Shown here piece by piece: positions 1 to 52,720 of a DNA stretch of 52,720 nucleotides. Source of the DNA: Bacillota bacterium. Lineage in GTDB: Bacteria > Bacillota > Clostridia > Peptostreptococcales > Anaerovoracaceae. The stretch covers positions 1 to 52,720 of the forward strand of contig JAUNIQ010000003.1 in the NCBI GenBank assembly GCA_030535275.1, written 5' to 3'. The position numbers and the translations under genes were made by a program. Position 1 is the stretch's first letter. Each line of letters begins with the position of its first letter. The notes below the pieces were generated by a model. That model was not told the origin of the DNA, made no database searches, and saw only the letters and a list, made by a program, of their open reading frames with translations.

Positions 1-581
1 TAATTGGAAACGACGGCGGTCTGGCAGAAGGACAGCCGGCAGGCGAATTCGCAGGCAAGACTCCAAGAGGAATCGGCAAGCTTCTTGAACACCACATGGT
101 TGACCACATTATCGCTTCACACGTAGGCGTTAACCCTAGACTTAACGAACAGTTTGCAGACGGATCACTGAAGTACACTCTGGTACCACAGGGAACACTG
201 GCAGAAAAGATCAGAGCAGCAGCTTATGGTCTCGGCGGCGTTCTTACACCTGTAGGCCTCGGTACTCCAATGGAAACTGAAGTTGACGAACTTGGAAGAA
301 AGAAGGAAGTAATGGTAATCGATGGCAAGAAGTGGCTCTTTGAAAGACCTCTTTATGCTGATTATTCATTTATCAGACCAACAGTAGCAGACAAGTTTGG
401 CAACTACTACTGTGCTAAGGCAACAAGAAACTTCAACATCGTTATGGCTGGAGCTTCAAAGAAGACAATCATCGCTCCTGAAAAACTGGTTGAAATCGGC
501 GAAATCGATCCTGATATGTGGCAGGTAGCCGGTGTACTGGTTAATACAATTGTGGAAGGAGAAAAGAGATGGCAGATTTAA
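1..581 (+). CDS. atoD: Family I CoA-transferase alpha subunit (acetoacetate/butyrate CoA-transferase type), 5'-truncated by window edge
   Basis: Frame open from base 3 (IGNDGG...GIGKLL); motifs IASHVGVNP, VPQGTLAEKIRA, GLGGVLTPVGLGT, RNFN; overlaps beta subunit. Confidence 0.88.
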   Translation, partial: IGNDGGLAEGQPAGEFAGKTPRGIGKLLEHHMVDHIIASHVGVNPRLNEQFADGSLKYTLVPQGTLAEKIRAAAYGLGGVLTPVGLGTPMETEVDELGRKKEVMVIDGKKWLFERPLYADYSFIRPTVADKFGNYYCAKATRNFNIVMAGASKKTIIAPEKLVEIGEIDPDMWQVAGVLVNTIVEGEKRWQI

Positions 582-1225
582 AAGCAAGAATCGCAAAGAG
601 ATGCGCAAAAGAATTCTTTGATGGAGATTTTATCAATCTGGGAATCGGCCTTCCAACAATGGTAGCTGATTATCTTCCTGAAGACGTAGTTGTAACTTGT
701 CATTCAGAAAACGGATTCGCAGGAATCGATGTGGTTGCTGACGAATCAAACCTGAACGTTGATATCATCAACTCAGGCGGTACTTACGTAACAGCAGTTC
801 CAAGAGCAAAGTTCTTTGACACAGCTGAATCCTTCGGTCTTGTTAGAGGCGGACACGTAAGAGCAACAGTTCTCGGTGCTATGGAAGTAGCCGAAAACGG
901 AGATCTGGCAAACTGGATCGTTCCTGGCAAGAAGGTTGCAGGAATGGGCGGAGCAATGGACCTGTGCGCAGGATGTCCTGAAGTAATCATCACAATGCTG
1001 CACACACAGAAGGGTGCTCACAAGATCAAGCCTGCATGCACTCTGCCGCTTACAGCAGAAAAGTGCGTAACTAAGATTATCACTGAAATGGCCGTTATGG
1101 ACGTTACAGAAGAAGGAATCAAAGTTATCGAACTGCACCCTGACTTCACAAAAGAAGAAGTACAGGAAGCAACCGGCGTACAGCTCATCTGGGCTGACGA
1201 CCTGAAGCCTTATCAGGAAGACTAA
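569..1225 (+). CDS. atoA: Family I CoA-transferase beta subunit
   Basis: NLGIGLPT, catalytic SENG, RGGH, GDLANW, GMGGAMDL motifs. Confidence 0.9.
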   Translation: MADLKARIAKRCAKEFFDGDFINLGIGLPTMVADYLPEDVVVTCHSENGFAGIDVVADESNLNVDIINSGGTYVTAVPRAKFFDTAESFGLVRGGHVRATVLGAMEVAENGDLANWIVPGKKVAGMGGAMDLCAGCPEVIITMLHTQKGAHKIKPACTLPLTAEKCVTKIITEMAVMDVTEEGIKVIELHPDFTKEEVQEATGVQLIWADDLKPYQED

Positions 1226-1242
1226 TTTTCAGACAAATAAAG

Positions 1243-1275
1243 ATGACAGATGGTAAAACCATCTGTCATTTTTTT
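1243..1275. terminator. Intrinsic terminator between convergent genes
   Basis: ATGACAGATGGT-AAA-ACCATCTGTCAT followed by T run. Confidence 0.85.
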
Positions 1276-1278
1276 ATT

Positions 1279-2319
1279 TTAAAAATTCCCTATTACCGTC
1301 AGAAGTCCGATGATAATAACAATGGACAGGCACATCCACATTATTCGGCCAATCCATGACAGGACTATATTCGCGCTTCCGGAAATCGGCAGCCTTGTCG
1401 CAATCGAACAATAGTCAAATGCGAAAATAACAATAGAAGCCATGCACAGAAATGCGGCAAATCTTTCTATCCACTGCAGATATACGGGGGTTCCATCCTC
1501 AAAGATCATCCAGCTGCAGGATAGAATCATGGCAGCATAGCCGCATGAGGCCAGTATCATCTTCCAGGGGCGTTTAGTTCTGAAACCAGGCGGAACAAAC
1601 TTTGGTGCCGCAGATTTCAAATGCTTCATGAGAATGTCAACAGATGAATAACGGTCGTTTGGATCCATGGCAATGCACTTGCGTATTACGCCTGTACAAT
1701 AACCGTCATATAATTTTTCTGATGGAATGAGTCCGGTAAGCATAACATTCAACAATACGCCAAGGGCATATATGTCCGTCCGCGCATCAGATTGAGAGTA
1801 GCCGAATTGTTCGGGGGCAGCAAAGGCCGCGGTTCCCATTAATATCGTATCCCTGCTTTTGTTTTTGTCATAGATTTTGGATGCATCGAAATCAATAAGC
1901 GTAACATGATTATCTGCGTCTATGATAACATTTGAAGGTTTGATGTCACGGTGTATTATAGGCGGCTTCGCGTTATGGAAGCTTTTCAGGATTCTGCAAA
2001 GGGAGTAAATTATGTTTACTGCCTGCTCCGGAGGGAATGGCCCGTTTGATTCAAGGTATTCGTGAACGGTAATACCATTTATCAGCTCCTCAATAATGAT
2101 TACACTATCATCGTCTTCGACCACATGAAAAACCTCAGGGATGCCATCAACCTTCATTTCCATGAGCTTCCTGTAGACTGAAGCGGATGAAGCGGGAAGG
2201 ACCTTCTGGATGAAAAACTGACCGCTCTCAACATGCCTCACCAGCGAAATATCCGCACGTTCATTAAGTTTTTCAACTTCTCTGTAATAGGATAACAGAA
2301 CTTCCTCTTCCACTTTCAT
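1279..2319 (-). CDS. Membrane-anchored Hanks-type Ser/Thr protein kinase
   Basis: HRDIKPSN, DFD (for DFG), GTAAFAAPEQ, DIYALG; about 3 C-terminal hydrophobic segments; start moved to ATG 2319 to avoid overlap with the divergent gene. Confidence 0.9.
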   Translation of the reverse strand: MKVEEEVLLSYYREVEKLNERADISLVRHVESGQFFIQKVLPASSASVYRKLMEMKVDGIPEVFHVVEDDDSVIIIEELINGITVHEYLESNGPFPPEQAVNIIYSLCRILKSFHNAKPPIIHRDIKPSNVIIDADNHVTLIDFDASKIYDKNKSRDTILMGTAAFAAPEQFGYSQSDARTDIYALGVLLNVMLTGLIPSEKLYDGYCTGVIRKCIAMDPNDRYSSVDILMKHLKSAAPKFVPPGFRTKRPWKMILASCGYAAMILSCSWMIFEDGTPVYLQWIERFAAFLCMASIVIFAFDYCSIATRLPISGSANIVLSWIGRIMWMCLSIVIIIGLLTVIGNF

Positions 2320-2371
2320 AGAAAATAGTATATCATACAATGGTATTAAAATCATATGCTGGAGGCACGAA

Positions 2372-2815
2372 ATGTCAGGCGGAAGAAACATTACAACTGA
2401 TCGCCTTGATAAGATTTTGCAGAAGGTAGGTAGTGGCAAGGAAGTAGAGCAATTTGTAAAAGAATATACTGCTGACCAATACGAAACATTTGCTGATTAT
2501 TTTAATGAGTACATCAGTTCCCATGAGCTGGAAATAGCAGATATTATTTCCAGAAGCAACATCAGCAAGAACTACATCTACAATATTATCAATGGCAGAA
2601 GAAATCCGGGCAGAGACAAAGTAATCGCACTTTGCATTGGGGCAGGCATGAATGTGAGAGAAATAAACCGAGGTCTGAAAATTGCGGGTCTTGGAGTCAT
2701 GTATGCCAAGAATGAGCGTGATGCACGCATTGTGGTTGCGGTAAATCGGGGAATCCGTAATGTAATCGACATCAATATCATGCTCGAAAAGCAGGGACAG
2801 GATATCCTGGAATAA
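2372..2815 (+). CDS. XRE-like helix-turn-helix regulator
   Basis: SD GGAGG; central HTH-like IADIISRSNISKNYIYNIINGRRNPGRD. Confidence 0.8.
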   Translation: MSGGRNITTDRLDKILQKVGSGKEVEQFVKEYTADQYETFADYFNEYISSHELEIADIISRSNISKNYIYNIINGRRNPGRDKVIALCIGAGMNVREINRGLKIAGLGVMYAKNERDARIVVAVNRGIRNVIDINIMLEKQGQDILE

Positions 2816-2830
2816 AAAAAGAGAAAAAAC

Positions 2831-2853
2831 AGGGCGACGTAAAGTCGCCTTTT
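2831..2853 (+). terminator. Short intrinsic terminator after HTH gene
   Basis: AGGGCGAC-GTAAA-GTCGCCTT then TT. Confidence 0.55.
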
Positions 2854-2854
2854 A

Positions 2855-2882
2855 TCGTGCTCACAGCACGACAAAATATAAT
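2855..2882 (+). promoter_or_regulatory. Palindromic operator TCGTGCT-N3-AGCACGA just upstream of a TATAAT -10 box
   Basis: Perfect 7-bp inverted repeat 2855-2871; TATAAT 2877-2882; degenerate copy at 2354-2370. Confidence 0.65.
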
Positions 2883-2925
2883 TCGGAACCATTAAAATTA
2901 TTATTAATTGAAAGGAGATAGCATA

Positions 2926-3303
2926 ATGGAAGAAAAAAACAAAGGCTTCTGGTCGGTAGGCCGGCTGGTAATTGGAATACTGCTGATGGTGCTTTCTATG
3001 GTGGTTCTGTTTCAATCCTGTGCTGCAGGAATTGTAAACACAATGGAGGAATCCTCAGATATGGGAGGAAGCGCAGGATTTGTTCTCGCTATTTTAATGA
3101 TAGCTTCGGGAATAGTAGCTGTGTGTACAAGAAATGCCAGAAGTAAAGTGGGCCCTGTTATTGCGGCAGTGCTTCTTGTTATTGGGGCATTGGTTGGTTT
3201 ATGCAACGCTGCAGTTTATCAGGACCTTATTATATGGAGCATTGTGAGTCTTGCTTTTGCGGCCGTATTTGTTATTTGTGCAATCAAAACTAAGAAAGTG
3301 TAA
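2926..3303 (+). CDS. Small integral membrane protein (about 4 TM), unknown function
   Basis: SD AAGGAG before ATG 2926; four hydrophobic stretches. Confidence 0.8.
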   Translation: MEEKNKGFWSVGRLVIGILLMVLSMVVLFQSCAAGIVNTMEESSDMGGSAGFVLAILMIASGIVAVCTRNARSKVGPVIAAVLLVIGALVGLCNAAVYQDLIIWSIVSLAFAAVFVICAIKTKKV

Positions 3304-3313
3304 GGAGGTTAAA

Positions 3314-3772
3314 ATGAAGAACAAAAGATTAATATGGTTACTTTGTGCAATATTATGCCTTGGCATGCTGGCATTCGTAGGGTGTGGGTCTTCGGAGGAA
3401 ACTGCATCGGAAGAAGATGCCGGCACTCAGTTCCCGATAACTGTCGAGGATAACGATTATTTCACCTTTGAAATAACAGACAGAGATGACCTGTGGGGAG
3501 AATACACGTACAGGATTACGAACAAGACTGATCGTGATTTTACACTTGACGCAGAAAAGGCAGTTGTCAATGGCAAAACAACCGTTGATGTGTTTATCTA
3601 TCAGGATGTTGCAGCAGGAACAAATGCAAAAGAAGTGTTCTATCTGGATGAGGATGACCTTAGCGAATTCGGAGAAGATGAGGAGCTAACCATGAAAATC
3701 GATTACTCATTATTTGACAGCGATTATAATGATATTACATCCGGCAGTTTTGAATTTGTAATACCTAGATAA
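3314..3772 (+). CDS. Acidic lipoprotein, unknown function
   Basis: SD AAGGAGGT; signal peptide with lipobox LAFVG-C; acidic beta-rich mature part. Confidence 0.82.
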   Translation: MKNKRLIWLLCAILCLGMLAFVGCGSSEETASEEDAGTQFPITVEDNDYFTFEITDRDDLWGEYTYRITNKTDRDFTLDAEKAVVNGKTTVDVFIYQDVAAGTNAKEVFYLDEDDLSEFGEDEELTMKIDYSLFDSDYNDITSGSFEFVIPR

Positions 3773-3785
3773 CAGTTTATTACAT

Positions 3786-3819
3786 GATGGCAGAAGGGCA
3801 CACCTTCTGTCATCTTTTT
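3786..3819 (+). terminator. Intrinsic terminator
   Basis: GATGGCAGAAGG-GCACA-CCTTCTGTCATC-TTTTT. Confidence 0.85.
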
Positions 3820-3961
3820 ATTTTTAAAATTACAAAAAACCCTTGACTTATGCGGACTAAAATAGTATAGTATAGCCAAGGAGAGGGGAATAATTGAATC
3901 TACCGGAAAAAAGTATATAATAGAATCAAATAAAAACTAAGAAATTAAGGAGGACAAAACA

Positions 3962-4504
3962 ATGAAATGGACTTGCTCAGTATGCGGTTATACTCATGAA
4001 GGCGACAAGGCACCAGATAAGTGCCCACAGTGCGGAGTACCGGCAGAAAAATTTAATGCAGTAGAAGAAGGCGAAAGATCATGGGCTGCAGAGCATGTAG
4101 TAGGCGTTGCTCAGGGCGTTGATCCTGAAATCATTCAGGGCCTCAGAGATAACTTTAACGGTGAATGTTCAGAAGTAGGTATGTACCTGGCTATGGCAAG
4201 AGTTGCTCATAGAGAAGGATATCCTGAAATCGGACTGTATTGGGAAAAGGCAGCATGGGAAGAAGCAGAACATGCAGCAAAGTTTGCAGAACTTCTTGGC
4301 GAAGTAATTACAGACTCAACTAAGAAGAACCTGGAAATGAGAGTTGACGCAGAAAACGGCGCAACTGCTGGAAAGTTCGAACTGGCTAAGATGGCTAAGG
4401 CTCAGAACCTGGATGCAATCCATGACACAGTTCACGAAATGGCAAGAGACGAAGCTAGACACGGCAAGGCATTCGAAGGACTCCTTAAGAGATACTTTGG
4501 CTAA
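3962..4504 (+). CDS. rbr: Reverse rubrerythrin (NADH peroxidase type, N-terminal rubredoxin domain)
   Basis: CSVCGY...CPQCG N-terminal, then di-iron motifs GECSE, EEAEHA, DEARHG; SD AAGGAGG. Confidence 0.93.
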
Positions 4505-4553
4505 ACACATTGAAATACTGACGGAAGGTGAATAACCTTTCACAGCCCTATAC

Positions 4554-4592
4554 ATAAAGGACTCTGAACTGATTCGGAGTCCTTTATTTTTT
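4554..4592. terminator. Intrinsic terminator, probably bidirectional
   Basis: ATAAAGGACTCTGAA-CTGA-TTCGGAGTCCTTTAT followed by T run. Confidence 0.85.
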
Positions 4593-4650
4593 ACCAAGAT
4601 GCAGAAATGTGTCTCGAATATTTGATCAGTTGTTTTAATAGATTAATCAT
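4591..4650 (-). CDS. Candidate 19-aa small peptide MINLLKQLIKYSRHISASW
   Basis: GGAGAG SD upstream of ATG; stop abuts terminator; below ORF-track length cutoff. Confidence 0.3.
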   Translation of the reverse strand: MINLLKQLIKYSRHISASW

Positions 4651-4738
4651 TCGTCTCTCCATATTTATTTAAATGATATAACAGACAATTCCATAAAACA
4701 ACAATATGCTATTATAATCTATTGTAAAGCTACAGCTC

Positions 4739-5380
4739 TTATTCAACGTCTTCAACATTGAAGTTTGCAAATCCGAAGTTTGCAAGTGTCAGGCCTGAAC
4801 CGCTGTCATCCAGATAAGCCTGGAATTCTCTGAGCAGGTCAGGAAGGCGGCTTGTGGCATTATCTTCGAGTCCATCTCTTCCAACAACACCGTTGTTATC
4901 CAGGTCGTTAGGATCATTGAATTCATCTGATGTCAGCTCATCATATGCACTGTAGTTTGCAGCGTCGATGGTACCTGTTATAGTTTCTTCACCGTGAACG
5001 GTTCCCTCAACTCCAAGGAGGAATTCATAGGCGTGTGTTGATTCGCTGTCAGGATCGAGCTGAACAAACAGGTCTTCCTCTGACAGATAATATTCATAAA
5101 TGCTGTCACCGTAGTCCTTGAAGAAGCAGATCATTAATCCGCCGTCTTCCGAAGTTGAAATTCCAAACTGCATGGTTGTGTCACCTGAGGCGGAAAGGTA
5201 CTGGGAATCCTGGATAATGCAATACTCACCATCGCCAAAATCATCACCGTTTGCTTCAATATCAGCGGTTACAGTTGCCAGGGCATCCTCGTAGCTTACT
5301 TCTCCGCAGCCCGTGAAGATGACTGTGGAAGATACAATCAGTATGGCAACGAGTGCCAGCGAAATTAGTTTTCTTTTCAT
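4739..5380 (-). CDS. Acidic lipoprotein, unknown function
   Basis: SD AGGAGG; MKRKLISL...IFTG-C lipobox; very Asp/Glu-rich. Confidence 0.82.
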   Translation of the reverse strand: MKRKLISLALVAILIVSSTVIFTGCGEVSYEDALATVTADIEANGDDFGDGEYCIIQDSQYLSASGDTTMQFGISTSEDGGLMICFFKDYGDSIYEYYLSEEDLFVQLDPDSESTHAYEFLLGVEGTVHGEETITGTIDAANYSAYDELTSDEFNDPNDLDNNGVVGRDGLEDNATSRLPDLLREFQAYLDDSGSGLTLANFGFANFNVEDVE

Positions 5381-5476
5381 TTTTGTCCTCCTTTTCTCAT
5401 CGGATACTAATAAAACCCCATACACCACTTGATAATCATGAGTTAATTATACAACACAACTGTACACATTCCGTAC

Positions 5477-6628
5477 TTAAATCTCCTTTTCGTGACAGTT
5501 GAATACAACCTCGCATTCCATTTCGTACTTCTCGAACCAGGCGGCGTTCTCCGTGTGGATTGGAATCAGGATGTCCGGCTGGACATGACGGATGAGCCGC
5601 TCGATTGTCGGCGCATCGGCGTGGCCGCTGGTGTGAAGCATGGGAACAGTGAGTCCCTGAGCTTCAAGATATTTGAGAGCAACGGCGGTAACAGGCTTCA
5701 GCATGTAGACCTGACGCCTTCCGAAGAAGAGCACGCCGTCCTTAAATGAAATCAGATTTGACAGCTTCTCAAGATTCATGAGAGTCTGCGGTGTTACGCA
5801 GAGCATGAAGTCGGGAGATGCAAAGGCAGGAGAGTTCAGGTCGAAATCCTTGCCGAGCTCAAGAGCGTCAAGCTCCAGCTCTGCAGCCTCTGCCACTGCA
5901 CTTGTAATGCCGTCCAGAATGAAACGGCGTCCCGTACGCTGTGCGGCGTGGTATGCCGTCAGTATTCTGTCAACGTTCTGCGCCGAAAGGTAAACGAATG
6001 AAGGCCCCGTCTTTTTCTCCAGAATATCCACGGCGAAATCCTCAAGCTCAATTTCAGATGGCTCGTGGAAATCTTCACCTCGTGAGAGGGTGGTTCCTTC
6101 GGTCAGGAGCACATCAACCTTGGAAGGAAGCATTTCCAGGAACACATCGAAGTTAAGATGTCCGGACGCTCTGTAATCGGCTGAATAAAGAACTGTTTTG
6201 CCTTCTGCTTCAATCAGGAACATGTATGCCGAGTAGGCTGAGTGATCGCATGGAATCGGCGTTACTGTAAAATCCCCAACGGTGATTTTCTCAAAGGAAT
6301 AGAGATAGTTCACATTAAAGCCCGTTTCCTTGCCTTTGTATTCGTTGATTGCATCCAGTATTTCAAAGGCTCTCTTGCCCATGTAAATCGGGTTGTCCGA
6401 TCTGACGAAGCGCAGAAGCCCGGTGTGATCGGAATGATAGTGAGATACGAAGACGGCGTCATATGACTGCCCGACATCAAAAAGTCCGGCAGCAGGCGGA
6501 ACGTATGGGTGGCTTTTGCTTTCCCCAAGGTTTGCGCCTACGTCCAGTATTATTCTCGTATTGTCAGTTGACAGCTCTATGATTGAGCCGCCTATCTGGT
6601 TTTGTCCACGTAAGATATTGATTTTCAT
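5477..6628 (-). CDS. MBL-fold/beta-CASP hydrolase (short RNase J-like)
   Basis: QIGGS, LDVG, SHYHSDH, DHSA, SADYR, TEGT, HTSGHA, PIHTE motifs. Confidence 0.85.
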   Translation of the reverse strand: MKINILRGQNQIGGSIIELSTDNTRIILDVGANLGESKSHPYVPPAAGLFDVGQSYDAVFVSHYHSDHTGLLRFVRSDNPIYMGKRAFEILDAINEYKGKETGFNVNYLYSFEKITVGDFTVTPIPCDHSAYSAYMFLIEAEGKTVLYSADYRASGHLNFDVFLEMLPSKVDVLLTEGTTLSRGEDFHEPSEIELEDFAVDILEKKTGPSFVYLSAQNVDRILTAYHAAQRTGRRFILDGITSAVAEAAELELDALELGKDFDLNSPAFASPDFMLCVTPQTLMNLEKLSNLISFKDGVLFFGRRQVYMLKPVTAVALKYLEAQGLTVPMLHTSGHADAPTIERLIRHVQPDILIPIHTENAAWFEKYEMECEVVFNCHEKEI

Positions 6629-6632
6629 AATG

Positions 6633-8294
6633 TTATTTCTTTAGGAATTTCAGTGCTGTTCCACATGTTTCTTCTACAACGCCCGGATCTGTGAATTTCT
6701 TGAGTCCGACCTTGTCAAGTTCTGCAAGATACTGTCTGTCGTAAGGTCCTGCTGTAACGAAGTTTTCCCAGACCTTTACGGCTTCCTTGAAGTCCTTCTG
6801 ACTCATGTCCCAAATCTGAAGGGAGGCGATGCCGCTTGCCGCATAGCTCACGTAGTAGAGCGGTGACTCAAATGTGTGCGGTATGTAAACCCAGGAATAG
6901 CCATCGCTATTTGCTCCCGGCATATATTGGGCCTGAACGCTTGCGTAGGCTTTGTTGATTTCATCGAGAGTCATGTCAGGGTTATCGTAAATTATGCGCT
7001 GGAACTCGTCCTCCATGCATCCGTCGATAATATTAAAGAACATGTCTTCAACTATCTGGTCAGTGGCGGCCTTGCCTGCCTTGCCGTATATTTTGTCATA
7101 GTAGTGGGTAAGCAGGCATTCGAATCCGTTTGACGGAATTTCAGCCAGGTCGTTGTTCTGCTCTGACACTATGAGGTTATCCTGGTCAACTGTACAGAAC
7201 TGAGTGAAGTGACCGAATTCGTGTGACATGTCACGCAGGCAGTTGTCTCCCTGCACATAGTCAAAGATGAACGGATTCTTCGGGGAAATGGTTATTGTAT
7301 ATCCGCCCTCCATGCGGCAGGTTTCGCTGCCGATGGAATAGAGCTCTTCATCCATGAGCTTGTCACAGGCCCTGCCTGAGAGTTTGCTGATTTCGCCGCT
7401 GTATTTTTCAAGAGCATCCAAAACCTGATCGGTGCTGAGAGCCGGCGTTTCAGATAAGGACTCACCATAGTAATATTCAAAGAAAGCAGTTGAAACCTTC
7501 TTTACATCCGAATGGAATCTTTCCAGATCCTCTGAGGTGTAGTCTCGAGAATATACCTCTTTATCTACATAGTCAGCATAGTTGTCATAGCCCTCTTCCT
7601 CTGCAATCTGAATGCGCAGCTTCAGCAGCTTCAGGAATATAGGACCGGCTCTGTCATTAAGATCCTTCGTCAGGCCATTGTAGACTTTAACGTAACCGGA
7701 GTAGTCCTTTTCGGCCAGCTCATCGCCTTCCTCGCCAAAGAGCTCCTCCTGAGTCCATATCTTGTTTTTGTATTTGAAGCTGGCCTTGTCGCAGGCCTTG
7801 TAGTATTTGTCGATGAGCTTGTTCTCACGGCTCAGCAGCTTCTTTTCCTTCTTGCTCATGACTTCGTATTTGGCAAATTGGTCAAAGACCTTATCGCCAA
7901 CATGCTCTCTGAAGGCTTTGGCGCACGGGCCTTCCGTGATTTTGCGGCATACACCACCCAGTCTGTCGCAGCAATCCTGCAGGGTGTCATAGCTGTACTG
8001 CTGCTCCTCTGTATAGTATTCGTCATTCTGATCGATGGAGTGAATGACATAGGAGACTGCATAAAGTGAATCCAGTTCCATGCATTCGTCGTAAAGCTTG
8101 TCGTAGAGTTTAAGAACCTTCTGCTCGTTATCGCCGGAAGCAAGCTTCTCCAGCTCCTTGCAGTCTTTGTTGAAATCGGCAGGCTCGTAATGGTAGTATT
8201 CAACACCTGCAATACTTTCAGGCACCTCGTTTCCGCATCCGAAGAATGCAAAAGCAAAAACAAGGCACATTAAAATGGAAATGATTCGCTTCAT
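6633..8294 (-). CDS. M3-family (oligoendopeptidase F-like) metallopeptidase with lipoprotein signal
   Basis: HEFGH zinc motif, AEIPS, HTFESPLYYVSYA; N-terminal FFG-C lipobox; SD AAGGAG. Confidence 0.82.
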   Translation of the reverse strand: MKRIISILMCLVFAFAFFGCGNEVPESIAGVEYYHYEPADFNKDCKELEKLASGDNEQKVLKLYDKLYDECMELDSLYAVSYVIHSIDQNDEYYTEEQQYSYDTLQDCCDRLGGVCRKITEGPCAKAFREHVGDKVFDQFAKYEVMSKKEKKLLSRENKLIDKYYKACDKASFKYKNKIWTQEELFGEEGDELAEKDYSGYVKVYNGLTKDLNDRAGPIFLKLLKLRIQIAEEEGYDNYADYVDKEVYSRDYTSEDLERFHSDVKKVSTAFFEYYYGESLSETPALSTDQVLDALEKYSGEISKLSGRACDKLMDEELYSIGSETCRMEGGYTITISPKNPFIFDYVQGDNCLRDMSHEFGHFTQFCTVDQDNLIVSEQNNDLAEIPSNGFECLLTHYYDKIYGKAGKAATDQIVEDMFFNIIDGCMEDEFQRIIYDNPDMTLDEINKAYASVQAQYMPGANSDGYSWVYIPHTFESPLYYVSYAASGIASLQIWDMSQKDFKEAVKVWENFVTAGPYDRQYLAELDKVGLKKFTDPGVVEETCGTALKFLKK

Positions 8295-8415
8295 GTGAAC
8301 TCCTTTCATTGCGTGTTTCTGCCTTTATTCTACCATACTTTGCGGGGGAATCTTCCCTTTACCTTTGCCATAAATAAAGGTATAATAATTACGTATGTGT
8401 TAAGAGGTGAAATTA

Positions 8416-9630
8416 GTGAATAAATTCAGAATTACAGCAATAATAACAGTACTGGCAATGCTTCTTGTGGGCCTTTGCGGATGCACGACCTTTGATAATT
8501 TCAAGGCGGCATTTATCGATGATCCCGATAAGCAGGAGGTCAAGATTACCATAGGCGTTCTTGAACCTGTTACGGGAGCCGATTCCAAGGCGGCAGAGGA
8601 TGAAATCAGAGGAATCCAGCTTGCAAACAGTGTTCATCCTAATGTTAACGGCAGGATCATTTCACTGGTATTTTCTGATGGCAAGTCGGACATTGACGCC
8701 ACTGAAACTGCAGCCAAGACTTTAATTGAGAAAAAGCCTCTGATTATTCTTGGAAGCTACGGCAGCGTATATTCGCTGGCGGCATCACCTTACATCAAGG
8801 AGGCCAAAATTCCGGCCATTGCAATAACAAACAGCAACCCGCTCGTAACGAGAAACAATGAGTATTACTTCAGAGTATGCTATGTTGACTCCAACCAGGG
8901 AGACCTGCTGGCAAGATATGTTCTTGATTCAAAGAAGGAGAAGAAGGCCGGCGTTCTGATTCCTGCAAATGATGATGCGGCTCTGGCTGAAGCAACTGCA
9001 TTCACAGACAGAATAAAATCAGAGACAGATAACGAAGATGCCATCGTTTATTATGAGGAATACACTACAGGACAGAAGGACTTTTCCAAGGAACTTCAAA
9101 AGCTGAAGAAGTCAGGAGTCAAGAGCGTAATTCTTCCCGGAGATTATACTGATGCGGCAAACATTATTAAGCAGGCAGCGGAAATGAATCTCACTGTTCA
9201 GTTCCTGGGAGATACAAGCTGGGGTGAAGATGAGTTCAAGAAGCTGGTTGGCAACACCAAGGAAGAAAACATGGCATTTGTTCAGTTCTTCGCAGCTGAC
9301 AGCGGTGTTGACGGTGAAGCCATAACGGCTGAAAGAGACAAATTCCTAAAGGCATATCACAAGGAATACGGCAGAGATAGTGAGCCTACAGACAACATGG
9401 CGCTGGGTTATGACGCATACTTCGTTGCAATCGATGCCATTAACAAGGCCGGCGACGACCTGAGCACCGAGAAGATTATTGAAATCCTGTCAGATCCGAT
9501 GTATTACTTTGAGGGAGCATCCGGTACTATTAACTTCAGCAGTATCGGCGACCCGATAAAGACCGCATACATCAGTACATGGAAGGGTGACAGCATGTCC
9601 ACAATCTATACGGTGGAAGCACAGAAATAG
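8416..9630 (+). CDS. Branched-chain amino acid ABC substrate-binding lipoprotein (LivJ/K type), orphan
   Basis: IGVLEPVTG, ILGSYGS, YYFRVC, ALGYDA, FEGASGTINF; lipobox; GTG 8416 after GAGGTG (track start 8407). Confidence 0.88.
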   Translation: MNKFRITAIITVLAMLLVGLCGCTTFDNFKAAFIDDPDKQEVKITIGVLEPVTGADSKAAEDEIRGIQLANSVHPNVNGRIISLVFSDGKSDIDATETAAKTLIEKKPLIILGSYGSVYSLAASPYIKEAKIPAIAITNSNPLVTRNNEYYFRVCYVDSNQGDLLARYVLDSKKEKKAGVLIPANDDAALAEATAFTDRIKSETDNEDAIVYYEEYTTGQKDFSKELQKLKKSGVKSVILPGDYTDAANIIKQAAEMNLTVQFLGDTSWGEDEFKKLVGNTKEENMAFVQFFAADSGVDGEAITAERDKFLKAYHKEYGRDSEPTDNMALGYDAYFVAIDAINKAGDDLSTEKIIEILSDPMYYFEGASGTINFSSIGDPIKTAYISTWKGDSMSTIYTVEAQK

Positions 9631-9678
9631 ACAAACATAATTTCAGTTAGAGAATAATTTATATAAAGGAGAAACAAA

Positions 9679-9903
9679 ATGGAAGAAAAAATCAAGGAAG
9701 CACTGGAGCAGATCAGACCTTTTCTGCAGAGAGATGGCGGAGACATCGAATTCGTTGAACTGACAGAGGACAATATCGTTAAGGTAAGACTTCAGGGACA
9801 CTGTGCAGGATGCCCGGGCGCTCAGATGACAATCAAGGGCGTCGTTGAGAAGATCATCAAGGAAAGCTATCCTGAAATCGCAGGCGTTGAAGCTGTACAG
9901 TAA
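9679..9903 (+). CDS. NifU C-terminal-domain (Nfu-type) Fe-S carrier
   Basis: IRPFLQRDGGDIEFV, LQGHCAGCP. Confidence 0.93.
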   Translation: MEEKIKEALEQIRPFLQRDGGDIEFVELTEDNIVKVRLQGHCAGCPGAQMTIKGVVEKIIKESYPEIAGVEAVQ

Positions 9904-9918
9904 GTACGGACTGAAACA

Positions 9919-11349
9919 ATGGAATTCTTAGAACAGGTATACAGCAGAATAGAAGAAAACAGGACAGAGATGCTTGCATCTCTGTCTAAACTTATCTCCA
10001 TACCCAGCGTTGCCACAAAAGGCAAAGGCAGGAAACCATTTGGAGCAGAAGTTGACGAAGCCTACAGAACCATGCTGAAGATGGCAGAGGACGACGGCTT
10101 CGATACTTTTGATGCCCACGGTTACGGCGGACACATTGATTATGACGGGACAGAAGACGGAGTTGTTGCCGTTGTCGGACATCTGGACGTAGTTCCGGAA
10201 GGAGACGGGTGGGACTTCGAGCCTTACGGCGGAGAAGTGGCAGACGGATATCTTCAGGGCAGAGGAACTATGGACGACAAGGGACCGGTAATGGCATCCT
10301 ACTATGCCATGAAGGCACTGAAGGAGTGCGGATTCGAGCCGGCAAAGACCGTCAGAATGATTCTGGGTCTCGATGAGGAAACCGACTGGGAAGGAATGGA
10401 TTACTACCTCGAGCACGTCGGAGATCTTCCTGATTGCGGATTTACACCGGATGGTGATTTCCCTGTAATTCGTGCAGAAATGGGCATTCTCATTTTCGAC
10501 ATGATCAGAAAGCTCCCGGCTTCAAGAGGCAAAGGCCTGGAACTGGGATCAATCAGGGGCGGCACCGCAGCAAACTCTGTTCCTGATTTTGCAAAGGCAG
10601 TAGTAACTGATACCACAGGCGGCGGCTATGACATGCTCAGAGAGATGATAGCCAACTGCAGAGAAGAGTACGGCTGGAAAATCAGCGGCAGAGGAGTAGG
10701 CAAGGGCTTCGAGATTTCTGTCAAAGGCAGGTCTGCACATGGAGCAAAGCCGGAGCAGGGAGAGAATGCAATTTCAATCCTGATGGACTTCCTGGGAAGA
10801 CTGAATTTCCTCAATGACGGCGTAGCTGAGTTTGTGGATTTCTACAACAGCAGAATCGGCTACGATCTTCACGGTGAAAACATCGGATGCGCACTTGAGG
10901 ATAAAGTATCCGGAAGACTGATCTTTAATGTGGGAAAAATTGAAACGGACAGAAACGCTGCAAGGCTGACGATAAATATCAGATATCCGGTTACTGCAGA
11001 TGAAGAGCAGGTTTATGCCGGAATAATGGAAGTGCTGGACGATTACAGAATAGGTATCGTCAAGGAAAGAGCACAGGACCCTATTAACATTGACGCTGAA
11101 AGCGAACTCGTGAGCAAGCTCATGAAGGTTTATCAGAAGCATACGGGTGACAGCGCCAGCGTACCGATGGTTATCGGCGGCGGCACTTATGCCAGAGCCA
11201 TGGATAACATAGTGGCATTCGGTGCACGCTTCCCGGGTGAGCCGGAACTGGGACATCAGAAAAATGAAAAGATTTCAGTAGAGAACCTCGTTAAGCTGGC
11301 AAAGATTTATGCGGAGGCGATTTATGAACTGGCTAAGGCAGAAGATTGA
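9919..11349 (+). CDS. pepV: Dipeptidase PepV (M20)
   Basis: GHLDVVP, GRGTMDDKGP, DEET, TPDGDFP, GGGTYAR. Confidence 0.9.
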   Translation: MEFLEQVYSRIEENRTEMLASLSKLISIPSVATKGKGRKPFGAEVDEAYRTMLKMAEDDGFDTFDAHGYGGHIDYDGTEDGVVAVVGHLDVVPEGDGWDFEPYGGEVADGYLQGRGTMDDKGPVMASYYAMKALKECGFEPAKTVRMILGLDEETDWEGMDYYLEHVGDLPDCGFTPDGDFPVIRAEMGILIFDMIRKLPASRGKGLELGSIRGGTAANSVPDFAKAVVTDTTGGGYDMLREMIANCREEYGWKISGRGVGKGFEISVKGRSAHGAKPEQGENAISILMDFLGRLNFLNDGVAEFVDFYNSRIGYDLHGENIGCALEDKVSGRLIFNVGKIETDRNAARLTINIRYPVTADEEQVYAGIMEVLDDYRIGIVKERAQDPINIDAESELVSKLMKVYQKHTGDSASVPMVIGGGTYARAMDNIVAFGARFPGEPELGHQKNEKISVENLVKLAKIYAEAIYELAKAED

Positions 11350-12124
11350 TGAGAATAGACAATTCTATAAAATTCTGGCCATAGCAATCTGCGTTAATCT
11401 GGGAGTCATAGCGTTTTATGCTGCGATTGCCGTCAGTGTCAAAGACATTACCGTTACGGTTAACGGCAAGACGACGGAGTACAAAACCATAAGGAACTCT
11501 GTTGATGACATGCTGAGAGGATGGGGAGTTACACTCGACGAAAAAGACGAAGTGAACATGGACGGCAGGCAGGCCCTGAAGGATGGAGACAATGTCGAAA
11601 TCAAAACCTACGAGGTCGTTGAAGAAACCGTCAAGGAAGACGTGGATTTCAAAAAGAAGACCGAGTACACTTCCGACATGGCCGAGGGTGAGAAAAAGAT
11701 TACCACCAAGGGAGTCAAAGGAGTCGACCGTGTAACATACAAGACAAGCTATTTTGGTGGCGAGATTCTTTCCAGGGAAGAAACCAGCAGAGAGACCATA
11801 AAAAAACCTGTTACCCAGGTTACGGCTGAAGGAACTGCGGTTTGCTATAACGGAGTCAAGTACAGTCGAAAGCTGACAGTAAGTTCTACGGCATACTGCC
11901 TTAGAGGAAGAACGGCAACGGGCACGTCGGTCCACTACGGTACCATAGCTGTTGACCCAAGGGTTATTCCGCTTGGATCCTATGGATATGTGCCGGGATA
12001 CGGTGAGGTTCATGCCGAAGATACGGGCGGAGCCATTAAGGGAAACATAATTGATGTCTGGTTCCCGACCAACAGCCAGTGCAGGAACTGGGGCAGGAGA
12101 ACAGTAGACATATACATTAAATAA
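11324..12124 (+). CDS. YabE-like cell-wall protein (TM, DUF348-like, G5 and 3D domains)
   Basis: G5-like KITTKGVKG...PVTQV; 3D motifs STAY, IAVDPRVIPLG, AEDTGGAIKGNIIDV. Confidence 0.87.
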   Translation: MNWLRQKIDENRQFYKILAIAICVNLGVIAFYAAIAVSVKDITVTVNGKTTEYKTIRNSVDDMLRGWGVTLDEKDEVNMDGRQALKDGDNVEIKTYEVVEETVKEDVDFKKKTEYTSDMAEGEKKITTKGVKGVDRVTYKTSYFGGEILSREETSRETIKKPVTQVTAEGTAVCYNGVKYSRKLTVSSTAYCLRGRTATGTSVHYGTIAVDPRVIPLGSYGYVPGYGEVHAEDTGGAIKGNIIDVWFPTNSQCRNWGRRTVDIYIK

Positions 12125-12151
12125 AAAAGGATGACCTTCGGTCATCCTTTT
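12123..12151. terminator. Bidirectional terminator
   Basis: AAAAAAGGATGACC-TTC-GGTCATCCTTTT between convergent genes. Confidence 0.9.
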
Positions 12152-12159
12152 ATATTGCC

Positions 12160-13422
12160 TTATTTCAGGTGTTTTGCGATTAAATCGGCAAATAGCGATG
12201 CATCTTCTTCAGTGCTGAACATGGCTCTTGCGGACACGTCGTTTCCGCCACCCTTGCCGTTATAGAAGCTTGCATATTCCTTTACAAGAGGACCGCATTC
12301 AGGGTTGCCGTCTGATACGAGCACGTAGGATGTGCTGTCAGGTGCATATAGCATGATCAGTCTGCCTTTGCATATGGCCTTGCCCATGTATTCCTTGGCC
12401 ATGTTGAAGGCATCGTCGATTGACATGTCATTGAGCGTGTAGAGAATTACAGGCTCTGCCTGCTCATCCGCTTCGAGAATTGCGTTAAGCTTGTCGCATT
12501 CTCCGGCAAGAATGGTTTTCTTAAGACCTGCAAGCTGACCCTTGGCTTCGGCCAGTTTAGCCTCAATGCCGCGGACTTTTTCAGGGAAGTCCTCAACTGA
12601 GCATGAGCGGTCATTTGACATTTCTGTCAGCATGTCGTGTTTCATGTCGTAGTCTGCCAGTGCGCGGGCTCCTGCTTCACAGTAGATTCTGAACATGCCC
12701 TTGTACTTTTCAACCTTGTACAGCTTGATGAGTCCGACCTGCCCTGCAGTGGAAGGGTGGGTTCCGCAGCAGGCAACACAGTCTGCAGCATTTTCAGGTG
12801 AGCCTACGCATACAATGGAAATATCTTCGTCGAAGGCGAGGGCTTTCCTGAGAGGAAGCTTTTCGGCGTCTTCGCGATTATCAAAACGGAACACGGTAAC
12901 AGGAGCGTTTGACCAGATTACCTTGTTTGCCAGCAGCTCGCAGTGCTTTGCCATGGCCCAGTCAACTTCCTCGGGTTTTGACATTTCGGGATTTGTAGGC
13001 TCGTCCTCCAGACTGATGTCAATTGTCATGTAGTCTTCTCCCATGTGGAAGCCGCGATTCACGCCGCCACATTCCTGATAGAATATGCCGGAAAGAATGT
13101 GCTCGCCGCAGTGGCGCTGCATGTTATCGAAACGTCTGTCCCAGTCCAGGGAGCAGTGAAGCCTGTCCCCAACAGAGAGTGACTCAGGATCGGAAACCGT
13201 GTGAACCACATTTTCGCCGTCCTCCTGCACGTCGGTAACCTTTACGGATACATTATCTTTACCGATTACTGTCATGATACCAAGATCGCAGCTCTGGCCG
13301 CCGCCTTCAGGGAAAAATGCGGTACTGTCCAGATATACACCTTTTTCAGTAATATCCGTTACTTCTGCATCCCATTCTTTAATGTAAACATCTTGTTGAA
13401 ATAACTTTCTTGTGCCCATCAT
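12160..13422 (-). CDS. Alanyl-tRNA editing protein (AlaX-type with C-terminal DHHA1-like domain)
   Basis: TAFFPEGGGQ, MQRHCGEHILS, ACCGTH, GKGGG; SD GGAGG. Confidence 0.9.
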   Translation of the reverse strand: MMGTRKLFQQDVYIKEWDAEVTDITEKGVYLDSTAFFPEGGGQSCDLGIMTVIGKDNVSVKVTDVQEDGENVVHTVSDPESLSVGDRLHCSLDWDRRFDNMQRHCGEHILSGIFYQECGGVNRGFHMGEDYMTIDISLEDEPTNPEMSKPEEVDWAMAKHCELLANKVIWSNAPVTVFRFDNREDAEKLPLRKALAFDEDISIVCVGSPENAADCVACCGTHPSTAGQVGLIKLYKVEKYKGMFRIYCEAGARALADYDMKHDMLTEMSNDRSCSVEDFPEKVRGIEAKLAEAKGQLAGLKKTILAGECDKLNAILEADEQAEPVILYTLNDMSIDDAFNMAKEYMGKAICKGRLIMLYAPDSTSYVLVSDGNPECGPLVKEYASFYNGKGGGNDVSARAMFSTEEDASLFADLIAKHLK

Positions 13423-13699
13423 CTTGTGTTCCTCCAATAAATAGCAACTGTATTATAAAAAGTTTAATTCTAATGAGCAAAAAAGTCAATTTTTTCATTG
13501 AAAATGTAGCTTTTGCAGGAGTATAATAGCACTACCATAACAAGTTTGCGGTGCATGATAATAATTTAGGAGAATTTATATTTACTAAGCTAATGGTTAT
13601 GGTGTCAAACAGTAATTTTCTGGTAATAAACCCCCTAAACCGCAGAAAATACACGTTTTTGGTGATTTTAGGGGAAGGTTAAATAATTTGCCTGAAACC

Positions 13700-13829
13700 T
13701 GTGGAAAACAATGTACTGAAATTAGTACTTGACAGCGAAAACGTTGAAATTTCAACAACAGTAAAAAAATGGTTATCCACAGATGCTGTTGGATAAAATT
13801 GTATACAATCTGAGAATTATTGTGGATAA
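13700..13829. promoter_or_regulatory. DnaA-box cluster
   Basis: TGTGGAAAA 13700-13708, TTATCCACA 13773-13781, TGTGGATAA 13821-13829, plus weak GTTGGATAA 13788-13796, in a ~500-bp AT-rich intergenic region. Confidence 0.7.
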
Positions 13830-13933
13830 GTCCTGAAACCCCTTATATATCAATGAATTTCGATTGTTGAACCAATTATTTACAGTAACCGGTTTCGGTT
13901 TACATAATCCATCAAAAATAACGGGAGAAAAAA

Positions 13934-15469
13934 ATGTTAAAAGAAAAAATAATGTACAAAGATGAGCTTCCAATTAATGTCATCGTGGCGAACATCGACA
14001 AGTATCCGATTCACTTCCACGACGACATGGAGGTGGTATATGTGCTTGAGGGAAACATCACTCTGCGTAACGGCTATTACACATATAACCTGAAACAAGG
14101 AGACATCTTCATTCTCAATGACAGAGAAATGCACAGCTTTGAGAATACAGGTGAAGATAACATGGTCATGATGCTCCAGATGGATCTGACATACTTCTCA
14201 AGATACTACGATAATCTGAAGAACAATTTCTTTGTAACAGACATGGAGGATGACAGCGACGAGAGCCTTGATGTTCTCAAGGGAATTCTGGCCAGAATCA
14301 TGATGGAGGTCCTGCAGAAGGGATACGGCTTCGAACACAAGGTTATTGAAAGTACGCATAACCTCATTGCCTGTCTCATGTCCGACTTTCAGTATTTCGT
14401 CATGGAAGACGGCAAGTTCAAGAACGAGTCAAAGAACAAAGGTAATAAAATCCTGGCCGGAAGACTTAACCGAATCACAGATTACATGTATGACAATTAC
14501 AACCGCAAACTGACTCTGAGTGAAATCGCCGACAGAGAGCACCTGAGCATTTACTATCTGTCACATATTATCAAGGAGGCCACAGGACTCAGCTTCCAGG
14601 ACCTGCTCAGCTATATTCGAGTTGAAGAATCAGAGAAGCTGCTGCTTGGAACAAATAAGAAGATCGGTGCCATTGCTGAAGAGACAGGATTCTCCGCAGT
14701 GAGATATTACATCAGACATTTCGAGCAGTGGTTCGGCATGCATCCGCTGGAATACAGAAAGACTTATATCGGCAAGATCATAAGCAGAGAGATTGAAGCC
14801 AAGTACACCAGATGCTCACCGGCACAGATTGAAGGGGCCATCAGACGTCAGGTTAAGGGAGTATATGCCGACTACCTGGATAAAATGAAGGTTAAACCGA
14901 CAATTGTCGATGTAGACATATATGACGACTATGCTGAAGTAATCAAGGATGAACCTGAGCTTGAAGGAATAATGTCCAGGGACATTAACAGAATTCTGGC
15001 TGAACCATACAAACTTCTGCGTGAGATGGGAGAAAACCTCATCGCATCGGGAAGCAATTACATGGTTACAACAAAGGATAAGTTCCCGGGAGCTCTTACT
15101 TCACTGAGCATTCTCGTTTACAACTTTGATGACAATGTTACTAAATCACTGAAGAGGATAGGATCAAATTCCGATCTGCTGAGAATAATAAGGAATTATG
15201 ACGGGGAAGCGGAATTCCTCATCAGATGTACAGGTCTTTCGGGCCAGTTCAGGATTGTTAGATTCAGAATGGACAGGGACAACTTAGTACAGAGGATAGA
15301 GGAACAGGGAGATGACCACAAGGAGAAGAGTCCGCGTGAGAAGCTGATAAGCAGAATGTCAACGGAGCCCAGCGTTGCAATATCCAACTACTCCAGCTCC
15401 GACGCATTAATCATCAGAACCATTTTAAATGGCATGGGCGTAGAACTTATACTTATTGATTTAAAATAA
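13934..15469 (+). CDS. AraC-family regulator (N-terminal cupin, central HTH pair, long C-terminal extension)
   Basis: PIHFHDDMEVVYVLEG; LTLSEIADREHLSIYYLSH; IAEETGFSAVRYYIRHFEQWFGMHPLEYRK. Confidence 0.9.
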   Translation: MLKEKIMYKDELPINVIVANIDKYPIHFHDDMEVVYVLEGNITLRNGYYTYNLKQGDIFILNDREMHSFENTGEDNMVMMLQMDLTYFSRYYDNLKNNFFVTDMEDDSDESLDVLKGILARIMMEVLQKGYGFEHKVIESTHNLIACLMSDFQYFVMEDGKFKNESKNKGNKILAGRLNRITDYMYDNYNRKLTLSEIADREHLSIYYLSHIIKEATGLSFQDLLSYIRVEESEKLLLGTNKKIGAIAEETGFSAVRYYIRHFEQWFGMHPLEYRKTYIGKIISREIEAKYTRCSPAQIEGAIRRQVKGVYADYLDKMKVKPTIVDVDIYDDYAEVIKDEPELEGIMSRDINRILAEPYKLLREMGENLIASGSNYMVTTKDKFPGALTSLSILVYNFDDNVTKSLKRIGSNSDLLRIIRNYDGEAEFLIRCTGLSGQFRIVRFRMDRDNLVQRIEEQGDDHKEKSPREKLISRMSTEPSVAISNYSSSDALIIRTILNGMGVELILIDLK

Positions 15470-15607
15470 GAGCAAACAAGTATTATTTTTTAGCAAATGG
15501 CTCATTGAAAACACATTTATAAAAGGATATGATTTATATTGCTTGAAAGGGCAAGATGCTAAATGGTATCTAATGTTTATTAAAACATAATAAATGGAGG
15601 TAACACG

Positions 15608-16891
15608 ATGAAATTACTTATTATCGGCGCTGGCGGAGTAGGAACTTCAGCAGCAAAAATCATCCAGCTGGCAGGAGCAGAAGGCGACTGGGCTGAAAAA
15701 GTTGTAGTAGCAGACTATGACCTGGCAAGAGCAGAAGAAGTTGCAAACAACATCTGCGGCGGCGGCAAATTCATTCCGGCACAGATTAACGCAATGGATC
15801 CTGAAAGCATCAAGGCAGTAGTTGCAGAACACGGATGCGACTTCGCAATGAATGCTTGCGACCCAAGAATGAACCCTTGCATTTTCGATACATGCCTCGA
15901 AATCGGCATCGGATATCTTGACTGCGCAATGACTCTGGGAACTGAGCACCCTGAAAAGCCTTATGAACTGGCTAATATCAAGCTCGGTGACTATCAGTTT
16001 GCAAAGCAGGAAGACTGGATTAAGAGCGGCAAGATCGCTATCTGCGGATCAGGTGTTGAACCTGGTATGGCAGACGTATTCGCTAAGTTCGCAGCAGTAC
16101 ATCTCTTCGACAAGATCGACAGAGTAGACGTACGTGACGGCGACAACTATGGAAACACTGACTCAGACTTCGGTTTCTCCGTATGGACAACAATCGAAGA
16201 ATGTCTGCAGCCTCCAGTAATCTGGGAAAAGAACGAAGAATTCCCAGAAGGACACTGGTTCTGCACTGAGCCATTCTCAGAACCTGAAATCTTCAACTTC
16301 CCTGACGGAATCGGCGACGTTGAAGTAGTAAACGTAGAACATGAAGAAGTACTGCTGGTACCAAGAGAAATCGATTGTAACAGAGTAACATTCAAGTATG
16401 GCGTTCCTAGAGAATTCAGAGCTAAGCTGCTGACTCTCCACGGATGGGGACTTGACAACAAGAGAGACATGATCAAGGTTGGCGACAGCGAAATTACTCC
16501 AAGAGATTTCGTATGTAAGGTTATCCCTTCACCAGTAGGAGCTACTGATGAAATGACAGGTAAGGGCTGCGCAGGTACTTGGGTAACTGGATGGAAAGAC
16601 GGCAAGTACAGATCAGTTTACCTGTATCAGGTTGCTGACAACCAGGAATGCATCAAGAAGTACACTACTAACTCAGTAGTAGCACAGACAGCTGTAGGTC
16701 CTGTAATCATGATGGAACTGATCGCTAAGGGAATCTGGAACGATGCAGGCGCATGGGGTCCAGAACACTTCGATCCAGATCCATTCGTAGAAAGACTGGC
16801 TAAGTACGAATTCCCAGCTGGAATCAGAGAAATGGATTCAGAATATGCTGACGAACTGAACGCTAAGGCTTTCGTTGATTACATCAAATAA
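15608..16891 (+). CDS. Saccharopine dehydrogenase / carboxynorspermidine dehydrogenase-like oxidoreductase
   Basis: IIGAGGVG Rossmann motif; GSGVEPG, FSVWTTIEEC, VEHEEV, GPEHFDPDPF; own promoter and terminator. Confidence 0.85.
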   Translation: MKLLIIGAGGVGTSAAKIIQLAGAEGDWAEKVVVADYDLARAEEVANNICGGGKFIPAQINAMDPESIKAVVAEHGCDFAMNACDPRMNPCIFDTCLEIGIGYLDCAMTLGTEHPEKPYELANIKLGDYQFAKQEDWIKSGKIAICGSGVEPGMADVFAKFAAVHLFDKIDRVDVRDGDNYGNTDSDFGFSVWTTIEECLQPPVIWEKNEEFPEGHWFCTEPFSEPEIFNFPDGIGDVEVVNVEHEEVLLVPREIDCNRVTFKYGVPREFRAKLLTLHGWGLDNKRDMIKVGDSEITPRDFVCKVIPSPVGATDEMTGKGCAGTWVTGWKDGKYRSVYLYQVADNQECIKKYTTNSVVAQTAVGPVIMMELIAKGIWNDAGAWGPEHFDPDPFVERLAKYEFPAGIREMDSEYADELNAKAFVDYIK

Positions 16892-16906
16892 TCAAAACTA
16901 AACACT

Positions 16907-16937
16907 AAAGAGACTCTTGAAAAAGAGTCTCTTTTTT
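16907..16937 (+). terminator. Intrinsic terminator
   Basis: AAAGAGACTCTT-GAAA-AAGAGTCTCTTT-TTT. Confidence 0.88.
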
Positions 16938-16999
16938 CATGCTCCGAAATATGATAAACTACGTGTTGCAGACGTTATTATTTTCGAGAGGCTAAGGAC

Positions 17000-18001
17000 A
17001 TGTCTGAAAAACCGATTCTTTACCTGATAATACCGTGCTATAACGAGGAAGAAGTACTCCCTCTGACTGCCCCTGCATTCAGTGAGGAGCTTATTAGTCT
17101 TGCAGGCAAAGGCAAGATTAGCGAAGACAGTTGTGTGCTTTTTGTAGACGACGGTTCAAAGGACGGCACATGGAAAATCATCAAAGAGCTTTCGGGAAAA
17201 CACGACAACATCAAAGGCATTTCGGAAAGCAGAAACATGGGCCATCAGAACGCTCTTCTGGCAGGTCTCATGGAAGCCAAATCTCTTTGCGATATCACTA
17301 TAACGACGGACTGCGACGGACAGAACGAAATCGCGGCAATAGAGAGAATGGTGGACGCCTACAGCGAAGGCAACGAGATAGTATACGGCGTACGCAAAGA
17401 CAGGAAAAACGACGGTTTCTTCAAGAAGCATTCAGCCCAGATGTTTTACAGGCTGACAAGGCTCATGGGAATCGACATGATATACAATCACGCTGATTAC
17501 AGACTGGTAAGCAGCAGAGTTCTGGATGAATTTGAGGACTTCAGAGAAGTGAACGTATTCCTCAGAGGAATGTTCCCGCTGGTGGGCTTCAGGAGCACGA
17601 CGGTTGAATACGAAATGGATAAAAGAGTTGCGGGCAGAACCCATTATTCGGCAAGAAAAATGTTCCACTTCGCAATCGATGGAGTTACGAGCTTTTCCAT
17701 TAAACCGGTAAGAGCTTTTACGGTTATAGGATTCATCGTGTCTCTGTGCAGCTTTATAGGAATCATCTGGACACTGATAGACTACTTCACCGGAGGAACA
17801 GTATCAGGTTACGCATCCCTCATGTGTATCATCTGCTTCGTAGCGGGAATACAGCTGATCGGCATAGGTGTAATAGGCGAATATATTGGCAAGATATATA
17901 TGGAAGTGAAGAACCGTCCTAGATATATCATTTCCGACAGGACGGAGAATTTTGAAGACAGAGGAACTTCGGGTGAAAGAGAATCCGGCAAAGGCAATTA
18001 A
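17000..18001 (+). CDS. GT2 undecaprenyl-phosphate glycosyltransferase (GtrB/CsbB/YkoT-like)
   Basis: IPCYNEEE, VDDGSKD, SRNMGHQNALLAG, DCDGQ, two C-terminal TM helices, RPRY. Confidence 0.92.
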   Translation: MSEKPILYLIIPCYNEEEVLPLTAPAFSEELISLAGKGKISEDSCVLFVDDGSKDGTWKIIKELSGKHDNIKGISESRNMGHQNALLAGLMEAKSLCDITITTDCDGQNEIAAIERMVDAYSEGNEIVYGVRKDRKNDGFFKKHSAQMFYRLTRLMGIDMIYNHADYRLVSSRVLDEFEDFREVNVFLRGMFPLVGFRSTTVEYEMDKRVAGRTHYSARKMFHFAIDGVTSFSIKPVRAFTVIGFIVSLCSFIGIIWTLIDYFTGGTVSGYASLMCIICFVAGIQLIGIGVIGEYIGKIYMEVKNRPRYIISDRTENFEDRGTSGERESGKGN

Positions 18002-20609
18002 AAACTCAATAGTGAAAAACAGGCTCATACTGGCAGCCTTTTTCCTGCCTGCACTTATCATGGTGCTGGCTTTTGCTTCTATGGGAGTTTTTCCTTTTGG
18101 AAACGAGCAGATTGCGGTCATAGATTTCTATCACCAGTATCTGCCGCTCATCGAAGAGCTACAGTACAAGCTTCACCACGGGGGCAGTCTGTTCTACACA
18201 TGGAACGGAGCAGGCGGATGCAATTTCTGGAACGTCATAGCCTATCAGGCGGCGAGTCCTTTTAACCTGATTCTGATTCTGTTCCCTGAGAAATTCCTGG
18301 CCAGAGGCCTGACTCTTATTCTCATTATCAGAATCGGCCTTGCGGGCAGCTTCATGTTCTGCTTCCTGAAGAAGACATACGAGAAGGTCAGCTTCGCAAC
18401 TGTTGGTTTTGCAACTCTCTATGCACTCTGCGCATACGTTATGGCATACTACTGGAACATCATGTGGATGGATGCGGTAATGCTCCTGCCGCTTTGCATT
18501 CTGGGACTCAGGAGACTCATTGACGGCGGGAAGCCGGTTCTTTATGTGGTCACTCTGGCCATAATTGTATTCTCGAATTACTACATCGGAATTACAGTAT
18601 GCATTTTCATAATGACATACTATTTCTCATTGTATTTTGGCAGCAGGAGAGAGGGAGGATTCAAGTCCTTCGCCAAGACCAGCCTGCGCACTCTTCTCTA
18701 TTCGATTCTGGCTCTGGCAATGACGGCGGTAATGCTTCTGCCGACATGGATCAGCATGAAGAAGGCGAGTGCCATGAAGTCCACATTCCCGGATCACTGC
18801 TATTTCTACAAGGATCCGCTGGACGTAGTCAACCAGCTGCTGCCGTTTTCCAAGTTCTCTTACATGGAAGGCCTGCCTAACATATGCAGCGGCCTTATAG
18901 TTGTCATCCTTCTCATATTCTATTTCATGAGCAGAACGATTAACTTAAGAGGAAAGATTGCCAATGCCCTCTATCTGGTATTCCTCTATTTCAGCATGAA
19001 TGTGAACTACCTTGATTACATCTGGCACGGATTCCATTTCCCTAACATGCTGCCGTTCAGATATTCGTTTGTAGTAAGCTTCATCCTGATTGGAATGGCT
19101 TATGAGGCATTTATAAGAATAGATGAAATAAAGGTGAGCCATCTCTGGGCAGTGCTTGCCGGAGGCATAGGCTATTACCTGATTGCAGATAAAATCCTGA
19201 AGGATGTCGTAACGGATTTCAAGACCTTCTTCTACATGGGCATTCTCCTGCTTTTGCTTTATGTGGCTGTAATGGTGATTTACAGAAAGGGTCTGCTGAA
19301 GGCCAGAATGTTCCGCTATGTTTTTGTCGCGGTAATTGTGACGGAAATGATATGCGTTTCGATGACGGACATTAACACTATCGGCAGCACATCCGAATCG
19401 GAGTACAGCGCCAACAGCATCGGTATTGCAAAGGCAGTAGACTACGTCAGCGATGAGTTTGACAGGGTTGAAATCGATAATCCGCTGACTCTCAACGACC
19501 CGGCCAGATTCCATTACATGGGAATGACTCAGTTCGCCTCTTCCATTAACAGCGAGACGAATACCCTCTATGAGAAAATCGGACTTGAAGCGGAGCCGGG
19601 ATCAAACAGAGTTAAATATACGCAGACCACTCCTATCCTTAACGCCATGCTGGACATGAAATATCTGATTGGCAAGAACAGACCGGTTTTGGATAAGAGT
19701 TATAAGCTAGTAAAGGAATTCGGAAGCACGAGACTGTATAAAACCAAGTACCCGATGTCCATAGGCTACATGGCTCCATACACCATTCACACCTGGGACT
19801 GTGACAGTGCGGATCCTTTCGTGAATCAGGATGATTACGTGAGAGCGATGACATCAAACATTTATTCCAATCTGTTCAGCGAGGTTGAAAAAACCGGCAT
19901 GGATAAAACCAATGCCAAGGTGACAGAGAACGGTGAAAACAACTATGACATTGCACCTGTTGACGGAGCGTCAGAGACACACATGATTCTCAACTTCAAA
20001 TCTGACAAGACACAGAAGTACTATGTTTATGCGGACTCATCAATAGCTGACTACATTACCGTGGACATAGAAGGACAGACTGAGGATGTTGACATCGACG
20101 AGAACTACGCTGCAGTTGTGAACGTTGGCGAAATCGAAGAGGGCACGGAATTCAAAATAGACTTCCAGTTCGAGCTGGGCAAGTCCGGAACGGCACTCTG
20201 TCTTGTTCGCACCATGGACGAGGAAAAGTGGGAAAAGGCCTACGAGATGATGTCACGAAATCTGATGGAGGTTACTGATTTCGGAGACACATACGTGAAG
20301 GGAACCATCGATGTAGATGAAAGCGGAATGCTTGTAACATCGATTCCATATGATGACGGCTGGACGCTGAAGGTTGATGGCAAGGAGAAGGAAATCAATG
20401 AGCTGGTCGGAGGCGTCTGGATTTCAACGCCGCTGGACCCGGGCACTCACGAGATTGAACTTCATTTCAGACCGGCGGGATTTATTCCGGGGCTGATAAT
20501 TACCATATTGTCAATTCTGCTTCTGATAGGACTCAGCCTAGCCAGAGATCGACTAATCGGCCGACGACATCAGCAATGTCCTTTAGAGGAATCTGATTGT
20601 AATATATAA
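17952..20609 (+). CDS. yfhO: YfhO-family membrane glycosyltransferase (GT-C)
   Basis: DFYHQYLP, NIMWMD, WHGFHFPN..PFRYSF, SIPYDDGW; many TM segments; start may be GTG 17973. Confidence 0.9.
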   Translation: MKTEELRVKENPAKAIKNSIVKNRLILAAFFLPALIMVLAFASMGVFPFGNEQIAVIDFYHQYLPLIEELQYKLHHGGSLFYTWNGAGGCNFWNVIAYQAASPFNLILILFPEKFLARGLTLILIIRIGLAGSFMFCFLKKTYEKVSFATVGFATLYALCAYVMAYYWNIMWMDAVMLLPLCILGLRRLIDGGKPVLYVVTLAIIVFSNYYIGITVCIFIMTYYFSLYFGSRREGGFKSFAKTSLRTLLYSILALAMTAVMLLPTWISMKKASAMKSTFPDHCYFYKDPLDVVNQLLPFSKFSYMEGLPNICSGLIVVILLIFYFMSRTINLRGKIANALYLVFLYFSMNVNYLDYIWHGFHFPNMLPFRYSFVVSFILIGMAYEAFIRIDEIKVSHLWAVLAGGIGYYLIADKILKDVVTDFKTFFYMGILLLLLYVAVMVIYRKGLLKARMFRYVFVAVIVTEMICVSMTDINTIGSTSESEYSANSIGIAKAVDYVSDEFDRVEIDNPLTLNDPARFHYMGMTQFASSINSETNTLYEKIGLEAEPGSNRVKYTQTTPILNAMLDMKYLIGKNRPVLDKSYKLVKEFGSTRLYKTKYPMSIGYMAPYTIHTWDCDSADPFVNQDDYVRAMTSNIYSNLFSEVEKTGMDKTNAKVTENGENNYDIAPVDGASETHMILNFKSDKTQKYYVYADSSIADYITVDIEGQTEDVDIDENYAAVVNVGEIEEGTEFKIDFQFELGKSGTALCLVRTMDEEKWEKAYEMMSRNLMEVTDFGDTYVKGTIDVDESGMLVTSIPYDDGWTLKVDGKEKEINELVGGVWISTPLDPGTHEIELHFRPAGFIPGLIITILSILLLIGLSLARDRLIGRRHQQCPLEESDCNI

Positions 20610-21951
20610 TAAGCGTTGCAGATCCCTTGCGGCCAAGATGGTCAACAGCAGGGATGTTGCCGGGGAATACTGCAGGGATGCCGAGTGATTCGGCATCCTT
20701 TTTTAATTGCTTGGCAGGCTTGCCGGAATGAATCTGCAGAATGACATTACTGCCGGATCTGGTATTGATTACTTCAATTGAGTCAGCGGCCTTTTTCTCA
20801 AATTCATCTATCAGACGAGTAAGCTTCTGAGAATAGAGCTTACGGATTTTCTTAATGTGAGTCTGGTAGTATCCTGTCTCCATGAACATGGCGAGAGTCA
20901 GCTGCTCCAGCTTGGAGCAGGTCTGGGAGTAGTCGCCTGCTATGGACGAGAAATCTCCCGCCATTGAAGCGGGGAGAACCATGTAGCTGATCTTCACTGC
21001 ACCGAAAAGAGTACTTGAGAAGGAACCCAGATATATTACCCTGTCGCTTCCCGCAAGACTTTTCAGTGCGGGAATCGGCTTGCCTGAATATCTGAGCTCG
21101 CTGTCGTAGTCGTCTTCAATAATGTAACTGTCATTTTCACTTGCCCAGTCCAGGAGCTCGTATCTTCTGCCGATGGGCATGACTGTTCCTGTCATGGCGT
21201 TGTTTGACGGGGACACATAGGTTGCTGCACGGATGTTGGCCGGAAGCTTTTCGATGGCAAGGCCGTTCTCGCGCACTTCAACGGGAGTAATGGCGAAGCC
21301 TCTGTCACGGAATATGTTTCTTACAGGCATGTATCCCGGGCTCTCGAGAGCAACGTGTTCAACACCCTGTCTTCTCAGCAGGGTGGCCAGGTGGTTGGTA
21401 ATCTGCTGAGTACCTGCGGCGATGATTATCTGTTCCGGGTTGCAGGATACTCCGCGTGACATGTACAGGTATCTTGCAATCTCGGTGCGCAGTCCTTCTT
21501 CACCCTGAGGATCACTCTCGAAGAAGAGGGCCGGAGAGAAGTCCGTGAGAATCTTGTTCATGCATTTCTTCCACTTGTTGAAATCAAAGCATTCCGGGTC
21601 ATACTGCATTGCAGGGGTATCGGATTTGATTGAATCTCCAAGTGTAGACACTTCCTGAGAAAGAATATCACTTACAGCAGGTACAGTTTGCTTGGCTCCC
21701 GTCAGCACCTTGCTCACATAGTATCCGGACTGAGGCTTTGCTGTAAGGTAGCCCTCTACGAGAAGCTGATTATAGCTCTGCTCTACGGTTGTAATGCTCA
21801 GACCCGTTGATTTCGCTAGGTTTCTAAGGGATGGGAGCTTCTCTCCCTCGGTCATTTCTCCGCTGAGAATGGCGTTTCTTATATAGCTGTATAACTGCTG
21901 ATAATATGGGGTTTTTCTCGAATCATCCAGTACAGGAAGTATGGCTTTCAT
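20533..21951 (-). CDS. MocR/GabR-family regulator (PdxR-like, wHTH plus PLP aminotransferase domain)
   Basis: GEKLPSLRNLA, IIEDDYDSELRY, YLGSFS; divergent from an ECF S-component. Confidence 0.92.
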   Translation of the reverse strand: MKAILPVLDDSRKTPYYQQLYSYIRNAILSGEMTEGEKLPSLRNLAKSTGLSITTVEQSYNQLLVEGYLTAKPQSGYYVSKVLTGAKQTVPAVSDILSQEVSTLGDSIKSDTPAMQYDPECFDFNKWKKCMNKILTDFSPALFFESDPQGEEGLRTEIARYLYMSRGVSCNPEQIIIAAGTQQITNHLATLLRRQGVEHVALESPGYMPVRNIFRDRGFAITPVEVRENGLAIEKLPANIRAATYVSPSNNAMTGTVMPIGRRYELLDWASENDSYIIEDDYDSELRYSGKPIPALKSLAGSDRVIYLGSFSSTLFGAVKISYMVLPASMAGDFSSIAGDYSQTCSKLEQLTLAMFMETGYYQTHIKKIRKLYSQKLTRLIDEFEKKAADSIEVINTRSGSNVILQIHSGKPAKQLKKDAESLGIPAVFPGNIPAVDHLGRKGSATLIIYYNQIPLKDIADVVGRLVDLWLG

Positions 21952-22066
21952 GACAATTCTCCTAACTGTTATTATAAAAATAATTATTATTGTCTATTTA
22001 TCTATATACAATTCTGCTTTATTATAGTATAAGACAAACAGAAGTGTTTGAAAAGAGGGTTTATTA

Positions 22067-22615
22067 ATGCAGACAAAAATGACAGGACAGAAGACATCGG
22101 CCATTGTAATGACTGCAATGATGATGTGCATAATAATGGTTGCAATCTTCCTCTTCAGAATTCCGATTCCTTTTACGCAAGGCTACGTGAATCTGAGTGA
22201 TGGAGTCATTTTTATTGCGGTAATTCTTCTGGGCAGAAAGTACGGTGTGGCATCTGCGGCACTGGGAAGCATGCTGGGAGATATTATCGGAGGTTTTGCA
22301 ATGTGGGCACCATGGACATTCATGATCAAGGGTGGAATGGCTCTCATTATGGCAACGATAATTCTTGCCTTTGCAAAAAGTAAACTCGGCGAAGGCAAAA
22401 GATGGATGGTTCGTATCGGCGCCATGGCATGCGGTGGAATGTTTATGGTATTCGGCTACTTTATCGCTGAGAGGATAATGTACGGAAGCTGGGCAATAGC
22501 AGCACTGGGAATCCCATGGAACGTGGGCCAGTTTGTTGTTGGCATTATTCTGGCTGTGTGCATACTGAAGGCTCTGCATAAGACCTCAGTAATTGATAAG
22601 GATGTAATGTTATGA
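22067..22615 (+). CDS. ECF transporter S component, probably vitamin B6-related
   Basis: IPIPFTQGYVNLSD, WAPWTFMIKG, IPWNVGQ; about 6 TM; substrate inferred from PdxR-like neighbour. Confidence 0.85.
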   Translation: MQTKMTGQKTSAIVMTAMMMCIIMVAIFLFRIPIPFTQGYVNLSDGVIFIAVILLGRKYGVASAALGSMLGDIIGGFAMWAPWTFMIKGGMALIMATIILAFAKSKLGEGKRWMVRIGAMACGGMFMVFGYFIAERIMYGSWAIAALGIPWNVGQFVVGIILAVCILKALHKTSVIDKDVML

Positions 22616-23421
22616 GAAAACTTAAGGTGAAAAAACTGATTCTGGATCAGGGCCGTCCGAAGATAGCAGTGCCTATTACAGGAAGGTCCCACGAACAGAT
22701 AATAAGCGATGTGAAAGAGGCCATGAAAAAGCCGTGTGACATGCTGGAGTGGAGAGCAGACTACTTCTTCGGAGAAATGGACAGTCTGGAAGAAAAAGTC
22801 GTGAACACCGATGCCCACATGGAAATGATCAGAATTCTTGACGATATTGATTATCAGACAGATGGAATGCCTCTTATTTTTACGATTAGAGGACGTGGAC
22901 ACGGTGGCAGAGTAGCGCTCGACAGAGAGCATACTTATGACCTTGCCAGCCTGGCGGCGCAGTCGGGCCTGGTTGACTTTGTCGACATGGAACTCTTTGA
23001 TGATGATGACACATACAACCCGGATCAGGTTCAGAAGCAGATTAGGGAGATTCATGAATTCGGAACCGGAGTTATTCTTTCATACCATGACTACGAGACG
23101 ATGCCGACTTTAGAGGTTATCGCAGGACTGACCAAGCTGATGAGAGGCATGGGCGCGGACATTGTTAAGATTGCCGGCACGGCATCAAGCCGCGATCAGG
23201 CGCTGGAGATGATGAAGATGGCAGAGCTTCTCACAAGAGGCGAGGAGCTGCCTGTAATATTTGTTGCCATGGGCGATGAAGGTCGCATCACTAGAATCGC
23301 AGGAGGAGAGAACGGCTCGGCGATTACATTTGCCAGAGGCAGTGAGCAGACCGGCGAAGGACAGATAGATGCAGCCACACTGTCAAGGCTGCTGGATGAT
23401 TATTATTCAAAGAAAAAATGA
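22612..23421 (+). CDS. aroD: Type I 3-dehydroquinate dehydratase
   Basis: PKIAVPI, EWRAD, FTIR, SYHDY (catalytic His), VKIA (Schiff-base Lys), GQI. Confidence 0.85.
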
Positions 23422-24257
23422 GCTATATCAAAGCAGAGAATCTGACATTTGAATACAAGAAGACTGATGAGGCCGGAGACATTCTGACTACCAGAGCCAT
23501 TGACGGAGTATCCTTCGAAATAGAGAAGGGCAGCTTCACGGCCATTATCGGGCAGAACGGAAGCGGCAAGTCGACTCTGGCCAAGAACATGAATGCCCTG
23601 CTGACTCCATCATCGGGAAAGATGTATGTGGATGGCATGGACACATCCGAAGCGGAAAACGTATGGCCTGTCCGACAGCGGGTGGCAATGGTATTCCAGA
23701 ATCCGGATAACCAGATTGTATCCGCCATCGTAGAGGACGACGTTGCATTCGGACCGGAAAATCTGGGCGTGGATCCTGAAGAAATCAGGAGACGTGTCGA
23801 CGAGGCCCTTGGCGGAGTTGAAATGTACGAGTACAGGAAGAAGGCACCCCATCTTCTTTCCGGCGGTCAGAAGCAGCGCATCGCCATTGCAGGCGCCGTT
23901 GCCATGGAGCCGGAATGCATCGTATTTGATGAACCGACAGCCATGCTCGACCCGAGGGGAAGAGAGGAAGTTCTGCAGGTAATAAAGAAGCTGAACGCCA
24001 GAGGAATTACAACTGTCCTCATTACACATTTCATGGAAGAGGCCGCACAGGCGGATAAAATAATTGTCATGGATAAGGGCGTAATCCGAATGGAGGGAAG
24101 CCCCGACGAAATATTCAGAAGGGGAGAGGAACTCATGGAAATGAGTCTGGGTGTTCCGGCACCGGTCGAACTGGCAATGGAACTGAAAAAACGCGGAATA
24201 GAACTGCCCGATGGAATCATGACTAAAGAAGAATTAATTGGAGAGCTTACCAAGTGA
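23418..24257 (+). CDS. ecfA1: ECF transporter ATPase A1
   Basis: [35 protein letters not shown]. Confidence 0.93.
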
Positions 24258-25102
24258 GCATAGAAGTAAAGAATCTTACACATGTTTATAGCGAGGGCCT
24301 GCCTCACGAATCAGTGGCTATCGATGATGTCAGCTTCACGATAGGCGACGGCGAGTTCGTGGGAATAATAGGCCACACGGGATCAGGCAAATCCACACTG
24401 CTCCAGCACATGAACGGACTCCTTAAACCAAAGGCAGGAACGATCATAATTGACGGAGTGGACATTACTGATTCAAAGACCAGCCTGCTCGACATCAGAA
24501 AGAAGGTCGGGCTGGTTTTTCAGTACCCGGAATACCAGCTCTTTGAAGAAACCGTTGCAAGGGATGTTGCCTTCGGACCTTCAAACCTTGGACTTTCACA
24601 GGAGGAGATTGACGCCGTAGTCAGAGAATCCATTGAGCTTGTGGGTCTTGATTACGATGAGATAAAGAATGTATCACCATTTGAGCTGTCGGGTGGTCAG
24701 AAAAGACGTGTTGCCATGGCAGGCGTACTGGCAATGAAGCCTGAGGTTCTGGTTCTCGATGAACCTACAGCCGGTCTTAACCCTAAGGCACACGCTGACA
24801 TTCTCGACATGGTTGATGGAATACATAAAAGGACGAACAACATTATCGTTCTGGTTTCACACAACATGAACGACGTTGCCAGAATGAGCGACAGGGTTCT
24901 GGTCATGGACCACGGCAGACTGGTAATGAACGGAACTCCTTCAGAGGTGTTCGTCAGAGAAAATGAACTTAAGGAAATGGGCCTGGCTTTGCCTGACGCC
25001 CTTGATATTACACTGAGGCTTCGCGAGGCGGGAATGGACATCAGTGAAAGCTGCCTGACAATCGCAGAGGCGGCTGATGCAATCGCAGCCAGATTGAAAT
25101 GA
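24254..25102 (+). CDS. ecfA2: ECF transporter ATPase A2
   Basis: [32 protein letters not shown]. Confidence 0.93.
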
Positions 25103-25899
25103 TAAGAGACATTACACTGGGACAATATTATCCGGGCAATTCCTGGATACACAGACTTGATCCGAGAATCAAGATCATGGCAACGCTGCTCTATATAGTG
25201 GCGCTCTTTGTCGTGAAGGATTTCACCGGGTTTATTGTTGCCTTTGCAGCTCTTGAAGCGATCATCATTATCTCAAAGGTTCCGAGAAGCTTCATATGGC
25301 GCGGCCTGAAGCCGGTAATTCTGATAATAGCATTTACGCTGCTGATCAATATTTTCATGATTAAGGGAGAGGTGCTCTTCCAGCTGGGCTTCCTGCACAT
25401 TACGAAGGAAGGTCTGCTGACGGCTGCCTTCATGGGAATCAGACTGGTGCTTCTCATTATCGGCTCAACGATGCTCACGCTGACCACAAGACCTATAGGT
25501 CTGACAGACGGCATCGAAGCGCTGCTGTCGCCATTTAAGAAGATTGGTCTGCCTGCCCACGAGCTGGCAATGATGATGACAATAGCTTTGAGATTTATAC
25601 CGACTCTCCTGGAGGAGACCGATAAAATCATGAAGGCGCAGCAGGCAAGAGGCGCCGACTTCGAAAGCGGGAACATTCTGAAGCGTGCAAAGGCACTGGT
25701 TCCGATTCTGGTTCCGCTCTTCATAAGCGCTTTCAGAATTGCCCAGGACCTGGCCATGGCCATGGAGGCCAGATGCTACGGAGGCAATGTTAAGAGAACG
25801 AGAATGAATGCCATGAAACTGGAAAAGCGCGACCTGGCGGCAAGCCTGCTCTTCCTGGTATTTCTGGCGCTGATAATACTGCAGAGAATTTTCATGTAG
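25099..25899 (+). CDS. ecfT: ECF transporter transmembrane component T
   Basis: LGQYYPGNSWIHRLDPR, ALRFIP, AQQARG, AMEARCY. Confidence 0.94.
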   Translation: MIRDITLGQYYPGNSWIHRLDPRIKIMATLLYIVALFVVKDFTGFIVAFAALEAIIIISKVPRSFIWRGLKPVILIIAFTLLINIFMIKGEVLFQLGFLHITKEGLLTAAFMGIRLVLLIIGSTMLTLTTRPIGLTDGIEALLSPFKKIGLPAHELAMMMTIALRFIPTLLEETDKIMKAQQARGADFESGNILKRAKALVPILVPLFISAFRIAQDLAMAMEARCYGGNVKRTRMNAMKLEKRDLAASLLFLVFLALIILQRIFM

Positions 25900-25911
25900 G
25901 CAGAGAGTTAT

Positions 25912-26649
25912 ATGAGACAGAGAAAAGCTAAAGACCTTGAAAAAAGACTCGCCATGTGTGAGGACATAATACTGAATGACTTCGGTCCTGAAACCTGGGA
26001 GACTGCCTTTGCACCGTCGGAGCCAGATGGGAGGGCGAGAGACCTTTATCTGGAAATAGGCTGCGGTAAGGGGCAGTTCATAATCAAGCACGCGCTTCAG
26101 TCACCGGAAAGCAATTTTATCGGAATCGAGGGGCAGGAGACGGTGGTCCTTCGTGCGGCCGAAAAAGCCAGGGCTGTTTCGGGAAAGTCCCAGTGGCCGG
26201 AGAACGTGCCCGGAGAGGAAGTGCTCCTGGGCGTATCCGGAGAACTGGACAATCTGAAGCTGGGCTCTGCCTTTGTAAATAAGATGGAGGAGTTCTTCCT
26301 GGAAAATCAGCTGGCAGGCCTTTACCTGAACTTCAGCGATCCCTGGCCGAAGGAGAGACACGCCAAGAGAAGGCTGACGCACCGTGACCGCCTGAGAGAT
26401 TACGCCTGGGCAATCAGGGACGGAGGCTTCATAGAATTCAAGACTGATAACGACGGGCTGTTCGAATTTTCCGTTGAGGAATTTGAGGCCTGTGACGATC
26501 TGCTTGAGGTGGTGGAGTTTACCCGCGACCTTCACGGTGAAGACTGTACATATGAGTCGCGATATGTTACAACAGAGTACGAAGACAAATTCAGCGGCAG
26601 AGGAAAGAATATTAATTACATTAAGGTAATTGTAAATAAGGAGAAGTAA
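25912..26649 (+). CDS. trmB: tRNA (guanine-N7)-methyltransferase
   Basis: EIGCGKG, NFSDPWPKERHAKRRLT, FKTDN, TEYEDKF. Confidence 0.95.
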   Translation: MRQRKAKDLEKRLAMCEDIILNDFGPETWETAFAPSEPDGRARDLYLEIGCGKGQFIIKHALQSPESNFIGIEGQETVVLRAAEKARAVSGKSQWPENVPGEEVLLGVSGELDNLKLGSAFVNKMEEFFLENQLAGLYLNFSDPWPKERHAKRRLTHRDRLRDYAWAIRDGGFIEFKTDNDGLFEFSVEEFEACDDLLEVVEFTRDLHGEDCTYESRYVTTEYEDKFSGRGKNINYIKVIVNKEK

Positions 26650-26650
26650 A

Positions 26651-27889
26651 ATGGCAGAGTTCATTCTGGCAAGAGAAAACGGAAGAAAGATTCCGAAGGA
26701 AGACAAGATTTTCGGCATTTCAAACAGAGCCAAAGCGGCAATAGCCGAAAAGGGAAAAGACAAGGTAATCAATGCAACCATCGGTGCGCTGCTGGATGAT
26801 GATGGCAATCTGGTTGTAATGGAATCGGTTGACAGGGTTTACAGAGAGCTGCCACCTAAGGAATACGCAGAGTATGCTCCTATCGGTGGAATCGCAGCTT
26901 TCAGAGAGGCTGTTCAGAAGGCGGCTTTCGGTGCTCATGTTCCTTCCGGATACATTGAAGCGGTTGCCACTCCGGGCGGTACGGGATCACTTAGAAATGC
27001 GGTTTCGAATTATTCCGAACCGGGAGATGAAATACTGACGAGCGACTGGCACTGGTCACCTTACAATACCATCGCGGGTGAAATCGGAAGAAGCGTTGCA
27101 ATCTATCAGCTGTTTACTGAAGGCGGAAAGTTCAACGTTGAATCATTCAGAGCGAAATCAGCGGAACTGCTTGCGAAGCAGGAATCGCTGGTAATCATAA
27201 TCAACACGCCGGCTCACAACCCTACAGGCTATTCACTTACGCTGGAGGACTGGGACGGAGTTATTGACGCTCTCTGCGAGGAGGCGAAGTGCGGCAAGGG
27301 CATTGCTCTCGTCATTGATACGGCCTACATTGATTTCGCAGGAGATGAAGAAGAGTACAGAAGATTCATTCCTAAGCTGGAAAGACTTCCGGAAAATGTC
27401 CTGCCGATTATCGCATACAGTCTGAGCAAGACCTTCGCACTTTACGGTGCACGTTGCGGCGCAATGATCTGCATGGCAAAAACCCCTGAAATCGCAGAGG
27501 AATTCAGGAGAGTGTGCGAATTCTCATCGAGAGGTTCATGGTCAAACAGTGCCAGACAGGGACAGGCCATTCTGGCCAAAATATATTCTGACCCTCAGCT
27601 GTTGAAAAAGGTGGACGAGGAGCGTGAGGAATACAGGAACATGCTCATCGCCCGCGGCGAAGCATTCAACAGGGCAGCCGAAGAAGTGGGCCTGGAAATA
27701 GTTCCATATGATGCGGGATTCTTCATCAGCATCCCGTGCGAGGATCCTGATGCACTTAGCAGAAAGCTTGAAGAGAAGGATGTATTCCTGGTACCGCTTG
27801 CCAAGGGAATCCGCGTATCGGTCGCATCCATCTCGGAAGAAAAATGCAGGATCATCCCGGCAATGATCAAAGAGGCAATGGAAGATTAA
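26651..27889 (+). CDS. Class I/II PLP-dependent aminotransferase
   Basis: NATIG, TPGGTG, NTPAHNPTG, DTAY, SLSKT...GARCG. Confidence 0.9.
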   Translation: MAEFILARENGRKIPKEDKIFGISNRAKAAIAEKGKDKVINATIGALLDDDGNLVVMESVDRVYRELPPKEYAEYAPIGGIAAFREAVQKAAFGAHVPSGYIEAVATPGGTGSLRNAVSNYSEPGDEILTSDWHWSPYNTIAGEIGRSVAIYQLFTEGGKFNVESFRAKSAELLAKQESLVIIINTPAHNPTGYSLTLEDWDGVIDALCEEAKCGKGIALVIDTAYIDFAGDEEEYRRFIPKLERLPENVLPIIAYSLSKTFALYGARCGAMICMAKTPEIAEEFRRVCEFSSRGSWSNSARQGQAILAKIYSDPQLLKKVDEEREEYRNMLIARGEAFNRAAEEVGLEIVPYDAGFFISIPCEDPDALSRKLEEKDVFLVPLAKGIRVSVASISEEKCRIIPAMIKEAMED

Positions 27890-28539
27890 TATCTTTTTTT
27901 GCCGAGAGATTTTGAAGGCTTTGCTACAGTCAGTTTGCCTTCGTCAGCTGGTGCAGGAAGGTTTTTCTGCTCACGTTCAGCCTTGATTTTGCGAGCCTCA
28001 TTTGCAATTTCATGAAGGTTGAAAGATGAATCCGGATCCGCAGCCTTCTTTGCTCGGCGTTTCTGCTCGTCGTAGTCCGCCTTTCTGTAGGACTGACGGC
28101 CTTTGATATTTAAGTCGTTTTCGCCCCTCGTTTCAATCATGATTCGAGGGTTTTTCTTTGCGGCGAAGTTCGCAACTTCCTCAATGCAGTCTGCGCTCAG
28201 AACTACCGTGCGCGGTTTTTTTACCTTGCGCTTTGTGAAGTGAACGGTAACTTCCGTCTTTGACTTTCTGTAGTCAATGAGCATGTAGCTGAGGTCCTGC
28301 CATTTCCAGACTCCGTGGATTTTGAAACCGAAAACCGAAAGGTAGCTGTCTACGCCTTTGTCGTTTACTATCATTATGGTCTTTGAGAAGGCAACAACGA
28401 GTATCAGTATGATGCAGATAATGTATGTGCCCAGACCGCTGCTGTGATCGATTACACCATACAGAATAAATAATCCTATGAGGACAATGAGTAGAATGTT
28501 GATGAGTTTTGAACCTTTTTTAATTCCGTAATATTCCAT
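27886..28539 (-). CDS. Hypothetical membrane protein (2 TM plus basic cytoplasmic domain)
   Basis: Two N-terminal hydrophobic helices; SD AGGTG; fills the gap between flanking genes. Confidence 0.72.
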   Translation of the reverse strand: MEYYGIKKGSKLINILLIVLIGLFILYGVIDHSSGLGTYIICIILILVVAFSKTIMIVNDKGVDSYLSVFGFKIHGVWKWQDLSYMLIDYRKSKTEVTVHFTKRKVKKPRTVVLSADCIEEVANFAAKKNPRIMIETRGENDLNIKGRQSYRKADYDEQKRRAKKAADPDSSFNLHEIANEARKIKAEREQKNLPAPADEGKLTVAKPSKSLGKKRY

Positions 28540-28691
28540 GTTTTTTCACCTGTTACAAGCAAAATCTTTTTTTACAAGTATAATTAGTTGGCCGGAGATT
28601 GACAAGCAGTTTTTTTGGACTTGAATGTGTCGCGTGCTCGTGTATAATTCTCTAAAGGTGACAGAAGGAAAAAATAGCGAAAGAGGAAAGA

Positions 28692-30341
28692 ATGAACGAC
28701 AATATTTCGAAACGAATAAAAGAGATTCTGTACGATTACGTATCGGTAAAGAGCACAACATACACAGCGGATGAAAAGAATGCCACAAAGTATCTGACAG
28801 AACTTTTCAAAGCAATGGATTACTTCAGAGAGAATCCTGATAAATACGGTACTCTTGAAATTGAAGGTGATCCCTTTGACAGATCGGTGTTTTACGGGAT
28901 GGTCAGGGGCAAAGGCAACAGAACGGTTGTAATGATTCACCATTACGATGTGGTGGACGTTGAAGATTTCAAACTCATGAAAGACATGGCTTATTCTCCT
29001 GATGAACTTGAAGCCTCACTGATGAAAATCCGTGGAAGCTTTTCAGATGAGGCCAGAACGGATATGGAATCAGAGGAATTCATGTTCGGTAGGGGAACGG
29101 CAGATATGAAAGGCGGCGGAGCAATTCAGATCGCCTTGCTGGAGGCATTCAGCCAGCAGCAGGAGCCTCAGGGAAACCTGATTGTGCTGGCAGTTCCAGA
29201 CGAAGAGAATGCATCCGCCGGAATGCTGGCAGGAGTAGGGCTCCTTAGAGAACTCAAACAAAAGCATGGTCTGGAATATTTGATGATGATAAATTCGGAG
29301 CCTCACCAGAGAAAGCATCCGGACAGGGGTGTTTTCTCTACAGGTACTGTTGGCAAAATAATGCCATTCGTTTATGTACGCGGATATCTGTCACACGTGG
29401 GAAAGGTCTTTGAGGGATTTAATCCTGTTGGACTCATGAATGAAATCGTGAGAAGAACAGAACTTAACATGGATTTTGCGGATTCCATAGAAGGGGAATG
29501 TTCACCTCCGCCAACATGGCTTTCTCTGAAGGACAGCAAGACTCATTACGATGTTTCAATGCCTCTCTCCATATCGGGATTTTTCAGCGTCCTGACGCTA
29601 ACGAAGACGCCGACTGAAATCATGGATATGCTCAGGGGAATATGCGAAGAGGCCTTTGACCATGTAATAGCATCCATGAATGAGAGCTATGAATGCTTCT
29701 GCCGAGAAGCGGAGCCTGTGGTAAAACATCTTCCGTGGAAGAAGGATGTAATGGATTTCTCGCGGCTTTATGAAAGGGCATGCAGTGAAAACGAAAGATT
29801 TGCTGCTGATTTTGCAGAGTACAGCAGGCAGGTTGCAGGGATGATAAAAGAGGGCGGCATCGATACAAGCGATGGAAACCTGAAGCTGGTTGAATTCATG
29901 TTTGATTACATAAGCGACATGTCGCCATGTGTTGTGTTCGGAATCATTCCGCCATTCTACCCGAGCGTATGGGAAGGAGCGGACTACTGCGCCGGATCGA
30001 GCGGCAGACTGGCAGAGCATCTGCAGAACTTCACAAAAGAGCAGTTTGGTCAGGAGTATGAGAAGGAGCTGTTCTACACCGGAATATGTGACCTGAGCTA
30101 TTCGGGAACAGGAAATTACGAGAGGATTGAAGAGATGCTGCGAAACAACATGCCGTTCTTCGGCAGCTTCTACAGCATTCCATTTGAAGACATTTCGGAA
30201 ATATCCATGCCATGCATCAACATCGGGCCGTGGGGAAAGGATTTTCATAAGCTTACCGAGAGGGTAAGCAGACAGGATTTATTCTGCAGAACACCTGCAA
30301 TACTGGAGGAGGCAATAAACACTCTGCTAATTCAAAAATAA
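28692..30341 (+). CDS. rocB: RocB-like M20/M25/M40 metallo-hydrolase
   Basis: HHYDVV, GRGTADMKGG, PDEE, GTVGK, NIGPWGKDFHKLTERV. Confidence 0.82.
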   Translation: MNDNISKRIKEILYDYVSVKSTTYTADEKNATKYLTELFKAMDYFRENPDKYGTLEIEGDPFDRSVFYGMVRGKGNRTVVMIHHYDVVDVEDFKLMKDMAYSPDELEASLMKIRGSFSDEARTDMESEEFMFGRGTADMKGGGAIQIALLEAFSQQQEPQGNLIVLAVPDEENASAGMLAGVGLLRELKQKHGLEYLMMINSEPHQRKHPDRGVFSTGTVGKIMPFVYVRGYLSHVGKVFEGFNPVGLMNEIVRRTELNMDFADSIEGECSPPPTWLSLKDSKTHYDVSMPLSISGFFSVLTLTKTPTEIMDMLRGICEEAFDHVIASMNESYECFCREAEPVVKHLPWKKDVMDFSRLYERACSENERFAADFAEYSRQVAGMIKEGGIDTSDGNLKLVEFMFDYISDMSPCVVFGIIPPFYPSVWEGADYCAGSSGRLAEHLQNFTKEQFGQEYEKELFYTGICDLSYSGTGNYERIEEMLRNNMPFFGSFYSIPFEDISEISMPCINIGPWGKDFHKLTERVSRQDLFCRTPAILEEAINTLLIQK

Positions 30342-30348
30342 ATCATTT

Positions 30349-30364
30349 AATTCAAAACTGAATT
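30349..30364. promoter_or_regulatory. Putative enhancer (UAS) AATTCA-N4-TGAATT
   Basis: AATTCAAAACTGAATT about 110 bp upstream of a sigma54 promoter; same motif at 34580 and 36118/36139. Confidence 0.7.
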
Positions 30365-30471
30365 ATTATAGGGCGATAATTGAATATAGAACAGGGAATG
30401 AAAAAATATTTTTTTCCGCAAAACCAAGCAATACTTATATGCCAGACGATATCGATTAAATGCGATAGAGC

Positions 30472-30488
30472 TTGGCATATATTTTGCT
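30472..30488 (+). promoter_or_regulatory. Sigma54 -24/-12 promoter
   Basis: TTGGCATATATTTTGCT, exact GG-N10-GC spacing. Confidence 0.85.
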
Positions 30489-30531
30489 TTATAGGAGTAT
30501 GTACAAGTATGAACAATAAGGAGAAAGTAAT

Positions 30532-31941
30532 ATGGATGTAAAACAGGTCAAAAAAGATTTGTGTAGCTGGATTGATGAGAACAAGCAGGAGTTCAGTGAC
30601 CTTGCTCGTTATGTATGGGAGCAGGCCGAGCTCAGCATGGAAGAAAAGAACTCATCGGCAGCACATATTGAAGTTTTGTCGAAGTACGGTTTTGAAATTG
30701 AAAAAGGTGTTTCCGGTGTTCCTTATGCTTATATTGCAACATACGAGAACGGTGGACCGGTAATCGGGATAAATGCAGAGTACGATGCACTTCCTGGATT
30801 GTCACAGGACACCTGCTGTACGAAGAAACCAATTAAACAGGACGGTCCGGGGCACGGATGCGGTCATAACCTGCTGGGAGCCGGTGGCGTTAATGCAGCT
30901 GTAGCACTCAAGGTTATAGCAGAAAAGTACGGCATCAATGTGACAATCAAAGTATTTGGAGCCGCTGCTGAAGAAATCTGCATAGGCAAGCCTTTTATGG
31001 CAAGAGACGGATACTTCGAAGGCGTGGATGTGTTCTTTGACTGGCACCCTTGGAGCTATAACCGTGCGGACTATGATACATGCAACGCATATTTCAATAT
31101 CAAGTATCACTTCAAAGGCAAGGCATGCCACGGTAACTCGCCATGGTACGGCAGAAGTGCATTTGATGCTGCAATGTTGCAGGGACATGCTGTTGAAATG
31201 CTGAGAGAACATATCAGACCATCGATGTGCGGACTGGACGCAGCTAACACAATCAACTATACATTCTCGGATACAGGTCCGGAAATACCGAGTGTTGTTG
31301 CAGACAGAACAACAGCCTGGTACATTGGCAGATTTGACCGTGCGGAACTCATGGTTGACGTTATAGACAGAATCAACAAGTGTGCAGAAGGTGCGGCGCT
31401 TGCAACTGGAACAACAGTTGAAATCGAGACTGTTACAGCCTGTCATGACAAGCTTGAAAACGTTGTTCTGTCAGAGGTAATGCATAAGAACATGGAAGAA
31501 ATCGGTGTTCCTAAGTTTACTGAGGAAGAGCATCAGTATGCGAAGAATCTGCAGAAGGCAATCGGGCTGAATCCAATAGGTCTTGATGAAACCATCATGC
31601 CGTTTGGCGGTGGCGGAACTGCGCTTTGCGATACTTCTGAGTACAGCTGGTTTGCACCGTATGCAACCATATGGGTAACAGCAGGTCCATCGGGAACAGG
31701 CTGGCACAACTGGACAACAGTAGCATGCACGGGAACTGAAATTGGCTTCAAGGCTGTAAATTGTGCAGCTAAGATAATGGCAGCCTCAGCACTTGACGTT
31801 CTGGCTGATCCGTCACTCATTGACAAAGCAAAGGCAGAACTGAAGGAAAGAATGTCTGAAAGACAGTATATAAAGCTTCTGCCGGACGATGCGAAGCCAC
31901 CTGTAGGAATCAATGCCGAAAACATGGCAAAGTTCAGATAA
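30532..31941 (+). CDS. M20 amidohydrolase, AbgB-like (aminobenzoyl-glutamate hydrolase subunit B family)
   Basis: AEYDALPGLSQ, GHGCGHNLLG, AEE, DWHP, GRSAFDA. Confidence 0.88.
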   Translation: MDVKQVKKDLCSWIDENKQEFSDLARYVWEQAELSMEEKNSSAAHIEVLSKYGFEIEKGVSGVPYAYIATYENGGPVIGINAEYDALPGLSQDTCCTKKPIKQDGPGHGCGHNLLGAGGVNAAVALKVIAEKYGINVTIKVFGAAAEEICIGKPFMARDGYFEGVDVFFDWHPWSYNRADYDTCNAYFNIKYHFKGKACHGNSPWYGRSAFDAAMLQGHAVEMLREHIRPSMCGLDAANTINYTFSDTGPEIPSVVADRTTAWYIGRFDRAELMVDVIDRINKCAEGAALATGTTVEIETVTACHDKLENVVLSEVMHKNMEEIGVPKFTEEEHQYAKNLQKAIGLNPIGLDETIMPFGGGGTALCDTSEYSWFAPYATIWVTAGPSGTGWHNWTTVACTGTEIGFKAVNCAAKIMAASALDVLADPSLIDKAKAELKERMSERQYIKLLPDDAKPPVGINAENMAKFR

Positions 31942-32009
31942 GGCAGTTATTGCATATTGTAATTATTCATAAATCGTTATCATTAGTATCATTATTGAAA
32001 GGAGACAAA

Positions 32010-33392
32010 ATGGATTACGGAATTTTATCCATTGCGCCTATCGTAATAGTGTTCGCGGTAGCTCTTTCAACTAAGAGAACTCTGCTGGCACTGTTTTCGG
32101 GATCAGTAGGGGGCGCACTGATTCTCGGTAAAACTGGAATCTTCGGAACCTGGTTTGACTACTTCTACCAGTCATTTGCAGATCCTGATGCTGAATGGCT
32201 GATCATGGTTACATGTCTGTTCGGAGTTCTGGTTGCACTGTTCGAAAGCTCGGGAGCAATCGATGACTTTGCTATCTGGGTTAGACGTTTTGTAAACAGC
32301 AAGAGAAAGGCTCTGCTGCTGACTTACCTTCTGGGATTTGTAATCTTCCTGGATGACTACCTCAACAATCTGGTAGTAGGTACAGCAATGAAGCCGATGA
32401 CTGACAAGTACGGAATCCCAAGATCACAGCTTGCTTATGTAGTAAATAGTACTGCAGCACCTATATGCGTTCTGATTCCGATTTCATCATGGGCAGTATT
32501 CTTCGGAACTCTGCTGGAAGGTGAAGGAGTAACTTACAACGGAACAGGTATTGGAGCGTACATTCACTCACTGCCGCTGGTATTCTACGGCTGGATTGCA
32601 CTGATTGTTGTACTGCTGGTTGTACTCGGAGTTCTTCCTCCAATCGGACCAATGAAGAAGCATGCCAAGATGGCTGAAGAAACAGGAAGAGTATTCCCTC
32701 CTGGCGAAGTTTATGATGAACTGAGCGAAGCTGCCATCGAAAGAGCAAAGTTTGAAGTTGATACTGACAAGAAGGTTAACCCTATTCTGTTCCTGCTGCC
32801 AATCCTGATAATGATTGTTGTTACAATTGCTGCCGGTGTTGATATCATTATCGGAACAACTTCCGCAATCGGAACTATGTTCGTACTGCTTCTGATTACC
32901 CGAAGGATGAAGGTGTTTGCAATATTTGAGGCAATCTATGAAGGTATTGTAAGCATGGCCTTCGTAGCAATTCTGGTAATACTGGCCTATATGCTCCAGA
33001 AGATGAACGGAGATTTGGGTCTTGCAGAATACGTTATTTCAGTTGTTGAGCCACTTATGAAGGGCGCATTCCTGCCTGCAGTAGTATTTATCTTCTGCGC
33101 GGTTTATGCATATTGCACAGGCTGCTTCTGGGATCTGGCTGCAATTATCACACCGCTCGTTATTCCTCTCGCAATCGCCATGGAAGTTGACCCTATGCTT
33201 GCCGGAGCGGCTATCTTCTCAGGTGCAGCATTCGGTTCAAACACCTGCATGTACGGTGATGCCATGATTCTGGTTTCCAAGTCGACAGACATGCAGCCGG
33301 TTGATAACATGCTGGCAACATTACCGTATGCAGCAGTTTCAGGCGGATTAACAGTAATAGCTTATATTGTTACAGGATTCATAATGTGCTAA
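32010..33392 (+). CDS. NhaC-family transporter, likely amino acid or peptide uptake
   Basis: IFLDDYLN, VNSTAAPIC..PISSW, SGAAFG; about 12 TM; SD AAGGAG. Confidence 0.87.
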   Translation: MDYGILSIAPIVIVFAVALSTKRTLLALFSGSVGGALILGKTGIFGTWFDYFYQSFADPDAEWLIMVTCLFGVLVALFESSGAIDDFAIWVRRFVNSKRKALLLTYLLGFVIFLDDYLNNLVVGTAMKPMTDKYGIPRSQLAYVVNSTAAPICVLIPISSWAVFFGTLLEGEGVTYNGTGIGAYIHSLPLVFYGWIALIVVLLVVLGVLPPIGPMKKHAKMAEETGRVFPPGEVYDELSEAAIERAKFEVDTDKKVNPILFLLPILIMIVVTIAAGVDIIIGTTSAIGTMFVLLLITRRMKVFAIFEAIYEGIVSMAFVAILVILAYMLQKMNGDLGLAEYVISVVEPLMKGAFLPAVVFIFCAVYAYCTGCFWDLAAIITPLVIPLAIAMEVDPMLAGAAIFSGAAFGSNTCMYGDAMILVSKSTDMQPVDNMLATLPYAAVSGGLTVIAYIVTGFIMC

Positions 33393-33415
33393 CCTATTAG
33401 CGGGGAGGCGATACT

Positions 33416-34492
33416 ATGAAAGAATCTCTAATAAAAAATCTCACAATTCTCGATAACCTCTATGGTGTGTCAGGAAATGAAGAAGCTGTTGCTGAAGCGG
33501 TAAAGGAACTGATGGAAGGCCTCTACGATAAGTACGAAGAGGATCCTTTGGGCAATCAGTACTACACAAGATATGGAAAGAACAAAGACAAGAAGTTTGT
33601 AATTTCTGCTCACATGGATGAGATTGGCTTCTGTATTAACCATATCGAGGAAAATGGTCTGGCCAGAATGCTTCCGGTAGGATTCCATGATGAACGAATG
33701 GGCATCAACCAGCATCTGGTTGCAATTACTCGTGAGGGCAAGGTAATTGAAGGCGTTACGGGATGCATACCATTCCACTTCCTGTCACCGGAAGACATGA
33801 AGCAGGGACTGACAATAGCTGACTTGAGCCTGGACTTCGGAACCAATACGCGAGAAGCAACCCAGGCACTGGGTGTTGATGTCGGTGACTACGTTACATG
33901 GAAGGCTGACGGAAAGATGATGAACGGAACAGACATTTACTGTGGCAAGTCAATTGATGACAGAGCTGCATGTGCCGTCCTGATTGAACTCATGAAGGAA
34001 TTCAGAGATGAAGCACCGGAGGTTACCATTGTTGCTGTATTCAGCACGCAGGAAGAAGTGGGCATGCGAGCCGGCGGAATCATCGCCGATCGCGAACATC
34101 CTGATTTCTTCATCGGACTGGACCTTACACTGGCAAGAGGCATACCTGGTCTTGAAGAGAATGTTGACCACACTGAAATGGGCAAGGGCATAGCTCTGAA
34201 CTATTTCGACTGGGACCCTGAACTCGGCATGACAGGAAATAATATTCCGAGAAAGGTAAACAACTTCTTTGAAGACCTCTGTGAGGCAAAGGATATTCCT
34301 TATCAGAAGGTAGTACTCGTGGGCGGAGGGACCGATTCATGGTCGGCAGCCCTCGGCGGCGGAGGCACTCTCTGCGGTGGAATATTCATTCCATCCCAGT
34401 ATGTTCATTCAGCAGTAGGAACGATTGATATCAACGATATGATCTGCACTGAAAGACTGCTGAGAGAAACAGTAAGAGAATTTCCGTTCTAG
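33416..34492 (+). CDS. M42 aminopeptidase
   Basis: GVSGNE, AHMDEIG, KSIDDRAAC, QEEVG, GGTD, YVHS. Confidence 0.9.
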   Translation: MKESLIKNLTILDNLYGVSGNEEAVAEAVKELMEGLYDKYEEDPLGNQYYTRYGKNKDKKFVISAHMDEIGFCINHIEENGLARMLPVGFHDERMGINQHLVAITREGKVIEGVTGCIPFHFLSPEDMKQGLTIADLSLDFGTNTREATQALGVDVGDYVTWKADGKMMNGTDIYCGKSIDDRAACAVLIELMKEFRDEAPEVTIVAVFSTQEEVGMRAGGIIADREHPDFFIGLDLTLARGIPGLEENVDHTEMGKGIALNYFDWDPELGMTGNNIPRKVNNFFEDLCEAKDIPYQKVVLVGGGTDSWSAALGGGGTLCGGIFIPSQYVHSAVGTIDINDMICTERLLRETVREFPF

Positions 34493-34513
34493 AAAATAGA
34501 ATACATATTTACC

Positions 34514-34542
34514 AAAGCCCGGCAATTCATGCTGGGCTTTTT
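34514..34542 (+). terminator. Intrinsic terminator
   Basis: AAAGCCCGGCA-ATTCA-TGCTGGGCTTT-TT. Confidence 0.8.
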
Positions 34543-34544
34543 GT

Positions 34545-34595
34545 TTGACATAAGAGCTCAATGCTAATATAATTCAATAAATTCGTTTTTGAATT
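34545..34595 (+). promoter_or_regulatory. Consensus sigmaA promoter with an operator immediately downstream
   Basis: TTGACA(34545)-17 bp-TATAAT(34568); AATTCGTTTTTGAATT at 34580-34595. Confidence 0.85.
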
Positions 34596-34640
34596 AAAAT
34601 TGATTCTTTTTTGAAAGAAAACAATGCAGGTGTGAATAAC

Positions 34641-36099
34641 ATGAGTCATAAACAACTAGAGACCATAATGGACCGCTACAGGAAATCGATTAATCAGATC
34701 CAGTTTGCCAAACCAGAACAGAACTGGCTGAATGATATCGATAGTAGTGATGATTCGGTTAACATTATCGATAAGCTTGTTCAGTTCAGCATTGAGCTCA
34801 ACAGTATCCTGGAAAACTGCCCTGACAGCATAACCGTAATGGATGCGGATGGAAAGACTTTGAGGGCAAATAAGACCTTTGAAGACACAACGGGGATAAA
34901 ACGGGAAGAAATAATAGGCAGAAACATAGTCGATATGGAAGAAGATGGATTCTTCAAGCCATCTGTTTATAGCATTGTCAAGCGTGGGGGCAGAAAGATA
35001 TCAGTACTCCAGGATGGCATGAACTGGAGGGCCGTTGCGACCGGGGCACCCGTATATCGTATATGATGAGGACGGCAAGCTGTTCAGAGTTGTATCCAAT
35101 GCCCAGGATCTGGACTCAATACGTGAAATAACGTCCTATGTTGATAAGCCTGAAGTTCCTGCCAAGAGTGCCGAGGACAGTCAGATAATTGCCGAAAGTG
35201 CAGTCATGAAGAACATTCTTCAGATTGCGGATCAGATAGCGAATGTAGACTCAAATGTGCTGATTACAGGCGAATCGGGAGTCGGCAAGGGTATGATAGC
35301 CAGCTACATCCACAGCAAAAGCAACAGAAGTGGTGGGGACATCGTTGAGATTAACTGCGGGGCTATCCCGGATAACCTCATTGAGTCTGAACTTTTTGGC
35401 TATGAAAGCGGAGCCTTTACAGGAGCTGCTCAGAAGGGTAAACCCGGTTTGATAGAGATGGCAGACAAGGGGACGCTCTTCCTTGATGAAATAGGTGAAC
35501 TGCCACTGAATCTGCAGGTTAAGCTTCTTAAGTTCTTGCAGAATCACAAAATTACGCGGGTGGGAGGGATCAAAGAGAAGCAGGTTGACGTTAGAGTAAT
35601 AGCCGCCACTAACAAGGACTTGAGAAAGATGGTCAAGGAAGGGACATTCAGAGACGACCTTTTCTACAGACTGAATGTTGTGCCGATTGAAATTCCACCA
35701 CTAAGGGAGCGTCCGGAGGACATTTACCCTGCAGCATGCTTCTTCGCCGAGAAATACAGGAAGAAATATCATAAGACATTTATTTTTAACGATGATTTTC
35801 TTGCAACTCTTCGCCAGTACAGGTGGATGGGAAATATGCGAGAACTGGAGAACTACATGGAACGAATTGTAGTAATGAGCGGAGAAGGGTTCAATTCCAA
35901 TCTGCTGAATCTGGTTGACGAAGAGACCGGTGATGAGGGGAAAAAGCTAACCCTGCAGGAAAGGTTGGATGCATACGAGGGACAGATAATACGTGAATCC
36001 TTCGAGCGCCACCATAACACATACAAGGTTGCAGATGAGCTGGGCATCAGCCAACCGAGCGCGTACAGAAAAATAAAGAAATATATCGAAAACAGGTAA
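34641..36099 (+). pseudogene. Sigma54-dependent activator (PAS-AAA+-HTH), frameshifted by a 7-bp duplication
   Basis: PAS fragment 34641-35066 and AAA+/HTH fragment to 36099 (GESGVGK, ESELFGY, GAFTGA, FLDEIGEL); CGTATAT duplicated at 35051-35064; removing one copy gives a continuous 483-aa ORF reading APVYDEDGK. Confidence 0.9.
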
Positions 36100-36117
36100 A
36101 TGACCCGAAAAAGGTTT

Positions 36118-36159
36118 AATTCAGTTGTGAATTAAAATAATTTGCAACTGAATTTTTTT
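36118..36159 (+). terminator. Terminator hairpin built from two tandem UAS palindromes
   Basis: AATTCAGTTGTGAATTA-AAA-TAATTTGCAACTGAATT-TTTTT; each arm matches AATTCA-N4-TGAATT. Confidence 0.75.
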
Positions 36160-36270
36160 ATTGCCTTTGCATTGAAATAATGCAAAGGCTGAATAGCGGC
36201 AATCCTTGAAAACACGCGATTTCAAGGGATTTGTAAAATAATTTGATTTTGTATTATTATTCTGGCGCAA

Positions 36271-36287
36271 TTGGCACGCATATTGCT
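36271..36287 (+). promoter_or_regulatory. Sigma54 -24/-12 promoter
   Basis: TTGGCACGCATATTGCT, consensus TGGCACG-N4-TTGC. Confidence 0.92.
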
Positions 36288-36344
36288 TTTAATAGAAAAT
36301 AGTTAAAAAAATAAAGTGTTTTAGATGAATTGAGGAGGACTTCA

Positions 36345-36884
36345 ATGATTGATGTACGTTGGTACGGAAGAGGCGGACAAGGCGCTTTCACCGCGGCGAG
36401 AATACTGGGCCGCATAATGTCCGTTTACAAGGGTGGTTATGCACTGGCATATCCATCATTCGGTCCCGAAAGAAGGGGCGCACCGGTTTGGAGTTTTACA
36501 AGAATCAGTGACAGCAAGATTCTTGACAGAAGCAACCCACCGGTAAGTGATTATCTTATTATTCTTGATGAAACGTTAATTGACGATGAAACATTCAAGG
36601 TTCTCAAGGAAGACGGACTTGTAATTATCAATACGGCAGAACCCGAAAAATACAGTGAACTGAAATTCAGAACTGTATGCATCAACGCAACTAAGATGGC
36701 TCAGGAGTACCTGGGAAGACCGATTACAAACGTTGCCATGATCGGTGCATTTGCAGCAGCATCAGGACTGTTTGAAATAGAAGATGGCGAAAAAGTTCTG
36801 GAGGACACTTTCGCTCCAAAGCTTTTCGTTAAGAATGCTGCATTGCTTAAGGCAAGCTACGAATCAGTGAAGGGAGGCAAATAA
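36345..36884 (+). CDS. porC: 2-oxoacid:ferredoxin oxidoreductase gamma subunit
   Basis: GRGGQGAFTA, SFGPERRGAP; SD GAGGAGG; substrate unknown. Confidence 0.9.
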   Translation: MIDVRWYGRGGQGAFTAARILGRIMSVYKGGYALAYPSFGPERRGAPVWSFTRISDSKILDRSNPPVSDYLIILDETLIDDETFKVLKEDGLVIINTAEPEKYSELKFRTVCINATKMAQEYLGRPITNVAMIGAFAAASGLFEIEDGEKVLEDTFAPKLFVKNAALLKASYESVKGGK

Positions 36885-36885
36885 T

Positions 36886-37179
36886 ATGCAGAGACAGAAA
36901 CCTGTAAAATTTGATTTTTCGGGAAAGCTCAAGGATGTGCCTCTTCCAATTGCTGTTCCCGGCAACCTGCTTTCAATAAATGCAGGCTTCAGGTCATTCA
37001 GACCTGTTATAGATAATGATAAGTGTGCAGGCTGCATGATGTGCTATGTAATGTGTCCGGACGGAACAATTTACAAAGAGGGCGAAGCGCTTGCAATCGA
37101 TTACGATTACTGCAAGGGCTGCGGCATCTGCGCCGAAGAATGTAAGCTTAAAGCAATAGAAATGGTACCGGAGGAGTAA
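36886..37179 (+). CDS. porD: 2-oxoacid:ferredoxin oxidoreductase delta subunit (2x[4Fe-4S])
   Basis: CAGCMMCYVMCP, DYDYCKGCGICAEEC. Confidence 0.92.
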   Translation: MQRQKPVKFDFSGKLKDVPLPIAVPGNLLSINAGFRSFRPVIDNDKCAGCMMCYVMCPDGTIYKEGEALAIDYDYCKGCGICAEECKLKAIEMVPEE

Positions 37180-37180
37180 T

Positions 37181-38373
37181 ATGGCAGGATATAAAGATTT
37201 CATTAGTGGTGATGAAGCTGTTGCTATCGGTGCCAAGCTGGCCAGACCGGAAGTTATTGCAGCTTATCCTATTACACCACAGACAATAGTAGTTGAGAGA
37301 CTTTCTGATTTTGTGGAAGACGGTTCTCTTGACTGTCAGTATTTACACGTTGAATCAGAGCACAGTGCAATTATGGCTGTTCTTGGTTCAGAGGCTATGG
37401 GATCCCGTTCATTTACAGCAACATCTTCACAGGGTCTGCTGTACATGGTTGAGGGACTCCCTTATGTCAGCGGAAGCAGATTCCCGGTTGTAATGATGAA
37501 TGCAAACCGTGCAATCGCTGTTCCGTGGAGCATTTACAACGACCACAACGACTCAATGTTCTGCATGAATTCAGGCTGGATTCAGATGTACGTTGAGGAT
37601 GCACAAGAAGCACTGGATATGGTAATCCAGGCATATAAAATCGGCGAAAACCCTAAGGTGATGCTGCCGGTAATGATCAATGTTGACGGATTCCTTCTCA
37701 CTCATACATATGAGCTGGTTGAAATTCCTGATCAGGCGGAAGTTGACAGTTTCCTGCCGCCTTATGTTACTGATCACAGAATGGACCTCAATGATTTTAA
37801 GAGCGTGTGCATAGGTGTTGGACCTGAATATCACACGGAATTCAGATACAGACAGTATCACGATTTCAAATACGCAGTAGATGCCATTGCTGAAGTTGAC
37901 AGGGAATACGGAGACAAGTTTGGACGCTACTATGGTGGAATGGTTGAAAAATACCGAATGGAAGATGCAGAGGTGGTTCTCGTTACTGTAGGAAGCATCA
38001 CCAGCACAGCCAGAACAGTTGTTGATTCAATGAGAGAGGAAGGAAAGAAAGTAGGACTGCTCAAGCTCAGATATCTCAGACCTTTCCCTGATGAAGCGTT
38101 CATAGGACTCAGCGACAACATTAAGGCGATCGGCGTTCTGGACAAGAACATGTCATACGGATATGAAGGTACAGTTTACACAAATGTAAACTCAGCACTG
38201 GCAAGACGCGAGAAGAGAATGCCTTCACTGAACTTTATTGCAGGTCTTGGAGGCCGTGCAATATCAAGAGAAGACATTGAAGAGATGTTCAATCAGCTTC
38301 TTGAATACAAGGGCGAAGCTGAAGCGGACAGAGTTCGCTTCATAAATCTCAATCTGAAGGAGGTGGAAGAATA

Positions 38374-38374
<1 letters not shown>
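37181..38374 (+). CDS. porA: 2-oxoacid:ferredoxin oxidoreductase alpha subunit
   Basis: AYPITPQT, ESEHSA, TATSSQGL, GLGGR. Confidence 0.93.
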
Positions 38375-39270
<896 letters not shown>

Positions 39271-39278
39271 GAGAGAAA

Positions 39279-40577
39279 ATGACAGATACAAGAAAATTAT
39301 ATGAAGACAAAATAACAACTCCTCAGGAAGCGGTAAAGGTAATAAAATCCGGAGACGCGGTGGTGTTCCATGCAGGCGTATGTGAACCGGAACTGCTGAT
39401 TGCGGCAATGGTGGAAAGAGCTGATGAACTGGAAAATGTTGAAGTCATTCATATGACATCTCTCGGACAGGCAAAATATGCTCTGCCGGAGATGAAGAAG
39501 AACTTCAGACATAACGGACTGTTCATTTCAGGGCCGACTAGAAAGGCGGTAAATGAGGGAAGAGCTGACTTCACACCATGTCACTATTCTGACATACCTA
39601 AACTGTTCAGAGAAGGCAAGGTCAGAGACAACGTTTTCCTGATGGAGGTACCACCACCTGATGAGGAAGGTTACTGCAGCTATGGACTGACTGTTGACTA
39701 TGCGGTTGCCGCTGCCGAAATGGCAGACGTGGTAATAGCTCAGATAAACAGAAATATGCCGAGAACCTTCGGTGAAAAAATACATATCAGCAAGATTGAC
39801 TATATAGTAGAAAAGGACGAGCCAATACATGAACTGCAGATGGGAAGTGTAAGTGAAATCGAGAAACAGATTGCACACAACGTTGCAAGCCTCGTTCCTG
39901 ATGGAGCCACTTTGCAGTTAGGCATAGGAGCTGTGCCTGACATGGTTCTGAAATTCCTGACACACAAGAAGGATCTGGGGATTCATTCGGAAATGTTTTC
40001 GGATGGAGTCGTTGATCTCTATGAATCCGGTGCACTGACAAATGCGAAAAAGACTTTGCATCCGGGAAAGTTCATTGCAACCTTCCTGCTTGGAACAAAG
40101 AAACTTTACGACTTTGTTGATAACAATCCGGATGTTCTGCTCTTGCCGGTTGATTATACGAACGACCCGAACATAATAGGGCAGAATGACAATCTGATTT
40201 CAATCAATTCCGCACTGCAGGTGGACCTTACCGGTCAGGTTAATGCGGAAACGCTTGGAACAAGACATTTCACAGGAATAGGCGGTCAACTGGACTTCGT
40301 TAGAGGAGCAGCAAGATCAAAGGGCGGCAAGTCAATAATTGCCCTGCCGTCAACTGCAGCGGGAGGCAAAGCATCAAGAATAGTGAACGACTTCGGTGTT
40401 GGCGGAGCGGTCACCACGCCTAGAGGTGATGTTCAGTACATCGTAACGGAATATGGCATTGCGGATCTGCAGGGCCTTTCCCTGAGAGAAAGAATTCATG
40501 CTTTAGTAAATATTGCCCATCCGGATTTCAGAGAACAGCTGCTGAAGGAAGCAGAAGAATCCGGAAGGTGTTTATAA
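39279..40577 (+). CDS. Acetyl-CoA hydrolase/transferase family CoA-transferase (4-hydroxybutyrate CoA-transferase-like)
   Basis: DGATLQLGIG, LGIHSEM, GIGGQLDFVRGA, VTEYGIA. Confidence 0.92.
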   Translation: MTDTRKLYEDKITTPQEAVKVIKSGDAVVFHAGVCEPELLIAAMVERADELENVEVIHMTSLGQAKYALPEMKKNFRHNGLFISGPTRKAVNEGRADFTPCHYSDIPKLFREGKVRDNVFLMEVPPPDEEGYCSYGLTVDYAVAAAEMADVVIAQINRNMPRTFGEKIHISKIDYIVEKDEPIHELQMGSVSEIEKQIAHNVASLVPDGATLQLGIGAVPDMVLKFLTHKKDLGIHSEMFSDGVVDLYESGALTNAKKTLHPGKFIATFLLGTKKLYDFVDNNPDVLLLPVDYTNDPNIIGQNDNLISINSALQVDLTGQVNAETLGTRHFTGIGGQLDFVRGAARSKGGKSIIALPSTAAGGKASRIVNDFGVGGAVTTPRGDVQYIVTEYGIADLQGLSLRERIHALVNIAHPDFREQLLKEAEESGRCL

Positions 40578-40593
40578 AATGAAGGAGGATAAA

Positions 40594-41931
40594 ATGGACA
40601 GTTTATTTACAGTATTAAGAGAAGAGGGACTTACAACTCTCAAGATCCAGAACAACTGGAAGACAAATGTTACAAGATTATATGCAGCCAAGGAATGGGA
40701 TCCGGATGTTGACTTCAGCAAGTACAACAAGGATTTCTACGCAGAGAGCCTGCTGACTGACGACGGAGTATATTACAACACTCATCAGGTCTGGGAGCTG
40801 TACAGAAAGTACGGTCTTGAAGAACATCTGCAGAAGGTAATTGAAAAAATCAAGGCAGGAAGACATTTCCAGATTGAAGCATACTACAATGCAAAGTACG
40901 AAATTCACTTCATGTACAATCAGCACAGCAAGAAGCTGGGCGTTCACAATAAGAGAAGAGGACTGTTCACAGGTGGAATCAGAAGACACGAACTTGAGGA
41001 AGACGAGCTGGAATGCATCCAGGATGGTCTGAATCTGGGAAGAGCAATGAGCTTCAAGAACATTCCGTCAGGCGTACACTACGGCGGAGCAAAGACTGTA
41101 GTTCAGATGCCGCCTCTCGACATTAACGACATGGAAGAACTGGGCTGGCTTGCATATGTAATTGACAAGGCAAGAGGAATGTCAACTCCTGACATGAAGC
41201 TGCCTAATGAAATGGTTGGTATCATCGTTGACAACTTCTCAAAGCAGTGGTTGGCAGGAAACAATTCAAGGCTCGGTTCATCTGCAGTTCCTACAGGAAT
41301 CGGAGTGTTCCACGCAGTTAAGCAGGCTGTTAAGTTCAAGCTTGGCAAAGAAACTCTGGATGGTGTAACAGTAGCAATGCAGGGCCTCGGTGATGTAGGT
41401 ATCACTGTAGCTGAAGAAATGATGAAGGAAAACGCTCTGATGTATGTTGCTGACGTCGATCAGGAAAGACTGGAAGCTTTCAGAGCAAAGTATCCTAACA
41501 ATGTTAAGATTGTTCCTACAGATGAAATCATGAATCTTGAAGCGGATGTATTCTGTCCATGTGCAATGGGTGGAATACTTACCAAGGAAAATATTCCTAA
41601 CCTGAAGTTCAAGATTATAATCGGAGCAGCAAACAACCAGCTGCAGGCAAAGAGTGTTGAAGAAGAACTGGAACTGGCTAAGCTCCTCGGTGAAAACGAC
41701 ATTCTGTTCCAGGTTGACTGGTGGCATAACTGCGGCGGCGTAATCGTTGCAATTTCAGAATATGAAAATGATAAGATCACTTTGGAAGAAGTAATCGACA
41801 AGACTATCGAGAGAGTTTCAACTCTTACATGGGCAAAGCTCAACGAAGCAAAGGAAAAGGGAATTACTCCAACAGAGGCAATCTACGCCGAATGTGAAGA
41901 AATCATTTACGGAGATAAGGACTTAATGTAA
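40594..41931 (+). CDS. Glu/Leu/Phe/Val dehydrogenase family protein with N-terminal extension
   Basis: GGIRR, MSFKN, YGGAK, QGLGDVG, PCAMGG, GAANNQL, NCGGVI. Confidence 0.88.
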   Translation: MDSLFTVLREEGLTTLKIQNNWKTNVTRLYAAKEWDPDVDFSKYNKDFYAESLLTDDGVYYNTHQVWELYRKYGLEEHLQKVIEKIKAGRHFQIEAYYNAKYEIHFMYNQHSKKLGVHNKRRGLFTGGIRRHELEEDELECIQDGLNLGRAMSFKNIPSGVHYGGAKTVVQMPPLDINDMEELGWLAYVIDKARGMSTPDMKLPNEMVGIIVDNFSKQWLAGNNSRLGSSAVPTGIGVFHAVKQAVKFKLGKETLDGVTVAMQGLGDVGITVAEEMMKENALMYVADVDQERLEAFRAKYPNNVKIVPTDEIMNLEADVFCPCAMGGILTKENIPNLKFKIIIGAANNQLQAKSVEEELELAKLLGENDILFQVDWWHNCGGVIVAISEYENDKITLEEVIDKTIERVSTLTWAKLNEAKEKGITPTEAIYAECEEIIYGDKDLM

Positions 41932-42428
41932 TGTTTCAGAATATGAGAAGATCCAGACAGCAAATGAGCGCAGAAGAATGCAACTGCATTCTGAAAGAAA
42001 AGACGTCAGGAGTTCTCAGTTTGTATGATGAGAAAGGGTACACCTATGGTGTACCCTTGAACTACATTCGGGAGGGCAACAGAATATACTTTCATTCTGC
42101 AACTGTCGGACATAAAATAGAAGCGGCAAAATTTCATGACAAGGTGTGTTTCACTGTTATTGCAGAAGACACTGTGCTCCCGGAAAGAACGTCTACAAAA
42201 TACAGAAGTGTAATCGTGTTTGGTAGAATTCGAATGGCGGAATCTGATGAGGAGAAGACAGCGGTACTGAGTGCCATGGGGAAGAGGTTTTCTCCAGACA
42301 GAACAGAGCACCTGAAGAATGTTATATCAAAGAAGTTAAATGTCACAGAAGTAATGGTTCTGGAAATTGAACACATTACAGGGAAAAAAGCTATTGAATT
42401 TCTTCAGGATAATAATAGGGAGGAATGA
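41931..42428 (+). CDS. Pyridoxamine 5'-phosphate oxidase-like flavin-binding protein (Nim-like)
   Basis: MRRSRQQM, YGVPLNY, IYFHSA..GHK, YRSVIVFG, ITGK. Confidence 0.87.
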   Translation: MFQNMRRSRQQMSAEECNCILKEKTSGVLSLYDEKGYTYGVPLNYIREGNRIYFHSATVGHKIEAAKFHDKVCFTVIAEDTVLPERTSTKYRSVIVFGRIRMAESDEEKTAVLSAMGKRFSPDRTEHLKNVISKKLNVTEVMVLEIEHITGKKAIEFLQDNNREE

Positions 42429-43643
42429 ATGACACTGGTTAAATATGTTGAAAGAAAAAACACATCATGTCTGAAATGGGACGGGCTTCAGGAACATTTC
42501 AGCAGTGGCAATCTGTTACCGCTGTGGGTAGCTGACATGGATTTCAGCACACCGGACTGCGTGCAGGAGGCATTAAAAAAGTACATTGGCATTGGAGCCT
42601 ACGGATATTATGCAACATCGGATGCATATTACAATGCTTTCATTAGCTGGCAGAAAAAACGATTCGGTGCGGAAATACAGAGGGACTGGATCAGGTTTTC
42701 TCCGGGAGTGGTTTCCGGATTCAACTGGCTGACTAACATTATGACAGAACCGGGTGATCCGGTAGTTCTTCTTACACCGGTCTACTATCCTTTCTTTGCC
42801 GCAGTTGAGAACAACGGCAGGACACTGGTTTCCGTCGATCTGTTAAATGATGAAGGAAAGTATTCTATTGATTTTGCAGCTCTTGAGGATACCATTGAAA
42901 AGAGCGGGGCTAAAGCGCTGATATTCAGTTCGCCTCATAATCCAATAGGTCGTGTATGGACGGCCGATGAGCTGGAAAGAATTCTTCAGATATGCTACGA
43001 GAACGGGGTGTTTCTTATCTGTGATGAGATACATCAGGACTTCGTGTATGGCAGCCGCAGACAGATTCCAATGTGTATGATTGCGGAACAACTCAAAACC
43101 AAAAAAGGATATGGGAAGATTGACGGACAGTATGCAATGCTGGCGGCGCCGTCAAAGACCTTTAATCTGGCAGGATGTCAGAATTCATTTGTGATGATTC
43201 CAGATGAATCTGTACGAGAAAAATGGGACAGATTTGCTGAGGGCATAAGCGTCACAGATGGAAACGGATTTGGATACGTTGCGGCTCAGGCGGCTTACGA
43301 GGGCGGAGAAGCGTGGCTGGAAGAGCTGAAAGAGATAATACTGGGCAATTACGAATACGCAAAGTCAGCAGTGCAGGCTTCATTTGAGAAGGCGATTGTT
43401 CCTCCGCTTGAAGGAACCTATCTCATGTGGCTTGACTTGTCAGCATATGTAGATGAAAATAATATTGAAAATTTCATGGAAGAGAAATGCGGTCTAGCCG
43501 TTGATTACGGAAAGTGGTTCCGGGGAACGGGAAACGGATCGTGCATAAGAATTAATCTGGCTACAAAGCAGGAAATAATCGAGAAGGCAATGGCAGAATT
43601 ATGTAAGGGTTTACAGGAGGTCGTCAATGAAAATAATAGATAA
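42429..43643 (+). CDS. patB: MalY/PatB family C-S lyase
   Basis: LWVADMDF, SPHNPIGRVW, DEIHQD, APSKTFNLAG, EGTYLMWLD. Confidence 0.92.
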   Translation: MTLVKYVERKNTSCLKWDGLQEHFSSGNLLPLWVADMDFSTPDCVQEALKKYIGIGAYGYYATSDAYYNAFISWQKKRFGAEIQRDWIRFSPGVVSGFNWLTNIMTEPGDPVVLLTPVYYPFFAAVENNGRTLVSVDLLNDEGKYSIDFAALEDTIEKSGAKALIFSSPHNPIGRVWTADELERILQICYENGVFLICDEIHQDFVYGSRRQIPMCMIAEQLKTKKGYGKIDGQYAMLAAPSKTFNLAGCQNSFVMIPDESVREKWDRFAEGISVTDGNGFGYVAAQAAYEGGEAWLEELKEIILGNYEYAKSAVQASFEKAIVPPLEGTYLMWLDLSAYVDENNIENFMEEKCGLAVDYGKWFRGTGNGSCIRINLATKQEIIEKAMAELCKGLQEVVNENNR

Positions 43644-44514
43644 ATCCGTATTGAGATTTAACGGAAGCAACAAACCTGAAGCAACAGTGGAATCCGGAGA
43701 GGTCCTGATTTTCAGAGCGGAAGACTGCTTCGGAAATGCGGTTCAGGAAGAGATAACAATGGCAGAGGCAAATCTGGAGTATTCTAATCCGGCTGCAGGA
43801 CCTGTGTTCGTAAATGGAGCAGAGAAGGGTGATGTACTCAAGGTTGAAATACTTAACATAGATTTAAACGACCATGGGGTTGTCTGCACATTCGGGCACT
43901 GCGGTCCTTTTCAGGATAAAAGTGAACTGAGAACAAGAATCCTGAAGATTTCAAAAGAGGGAAAGACTGAATTCAAGGGAATCGAATGGTTCGTTGATCC
44001 GATGATTGGTGTAATAGGAACAAGCCCGGCAGAGGGTGAAGTGGCATGCGGCTATGCATTTAATCTGGGCGGAAATATGGACTGTAATGTTATTACCGTT
44101 GGAAGCACTGTTTACTTCCCTGTCGAAGTTCCGGGTGCGCTGCTGCAGATGGGCGACATTCATGCTTCAATGGGTGATGGAGAGCTTACCGGCACAGGCA
44201 TTGAAATCCAGGGTGATATCATGGTAAGAGTCAGTGTAATAAAGAATTTTGAACTCAACTGGCCGGTAGTGGAAACAAAGGATGCATGGTACGTATGTGC
44301 AAATGATCAGAGGTTGGAACCTGCCTACAGGAAGGCTGCTGATGAAATACGAAGACTGGTTGCAGATGCATACGAGTGGGACTACACAGACGTAGCGCTG
44401 TACATGACACTCAGAGGTCTCATGGGTGCAAACCAGACCTGCCTGGATGATGACTTCCAGAGTGTCAGAATGGGAGTGCCAAAGGTTCCGGGCAAGCCGG
44501 CATTAATTAAATAA
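43627..44514 (+). CDS. Acetamidase/formamidase family protein
   Basis: NPAAGPVFVNGAEKGD, PMIGVIG, GGNMDC, GDIHASMGDGE. Confidence 0.92.
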   Translation: MKIIDKSVLRFNGSNKPEATVESGEVLIFRAEDCFGNAVQEEITMAEANLEYSNPAAGPVFVNGAEKGDVLKVEILNIDLNDHGVVCTFGHCGPFQDKSELRTRILKISKEGKTEFKGIEWFVDPMIGVIGTSPAEGEVACGYAFNLGGNMDCNVITVGSTVYFPVEVPGALLQMGDIHASMGDGELTGTGIEIQGDIMVRVSVIKNFELNWPVVETKDAWYVCANDQRLEPAYRKAADEIRRLVADAYEWDYTDVALYMTLRGLMGANQTCLDDDFQSVRMGVPKVPGKPALIK

Positions 44515-44541
44515 TTCACAGCGAGACATGAGTTGAAAGAC

Positions 44542-44579
44542 AAGATGACAAGGGTACGCATTCTTTTGTCATCTTTTTT
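44542..44579 (+). terminator. Intrinsic terminator ending the sigma54 operon
   Basis: AAGATGACAAGGG...CTTTTGTCATCTT-TTTT. Confidence 0.78.
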
Positions 44580-44689
44580 CTTGCTTTTGCATATTGACAT
44601 ATATTACCAGTAATGGTATTATTACCCTGTCACAAAACACGAGCCATTAAACACATTTGCAAAAAAGGGCGCAAGGAAAGGAGATAATT

Positions 44690-45022
44690 ATGGCAAGCAA
44701 CTTTGATGAAAGAGATGTAACCTTTGACATTCTTGAGGAAATCGGTGTTATCAGTACACAGGAGACCGGGTGGACCAAAGAACTAAATTTAGTTCGCTGG
44801 AACGGCGGCCTGGCCAAGTACGACATTCGCGACTGGGATCCGTCTCACGAGAGAATGTCCAGGGGAATCACTCTCAAGGAGGATGAGATGAGAAGAATTC
44901 TCAGCCTGATGAAGAGAAGACGTTCAAGTTCCAGAACGAGAAAAGATGAGGCGGTGGATGACGCTCCGCTGGAGTACACCGAAGTCGATGGTGTAGCTGA
45001 CGAAGAGGGCGAAGAAGAATAG
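44690..45022 (+). CDS. YdbC/PC4-like ssDNA-binding protein with acidic tail
   Basis: GWTKELNLVRWNG, KYDIRDW, MSRGITL; promoter TTGACA-17-TATTAT at 44594-44622. Confidence 0.9.
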   Translation: MASNFDERDVTFDILEEIGVISTQETGWTKELNLVRWNGGLAKYDIRDWDPSHERMSRGITLKEDEMRRILSLMKRRRSSSRTRKDEAVDDAPLEYTEVDGVADEEGEEE

Positions 45023-45059
45023 TCATGGCGTGCAGCTGCGATATGCGAAAAGTGAATTT

Positions 45060-45090
45060 GGGGAATCGACTTGCTGTTGATTCCCTTTTT
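45060..45090 (+). terminator. Intrinsic terminator
   Basis: GGGGAATCGAC-TTGCT-GTTGATTCCCT-TTTT. Confidence 0.78.
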
Positions 45091-45107
45091 CGTGGGCGGG
45101 ATGTTTT

Positions 45108-45315
45108 TTAGACCAGATAACGGCTGACATGCCCATGGATTGTCATTTATGGTCTAAGTAGAAAAAACATTTAGACCACGAAACACCCAGAACTATTGAG
45201 ATATGGTGTCTTTGGTCACAGCGTGACAATGGAAACGGAGATTGGTGGGGTGATATTTGTTTTCTTTAGACCAGAAACGCCAAAAACCAAGGATTATAGC
45301 TAGCTTTTGGTCTAA
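45108..45315. repeat. Array of three 50-bp units, TTAGACCA-N34-TGGTC(TA/AC)A
   Basis: Units at 45108-45157, 45171-45220, 45266-45315; constant length, conserved inverted ends, variable self-complementary interiors. Confidence 0.85.
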
Positions 45316-45348
45316 TTATTTTGGAGATAACAGAAAGGGGGACTGGAC

Positions 45349-46335
45349 ATGCGGTTTTCGGAGATGATACTGGCAGCAACTGTGCAGGGTAATCTGAAAA
45401 AGAGCATTAAAAACCTGCATAATGAAATTAATATGTTAAACAGGAGCGATCATTTATTACATGCACAGGACGTAAACATGTATGCGGTAAACAACCAGGG
45501 AAGAATAATATTCAGGGAATACTCGAAGACAAGCAAGAACGAAAAACATCTGCGAAAAGATTCTGAGAGATTTTATATACTAGCCAGGCGGAAATATCTG
45601 GAGCTACTGATTAAACTTCTGGAGTACAGGCAGGACCCGAATTCGCAAACCATTAAGGAGCACGCGGAAAATGTTGACAGACTCGATAAGCTGATATCAA
45701 ATTTTGAAAAAGCCGGAGTTGATTTTACAAGAATAATGTTAACTGACGAGCAGTATGCCTGTACAAAGGCAAACTATCGAAGGAAAAGGATGGGTCAATC
45801 AATAAAGAAATACACTACCCCTGGAGGAGTTGCAACAAGGTCCAAATCCGAGCAGAAGCTGGGAACGAGATTTGAATATTTCGGGATACCGTATCGTTAT
45901 GAAATGAAAATAAGAGTAAATGTCGAAACGCTGGTAAACGCACTGGAGGAGGAACTGAGAAAAACAGGTTGGCTCAAGCGCACACTTTTTTATTATGACG
46001 GAAATGAATGCATCTGGAATGTGCCGGCAAAATATGCATGGATGAATGAACGCGGATCAATGTGGAAAAGCTATGATGCAAAGGCAAACGAAATCATCAT
46101 TTACCCCGACTTCATATTTCTTCTTCGTGACGGCAGCCTGCTGGTCTGGGAACACGAGGGAATGGCATCAGATTTCAGGTACAGATGCAATGCGTCCGAA
46201 AGAATATTCGTGCTGCGGGAAACAGGAACAGTGGCGGAGAACAATCTGGTGTTTTCATTTGAACGGGACATTAACGACGAAAAGGAGCTGGACAGGATGA
46301 TAATGACCCACCTGATTCCGCGGATACTGTTCTGA
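45349..46335 (+). CDS. Uncharacterised protein with C-terminal PD-(D/E)xK / Vsr-DUF559-like nuclease fold
   Basis: TRSKSE, GIPYRYE, IYPDF, VWEHEG motif spacing; helical N-terminus; codon style looks different from neighbours. Confidence 0.7.
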   Translation: MRFSEMILAATVQGNLKKSIKNLHNEINMLNRSDHLLHAQDVNMYAVNNQGRIIFREYSKTSKNEKHLRKDSERFYILARRKYLELLIKLLEYRQDPNSQTIKEHAENVDRLDKLISNFEKAGVDFTRIMLTDEQYACTKANYRRKRMGQSIKKYTTPGGVATRSKSEQKLGTRFEYFGIPYRYEMKIRVNVETLVNALEEELRKTGWLKRTLFYYDGNECIWNVPAKYAWMNERGSMWKSYDAKANEIIIYPDFIFLLRDGSLLVWEHEGMASDFRYRCNASERIFVLRETGTVAENNLVFSFERDINDEKELDRMIMTHLIPRILF

Positions 46336-46389
46336 GCGACTATGCGAAGGCACTATTCTAAGAACCGCAAAATGTGTTATACTAATGCC

Positions 46390-48105
46390 ATGGAAATATT
46401 AATCAGAAAAGGTCCCCGTGAGGACGACGTAAAAATCAATGTTGAAGAAGGCTGCACACTGGAGCAGCTTGCTGCAAAGGCAGGACCGCACCCTTACAGA
46501 ATTCTGCTTGCAAGAGTTAACGGTGTGGACACGGAACTGACAGAGAAGGTATCGGACGGCGATATTGTTGAACTTCTGGACATGAGAACCCATGCGGCGG
46601 ATCTGGTTTACCAGAGAAGTCTGACGCTGGTATATCTGACTGCAGTCAGAGATGTGTTTGAGGCCAGGGGCATTCACAGAATGAGAGCCATAATAGACAA
46701 CTCGCTGAATCAGGGCTTCTTTACGAGAATCAGAGCGGGTGCGGATGCACCGGAGGAAACAGTAAAGGCTGCTGAGCGTGGCCTAACCGACGCTGACGTT
46801 GCGGAAATAGAAGCCAGGATGAGAGAGATAGTCAGCCAGAACCTCCCTATTGAGAAGGAGTATGTTCCAAAGGAGGAGGGAGTAAAGCTCTGGAAGGAAT
46901 ACGGATATCCTGAGAAATCCGAACTGCTGAAGCTGGTTCCGGACAATGAATATGTAACGGCCTTTTATAAGATAGGAACATACAGGAACTATTTCTTCGG
47001 GCCGATGGCGCCTTCGGCAGGCTATGTTGACCTGTTCGAACTGAGAAAGTACAGACAGGGCATACTGCTCAGATTCCCTCAGTACGAGAAGCCGGATGAA
47101 ATGCCGGGATACAGAGATGACTTCAAGCTCTATGAGGCATTCGGAGAAGAATACAACTGGCTTAAGCTTTTGCGCACTCCTTATCTTTCTGACATGAACA
47201 GGACAATAAGAGAGGGCGGAAGCAAGGACCTGATACTTCTGTCAGAAGCACTTCATGAAAAGAAGATTGCGGAGATTGCAAACGAGATCAAAACCAGAGG
47301 TAAGAGAATAATTCTCATTGCAGGACCATCATCTTCGGGCAAGACTACTTTTGCACGCAGACTCTGCATACAGCTTAGAGTAATTGGCCTGCAGCCGTTA
47401 TACATGGGAACGGATGATTACTTCGTTAACAGGGAAGATACCCCACTGGATGAGAATGGTGAAAAGAACTACGAGAATCTGGATGCTCTGGATATAGACC
47501 TCTTCTCAAACAACATGAACGACCTGCTCGCAGGAAAGGATGTGGACATTCCTGAATTTGACTTCATGGAAGGCGTCAAGGTATTCGGCAAGAGAATAAC
47601 CAGAATAGAGAAGGATCAGCCTATAGTAATAGAAGGAATCCATGCCCTTAACGGCAAGCTGACGGAGCAGATTGACAACAACGAGAAATTCAAGATTTAC
47701 ATCAGTCCGCTGACGCAGCTGAACATTGACATCCATAACAGAATTCCAACATCGGATGCCAGAATGTTCAGGAGAATGGTTCGTGATTTCAAATATCGCG
47801 GACATACAGCTGCGGGCACGATCAGTGAGTGGCCAAAGGTAAGAGCGGGAGAGAACAAGAACATCTTCCCTTACAGCGGAGAAGCTGACGTGGTGTTCAA
47901 CTCAACCCTGGCATATGAAACATGTCTGCTGAAAAAGCAGGCCCAGCCTTTGCTTGAGGAAATAAAGCCTGATGAGCCGCAGTACAGCGAGGCCCAGAGA
48001 CTTCTGGTGCTGCTCAGATTCTTTACTGAAATAGATAATGAAGATTACGTGCCAAACAACTCTATTTTAAGAGAATTCATCGGAGGGAGCGTATTTGTAG
48101 AATGA
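46390..48105 (+). CDS. Nucleoside (uridine) kinase family protein with N-terminal TGS/ThrRS-like domains
   Basis: IAGPSSSGKTT, DDYF, EGIHALN, RRMVRD, NSILREFIGGS; likely leaderless start at 46390. Confidence 0.9.
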   Translation: MEILIRKGPREDDVKINVEEGCTLEQLAAKAGPHPYRILLARVNGVDTELTEKVSDGDIVELLDMRTHAADLVYQRSLTLVYLTAVRDVFEARGIHRMRAIIDNSLNQGFFTRIRAGADAPEETVKAAERGLTDADVAEIEARMREIVSQNLPIEKEYVPKEEGVKLWKEYGYPEKSELLKLVPDNEYVTAFYKIGTYRNYFFGPMAPSAGYVDLFELRKYRQGILLRFPQYEKPDEMPGYRDDFKLYEAFGEEYNWLKLLRTPYLSDMNRTIREGGSKDLILLSEALHEKKIAEIANEIKTRGKRIILIAGPSSSGKTTFARRLCIQLRVIGLQPLYMGTDDYFVNREDTPLDENGEKNYENLDALDIDLFSNNMNDLLAGKDVDIPEFDFMEGVKVFGKRITRIEKDQPIVIEGIHALNGKLTEQIDNNEKFKIYISPLTQLNIDIHNRIPTSDARMFRRMVRDFKYRGHTAAGTISEWPKVRAGENKNIFPYSGEADVVFNSTLAYETCLLKKQAQPLLEEIKPDEPQYSEAQRLLVLLRFFTEIDNEDYVPNNSILREFIGGSVFVE

Positions 48106-49163
48106 TAGCTGTAATAGGCGGAGTCAAGACATGCGTAAGTGTCAGAATGACGATGCCTGAAAGAGATATTGAAAAACAGAGAAAACAGGATGAAGAAGCG
48201 CTCCTGAATGCAGGCATCGATATTAACAACATGGGTGATGCCGAGGAGGACTCCGAGGACGCAAGATTCAGAAGATACTATGAAGGCAAGATGAGAGAAA
48301 TGGCCAGCGACAACTACTGGAACGAAGTGGGACTTGGCGGCGGCGATTTCGGTGGCTATCCTGTAATGACACCTGATGAGGATACTGACATCAGAGTGAG
48401 CAGCAGCGGGTGCAGCTATAATGTTGCACGCAGGCTGGGCGGCAGGACGGAGCTTGCTTTTGTATCAGTAGTAGGAAACGATGCGCTGGGCATGGCTGCA
48501 CTTTGCGAGCTGGAGAAGGCCGGCGTGGATGTTTCTGCGGTAAAGATTGCCGAGGGGGCAACTCCTGTAGGTGTTGAGCTGCACAATGTGGTGGGCGACC
48601 TGAACTTCCTCAGGGAGAACAATAGCCTCATGGGAGAGCTCAGCCCGAAGCTTATTGACGAGAGCGCGGAACTGCTGGACAGGGCAGATGTGATTTTCAT
48701 GGACGGAAGCCTGAGCGTTGAAACCATGAATTACGTTTCCGAAAAGTATGCGGATAAGTGCAAAATCTGCTTCGACCCGGCATCGATTAACGGCGGAAGC
48801 AGGTTTGCGGAATCAGACCTTAAGGCCTACCTGGTAATCCCGGGAAGGATGGAGGCCGAAGCAATGACGGGTCTTCAGATACTGGGAATGGATCAGCTCA
48901 TGGCTGCCGGAACGGCCCTTGAGGAAAGAGGCGTTAAGAATACAATTATCACCCTTAAGGGTGGCGGAATATATTACAGAGAAGGAACAGAGGCAGAGAT
49001 TATCAAGCCGGAAAAGGTTCTGTCCTTCGCGGATACTTCGGGAGCGGGAGATGTCCTTAGCGCCGAGGTGGTTTACCGTCTGAGTCTGGGCGACGATCTC
49101 GCCGTTGCCGCAAAGGCAGCCATGGACGAAACGGCGGAATACCTGAAGGAGGTAGCAAAATGA
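48102..49163 (+). CDS. PfkB-family kinase with a large insertion in the lid region
   Basis: MIAVIGG, YNVARRL, SVVGND, ITLKGGG, DTSGAGD. Confidence 0.83.
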   Translation: MIAVIGGVKTCVSVRMTMPERDIEKQRKQDEEALLNAGIDINNMGDAEEDSEDARFRRYYEGKMREMASDNYWNEVGLGGGDFGGYPVMTPDEDTDIRVSSSGCSYNVARRLGGRTELAFVSVVGNDALGMAALCELEKAGVDVSAVKIAEGATPVGVELHNVVGDLNFLRENNSLMGELSPKLIDESAELLDRADVIFMDGSLSVETMNYVSEKYADKCKICFDPASINGGSRFAESDLKAYLVIPGRMEAEAMTGLQILGMDQLMAAGTALEERGVKNTIITLKGGGIYYREGTEAEIIKPEKVLSFADTSGAGDVLSAEVVYRLSLGDDLAVAAKAAMDETAEYLKEVAK

Positions 49164-49807
49164 TAAAGTTTGATAATGTCAAGATTGCAAACAAAACCAA
49201 GATTGAAACTGTAATCAAGAATCTGGAAAAGCGTAATATCGCAGGATACTATGCCGAGAACAAAGAGGAAGCTCTGAAAATGCTTCTTAAGATGATTCCT
49301 GAAGGCTCGACAGTTGGCAAGGGCGGAAGTGAGACACTGAATCAGGTTGGAATAATTCCGATTCTGCAGAAGGGCAACTACACATACCTTGATTCTTTTG
49401 CATCAAGCGACATGAAGGAGCAGAAGGAAATCAAGAGAAAGATTTTCTATGCGGACTACATGCTTACAAGTGCCAATGCCATTACCATGGACGGTGAAAT
49501 TGTAAACATTGACGGAACTGGAAACAGAATGGCTGCAGTAATCTGGGGACCTGACAAGGTTATCTTCGTTGTGGGCTCCAATAAGATAGTAGGAAGTCTG
49601 GACGATGCCATAGGCAGAATCAAAAGCGATGCATGCCCGGCAAACTGTGTAAGACTCGGAAAGAAGACACCGTGTGTTGCAACAGGAAAGTGCGGAGACT
49701 GCATGTCCCTGGGCAACACCATCTGCTGCCACACTGTCATTACCAGATACTCAAGCATTCCTAAGAGAATGTATGTAATCATGGTTAACGAGGCTCTGGG
49801 CTTCTAG
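49160..49807 (+). CDS. LUD-domain (lactate utilization family) protein
   Basis: GGSETL, SANAITMDGEIVNIDGTGNR, GSNKIV, Cys-rich C-terminus. Confidence 0.88.
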   Translation: MIKFDNVKIANKTKIETVIKNLEKRNIAGYYAENKEEALKMLLKMIPEGSTVGKGGSETLNQVGIIPILQKGNYTYLDSFASSDMKEQKEIKRKIFYADYMLTSANAITMDGEIVNIDGTGNRMAAVIWGPDKVIFVVGSNKIVGSLDDAIGRIKSDACPANCVRLGKKTPCVATGKCGDCMSLGNTICCHTVITRYSSIPKRMYVIMVNEALGF

Positions 49808-49826
49808 ACACCACAAAAAAGAAATG

Positions 49827-49856
49827 AAGGTGCTGAATTATTTCAGCACCTTTTTT
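49827..49856. terminator. Terminator overlapping the 3' end of the convergent XRE gene
   Basis: AAGGTGCTGAA-TTAT-TTCAGCACCTT-TTTT. Confidence 0.8.
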
Positions 49857-50068
49857 ATTATGGGTTGGGAGTTGCTGGTTCGCCCAAGAATGTAATCTGT
49901 GGTCGTGTTGTAAAGATCGGCAAGGCGAATTACGGGCTCATCAGGGATGGTGCGGGTGCCTTTCTCGTATCTGCGGTAAACCTCGCGCTGTATTCCCAGA
50001 TAATAAGCCACGTATTCCTGAGTATAATCGTTGTCCAGTCTTAAATGTTCTATCCTTATATACTGCAT
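49838..50068 (-). CDS. Small XRE-family HTH regulator
   Basis: LRLDNDYTQEYVAYYLGIQREVYRRYEKG, TTDYILGRT; SD AAGGAG. Confidence 0.9.
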   Translation of the reverse strand: MQYIRIEHLRLDNDYTQEYVAYYLGIQREVYRRYEKGTRTIPDEPVIRLADLYNTTTDYILGRTSNSQPIIKKVLK

Positions 50069-50099
50069 TTCAAGCTCCTTAGCCTTTTCACAGCATTAA

Positions 50100-50150
50100 T
50101 GCTACCATTTGGAAGCATGGCTGATTGGGATTTGCTACCGTTTGGTTGCA
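50100..50150. promoter_or_regulatory. Two 18-bp palindromic operators upstream of the XRE gene
   Basis: TGCTACCATTTGGAAGCA 50100-50117 and TGCTACCGTTTGGTTGCA 50133-50150. Confidence 0.7.
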
Positions 50151-50327
50151 AAAACGGGCTATAAAGTGGTGCATTTGCCTTTGCATACAAGATATTGGGG
50201 CTTTTGCAAAGGCAGGACGGGGCATTATGGATACACCGAACAGAGTGTACAAAGAATGGGGCTCAAACCCATTGAAAACACTGGATTTTAGCTTAAAAGA
50301 AAGTAAAAAATAATTTCAAAAAAGTAC

Positions 50328-50356
50328 TTGATTTTGCTGCCGGCATTTGTTATGAT
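50328..50356 (+). promoter_or_regulatory. SigmaA promoter of the S10 operon
   Basis: TTGATT-17 bp-TATGAT with extended TG and upstream A tracts. Confidence 0.75.
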
Positions 50357-50364
50357 GATAAAGC

Positions 50365-50480
50365 TTGTGTAAGGCGAAGAAGTGGGAAGTTACCGCGCTA
50401 TCGGAGAATTTCCACCGAGAATTGTCCCCACATGATCGGGGGCGAAGGGATTCGCTGAATTTTTATTGTGCGTAACCTAA
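50365..50480 (+). ncRNA. Structured 5' leader of rpsJ (probable clostridial S10 ribosomal leader)
   Basis: About 250-nt UTR; GGCGAAGAAGTGGGAAGTTACCG...GAGAATTGTCC...GGGCGA resembles clostridial S10 leaders as I recall them; boundaries approximate. Confidence 0.55.
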
Positions 50481-50613
50481 TGGAAACACACATAAGAGTG
50501 TACGGAGCGTGCACGAGCAGGCAAAAACGCTCCAAACGCTTGAAAATTCAAGGCTAGAACCCCTTGTACAAGCATAGCGAAAACTGTACTAAAGCACGTT
50601 ATAGGAGGAAAAA

Positions 50614-50925
50614 ATGAGCGAATTACAGAAAATCAGAATTAAGCTTAAGGCTTATGACCACGCACTTCTGGATGCTTCAGCAGCAAAGATCGTTGAAACA
50701 GCACAGAAGACAGGCGCCGAAGTATCCGGCCCTATTCCGCTTCCAACGGAAAAAGAAGTTATCACTATCCTGAGAGCTGTTCACAAGTATAAGGATTCAA
50801 GAGAACAGTTCGAACAGAGAACACACAAGAGACTGATTGATATCACAAGCGCAACTGCTAAGACTACAGATGCACTTACTAAGCTGGACATGCCTGCCGG
50901 CGTTGATATCGAAATCAAGCTCTAA
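50614..50925 (+). CDS. rpsJ: 30S ribosomal protein S10
   Basis: [25 protein letters not shown]. Confidence 0.99.
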
Positions 50926-51066
50926 GTAAAGCGAAGGGAACTCACCCTTATTAAGGACGGCGCATGACATGGCCCGCAAGTTGACCGTAAGGCGGCCAGC
51001 GAGTTGCAAGGAAGCGAGGCAGATGGTGCTCCGGCCCGCTGTTAAGAAAGAGAGGAAAAATAAAAC

Positions 51067-51702
51067 ATGAAGACACTTTTAGGAAAGAAGCTGGGAATGA
51101 CTCAGATCTTTACTGAAGCAGGCGTAGTTGTTCCTGTAACAGTAGTAGAGGCAGGCCCTATGACAGTAACTCAGGTTAAGACTGTTGAAACTGACGGTTA
51201 TGACGGAGTTCAGGTTGGTTTTGAAGAAGCAAAGCCACAGAGAGTTAACAAGCCTATGACTGGTCACTTCGAAAAGGCTGGCGTAAAGCCAATGAAGCAC
51301 ATCATCGAGTTCAGACCTGACGAAGGCGACACTTACGAAGTTGGACAGGTTATCACAGTTGCTGAATTCGAAGAAGGCAAGAAGCTGGATGTAACCGGAA
51401 CTTCAAAGGGTAAGGGAACTCAGGGTAACATCAAGAGACACGGACACCACAGAGGTCCGATGAGCCACGGCTCAAAGCATAAGAGACTTGCTGGTGCACT
51501 GGCAGCAGGTACATACCCTTCAAGAGTATTCAAGGGTAACGCAGGTCCTGGAAGAATGGGACGTGAAACAGTGACAGTTCAGAACGTAGAACTGGTAAAA
51601 GTTATTGCAGATAGAAACCTTATGCTGATTAAGGGTGCTATTCCGGGACACAAGGACGGAATCGTTCGCATCCAGTACGCAGTAAAGGGACAGGATAAAT
51701 AA
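51067..51702 (+). CDS. rplC: 50S ribosomal protein L3
   Basis: GKKLGMTQIF, GTSKGKG, GPMSHGSK. Confidence 0.99.
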   Translation: MKTLLGKKLGMTQIFTEAGVVVPVTVVEAGPMTVTQVKTVETDGYDGVQVGFEEAKPQRVNKPMTGHFEKAGVKPMKHIIEFRPDEGDTYEVGQVITVAEFEEGKKLDVTGTSKGKGTQGNIKRHGHHRGPMSHGSKHKRLAGALAAGTYPSRVFKGNAGPGRMGRETVTVQNVELVKVIADRNLMLIKGAIPGHKDGIVRIQYAVKGQDK

Positions 51703-51726
51703 TGACTTCAGGAAGGAGGAAGTAAG

Positions 51727-52350
51727 ATGTCAAAAGTGACAATGTTAAACATGGCAGGCGCTGAGGCAGGTTCAATCGAACTGAAAGATGAAATCTTCGG
51801 AATCGAGCCAAATCAGAACGCAGTACATGCCGTAGTTAAGAACATATTAGCTAACAAGAGACAGGGCACACAGTCCGCTAAGACCAGAGCTGAAGTCAGA
51901 GGAGGCGGCAGAAAGCCTTTCAGACAGAAGGGAACAGGTCGTCACAGACAGGGTTCATCAACAGACCCATCACAGGTTGGAGGCGGTATCGTATTCGCAC
52001 CAAAGCCAAGAAGCTACAGATACACACTGCCTAAGAAGCTGAGAAGACTGGCAATGCTGTCAATGCTTTCATCAAAGGCTCAGGAAAAGGAACTGATCGT
52101 AATCGACGAAATCAAGTTCGACGAACCTAAGACTAAGGAAATGGTTAAGATGCTGGATGCAGTAAAGGCCGAAAAGAAAGCTTTAATCGTTATGGCTGAA
52201 AAGGACGAAAACGTTGTTAAGTCAGCAGCCAACATTCCGGGAGTTAGAACAGCACTGGTTGGAACAATGAACGTTTACGAAATCATTAACCACGGTAGCC
52301 TGATCCTGACTCAGGATGCAGTTAAGAAAATTGAGGAGGTGTACGCATAA
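51727..52350 (+). CDS. rplD: 50S ribosomal protein L4
   Basis: [28 protein letters not shown]. Confidence 0.99.
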
Positions 52351-52640
52351 TGAAGACTCCTTACGATGTAATAATCAAGCCTGTAATCTCCGAAAGATCA
52401 ATGGAAGATGCACAGAAGAAAAAGTACACATTCAAGGTTGCCGTTGACGCAAACAAGACAGAAGTCAAGCATGCGGTTGAGGAAATCTTCGATGTAGAAG
52501 TTAAGAAAGTTAACATGATGAACGTTGTAGGTAAGCAGAAGAGAATGGGAAGATACGTTGGAACGACTGCTGCAACTAAGAAGGCAATCGTAACACTTAC
52601 TGCAAGTAGTAAGGAAATCGAATTCTTCCAGAGTCTGTAA
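52350..52640 (+). CDS. rplW: 50S ribosomal protein L23
   Basis: [25 protein letters not shown]. Confidence 0.99.
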
Positions 52641-52658
52641 TACAGGAGGTAAGACGAA

Positions 52659-52720
52659 ATGGGAATTAAAAAATACAATCCGACCACTCCTGGTTTAAGA
52701 GGAATGACGGTTTCTACATT
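52659..52720 (+). CDS. rplB: 50S ribosomal protein L2, 5' fragment cut by window edge
   Basis: SD AGGAGGT; MGIKKYNPTTPGLRGMTVST; S10 operon gene order. Confidence 0.97.
   Translation, partial: MGIKKYNPTTPGLRGMTVST

Follow-up and report, generated by a model that had tools for sequence, protein, structure and literature searches.

Phased arrays of inverted half-sites beside a Clostridia family of predicted Vsr-like nucleases: candidate duplex docking sites in a REP/RAYT-like repeat-enzyme system

Just upstream of an unannotated gene in a Clostridia genome (GCA_030535275.1; here G000) lie three short units with complementary ends and differing interiors, and the question raised by this locus is what such units do and whether they belong to the gene beside them. 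A sequence-only reading of the window (the whole 52,720-nucleotide stretch analyzed here) had taken them for partners of an encoded nuclease, acting as processed small RNAs, as single-stranded DNA (ssDNA) hairpin substrates of a REP/RAYT-like element, or as multi-site operators. A motif scan recovered the three units of exactly 50 bp that it had described, of the form TTAGACCA-N34-TGGTCTAA, with 0, 2, and 0 mismatches (Table 1); 0.11 would be expected by chance, and three units were reached in none of 100 shuffles. The array does end 33 bases before the ATG of a 328-aa open reading frame (ORF), and the interiors do differ, the three being 26 to 47% identical pairwise in either orientation. Absent from the earlier reading was the helical spacing: unit starts lie 63 and 95 bp apart, equivalent to 6.0 and 9.0 helical turns, and the arm centers of a unit are 42 bp apart, or 4.0 turns.

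Table 1. Features of the window locus and of the related dispersed arrays
Feature	Position	Strand	Basis or remark
Terminator-like hairpin (intrinsic type)	45060..45091	+	3' of the upstream PC4/YdbC-type gene; left neighbor of the inserted array and gene
Unit 1, inverted half-site pair	45108..45157	.	Motif scan
Unit 2	45171..45220	.	Starts 63 bp (6 turns) past the start of unit 1; the mismatches lie in the right arm
Unit 3	45266..45315	.	Starts 95 bp (9 turns) past the start of unit 2
Purine-rich RBS-like stretch	45334..45341	+	Read from sequence
RSKSE-family ORF P0001, predicted homodimeric Vsr/EDxHD-like nuclease	45349..46335	+	Sequence, AlphaFold model, dimer prediction
Variable N-terminal module, residues 1-73 (helix, three-stranded sheet)	45349..45568	+	Co-change with half-site; putative specificity domain; breakpoint 45569
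Nuclease-fold domain, residues 154-327	45808..46329	+	E168, D254, E268, H269, G271; clade-specific insert ~186-250
-10-like element of the downstream nucleoside-kinase gene, right neighbor of the insert	46378..46383	+	Read by eye
Four-unit TTCTATA-N34-TATAGAA arrays, seven and a partial copy at a contig end	G000 C15:7025, C67:11632, C76:33984, C106:10547, C114:9, C153:872 and 2872, C23:47

The further claim that each interior extends the stem with pairing of its own did not survive. The window units fold as hairpins via their complementary ends, and when these ends were held fixed and the interiors shuffled, we found no more added pairing than expected by chance (z of -0.5, -1.2, and +0.6 as DNA and of -0.3, -0.9, and +0.7 as RNA). 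The window array had no match in phages or plasmids, its interiors gave only chance matches of 12 to 14 bases against their own genome, and an Rfam search of the locus returned no match, introns included. Among the sequencing runs listed, none that held the locus was an RNA run, which has no bearing on expression. Within this 1.74-Mb, 85% complete genome, the window motif was found at this locus only, and TAGACCA-N34-TGGTCTA occurred in 1 of 77 genomes of the genus, which was the window's own; the half-site specificity of the window has not spread beyond its locus. We also tried the shorter doublet GACCA-N34-TGGTC as a marker of the family and rejected it: none of its 48 GTDB loci adjoined a family gene (best E, 0.6), so the end word is not a family-wide marker, and the five loci inspected were tandem or coding repeats.

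The ORF carries the motifs that had been ascribed to it, RSKSE (residues 164 to 168), RYE (183 to 185), PDF (253 to 255), and WEHEG (267 to 271). The AlphaFold model of P0001 (pLDDT 92) consists of an N-terminal helix, a three-stranded sheet, long helices, and then a nuclease-like domain. The C-terminal fold aligned with I-Bth0305I (Z 9.6, rmsd 2.9, 96 residues), NGO0050 (8.5), TnsA (8.2), and Vsr (7.5), scores that are only modestly above those of unrelated models and that leave a modest margin over other PD-(D/E)XK folds. E168, D254, E268, and G271 were invariant in 135 of 135 loci and H269 was present in 127. The predicted Vsr/EDxHD-like fold and the invariant acidic residues together favor the Vsr- or restriction-like nuclease pattern suggested earlier. 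A homodimer was predicted with a score of 0.62, the best control scoring 0.01; of the structures used for calibration, 20 of 30 solved homodimers and 1 of 23 single chains attained this mark. Agreement between runs was 79% of contacts or better, pLDDT was 83 or higher, and the interface was almost wholly formed by residues 194 to 234 and 270 to 320; this pass may echo likeness to solved Vsr-like dimers, including I-Bth0305I.

The rest of the protein resembles little that is cataloged. Foldseek returned no match at an E value of 0.001 for either the whole model or the N-terminal model. The N-terminal module had no structural relative above Z 4.2 and no Pfam family covering more than 1 of 75 members; since it has no clear structural relative, the DNA-binding role that we propose for it is drawn from co-variation. 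Searches of P0001 gave no informative Pfam or NCBIfam family and no Y1_Tnp or Nop Pfam match, and the Nop fold was absent among the best 50 fold matches listed. DUF6788 turned up solely as a precomputed match, for one homologue, and in 14% of a single Atlas cluster.

A profile search placed P0001 in a family of 2,996 clusters at 50% identity (E values up to 1e-30). Of 36 genus genomes, 34 had matches, at most 17 apiece, and so did 15 of 251 genomes in a class-level search; a close homologue carries the NCBI label Clostridia, and G000 itself holds six family paralogues that are 25 to 38% identical. A word scan of viral contigs and of metagenome contigs found no relatives, and the protein of one paralogue type, C153, had no match in plasmids; one weak match, a distant family gene, lay in an unverified 4.2-kb phage record (L327, MT839528.1:431-1042). 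P0001 thus has thousands of unannotated relatives among Clostridia proteins, a family that is apparently undescribed: the literature available to us, partly in excerpt, yielded no published description of the family or its arrays, and the supplement of some large survey could list the family.

We then asked how often family genes have arrays, using a motif-blind detector of recurring inverted 6-mers at a fixed gap within 500 bp of a gene. Arrays were present at 41 of 138 family loci, six duplicate loci having been dropped, versus 1 of 250 control genes of this genome, the one being the window locus. With 17 of 28 further loci, the total was 58 of 166, in support of a gene family with cognate repeat units. 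At the other 108 of 166 loci, any array was below threshold. Because the detector misses degenerate arrays, as it did at L189 and L042, these counts are floors; most loci are still negative. Half-sites are 6 to 8 bp and specific to each protein, with related words in sister proteins; the length of the units (~35 to 41 or 47 to 50 bp) goes by clade. In one instance, half-site TTCTATAA is paired across a gap of 22 bases in one clade and of 32 bases in another (L019 and the C153 locus of G000), a difference of one helical turn.

Arrays occur on either side of a gene. Where both flanks were available (119 loci), 24 loci had the array upstream and 16 had it downstream, and some family genes were flanked on both sides; arrays began 0 to 113 bp past the stop codon in 18 flanks, and elsewhere lay as far as 277 bp ahead of the ATG. 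In type III toxin-antitoxin loci of the ToxIN kind, a short array of near-identical direct repeats, followed by a terminator, precedes the nuclease gene. The window likewise has a short repeat array just 5' of a nuclease gene, but its units are divergent inverted pairs, the terminator comes before the array, and arrays in the family also lie downstream. The same placement bears on the possibility that the units are operators or architectural sites, with a protein whose main task would be to bend DNA and thereby regulate its own gene and those operons that carry gene-less arrays. The window array, so close to its ATG and with a weak promoter-like match overlapping unit 1, would suit such a role; the downstream and distant arrays would not, and promoter matches overall (6, versus 2.9 expected) are weak.

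If protein binds the units as duplex, their spacing might follow the helix. Distances between pairs had a best period of 10.54 bp (R = 0.74, n = 86), which was exceeded by none of 1,000 jittered sets, and 79 of the 86 lay within 2 bp of a multiple of 10.45. The distances were unique per flank and came from 61 flanks; kin among them are not independent, yet dozens of different words obey the rule. In held-out distances, R was 0.86 (n = 45). Moreover, the interiors of 60 units belonging to one paralogue were nearly all A/T at columns 2, 12, 23, and 33, with G+C-richer columns between, so that the A/T-only columns were 10 to 11 bp apart; an A/T rhythm of ~10 bp is the pattern expected of DNA bent round protein. 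Both phasing and rhythm would also fit the nucleoprotein complex of the operator alternative, against which stand the invariant acidic residues and the fact that no common theme was seen among the neighbors of gene-less arrays. Operators are thus improbable as the main function and unlikely to be the whole story.

These features also bear on the sequence-only proposal of processed small RNAs, as guide or antitoxin, or of hairpin substrates in ssDNA like those of REP/RAYT and Ssn/SRM. Complementary ends and hairpin folding are what it would predict, Ssn genes are flanked by hairpin repeats (excerpts of PMC11893778), and 212 family units did fold slightly better than with shuffled interiors (mean z of -0.5, median of -0.26, 19% in the 5% tail), an excess that we ascribe to symmetric A/T tracts. 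However, helical phasing and an A/T rhythm have no role in a single strand, the window interiors add no pairing, arrays lie on both sides of genes, and Rfam, phage, and plasmid matches are lacking. Interior identity between arrays ranged from 0.14 to 1.0: units of young arrays are tandem copies, nearly identical in their interiors, and those of old arrays have drifted, half-sites and spacing being kept meanwhile, which makes the interiors unlike acquired guides or spacers. We therefore consider RNA or ssDNA function very unlikely and find it highly probable that the arrays are duplex DNA sites for the cognate protein.

To see what distinguishes one half-site from another, we compared syntenic loci. 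The orthologue of the window gene in a relative, G322 (L189, G322:C5:30150-30997), has three units of 49 to 50 bp spaced by 62 to 63 and 95 bp, as in the window. Its half-site is a different word, TTCGGTTA/TTGGATAA, with three matches, all at that locus, and none in G000; the terminator-like hairpin is kept in this locus, and the array is not. Nucleotide identity between G000 and G322 was 73 to 100% in the flanks, 30 to 55% across the array and first codons, and 93 to 100% over most of the rest. At the protein level, residues 1 to 72 were ~40% identical and residues 73 to 185 were 94 to 98% identical. Contigs from runs of two studies diverge from the window at 45569 into G322-type letters and may be of the same lineage as G322. 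In a second pair (L044 and L042), flanks and the nuclease part were 87 to 98% identical and the array with the first 290 nt was mostly 33 to 62% identical; both have four units at 73 to 74 bp, with differing words. In the clade of this pair, three proteins with TGCCAC sites have one sheet sequence in common, and it differs from that of two proteins with TTCTATA sites.

By alignment, then, the array and the N-terminal domain differ together in two syntenic orthologue pairs in which the nuclease part is 87 to 100% identical and the spacing is kept. The proposed check on whether end sequences co-vary with protein clade accordingly came out in favor of cognate units, with related words in sister proteins and a half-site that tracks the N-terminal module. 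That the arrays are decayed tandem repeats or chance patterns unrelated to the protein is extremely improbable: some arrays are plain tandem duplications, but the family enrichment and this co-variation contradict such an origin, as do the chance expectation, the phasing, and the gene-bound dispersal described below. Taken together, these results suggest that a homodimeric nuclease docks on the arrays as double-stranded DNA, recognizing the half-sites through its N-terminal module, and that the two form a REP/RAYT-like repeat-enzyme system, a reading that we regard as probable. Counting against it are the many family loci at which no array passed the threshold, the mild family-wide excess of folding, and the modest Z values of the fold matches, as well as two further observations. 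The G322 orthologue is frameshifted near codons 219 to 235, with its three units still present, and two distant paralogues in G000 (C101 and C169, 26% identical) have in common the core GACCA-N34-TGGTC and a 158-bp interval.

The C169 array was also a candidate site for the window's own protein. This is weakened by G322: its C169 units are letter-identical, yet the counterpart of the window gene there uses another half-site, so the C169 array appears independent of the window's protein. Between this locus (L248, G000:C169:2400-4300) and L271, a 1.9-kb tract spanning the paralogue, the array, and a neighbor gene is 95 to 100% identical, with one flank at 77 to 96%, suggesting a recent transfer between two species.

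A blind scan of G000 found eight arrays, the window's and seven of the type beside the C153 paralogue (Table 1), six of them without a family gene. The gene-less C153-type arrays mostly fill gaps between ordinary genes and in housekeeping operons. Taking G000 and G322 together, all 15 C153-type arrays had all four units, spaced by 71 to 72, 61, and 71 to 73 bp. TTCTATA-N34-TATAGAA pairs numbered 23 in G000 and 29 in G322, with 1 stray elsewhere among 77 genus genomes and 3 control hits, and these two were the only genomes of the 77 with a close copy of the C153 gene (81%; next, 49%). Gene-less arrays are thus confined to genomes with the matching gene, bar one stray match, and the seven C153-type arrays of G000, with a fixed 72/61/72 spacing and unrelated interiors, are the best substrate set for testing the family. 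Other words are likewise scattered through the genomes they belong to (11 and 15 pairs in G322 and G023, 16 in G006, and 6 in G019), none of them in G000. Non-orthologous C153-type arrays shared no sequence beyond composition in a position-matched test of whole-array copying (0.368 versus 0.365), although they have the same geometry, which weighs against active spreading. At the edge of one gene-less array in G322, half-site-like words have undergone a 21- to 22-bp tandem expansion (L297:720-870, G322:C22).

Arrays and genes also come and go between relatives. Of seven gene-less C153-type arrays in G322, five were in the same place in G000, one was absent, and one could not be assigned; two G322 family genes were missing at the matching G000 sites. 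The window site was examined in 28 other loci of the genus, 26 of which had a PC4-type gene beside a kinase gene with no family gene (3 reversed). The window insert sits between the terminator and the kinase promoter, intergenic between intact genes, and in several empty alleles the -10-like element directly follows the terminator. Empty sites showed neither a target duplication nor a terminal repeat, and this too weighs against active spreading, though the test is weak at ~80% genome identity. An insertion sequence or MITE was considered and rejected, given paralogues only 25 to 38% identical and empty sites without terminal repeats or target duplication by that same weak test.

A further alternative is addiction or defense, with the arrays acting as a DNA sponge that holds an otherwise toxic nuclease, freed on loss or degradation of the locus or chromosome, and with paralogue-specific words insulating the copies. 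Of 33 members, 32 had a C-terminal domain that matched the tail of PADLOC candidate PDC-S68, and in 7 it matched HEAT_CxxC_PDDEXK; retention of half-sites and spacing while interiors drift, along with the many family matches per genome, would be in keeping with a sponge. The PADLOC match, however, is one of a shared domain only, many family loci have no detectable array, and arrays persist beside a frameshifted gene; the window locus lies between housekeeping genes and the gene-less arrays lie in gaps of housekeeping operons. We consider a sponge unlikely. A helicase-like ORF in G000 (C115:414-1842) carries a domain with the same nuclease motifs and is like the 1221-position PADLOC model PDC-S68.

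How does the docking-site reading compare with known systems, as described in the portions of the cited papers available to us? RAYTs are HUH tyrosine transposases acting on ssDNA hairpins (PMC3116915, 10.1101/2021.07.10.451892, PMC3733652). As in REP/REPIN-RAYT systems, an enzyme gene is flanked by its own inverted-pair repeats of a paralogue-specific type, gene-less extragenic copies exist (here for paralogues, not for the window motif), and presence varies between relatives. In contrast, the fold here is Vsr/EDxHD-like with E..D..EHxG rather than HUH (Y1), only 6- to 8-bp half-sites and spacing are kept in helically phased arrays, interiors do not pair into an extended hairpin, and copy numbers are low (0 to 7 gene-less arrays). 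Of the REP/RAYT-like element envisaged at the outset, the genome ecology is therefore supported, for some paralogues, and the ssDNA hairpin substrate is not. Ssn enzymes, of the GIY-YIG type, are small monomers with a single domain, and they bind and cut nothing but ssDNA hairpins (PMC11893778); their NTS/SRM repeats likewise flank the nuclease gene, form many enzyme-repeat pairs, and are also dispersed, whereas here a 328-aa two-domain protein of another fold, predicted to dimerize, is paired with repeats bearing duplex signatures.

I-Bth0305I, the best C-terminal fold match, is an intron-encoded homodimer joined via its nuclease domains, with N-terminal DNA-binding NUMOD arms, a ~60-bp footprint, and specificity from the central 14 bp, and it leaves its own allele uncut (PMC3239194). 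P0001 shares the predicted dimerization through nuclease domains with this EDxHD homing endonuclease, but its conserved bases are at the distal ends, its sites are arrayed beside the gene, and its locus is intergenic between intact genes with no Rfam intron match. The region corresponding to the NUMOD/HTH arms of EDxHD enzymes is modeled as a three-stranded sheet plus a helix (best Z, 4.2). TIGR-Tas systems, which require a Nop domain and box C/D motifs (PMC12045711), resemble the window in having fixed-length units of variable content beside the gene of a dimeric protein (here, a predicted dimer); in the family, nearly every locus has end words of its own, and a Vsr-like nuclease is the domain that we found. 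The defining features of REP/RAYT, Ssn/SRM, I-Bth0305I, and TIGR-Tas each failed in part, and the likeness is one of genome ecology for REP/RAYT and Ssn and of build for I-Bth0305I. The system is real and of the repeat-plus-dedicated-nuclease kind.

In the mechanism that we propose, the predicted dimer would be joined via its nuclease domains, so that each of the two N-terminal modules could extend to a half-site of its own, the two sites being 3 or 4 turns apart. Several dimers might stack along the same face of a bent duplex. If an array were now and then nicked or broken, repair through recombination or slippage would copy and amplify units and would exchange the cassette of array and N terminus. 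By analogy with what RAYTs are thought to do for REPs, it is about an even chance that the enzyme's cuts seed, amplify, or exchange arrays. The complete picture, a natural TALEN-like dimeric nuclease whose two arms read 6- to 8-bp half-sites 3 or 4 turns apart, assembling in phase on bent arrays, spreading through genomes, and swapping a ~73-residue module with its array as a cassette, is put forward tentatively, as possible rather than probable.

If this is true, the thousands of family clusters would be a natural library of matched reader-site pairs, assigning to thousands of unannotated Clostridia proteins a candidate DNA target that can be read from each member's genome. The joint swap of module and array would offer naturally matched pairs from which to decipher a protein-DNA code. 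A dimeric enzyme recognizing a split 12- to 16-bp site would be a rare cutter with exchangeable specificity. Alongside REP/RAYT and Ssn, which are built on hairpins, the system would stand as a helically phased counterpart built on duplex DNA, in a class for which we found no such repeats in the literature.

Two neighboring genes were recorded in passing. At one family locus (L010), the ORF that comes next downstream of the array may encode an Rpn/YhgA-type PD-(D/E)XK protein, which its start resembles. In the window, a lone 76-aa HTH_3 gene (49838-50068, minus strand) sits just 5' of the S10 ribosomal operon.
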